In this document: positions 1 through 12,695 of the stretch, in pieces
How the letters are laid out: the number at the start of each line of letters is the position of its first letter
Numbering within the stretch: position 1 is the stretch's first letter
Assembly (NCBI GenBank): GCA_963726195.1
Contig: CAVSBO010000019.1
Coordinates: 1 to 12,695, forward strand
Length of the DNA: 12,695 bases
Reading direction: 5' to 3'
From: Candidatus Thorarchaeota archaeon
GTDB lineage: Archaea > Asgardarchaeota > Thorarchaeia > Thorarchaeales > Thorarchaeaceae
Notes under the pieces: model-generated
What the model was told of the DNA's origin: nothing
The model's input: the letters and a program-made list of their open reading frames with translations, nothing else
The model's database searches: none
Translations under genes and position numbers: made by a program

Positions 1-85
1 CTTGGTGCCGTACGGCGGTGACCGCCTTTGGAATCGGTCCGTCCTGCAGGTCTGAAAAACCAAGTTCTCCGTAATCGTCGACCAT
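1..85. repeat. Imperfect direct repeat, copy 1 (may extend left of the window)
   Basis: Ungapped alignment to 9970-10054 gives 76/85 identity (mismatches at 5, 6, 14, 19, 34, 43, 49, 77, 82). Confidence 0.95.
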
Positions 86-103
86 CACAAGGGCTGTTTT
101 CAT
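1..103 (-). CDS. 5' part of a hypothetical protein running off the left window edge (MKTALVMVDDYGELGFSDLQDGPIPKAVTAVRHQ...), paralog of 9746..10066
   Basis: Manual translation of the - strand from ATG at 103 (or ATG at 85) stays open to position 1. The same frame is conserved in the repeat copy at 9970-10054 (MLDDYGELGFSDLQHGPVPKAVAAVRRQ). It is divergent from the ATPase gene. Confidence 0.4.
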   Translation of the reverse strand, partial: MKTALVMVDDYGELGFSDLQDGPIPKAVTAVRHQ

Positions 104-313
104 CCAGAATCGGTGAAGTGGAGTCAAGAACTGCTTTTTGCGTATTCAGAATGCGTTCAGTCGCCAAGTTCTTGAATTCAGGATTAACGATGCTCATCGG
201 TGTTTTTCGATAGGCGTTTGTCAGTCCTTGTACCCATTCACTCTCACCATTCGATGTCGGTGAGAATGTGACCGCGTCAGCTCAGCCCGAATCCAAGTCC
301 AGCTTGGTTCAAG

Positions 314-3300
314 ATGCTCTGTGTCTTCGTTCTGGCACTTGCCCCGCTTATGGTGAGCGGAGCGGCGCTGAACTCTCTCAATCTTATCTCGCCCATAGTG
401 AATACGATAGCCTTCTTACTGGCTGCTCTCTGCTTTCTTGTTGGCGCGTCGGCACTGGTCTTCACAGGCGTTTCCAAGAAGAATCTACTTCTCTGGTTGA
501 GCGGAGTAGCAGTTGTCCTTATTGTTGCGGCTCTTGACGGCGCTGTCTTCCTTTTGCTAATGGCTCCACAATACCCTATTGAGGCAGCATCTGTCCTTGT
601 CGGTATTGTTGTCTTCTATATTGTGATAAGCCGTTCAAGAAGTGAGGCTAGGCCGAGTTTCTTCAAGCAACAACCCAACGCTTCACCCAGCAAAGCGATT
701 ACTACAGCATTCAAAGCTGTCTCGTTGGATTTGGTTCAGGGAGCAGAAATCGTAGGCGTCCCAGATGATTATCTGAGAGTAACAGACGACAAGGCGTCGT
801 TCAGGACGAAGTGTCAACCCTTCTACGACATTCTGCGCGTTCTCATCATCGCCGGGGTCCCCCTAGCGTTGCGGCTTGAGACTCGCCTAGGCAAAACAAC
901 AGTGTTCTACCTCACTTGGTCTAGTGACACAAACAAGCTGGCTCAGTACCTCCAATCACTGACCGATACGATTAGAGTCAACCTCCCTATGTTCGTGACA
1001 AGACTGGTGAAGAGGTTCGAATCAGAAGTCGACACAGGTCATGGAGTTGGAACAGCCGTATACCTGATTGGCGAGCCCCTCTCGTTCGATGATGACAGGC
1101 AACGACTCGACCCGCTGACAGGCGTGACAGACATAATGCAACATCTTGACAACTGCATCATTCATGTCTCTGCAGTTCCCTATCAAGTTTCTAAGTCCAA
1201 GCTCAAGGAGGCAGAATCTGATTATCAGCGGCTGACGGAGCAGTCTCAAAAGACAATCTCGGAACCGGGCCACAGATTGCTCTCGCCGGATACCCAGCTC
1301 TCTAGAACGCAGGTGGACGCGCGAGCGTCGCGCCTTGCAACACAGGCGCTTCAGGACCTCAAGAGGCTGAGCAACCAATACCTCTGCAAGACGGAAGTGG
1401 CTTGTGCATGTTTGGGAACGGATCGAAACCAGACAGACGCCAGCGTTCACAGACTAATGGACGTGTTGGTAGGTATGTTGGCTCCTGCCACAAAAGAGAG
1501 AGATTTCCGCGTCGTCACCAAGAAGGGCAGGTCAGAGCTTGATAGAATCGCCCGCGGACTGCCCTCGTCGGAAGCAACAGTGTTGGCACTCGATGAGGCG
1601 GCAGTCTACTTCACTTTCCCGCGGTCCGATTTCGGCTTGAGGGTGAGCAAGAGAAGTTCATTCTCGTCAGGTTCCGCATTGGTTGCTCCGATTGCATATC
1701 ATGCAGAGTCGAAAAGGGAACAGCCCATTCTTGTCAATCAGGTTCCCACTTCGACCTTGGCTCGACAGACTGCGATTTGGAAGTATCCAGCAGACGGTAA
1801 CATCCTGCTCGGCTATCCCTTGATGGCAAGCGGAGAGAAGATACTCGATCGCCCCAAGGTGATGCTCGCGAAGTTTCTTGAGTCTCATTTGTTGATGGTC
1901 GGCAACACGCGCTCGGGCAAAACAACTACCGGGCTCTCGATTGCCGCACAAGCCATGAGGAACGGCGTGCATTCGATTGTGCTCGCCGGGCACAAAGGCT
2001 ACGAGTGGGCGAGTCTCTTGGACTTGGACCCTAATGTCTGGGTCTTCACTCCCGATGACCCCGACACAGCGCCTGTTTGTATTCCATCATTTCAGCCACC
2101 TCCGAAGGTGAAGCTCTACAGATGGTTCGATAGAATCGTGAATGTGTTTCTTGCTTCGATGCCTATCGATGGTGTGCTGAAGATGCATTTTAACGATGTG
2201 TTCCACACGATGTATCGCCGCTGCGGCTGGAGTATCAGCACCAACAAGCAGGGGAGATCAATCACACTGGCTGACCTGTATGAAGCTGTTCTGGAAGTGT
2301 CCACAGCCAAGAACCTGCAATATGACGATGAAGTCCGAAAGAACATCTTTGGTGCGATGCTTGCCCGCGTGAAGATGATGATGAGGAATCCTGCGCTGGT
2401 GAGGATGCTCAACACGACCCAAGGCATCTCGATTCCTGAATTGCTCAATCACACTGCAGTGTTCATCTTGGACAATCTCAGCGAATCTGACAAGATACTT
2501 GTCACTGGGCTGCTGACGGCGGCGATAAGTGAATACAGGATGGCGAGTCCACTTTCTGAACTTCGCAATCTTCTGATTATCGAAGAGGCACAGTACCTCC
2601 TTGGCCACTCTCTGGAGACCGGACAGATGAGCCCGACCATTCAACAAGAAGTTACGGCGGCTGTGATTGAGATGCTGAGGACAATGGGTGGTGCAGGACT
2701 GGGAATTGTGTTGATGACACAGCTTGCCTCGTCTCTCGCCAGCGAAGCGAGGCTTATCCCAGTGAATCTGATAATCCACGGAACGAGCGAAGAGAAAGGC
2801 CTGCAACTCGCCAAGGAACACGCCCGCTGTAACAGTGACCAGATTGAGCATATCAGCGGGATGACACGGGGAGAAACCATAGTCTTTCTTGAGAATGACC
2901 ATTTCCCGGCTAACGTGCAGATAGTTCCCCTTAGTGAACTCGTAGACACGCCTATTCGAACGGGGTTCTGGACTGCCGAGCAGGTTCGGGAGGCGATGCA
3001 GCCGGTCTGCGAGAAACATCCCGAGTTCAAAGCATCGCTTCCGCTCCCTGACAGGCTGATAGAGGTAATCGAAGGTGCTGCTCCTCAACCCGATTTATCG
3101 CGGAAAGGAGTACAAGAACAAGCAGGCGTCACGATGGGCAATGGCTCTTCCCATGATTCCGAGACCGAATCGCAACTCAACGCTCTGGTTCGAAGAGCCT
3201 TGAGTACGGGAACATTCGGGCAGTTCTATCAGCTGCGGCTAGAACAGGCCGAGAGAGGCGACACATATCCCTACGTTCAGTTGGTGTCTGAGTTCTGCCG

Positions 3301-3442
3301 CAAGTTTTGTCCCAAGGGTGTCAGCCCGGCATTGTTTGCCAAGAGGTTCATCGCCATATCAAAGGAGATCTCCCAAGGCCCAACAGATGGACACGTGATT
3401 GCTGGCATTGAACAAGCTCTCGAACAGGATTCAGCCGCTTGA
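314..3442 (+). CDS. Membrane-anchored HerA/FtsK-superfamily (VirD4/VirB4-like) P-loop ATPase
   Basis: 3-4 hydrophobic segments in the first ~105 aa. Walker A HLLMVGNTRSGKTT (G530, nt 1901-1924), Walker B LLIIEEAQ (E757), and the HerA/VirD4-type R..G.G.hhhhTQ motif (EMLRTMGGAGLGIVLMTQ). The pre-ATPase domain has DPL and VLALDEAAVYFTFP motifs reminiscent of coupling-protein N-terminal domains. Confidence 0.9.
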   Translation: MLCVFVLALAPLMVSGAALNSLNLISPIVNTIAFLLAALCFLVGASALVFTGVSKKNLLLWLSGVAVVLIVAALDGAVFLLLMAPQYPIEAASVLVGIVVFYIVISRSRSEARPSFFKQQPNASPSKAITTAFKAVSLDLVQGAEIVGVPDDYLRVTDDKASFRTKCQPFYDILRVLIIAGVPLALRLETRLGKTTVFYLTWSSDTNKLAQYLQSLTDTIRVNLPMFVTRLVKRFESEVDTGHGVGTAVYLIGEPLSFDDDRQRLDPLTGVTDIMQHLDNCIIHVSAVPYQVSKSKLKEAESDYQRLTEQSQKTISEPGHRLLSPDTQLSRTQVDARASRLATQALQDLKRLSNQYLCKTEVACACLGTDRNQTDASVHRLMDVLVGMLAPATKERDFRVVTKKGRSELDRIARGLPSSEATVLALDEAAVYFTFPRSDFGLRVSKRSSFSSGSALVAPIAYHAESKREQPILVNQVPTSTLARQTAIWKYPADGNILLGYPLMASGEKILDRPKVMLAKFLESHLLMVGNTRSGKTTTGLSIAAQAMRNGVHSIVLAGHKGYEWASLLDLDPNVWVFTPDDPDTAPVCIPSFQPPPKVKLYRWFDRIVNVFLASMPIDGVLKMHFNDVFHTMYRRCGWSISTNKQGRSITLADLYEAVLEVSTAKNLQYDDEVRKNIFGAMLARVKMMMRNPALVRMLNTTQGISIPELLNHTAVFILDNLSESDKILVTGLLTAAISEYRMASPLSELRNLLIIEEAQYLLGHSLETGQMSPTIQQEVTAAVIEMLRTMGGAGLGIVLMTQLASSLASEARLIPVNLIIHGTSEEKGLQLAKEHARCNSDQIEHISGMTRGETIVFLENDHFPANVQIVPLSELVDTPIRTGFWTAEQVREAMQPVCEKHPEFKASLPLPDRLIEVIEGAAPQPDLSRKGVQEQAGVTMGNGSSHDSETESQLNALVRRALSTGTFGQFYQLRLEQAERGDTYPYVQLVSEFCRKFCPKGVSPALFAKRFIAISKEISQGPTDGHVIAGIEQALEQDSAA

Positions 3443-6400
3443 GGATGGTCATCTTGCCATTCAAAATCCGCGAAACCGGGGAGGGGTTAGACAGAGAAAG
3501 TGAGTCTGAGAAGACACTCGAAAGGGAGCGGAATCGCGAAGGAACTGACCTTGGCACCGAGGACGATCTCGAGAGGCGAATCAAGGAGTTCCAGGAAGAG
3601 TTCGTGGCAGAGCAAGAAGAATCACATAACAGGGAGAACAGCGATATTCTCAAGGAACAAGAGGAGAGTGTCGAGCCACATGAGCGGATCCTGTCAGACT
3701 TTGAAGAGAAAGTGATCGATGCCTTCGAGGAATTTGGCATTGACCGGGAGAAGGTCAAGGCGCATTGGACTGAGCGTGAGATTGAGAATATCGAAGACGC
3801 GCTCGGCGTCTCAGGCAAGGAACATGCAGAGAGCGATAAGGAGACCCATGAATTCGAGGAGAAAGGCCCCGAGAAGACCGAACCCCTGTCCGAATACGTG
3901 GTGACTGAAGCGGGCGGCGGCCTGGTTTGTGCGCTCGAACTTGGTAAAGGAGAGGAGTCATCTCTTGTTGAGGTGGAGGGCTTTGAGCACGAGGACCCAA
4001 GACCTGACGAGACGAATGAGACCAACGAATCCTCCGCAGTTACAGAAGAACAGGGGCCTGAGACCGAGCAGGAAGTGGTCGAGACTGCCGCCGAGAACCA
4101 AGACACGACCTCCGATTCTATGAGGGTCCTCGAATCAACACGTAGCACGGAGGAGGGGGAGGGAAACGGTCAACCCGTGTTTGCTGACAATGAAGAGGTG
4201 TCTGATGGTCGCAGGATTTCAACCACTTCAGGAGCTACCAACGAACTGCCTACCGAATCCACGGAAAGAGCATTTGCGAAATCGAACCCTGAAGGCGTGG
4301 AAGAATCAACGCACGGTGAGTCGATTGAGTTTGACTCCGAATGCTCCGGGGAGCTGGAAGAACGTCAGGAAGACGAGACCGAACTCCTTGAAGACCGAAT
4401 GTATGGGCACTTGGTCAATGGCGAACGAATCCGGTCTGGGTCTGAGCACTCCGCAGTTGACCCTTCTCAGACAGAAGCGTACACCGAGGCTGACACACGC
4501 AGTCAAGAACTCATTGAGGCCGGAACAGAATCCCAAGATCAAGAGTCAGATGAGGAAGAACATGAGGTTGAGGAAGGAGCTGAGGAATGCTCTTCGCAGT
4601 CCGAGAATATCATGGCGGGTTTCTTTCCCGAGGGTGACCCTGTCATCAAGCCCATGCTTCCTGAAGGAAGCCACTTTGGGTTATTCCCGGAAACGGAAGA
4701 AGACCGGGTCAGAGAAAAGCTGAAGGATCTCTTCGATTCGCTGAGCGAGGAACAGAAGGAAGAAATCAAGGAACTCATTCGCCCTGACGTCGAGTCGGTT
4801 GAAGAGCTGGACGAACTCATTGCTCTGTTCCCCGATAGCCAATGCCATCCGGACTTCAAGACGATGTATGAGAAGGCGGTCGAATATGTTCAGACCGAGA
4901 AAGCGAGACATGGAAAAAGCGACCATGAAAAGCCAAGGCTGATTCAGTACATAATGAATCGCGAAGCGGAACGACGCTGGGCCGATCTGGTGTTCTGGGG
5001 AATCTCAGAATCGCACGACTATGAGTCTGTATCCAAGCAAGACACCGCCACGGATGTGTCAGCTCGCGCGGAAGCGATAGAGGAAACCGAGGCTCGTCGG
5101 TTCAAGAGAGCGATGTCCCCGGACGCATTACTACGCATCTATGAAGTTGCGCACGGATTCAGACCTAAGGTTTCTATCGAGACGATGAATGATGTGGACA
5201 GGCTTCTTGAAACGCATGAATCCCTCCGTAACAAGCCTCGATTCAAATCAAACTACGAAAAATGCCGCGTATATGTGGCTGTGAAGAAGGACCGGTCCAA
5301 GACACAGTTGGAGTTGTCGAGGATTTACCATATTCCGCAAAGCACAATCGGAACTTGGCGAAAAGGTGTCATGGAAGAATCACTAGTTCGTGCTTTGCGC
5401 GAGCGTGAAGAAATGCGAATAGCAGAACAGTGGGCTGTTCACCAGCCCCTGACAGAACTGAAGAGACTGTATCATCTAGTCTCCGAGTCCGACAATGAAG
5501 CACGAGAAGACAAGTCTCTTGGTTCATTCTCATTGCAGCCGCGGCGTGCGAAGTGTATTGATCTTCGGCATATCGGTCAAGTGTTTTCAGATACCAAGAC
5601 TGGTGAAATTGATACAGAACGAGTTGTTTCCTTGATTGAAAGCATCTGTCGACTCTCAGGAAATGAATCTAGGGTTCTCTTTTGTTCACTCAATGATGGG
5701 ACAATGGAACCCGAAGCATTGACTGAATTGCAGGAGTTCCTGCGGGATCACAGGAACGCAATCAAAAATGAAGTCGCTTGGCGCCTTGGCATGAACAACA
5801 ACAGCAACGATGTTCGACTAGGCATCGTAGAGGGCCGCTTGTACATTTGGATGCCGAACAACGACGCCAATGACTTGCTCAATGCTTGGTCCAGTCTATT
5901 CTTTTACTTTCGTAGCCAGAAAGAGTACTACAGGCTGTTCGGATACGTCTTTGAGTCTCTCGAACTGCATGACTATGGTGAGGGGCTCAAGCATTTTGAC
6001 AAGTTGATAGACGAGCTTATGCTCGAAGGAACCCGCAATGTAACTTCGAAATCCATGTCTGCGAAGAGTGTTCGAGTACTGGGAGAGGTCCTACGATTCC
6101 AGATGGATGCGACTGGCCTTCCCACTAGTTTTCTTGAAGGCCGTATCGGTAAGATTGCCGGGGCCAATGGACAGGGTGGAATCTGCAATCCTCACTTCTT
6201 GTCGGGGCGTCAGCTAGGTATGTTGCGGGCTAGATTGATGGCAACTGCAAACAGCGACTTCCATCTTCGGACGGACGGCAGAGTCGAGTACTACGAGGAA
6301 CACATGGATAGAATCGACATTTTCAAGAAGTCACTTCTCTTGCTTGGTGAAATGCGTCTGCCAATCACGAGAAGGAAAGGCAGTTACAGAGTCAATATCC

Positions 6401-7098
6401 CTCTTCCTGTTGGCAGATGCCTGCGCTTCTGGGGAATTCCTGGCGGGAACAAGACCCTCCTCAATTATGGGCTTCCAAGTCTTGTGATTAATGCCGATTT
6501 AGAGGAAGTGCGAGCATATGCTGAGGACTTGATACCACAAGATGGCTACTTTGGCCCGGGCGACGGTTTCATTTGGACGCGGTACGTCGGACTTGAGCCG
6601 GGTACAAAGGGGACAGGTTACGGACTTCATGAAATACTTACTCGCGACGAGGTGAACCTGATTGCTGCTTATGGAACGGATGATCAGCTTGACAGGAAGG
6701 TAGTAAGTTGGGGTAAGCTCGATGGGCTTCGGCTATCGAATGATAATGAAGTTGCAGACTCTGCTCGAAGCCTCATGAAGAAGATACTCGATACTCCTAG
6801 CAATCTTTTGGAGGATGAGGCTAGAATGATTGGTAGACTAGGAATCGGCATCGAGACTGCACCACGGACGATTAGATATCATAGGAAGACGGGAAAGGTT
6901 AGCGTAGGTTGGATTGGCAGAACAGTAGATTCCGAAGATGTACTCAGATGGGCGTCGCTCTGCCCGCCGAACGACGTTCGTAAGAGAGAGAAGGTCCTGT
7001 GCTTCCTCAAGTCTCATCTAGAAACTTGGACGAAGACCGGAAACGAGTTAATTAGGTCACGCGCAAAGCGTAGGTTTGGTGGGGATTCAAATGACTGA
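3439..7098 (+). CDS. Large multidomain protein: acidic disordered N-terminus, duplicated helical module with HTH, C-terminal LAGLIDADG-like (DOD) domain
   Basis: 1219-aa ORF whose TTG overlaps the ATPase TGA (TTGA; ATG at 3445 is an alternative start). The first ~400 aa are E/D/S/T-rich. HTH-like KTQLELSRIYHIPQSTIGTWRKG (nt 5299-5367). LAGLIDADG-like helices ARLMATANSDFH (D940) and RAYAEDLIPQDG (D1035), the linker WGIPGGNKT...LPSLV and LLEDEARMIGRLGI are typical of intein-type endonucleases. Confidence 0.8.
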   Translation: MRMVILPFKIRETGEGLDRESESEKTLERERNREGTDLGTEDDLERRIKEFQEEFVAEQEESHNRENSDILKEQEESVEPHERILSDFEEKVIDAFEEFGIDREKVKAHWTEREIENIEDALGVSGKEHAESDKETHEFEEKGPEKTEPLSEYVVTEAGGGLVCALELGKGEESSLVEVEGFEHEDPRPDETNETNESSAVTEEQGPETEQEVVETAAENQDTTSDSMRVLESTRSTEEGEGNGQPVFADNEEVSDGRRISTTSGATNELPTESTERAFAKSNPEGVEESTHGESIEFDSECSGELEERQEDETELLEDRMYGHLVNGERIRSGSEHSAVDPSQTEAYTEADTRSQELIEAGTESQDQESDEEEHEVEEGAEECSSQSENIMAGFFPEGDPVIKPMLPEGSHFGLFPETEEDRVREKLKDLFDSLSEEQKEEIKELIRPDVESVEELDELIALFPDSQCHPDFKTMYEKAVEYVQTEKARHGKSDHEKPRLIQYIMNREAERRWADLVFWGISESHDYESVSKQDTATDVSARAEAIEETEARRFKRAMSPDALLRIYEVAHGFRPKVSIETMNDVDRLLETHESLRNKPRFKSNYEKCRVYVAVKKDRSKTQLELSRIYHIPQSTIGTWRKGVMEESLVRALREREEMRIAEQWAVHQPLTELKRLYHLVSESDNEAREDKSLGSFSLQPRRAKCIDLRHIGQVFSDTKTGEIDTERVVSLIESICRLSGNESRVLFCSLNDGTMEPEALTELQEFLRDHRNAIKNEVAWRLGMNNNSNDVRLGIVEGRLYIWMPNNDANDLLNAWSSLFFYFRSQKEYYRLFGYVFESLELHDYGEGLKHFDKLIDELMLEGTRNVTSKSMSAKSVRVLGEVLRFQMDATGLPTSFLEGRIGKIAGANGQGGICNPHFLSGRQLGMLRARLMATANSDFHLRTDGRVEYYEEHMDRIDIFKKSLLLLGEMRLPITRRKGSYRVNIPLPVGRCLRFWGIPGGNKTLLNYGLPSLVINADLEEVRAYAEDLIPQDGYFGPGDGFIWTRYVGLEPGTKGTGYGLHEILTRDEVNLIAAYGTDDQLDRKVVSWGKLDGLRLSNDNEVADSARSLMKKILDTPSNLLEDEARMIGRLGIGIETAPRTIRYHRKTGKVSVGWIGRTVDSEDVLRWASLCPPNDVRKREKVLCFLKSHLETWTKTGNELIRSRAKRRFGGDSND

Positions 7099-7696
7099 GA
7101 TGCCGCCCCAAGCACTGAAAGTACTTACGAAGATACTAAGAGATTCAAAGAGTCTTACGAGTGTTGCGGAGGTACATGAATCGATGCTCAAGTGGCTTGA
7201 TCCCTCAGGCTCTAGCCCCACCGGAGTGGAACTCGTGAACCGGATTATAGATGAAGCAGTCTCTGAGCTCGTTGCCGAGATGGTGATTGATTACCCATCG
7301 CATGACGAGCTGGGCAACCCACAAGGTAAGCCCGAGTGGCATCTGAAGCTTCTCGATGACAAGGCGAGACGCACGCTGGCTGGTTTTTCCCCAGAGCAAT
7401 CTGCTCTCTTGAGGATTCTCTACAAGAGCAACTCATCAAAACGAATCGGTGCCATACGAGAGGAGGACGCGCTCAAGGTGCTCCACCAACAGGGGTTTGA
7501 CGTTTCTGAGATTCCCAGCATCGAGGATAGAGTGTCTTACTACTTCAGTGCGGAAGGCGGCAAGCGTGAGTTGTGGATTTACCTCATTCCTGAACATGAG
7601 AAGTCTCCCGCTTACAAGAGAGAACTGGAACGTTTGATGAAGAAGCACGAAAGGCAAGAAGACCACGAGATCGCGACCAGCCGCCGTGTAAAGTGA
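7091..7696 (+). CDS. Hypothetical ~201-aa protein, probably winged-helix-like
   Basis: ATG at 7091 overlaps the upstream gene end by 8 nt and follows a GGTGGGGA RBS-like sequence (7078-7085), so it is preferred over TTG 7076. Two helix-rich segments begin PPQALKVLTKIL and SPEQSALLRILY and each ends in short beta strands. The fold call is inference. Confidence 0.7.
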   Translation: MTEMPPQALKVLTKILRDSKSLTSVAEVHESMLKWLDPSGSSPTGVELVNRIIDEAVSELVAEMVIDYPSHDELGNPQGKPEWHLKLLDDKARRTLAGFSPEQSALLRILYKSNSSKRIGAIREEDALKVLHQQGFDVSEIPSIEDRVSYYFSAEGGKRELWIYLIPEHEKSPAYKRELERLMKKHERQEDHEIATSRRVK

Positions 7697-7697
7697 T

Positions 7698-7825
7698 GCA
7701 TGTTCGCCGATTTCAGGGCGATTCTGTGAGTCCTGAGATAAGGACTGTACGCAGCTGGTCCCCGCGTACCCTGTGTCTTTCGGCGGAAACGAAGTGGCCT
7801 GAATACGAAAGGCAAACAGACATGC
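7698..7825 (+). ncRNA. Candidate structured RNA/ssDNA element (five-way junction) directly after the operon
   Basis: Closing stem GCATGT 7698-7703/ACATGC 7820-7825 encloses four near-contiguous hairpins (7704-7721, 7729-7746, 7747-7769, 7771-7819). Manual pairing only; no family recognised. Confidence 0.3.
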
Positions 7826-8171
7826 CTGTCTTGGTGTCTAGTCAGCAGCATGCTTTTCTGTGGCAAGAAGAGGCCTGCAGTAGCGTTTCCACAAGCCTTG
7901 TCAAAGGTCACGAGGGTTTCGGTATTCTCAGCTCCGCACACACGATTCGCTATTCGTGGCAAAGTCTTCTTAGGTTATTCGGTTTTCTGTTTCGATGTGC
8001 CCCTTAGCCACATAAGTGGTACTAGGTGTTCTACTAGGATGTCTGGAGTTATGACCTTAAGAGAAATCCGGACTAGTGAGAATTGCGAGCATAAGGTTCA
8101 AATTGAATCCTAAGAAGATGTGTGTGGAGAAAAGGGATATCAACAACACTGCGATGATGTGGATGCATGTG

Positions 8172-8196
8172 CTCAGTCACTTGAGGAGACACTGAG
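8172..8196 (+). promoter_or_regulatory. Inverted repeat CTCAGT-N13-ACTGAG surrounding the RBS (GAGGAG) of the XRE/ImmA gene
   Basis: CTCAGT 8172-8177, ACTGAG 8191-8196, GAGGAG in the spacer, ATG at 8197. Confidence 0.35.
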
Positions 8197-9367
8197 ATGT
8201 CTAGGGGAAGACCAGCCATAATCAACCCTGACATGCTCGTCTGGGCAAGAGAAGAGAGAGGGCTTACTGTCGAACAGGCCGCCAAGAGCATTCATCTATC
8301 ACCCGAGAAGCTGAAGGATATTGAGCTTGGCATTCAGCGGATTACTGTCCCGAAGCTGAAGAAAGCCGCACAGGTCTATCGGCGACCGACGGCCGCCTTT
8401 TCCTCCTCAAGAGGCCCATGCCATTGGCTGTTCCAGAATTCAGACGGAGTGTGGAGCACACAAATGAACCGCTATCACCTGAGACTTCGCCTAGAGATAC
8501 GGAGAATTTACCAAAAGAGAGAAGCTGCAATTGAAATCGCTGACTTTGGACCCAGTTTCGATTGGCAACTAGTAGGGTCCGCCACATTAGATTCTGATCC
8601 TGAGAGATTGGGCCAACAGGTTCGAGATTTATTACATGTCTCTGATAGGTTTCCCATCGGGCTTAGTGCCCACAAAGCATTCGATTACTGGCGTCAATCG
8701 GTCGAGAATAACGGTGTGTTAGTCTTTCAGATTACCAAGGTGGGCCTAGAGGAAATGCGTGGATTCTCCATGGGCGCGAAGCTATTTCCCGTAATCGCCG
8801 TCAACCGGAAGGACGACCCCGGACCTAGGTCTTTCACTTTGCTCCATGAACTATGCCATGTTATGATTGCCGACTCGAGTGTGTGCGAGATTCGTGATGA
8901 AAAAACGATTGGAGAAGAAAAGGCTCGCTCCATTGAGGCGTTTTGCAATCATGTTGCAGGGGCTGCTCTGGTTCCTTCTCATCCTCTGCTAGCCACCGTC
9001 GAAGTGATGAGAACATGGACGCGAAGAGTCTTGGACTGAGACTGACCTCCTGCAACTTGCCTCTAGATTCAAGGTAAGCAGAGAAGTAGTCCTTCGGCGT
9101 CTCCTTTTCCTCGGGCGTACAACTGATGGTTTCTATCGTTCGAAACGCGAGGAGTGGCAGCAGCGAACGCGTATTCCTAGGCAGGAACCTTGGGGCGAAC
9201 CAGTACATGAGATGGTCTTGCGCACCGAGGGACGTACATTTACTTCCATGGTTCTGGAGGCTTTTCATGGAGGTGCCCTAGGCCCAACCGACGTTTCGGA
9301 ACTTCTGAGCATGGATTTAAAGCACCTGTCGTCTCTGGAGAGGGTGCTTGAAGAGAGGGTGTCGTAG
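8197..9367 (+). pseudogene. XRE-HTH + ImmA/IrrE (M78) Zn-metallopeptidase, ~389 aa after correcting three 1-nt indels (pseudogene or sequencing error)
   Basis: N-terminal XRE HTH (INPDMLVWAREERGLTVEQAA), HEXXH in FTLLHELCH, and EAFCNHVAGAALVP. The conserved C-terminus LASRFKVSREVVLRRL...EERVS* lies in the +1 frame after ~9012 and ends at TAG 9365-9367. The segment 8401-8484 reads FLLKRPMPLAVPEFRR...LSPE in a shifted frame. Confidence 0.9.
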
Positions 9368-9372
9368 AATCG

Positions 9373-9831
9373 ATGGGATATAGCTTCGATACATCAGCCA
9401 TGATTAATCCGTGGAAATTCATGTATCCCATTCGTCATTTTCCATCCTTCTGGCGGACACTAGATGATGTGATTCGAAGTGGAGAGCTGCTAGCTAGTGA
9501 AATGGTGCTTGAGGAACTCAAGCAGAAATCTGATGAGCTGCTTGAATACGTGAATGAACGCCGTGCACTATTTGTCCCTGTTGACGAACCGCAAATGCGA
9601 ATCGTGACAGAGATAGTGAACAGGTTTCCGAAGTTGGCTGACTACGACAATACAAAAGAGGTTGCCGATCCTTATGTTGTGGCGCTCGCCAAACAGCGTG
9701 AGTTGATGGTCGTGACCGATGAACAGAGGCCTCCTCGTGGAAAGGTCAAGATTCCAGAAGTCTGTCAATATATGAAAGTAAAATGCATTGGCATTCTCGA
9801 GTTTCTCGATGAGATTCAGCTTGTACTTTGA
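9373..9831 (+). CDS. PIN-domain protein, DUF4411-like (putative RNase toxin)
   Basis: YSFDTSA, YP...FPSFW, VLEEL, ADPYVVALA, VVTDE and KIPEVC motifs match the DUF4411 PIN pattern. It starts 5 nt after the XRE/ImmA stop, the usual pairing for this family. Confidence 0.9.
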   Translation: MGYSFDTSAMINPWKFMYPIRHFPSFWRTLDDVIRSGELLASEMVLEELKQKSDELLEYVNERRALFVPVDEPQMRIVTEIVNRFPKLADYDNTKEVADPYVVALAKQRELMVVTDEQRPPRGKVKIPEVCQYMKVKCIGILEFLDEIQLVL

Positions 9832-10066
9832 GGACGTTGGTTTGTTGACCGACAGTCCCATTAACATGTGCAAAAGCACAAGTGTGCGCGGGCCGGTCCA
9901 CCAAATACCATAACTCCTTCTTTGCCACACGGAGTTGTATGAATGCTTTTCGGTTCGTTTCAAGATGTACTTGACGCCGTACAGCGGCGACCGCCTTTGG
10001 AACCGGTCCGTGCTGCAAGTCTGAAAAACCAAGTTCTCCGTAATCATCGAGCATGAGATTGGCCAT
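9746..10066 (-). pseudogene. Hypothetical ORF or truncated remnant, paralog of the gene at the left edge
   Basis: The N-terminal 28 codons from ATG 10054 match the ORF at 1-85. The last 86 nt run antisense into the PIN gene, suggesting truncation near 9832. Confidence 0.4.
9970..10054. repeat. Imperfect direct repeat, copy 2
   Basis: 76/85 identical to positions 1-85, same orientation. Confidence 0.95.
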
Positions 10067-10385
10067 GTCCGCACGACCTATACGTGAGAGACAAGAAGCG
10101 GATGACCGAAGTGGTTCATAGAATTACAAAGTGTCATTTCGCCCTTTTCCTCGGTGTGTCCGAGAATCCCGAGTCTCCTTCATTCTTGTCCTTCTCTCTC
10201 CTCAGAGCATTTCAGCGACCAGTAATTCATGCACATTCACTATGGAGGAGTGATGGTGTGAGCTAGCAGAATCTAGTTGCTTCTGCTGCTGTCGATAATC
10301 AACTCATCAACACCATACGCACAGGACTTGCCGAGCCCTGACCCGATTTCAGATGAACATGCAACACGCGGCGTCAAAAGTGGTT

Positions 10386-11060
10386 CTATTGACTCTCCAT
10401 CGCTATCTTGATAGACTTGTACACTTTTTCGTCAAACTTTGACTCCTTGGGGTCGGAAACCGTGACAATCACTCTCATTGAGTCGGCGATTAGGATGCCC
10501 ACATCTTTGTACGAGGGACCTCTTTTCTCGATTACTTCTGAGTACTTCAGGTAGACGTATGGGGAGAAGGCTATGTATGACTTATCAACACCCTTTGCAT
10601 TGTCCCTGGCCTGAGCAAAAGCCTTGTCAACGGCACTCCTGCTTGGATCACTCTTCAGCTCTACAGCAATTAGCGTGGTCGATAGGAGCCCACCCTTGAA
10701 GCCGCATACATCGACTGACCGGTCTCGCCCGCCCATGGGCAGGGCTATTTCATACTTGACAGATAGACCTTGGTCACGTAGCCAGTTGTAAACGGGTTGT
10801 CTAAGACCTGACTCGGCGGATGGCTCATTGAGTATCTTGAAGAGGATGTCGGGTTGCCTCTTATCCAACCAATTCACGATATCTGTAAGTGAGAAAAAGC
10901 GGTCATCAGTTATTAACGCGGTCAGAGCTTTCTTATCGAGATTCGAGACTAAAGCGCTGCATATTTCAACGAGCTTCTCTTTGGTTAAGTCTTGAAGACG
11001 CTTATCGAACTCAACGTCTAGAAGCTCAATCACATTAGTCACGTTGGGCAAAGTCCGCAC
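10386..11060 (-). CDS. PD-(D/E)XK (restriction endonuclease-fold) nuclease with a helical N-terminal extension
   Basis: Catalytic pattern E (AESGL) ... D (RSVDVCG) ... ELK (IAVELK, nt 10653-10661) ... Q (AFAQA), followed by DKSYIAF and VGIL strands. GTG start. Confidence 0.8.
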   Translation of the reverse strand: MRTLPNVTNVIELLDVEFDKRLQDLTKEKLVEICSALVSNLDKKALTALITDDRFFSLTDIVNWLDKRQPDILFKILNEPSAESGLRQPVYNWLRDQGLSVKYEIALPMGGRDRSVDVCGFKGGLLSTTLIAVELKSDPSRSAVDKAFAQARDNAKGVDKSYIAFSPYVYLKYSEVIEKRGPSYKDVGILIADSMRVIVTVSDPKESKFDEKVYKSIKIAMESQ

Positions 11061-11070
11061 TCCCGAAGAC

Positions 11071-11097
11071 GATTAGTTGGTGTTGTTCGCACTAATC
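11071..11097 (-). promoter_or_regulatory. Inverted repeat GATTAGT-N13-ACTAATC upstream of the nuclease gene
   Basis: GATTAGT 11071-11077 and ACTAATC 11091-11097 lie between a TTTAAG TATA-like box (- strand, 11107-11112) and the GTG at 11060. Confidence 0.35.
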
Positions 11098-11158
11098 TCT
11101 TTTGCTCTTAAACGCTGTTGGCATGATGATTTACAGTTGTGTCATTTGAGTAGGCCCG

Positions 11159-12298
11159 TTACTCAAGAATAATCATGGCTCGGCTCTCGAATCGGACCTT
11201 GAGCCTAAAGGTTGCTGGTGTCGTCAGCTGAAGACATGAGCAGCCAGAATCCAATAGGGTCTTCTTGAGTGCCGGCGAGACCGACGTTTTTGCGGCATAG
11301 AATTGCTCTACCCTCTTCTTGTCCAGCTTCTTGATTACGGAGTAACAAGTCAGAAAGAATGATTTGGCGATGTCGCGTGTCGGGTTGTTCGCAGAGGCAT
11401 GTGCGCATTCGTTCCTCTGCTTGCGCAGATTTGTCAAATCCGTTGGCAGGTTCTTATCCAAGAGCTTGTTGGTTTTCGCTTGATACGTTGTTTTGACAGC
11501 TTCGACGATTGCTTCGTCTGTATGTTTCTCAAGAAGGGCGGTTAGGTCGTTGACCCTAAATCTAACCTTCTTTCCTCGAGCCATGATAGGCAATTTGCAT
11601 TTCTTCAGCTGCTCGAAACCGTCCGTGAACAGGTAACATCCTAAATAATGGACTATGGCTGTCCAGCCTACGACGACGGCTGCTTTGTATGCCTCGATAC
11701 TGAAGCAGAATATGGACTGGCGCAGTTGATCTTCCTCCTGAGGCGATATTGAACGAGCAACACTTTCGAGACCCTCTTTGAGCGCCTTGGTGTCTGCATC
11801 ATCTCTTTCTTCGTGCTTACAAAATGTACACAGAGTAAAGAAGACGTCTGCCATATCATTGACCACTTCTGGCTTCAGAGAAGTTCTGGTCTTCGGAGAA
11901 TGTGCATTCGTAAATAGTCTCTTTAGCTGTGCCGGCTGCATTGTCCAAGCCATGTTGGTCTGCTTGAATATGTCGGGGTAGCATTTCTTCACGAGCACCT
12001 GTAGGAAGGCCTTTCGATTCTTTGGTTTAGTATAGGTCCGATAATCATGATAGGTCTTGGTGGTCTTGCATTCTTTGTCTATTAGGCCTAGGTTCTTCAG
12101 AAGGAAACTCATTTGGGAATACTCAGTCCAACCCGTGAATCCCTGCGCATCTAGGCTGTCATTCTCTATAATATCAAGGGGTGGCCCCCTGTGCAAATCG
12201 TTTAGGAATGCCATGAGCTTGTCTGTTTTCTTAAAGTGGGAATATTTGTAGTGACGAGGTCGTCCTCTATTCGACAATTCAACCCCTCTGCTTGACAA
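11159..12298 (-). CDS. DUF5343-like N-terminal domain fused to a HEPN (DUF4145-like) RNase domain
   Basis: The N-terminal half LKNLGLID...T..Y.DYR...L...VKKCY.DIF...F.TLC resembles DUF5343 (winged-helix-like). The C-terminal half has the HEPN helix QLRQSIFCFSIEAYKAAVVVGWTAI and an Rx4H motif, RNECAH (nt 11399-11416). The start codon is uncertain (TTG 12298 or later). Confidence 0.8.
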   Translation of the reverse strand: MSSRGVELSNRGRPRHYKYSHFKKTDKLMAFLNDLHRGPPLDIIENDSLDAQGFTGWTEYSQMSFLLKNLGLIDKECKTTKTYHDYRTYTKPKNRKAFLQVLVKKCYPDIFKQTNMAWTMQPAQLKRLFTNAHSPKTRTSLKPEVVNDMADVFFTLCTFCKHEERDDADTKALKEGLESVARSISPQEEDQLRQSIFCFSIEAYKAAVVVGWTAIVHYLGCYLFTDGFEQLKKCKLPIMARGKKVRFRVNDLTALLEKHTDEAIVEAVKTTYQAKTNKLLDKNLPTDLTNLRKQRNECAHASANNPTRDIAKSFFLTCYSVIKKLDKKRVEQFYAAKTSVSPALKKTLLDSGCSCLQLTTPATFRLKVRFESRAMIILE

Positions 12299-12534
12299 CC
12301 GTTGTAAGACACTTCTATATTTGTCTCACGCTCGCTCAGCCGCCAAGAGACCTGTTGCTCCGTGCTCGCGAGTTTTGTGAATCTGTGTAAACCCCGAGCC
12401 ACGCGATTGTTGTCGGACCATCGAGCCTCAAGTCCAAGAGAGACCTTGGATTGTGGTGCTTTACTGTGGGTGCCTCTTTTTCTGTAGTGCCAGTCTTCGC
12501 AGTTGGGAAACGATATGCTGTTACTTGAGGCGAT

Positions 12535-12695
12535 TTAGAATAGTCCATTCAGTCCTACTGGCAAGTGGACGTAGGCGCACTTCGTGCCCGGAGAGTCAAC
12601 GTCTACGACCAAGCCTGCCCCCGTGAAAATCGCGCCCTGAAGAGGGATGAATTGAAGAGTTCCAGTTGTGTCATGCTCGAAGCTCTGGCTATTGC
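12535..12695 (-). CDS. Possible 3' end of a gene entering from the right edge (...NSQSFEHDTTGTLQFIPLQGAIFTGAGLVVDVDSPGTKCAYVHLPVGLNGLF*)
   Basis: Open frame from the window end to TAA at 12535-12537, with a protein-like beta-rich sequence and the same strand as its neighbours. No motif recognised. Confidence 0.35.
   Translation of the reverse strand, partial: NSQSFEHDTTGTLQFIPLQGAIFTGAGLVVDVDSPGTKCAYVHLPVGLNGLF

Follow-up and report, generated by a model that had tools for sequence, protein, structure and literature searches.

What brings a membrane ATPase, a nuclease with a long acidic leader and a small winged-helix protein together in one operon of a Thorarchaeota genome? A preliminary description of this locus offered three answers: a minimal DNA-transfer module in which the nuclease replaces a relaxase, a polymorphic-toxin-like system with its immunity gene, or an ATPase-nuclease antiviral complex. 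We here argue for a different reading, to which we assign a probability of about 0.6, namely that the three-gene module is an integrase-free homing element to which a motor and an inhibitor have been added. The window analysed is a stretch of 12,695 nt, and its features are collected in Table 1.

Organisation of the locus

Both stop/start overlaps that led to the initial call of one coupled operon are present, TTGA at 3439-3442 between the ATPase gene and ORF2, and 8 nt at 7091-7098 between ORF2 and ORF3, but the start of ORF2 needs correction. Because there is an in-frame ATG at 3445, and because an ORF2 homologue at locus L005 (55-61% identical) starts at the equivalent ATG, two bases past the ATPase stop, translation probably begins at ATG 3445 (giving 1217 aa), with TTG 3439 possible; coupling to the ATPase gene is still tight with the later start.

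Table 1. Features of the window (all coordinates count from its first nucleotide)
Feature	Position	Strand	Remark
tRNA-Pro downstream flank	1..177	+	identical to C18:40919-41095
ATPase ORF	314-3442	+	1042 aa
ORF2	3439-7098	+	1219 aa as called from TTG 3439
ORF2 acidic low-complexity leader	3445..4700	+	composition
ORF2 middle: two copies of a short helical repeat, probable HTH, alpha/beta domain	4701..6198	+	
ORF2 C-terminal two-motif LAGLIDADG endonuclease domain	6199..7098	+	fold search
ORF3	7091-7696	+	201 aa
Cargo within repeat-bounded unit: HTH + ImmA/IrrE metallopeptidase, DUF4411 PIN protein	8197..9831	+	
Displaced remnant: last 15 nt of tRNA-Pro + 150 nt flank	9889..10054	+	

The preliminary description overlooked the key context of these genes, which is a tRNA-Pro(TGG) that contains an intron and has its 3' end 66 nt upstream of the window, together with the displaced remnant of that gene end downstream. 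The remnant, which forms the far boundary of the inserted unit, shares 92% identity with its counterpart beside the intact tRNA. An exact match to the element-free haplotype is given by the flank beside the intact tRNA and not by the remnant, a result unforeseen by a simple one-step model; beyond the stretch matching C18 the two haplotypes part. The junction into the ATPase start was recovered also in a contig from a public sequencing run, and no excision joint was seen in the contigs assembled from public reads, all of them short. A break near 9012 in the ImmA/IrrE cargo gene is probably an assembly error. A small ORF within the 166-nt repeat lacks support, the substitutions there following no consistent frame. 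ARAGORN detected no tRNA in the window, and since it also missed the C18 tRNA-Pro and many tRNAs with T-arm introns, which are common across the tRNAs of this lineage, tRNA neighbours were called with a home-made finder.

The ATPase

A DUF87/HerA match above the Pfam cut-off, four N-terminal hydrophobic (predicted transmembrane, TM) helices in a hydropathy scan, a Walker A motif at aa 530 and a Walker B motif at aa 757-758 (E757/E758) bear out the first reading of this protein as a membrane HerA-like ATPase; judged by its sequence, which combines Walker A, Walker B and a DUF87 core as expected of the HerA/FtsK superfamily, it is a member of the HerA/VirB4 superfamily. Among solved proteins it comes closest to HerA, in most cases to antiphage HerA (E 3e-14 to 1e-8). 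Profile matches to CedD and HerA are weak, and all scores against the NCBIfam HerA, antiphage HerA, CedD and TraD models are far below cut-off. Residues 130-470 form a domain without known identity; leads from the ESM Atlas for the N-terminal domain are unnamed clusters (0.92-0.93) and DUF8128 (0.89). At aa 792, which we take to be the arginine-finger position, the window ATPase has Gly, as have 30 of 39 TM-bearing homologues; the usual finger is absent from its clade and kept in a TM-less clade. Fewer than three TM helices are predicted in 19 of 58 ATPases. No channel, pilin, VirB, relaxase or integrase gene is conserved beside the ATPase, whose only recurring neighbours are the nuclease and ORF3.

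The nuclease and its candidate inhibitor

The earlier picture of ORF2 as an acidic, HTH-bearing LAGLIDADG protein holds for the acidic tract (26-33% D+E over aa 1-500) and for the nuclease, less so for the HTH (aa about 620-645), where fold searches returned a weak match (Z about 4); the middle region is likely to bind DNA. A C-terminus without a LAGLIDADG fold, named at the outset as fatal to the proposal, was not what we found. The tandem alpha-beta-beta-alpha-beta-beta-alpha fold is present, with VIA Z of 17.8/17.6 and an AF2 pLDDT of 86; the top Foldseek matches are all LAGLIDADG, and the best fold match is an intein LAGLIDADG (Z 17.8, rmsd 2.4, 190 residues). The positions of the predicted catalytic residues D940 (nt 6256-6258) and D1035 (nt 6541-6543) are acidic in 100 of 100 homologues, the former always D, the latter D in 75 and E in 25, and the second motif contains an 80-residue insert. 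Neither an intein or Hint domain in ORF2 nor a host intron was found. The nuclease gene has traits of a free-standing homing endonuclease, lying outside any intron or intein and adjoining a conserved gene whose end is duplicated. Neither ORF2 nor ORF3 had an informative match in Pfam, NCBIfam or PADLOC, and by Pfam there is no WXG/LXG or other export domain.

The N-terminal half of ORF3 is indeed a winged helix (Z 7-9), as first proposed; the second half, with its long C-terminal helix, is less firmly assigned. The suggestion that the proteins be modelled in pairs proved fruitful for ORF3 and the nuclease, for which a complex is predicted with a score of 0.75 against 0.00 for the best control (the mark for such scores was reached by 58 of 80 solved pairs and 2 of 110 mismatched pairs), at least 88% of contacts being shared between runs and partner pLDDT being at least 80. 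In the predicted complex ORF3 covers the nuclease active site (D940, D1035) and the DNA-binding sheet. ORF3 has co-evolved with the nuclease and not with the ATPase: it tracks the nuclease (rho 0.70, p 0.0005), as the ATPase fails to do (rho 0.10, p 0.14). It is present in 14 of 27 ATPase-bearing loci and 3 of 42 ATPase-less loci, and the trio is not obligate. To our knowledge, no protein inhibitor of a LAGLIDADG enzyme has been described.

Distribution and exchange of nuclease tips

The family occurs in 67 of 400 Asgard genomes, nearly all Thorarchaeota and Hermodarchaeota. The ATPase-nuclease(-ORF3) order is seen again in more than 30 loci (related loci are not independent, so that locus counts overstate), and the same genome carries two further, frameshifted copies, C10 with all three genes and C16 without ORF3; the arrangement is therefore not due to chance, and the worry voiced beforehand that the genes might not co-occur elsewhere is allayed. 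No relatives were found in viral contigs or plasmids. Literature searches returned no published description of this element family, so the claim of an undescribed system holds.

Tips are interchangeable on the ATPase and acidic leader and comprise two LAGLIDADG families and two HNH types (NUMOD3-HNH and HTH-HNH); the C-terminus looks invariant when the nuclease serves as query, an artefact that an ATPase-based search overturned. Leaders that are 75-81% identical over 600-660 aa end in different tips, near-identical ATPases are paired with different nucleases, and the ATPase and nuclease trees are not congruent. Sequence comparison shows recombination of tips onto a shared chassis. For the tip at locus L149 the ESM Atlas gave leads only. 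The acidic tract has a median length of 220 aa in ATPase-bearing and 0 aa in ATPase-less loci, the leader being mostly missing where the ATPase is missing.

Placement at gene ends

Among about 99 loci, 36 end at most 135 nt from the 3' end of a facing tRNA, compared with 17 of 719 other genes. An intact tRNA adjoins 46 of 105 loci, other loci adjoin the ends of housekeeping genes, and HNH-tipped variants are placed alike at tRNA-Val. The corresponding site in a genome of the same genus is nearly empty. Counted in changes, the nuclease tree tracks the target gene (26 changes for 24 states, 58 when shuffled) better than the host genus (33 changes for 13 states, 46 when shuffled). T-loop introns were considered as self-protection, being seen at three tRNA-Phe loci, yet they are common in non-adjacent tRNAs and the idea was dropped.

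Many modules, by themselves or with a small amount of cargo, are delimited by diverged copies of the target end, at tRNAs as well as at SufS, ArgF, UvrB and two hydrogenase genes. Where remnants of protein genes differ, they do so chiefly in the third codon position (524 vs 243/184); several of them start at the gene's most conserved motif. Remnants are up to 290 nt long; many at tRNAs are only 11-25 nt and resemble integrase att sites. The nuclease or its module nearly always adjoins the intact target, and 11 arrays with at least two remnants are among these cases. At hydrogenase locus L110, the one locus that shows the direction of foreign versus native, the head of the gene is 87-91% like its relatives; against the four majority-type tails the working tail scores 63-71% and the displaced tail 76-87%. 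A foreign gene end is thus in use there with the native end displaced, as in fungal mORFs (PMC3630166).

The window holds no tyrosine or serine integrase of its own. No PF00589 integrase was found near any module, the sole match on a module contig lying 600 kb away, in a search of limited sensitivity that divergent integrases could escape; the same limit applies to the finding of PF00589 in 29 of 86 family genomes. Genome G362, module-rich and 97% complete, is without a PF00589 match, and PF07508 was found in 0 of 5 genomes.

Proposed mechanism and alternatives

From its fold, intact catalytic acids and position, we infer cleavage by the LAGLIDADG domain at a long site within or next to the end of a conserved host gene, in this case tRNA-Pro. 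Host homologous recombination would then mend the break from element-bearing DNA: the donor would give a replacement gene end, with element and cargo entering alongside, and the old end would move outward and stay as a diverged remnant. Further rounds would build tandem cargo arrays. Replaced ends, remnants and arrays are what we observe, and homing by the element is the likely route to them. The ATPase and leader form a chassis that receives different homing-type nucleases by recombination, as the sequences show, and their most likely task, if homing occurs, may be to carry the nuclease and/or its DNA to the target or across into another cell, for which we see not quite even odds. ORF3, predicted to bind the nuclease, may be its own inhibitor, limiting self-cutting, and copies losing the ATPase would persist as plain free-standing homing endonuclease genes. 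The DNA-transfer module proposed earlier survives in part: the locus is a mobile element, as that model holds, but the evidence favours cutting of a target gene over oriT nicking by a relaxase substitute, and the neighbourhood has no conserved VirB, pilin or integrase gene. A bolder version, which we consider doubtful, is a self-transmissible gene drive whose membrane ATPase would deliver the inhibitor-controlled nuclease, with or ahead of its DNA, into neighbouring Asgard cells, forcing donor-copy repair or death. If true, it would join toxin delivery and homing as a new mobile-element class and would be what assembles the arrays of defence genes at the ends of tRNA and housekeeping genes in these lineages.

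The architecture of the toxin model put forward earlier is largely borne out. Swapped tips on closely similar leaders and near-identical ATPases, the company that acidic tract and ORF3 keep with the ATPase, and the co-evolution of ORF3 with the tip, whose D940 and D1035 it is predicted to cover, would also suit a polymorphic toxin, in which the ATPase exports ORF2 via its acidic leader, the tip (a captured homing endonuclease) cuts an essential gene of the neighbour and ORF3 confers immunity. We nevertheless regard this as unlikely. The identified tips are all homing-type (LAGLIDADG twice, NUMOD3-HNH, HTH-HNH) and most variants have no co-oriented gene of their own behind them; ORF3 is absent from 13 of 27 ATPase-bearing loci and from most copies overall; most tips stay intact without the ATPase, many of them beside a presumed target gene; no export domain is recognised by Pfam; and nothing in the toxin reading calls for a location at the tip's own target with the gene end replaced.

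There is little chance, in our estimate, that the nuclease gene is passive cargo of tRNA islands made by a host or helper integrase, or a domesticated WhiA-like DNA-binding regulator. The nuclease or module nearly always adjoins the intact target, multi-remnant arrays included, remnants are up to 290 nt long, codon-biased and found at protein genes too, the catalytic acids are invariant and module-rich genomes such as G362 had no PF00589 match, although short att-like tRNA remnants, one tyrosine recombinase elsewhere in the genome, the fixed position of some copies across species and WhiA among the fold matches speak for such an account, and an integrase might act in trans in the PF00589-bearing genomes. 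A HerA-nuclease complex working inside the cell, either antiviral as once proposed or a NurA-like end-processing pair, could draw on the antiphage HerA relatives of the ATPase, the arginine finger of the TM-less clade and the frequency of defence genes as nearby cargo. It seems improbable, given that NCBIfam HerA scores are all far under cut-off, that no PADLOC model fits ORF2 or ORF3, that incongruent trees are unlike a tight stoichiometric pair, and that target tracking and replaced gene ends are left unaccounted for.

On the homing reading, Asgard archaea would have a means of adding foreign genes, one upon another, to the ends of tRNA and core genes without an integrase; of the genomes that carry the family, only a third yielded a tyrosine recombinase. 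Homing by replacement of a gene end, a feature of fungal mitochondria, would reach archaeal chromosomes too. The reading also predicts that a LAGLIDADG enzyme has a protein inhibitor, and it bears on DNA movement in archaea without relaxases. With about 100 natural LAGLIDADG enzymes, some 75 of them having a candidate target legible from the neighbouring gene, the model is directly testable in vitro.

Comparison with known systems

In its two-motif monomeric fold the nuclease resembles the DOD-type enzymes TliVMA, PI-PfuI, I-Tsp061I and I-DmoI, and also WhiA (Z 14-18). WhiA is without the catalytic acids, which the ORF2 nuclease keeps; unlike the DOD-type intein and intron enzymes, ORF2 has no Hint domain or intron and bears an 80-residue second-motif insert and a long leader. 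Crenarchaeal Ced/Ted and HerA-NurA share a VirB4/HerA-like motor in an archaeon without relaxase; unlike these systems, the Asgard element has no CedA-like channel or pilin alongside, is mobile and multi-copy, and has a site-specific type of nuclease as partner (PMC9905601). T7SS polymorphic toxins, with their FtsK/HerA export ATPase, are similar in combining an ATPase, a conserved N-terminus, an exchangeable nuclease tip and a downstream partner co-evolving with the tip, but the Asgard element has a single ATPase domain, homing-type tips and no WXG/LXG domain that we found, its partner is absent in most copies, and it sits at its presumed target (PMC3482391).

Homing-endonuclease genes next to other genes offer further parallels. 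HeimM2 of Heimdallarchaeum, an Asgard element too, likewise has a homing-endonuclease homologue by a tRNA gene, for which a role in site-specific integration has been suggested, but is a single 8-kb element with an LRR gene, for which ATPase, leader and inhibitor are not described (PMC8813620). Phage T4 SegB, which also adjoins tRNA genes, recognises a T-stem-loop motif and spreads itself and flanking DNA; it differs in its GIY-YIG fold, in being a single gene without motor or inhibitor, and in acting during phage co-infection (PMC2330249). The free-standing LAGLIDADG or GIY-YIG mORFs of fungal mitochondria (atp6 in Allomyces; atp6, atp9, cox2 and nad3 in Glomus) share with the Asgard element an endonuclease gene beside a conserved gene, a foreign end in use with the native end displaced behind the endonuclease, and the lack of intron, intein and integrase (PMC3630166). 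Unlike the mORFs, the Asgard element resides in archaeal chromosomes, targets mostly tRNA ends, usually has its gene facing the target, forms tandem cargo arrays and in many cases comes with an ATPase, an acidic leader and a putative inhibitor.

A repeat-bounded insertion beside tRNA-Pro

Nucleotides 1-177 of the window are identical to a stretch of another contig of the same genome (C18:40919-41095) directly after an intron-containing tRNA-Pro gene, and a diverged copy of the tRNA end and flank lies behind the operon (see table). The junction at 177 is crossed by a contig of a public sequencing run; the haplotypes part at 177/178, 243 nt past tRNA-Pro, while the remnant takes in only 150 nt of flank. 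In a genome of the same genus only ~1 kb separates tRNA-Pro from the pyrB block, and a relative (L005) carries at the same chromosomal site, beside that block, a module plus a Type I CRISPR-Cas operon (L005 1-5962). Together, the flank match, the remnant, the junction contig and the relatives' pyrB site place the operon, on sequence comparison, within an insertion that is bounded by repeats and sits at a hot spot next to a tRNA gene.

Features of the window and of related loci
Feature	Sequence	Coordinates	Strand
HTH + ImmA/IrrE peptidase and DUF4411 PIN pair	window	8197-9831	
Displaced copy of tRNA-Pro (last 15 nt) + 150 nt flank, 92%	window	9889-10054	
Two defence-like genes past the remnant	window	10386-12298	-
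22-nt direct repeat, 86%, either side of DUF5343-HEPN gene	window	11124-11145 and 12653-12674	
Paralogous module, tRNA-Met, then at least three cassettes	L002 (C10)	4600-19600	
1898-aa protein with family acidic leader, C-terminus of unknown family	L149	3676-9369	
Free-standing second-type LAGLIDADG and double-HNH copies, without ATPase	L059; L098; L086	16283-17863; 18506-19738; 14915-15745	

The ImmA/IrrE peptidase gene probably owes its break to misassembly, as one base at 9012 is missing in a public contig; near 8400 another odd stretch may be frameshifted too. Of the defence-like genes, one encodes a protein of 224 aa that by eye resembles a restriction endonuclease and has a weak GajB profile match, the other DUF5343 + HEPN (PADLOC PDC-M34A). 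Each L002 cassette closes with a 25-40 nt copy of the tRNA-Met 3' end, and two of these remnants retain the end of the tRNA-Met intron. In this genome and at many loci, Thorarchaeota tRNA genes are frequently interrupted by introns in the T-arm, the D-arm or the variable region and escape ARAGORN, which detected 20 tRNAs in the genome.

The operon and its proteins

The three ORFs with overlapping stop and start codons claimed in the preliminary description were recovered from the sequence. The true start of the second is, however, probably ATG 3445 instead of the one proposed, since the closest full-length homologue starts likewise. The window makes up the entire contig C19 of a 2.9-Mb genome, in which two more module copies, both frameshifted, occur (C10 and C16).

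ORF1 is a HerA/VirB4-superfamily ATPase by profile and by relatives of known structure; against curated ATPase family profiles every score fell under the cut-off. Four membrane helices are predicted at the N-terminus of ORF1. Its Walker motifs are intact, but the position of the HerA arginine finger is occupied by Gly, as it is in 30/39 membrane-anchored homologues, whereas Arg is retained in 18/19 homologues with fewer than three predicted helices (largely one clade). ORF2 opens with an acidic leader, continues with a short helical repeat that includes a probable HTH, and closes with a two-motif LAGLIDADG domain (model pLDDT 86; structural match Z 17.8, rmsd 2.4, 190 residues), and all 100 nuclease homologues compared have an acidic residue at both catalytic positions.

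Fold comparison identifies the N-terminal half of ORF3 as a winged helix. In the predicted complex ORF3 covers the two catalytic aspartates as well as the DNA-binding sheet, scoring 0.75 against 0.00 for the best control, a mark attained by 58/80 solved and 2/110 mismatched pairs; at least 88% of contacts are common to the runs, with partner pLDDT of at least 80. The modelling supports binding of ORF3 to the nuclease domain.

A family positioned at gene ends

The nuclease domain is present in 67/400 genomes of the phylum, frequently in multiple copies, including 51/85 and 13/19 genomes of two taxonomic families, to which the ATPase family is likewise restricted; 242 clusters (50% identity) match it at E 1e-30 or better. 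An intact tRNA adjoins 46/105 loci, and for 36 of ~99 loci a facing tRNA 3' end lies no more than 135 nt from the end of the locus, compared with 17/719 other genes, these counts including related, non-independent loci and resting on a home-made tRNA finder. At other loci the facing gene end belongs to a hydrogenase, SufS, ArgF, AhcY or Lsm gene. Many modules have diverged copies of the target end behind them, 11-290 nt in length; the remnants of protein genes differ chiefly in the third positions of codons, and several of them start at the most conserved motif. At one locus (L110) the hydrogenase tail in use is foreign and the displaced tail is of the majority type. In 11 arrays with at least two remnants the nuclease cassette is nearest the intact gene, a rule from which L005 and L092, of different layouts, depart. 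In trees built with FastTree only, the nuclease tracks target, as labelled within this analysis, better than host genus, and one Hermodarchaeota copy is nested within Thorarchaeota tRNA-Ala copies.

Genes 3' of the ATPase share the acidic leader and differ in their C-terminal tips: the LAGLIDADG type of the window, a second LAGLIDADG type, HTH repeats with two HNH-like motifs (by eye), NUMOD3 repeats with HNH, and a domain of unknown family. Both double-HNH copies face a tRNA with a remnant behind. Nuclease distances correlate with those of ORF3, not with those of the ATPase. Where the ATPase is present, the acidic tract and ORF3 occur far more often, and a single deletion of both neighbours could explain the tract-ATPase association.

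By eye, the second-type LAGLIDADG module of L154 stops immediately ahead of a probable urocanase gene start, and that of L155 ahead of sequence resembling an RNase P RNA start. Downstream of the L149 protein gene lies what resembles a broken PorA-type gene, reduced to a 5' remnant. Family ATPases at L146, L151 and L172 have no nuclease gene downstream, and membrane-protein genes lie immediately upstream of the ATPase at L170-L172.

Mechanism and comparison with known systems

Established for the family are the fold, the kept catalytic residues, the gene-end position, the diverged displaced ends, the exchange of tips and the lack of an integrase of its own. We put at about 0.7 the probability of homing, in which the nuclease would cut an element-free allele and host recombination would then copy in the element together with the new gene end. 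ORF3 would quite probably restrain the nuclease. Given homing, there is a slightly less than even chance that the ATPase and leader would carry the nuclease or its DNA from cell to cell.

Short remnants could instead be att sites of an integrase; either an integrase or a channel may act in trans. No tyrosine recombinase (PF00589) was found near modules; a PF00589 match occurs in only 29/86 family genomes, so that the other 57 either lack a XerA-type recombinase or have one that has diverged too far to match. The architecture also corresponds to that of polymorphic toxins (PMC3482391), but homing better accounts for the kinds of tip, for how seldom the partner gene occurs and for the location at the target, and the two readings can be combined in one.

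Our literature search found no paper describing the ATPase-nuclease-ORF3 family. The nearest Asgard precedent is HeimM2 (PMC8813620). The end products at these loci correspond to those of the free-standing homing-endonuclease ORFs (mORFs) of fungal mitochondria (PMC3630166), and targeting corresponds to that of T4 SegB (PMC2330249); we group the family with free-standing homing elements.
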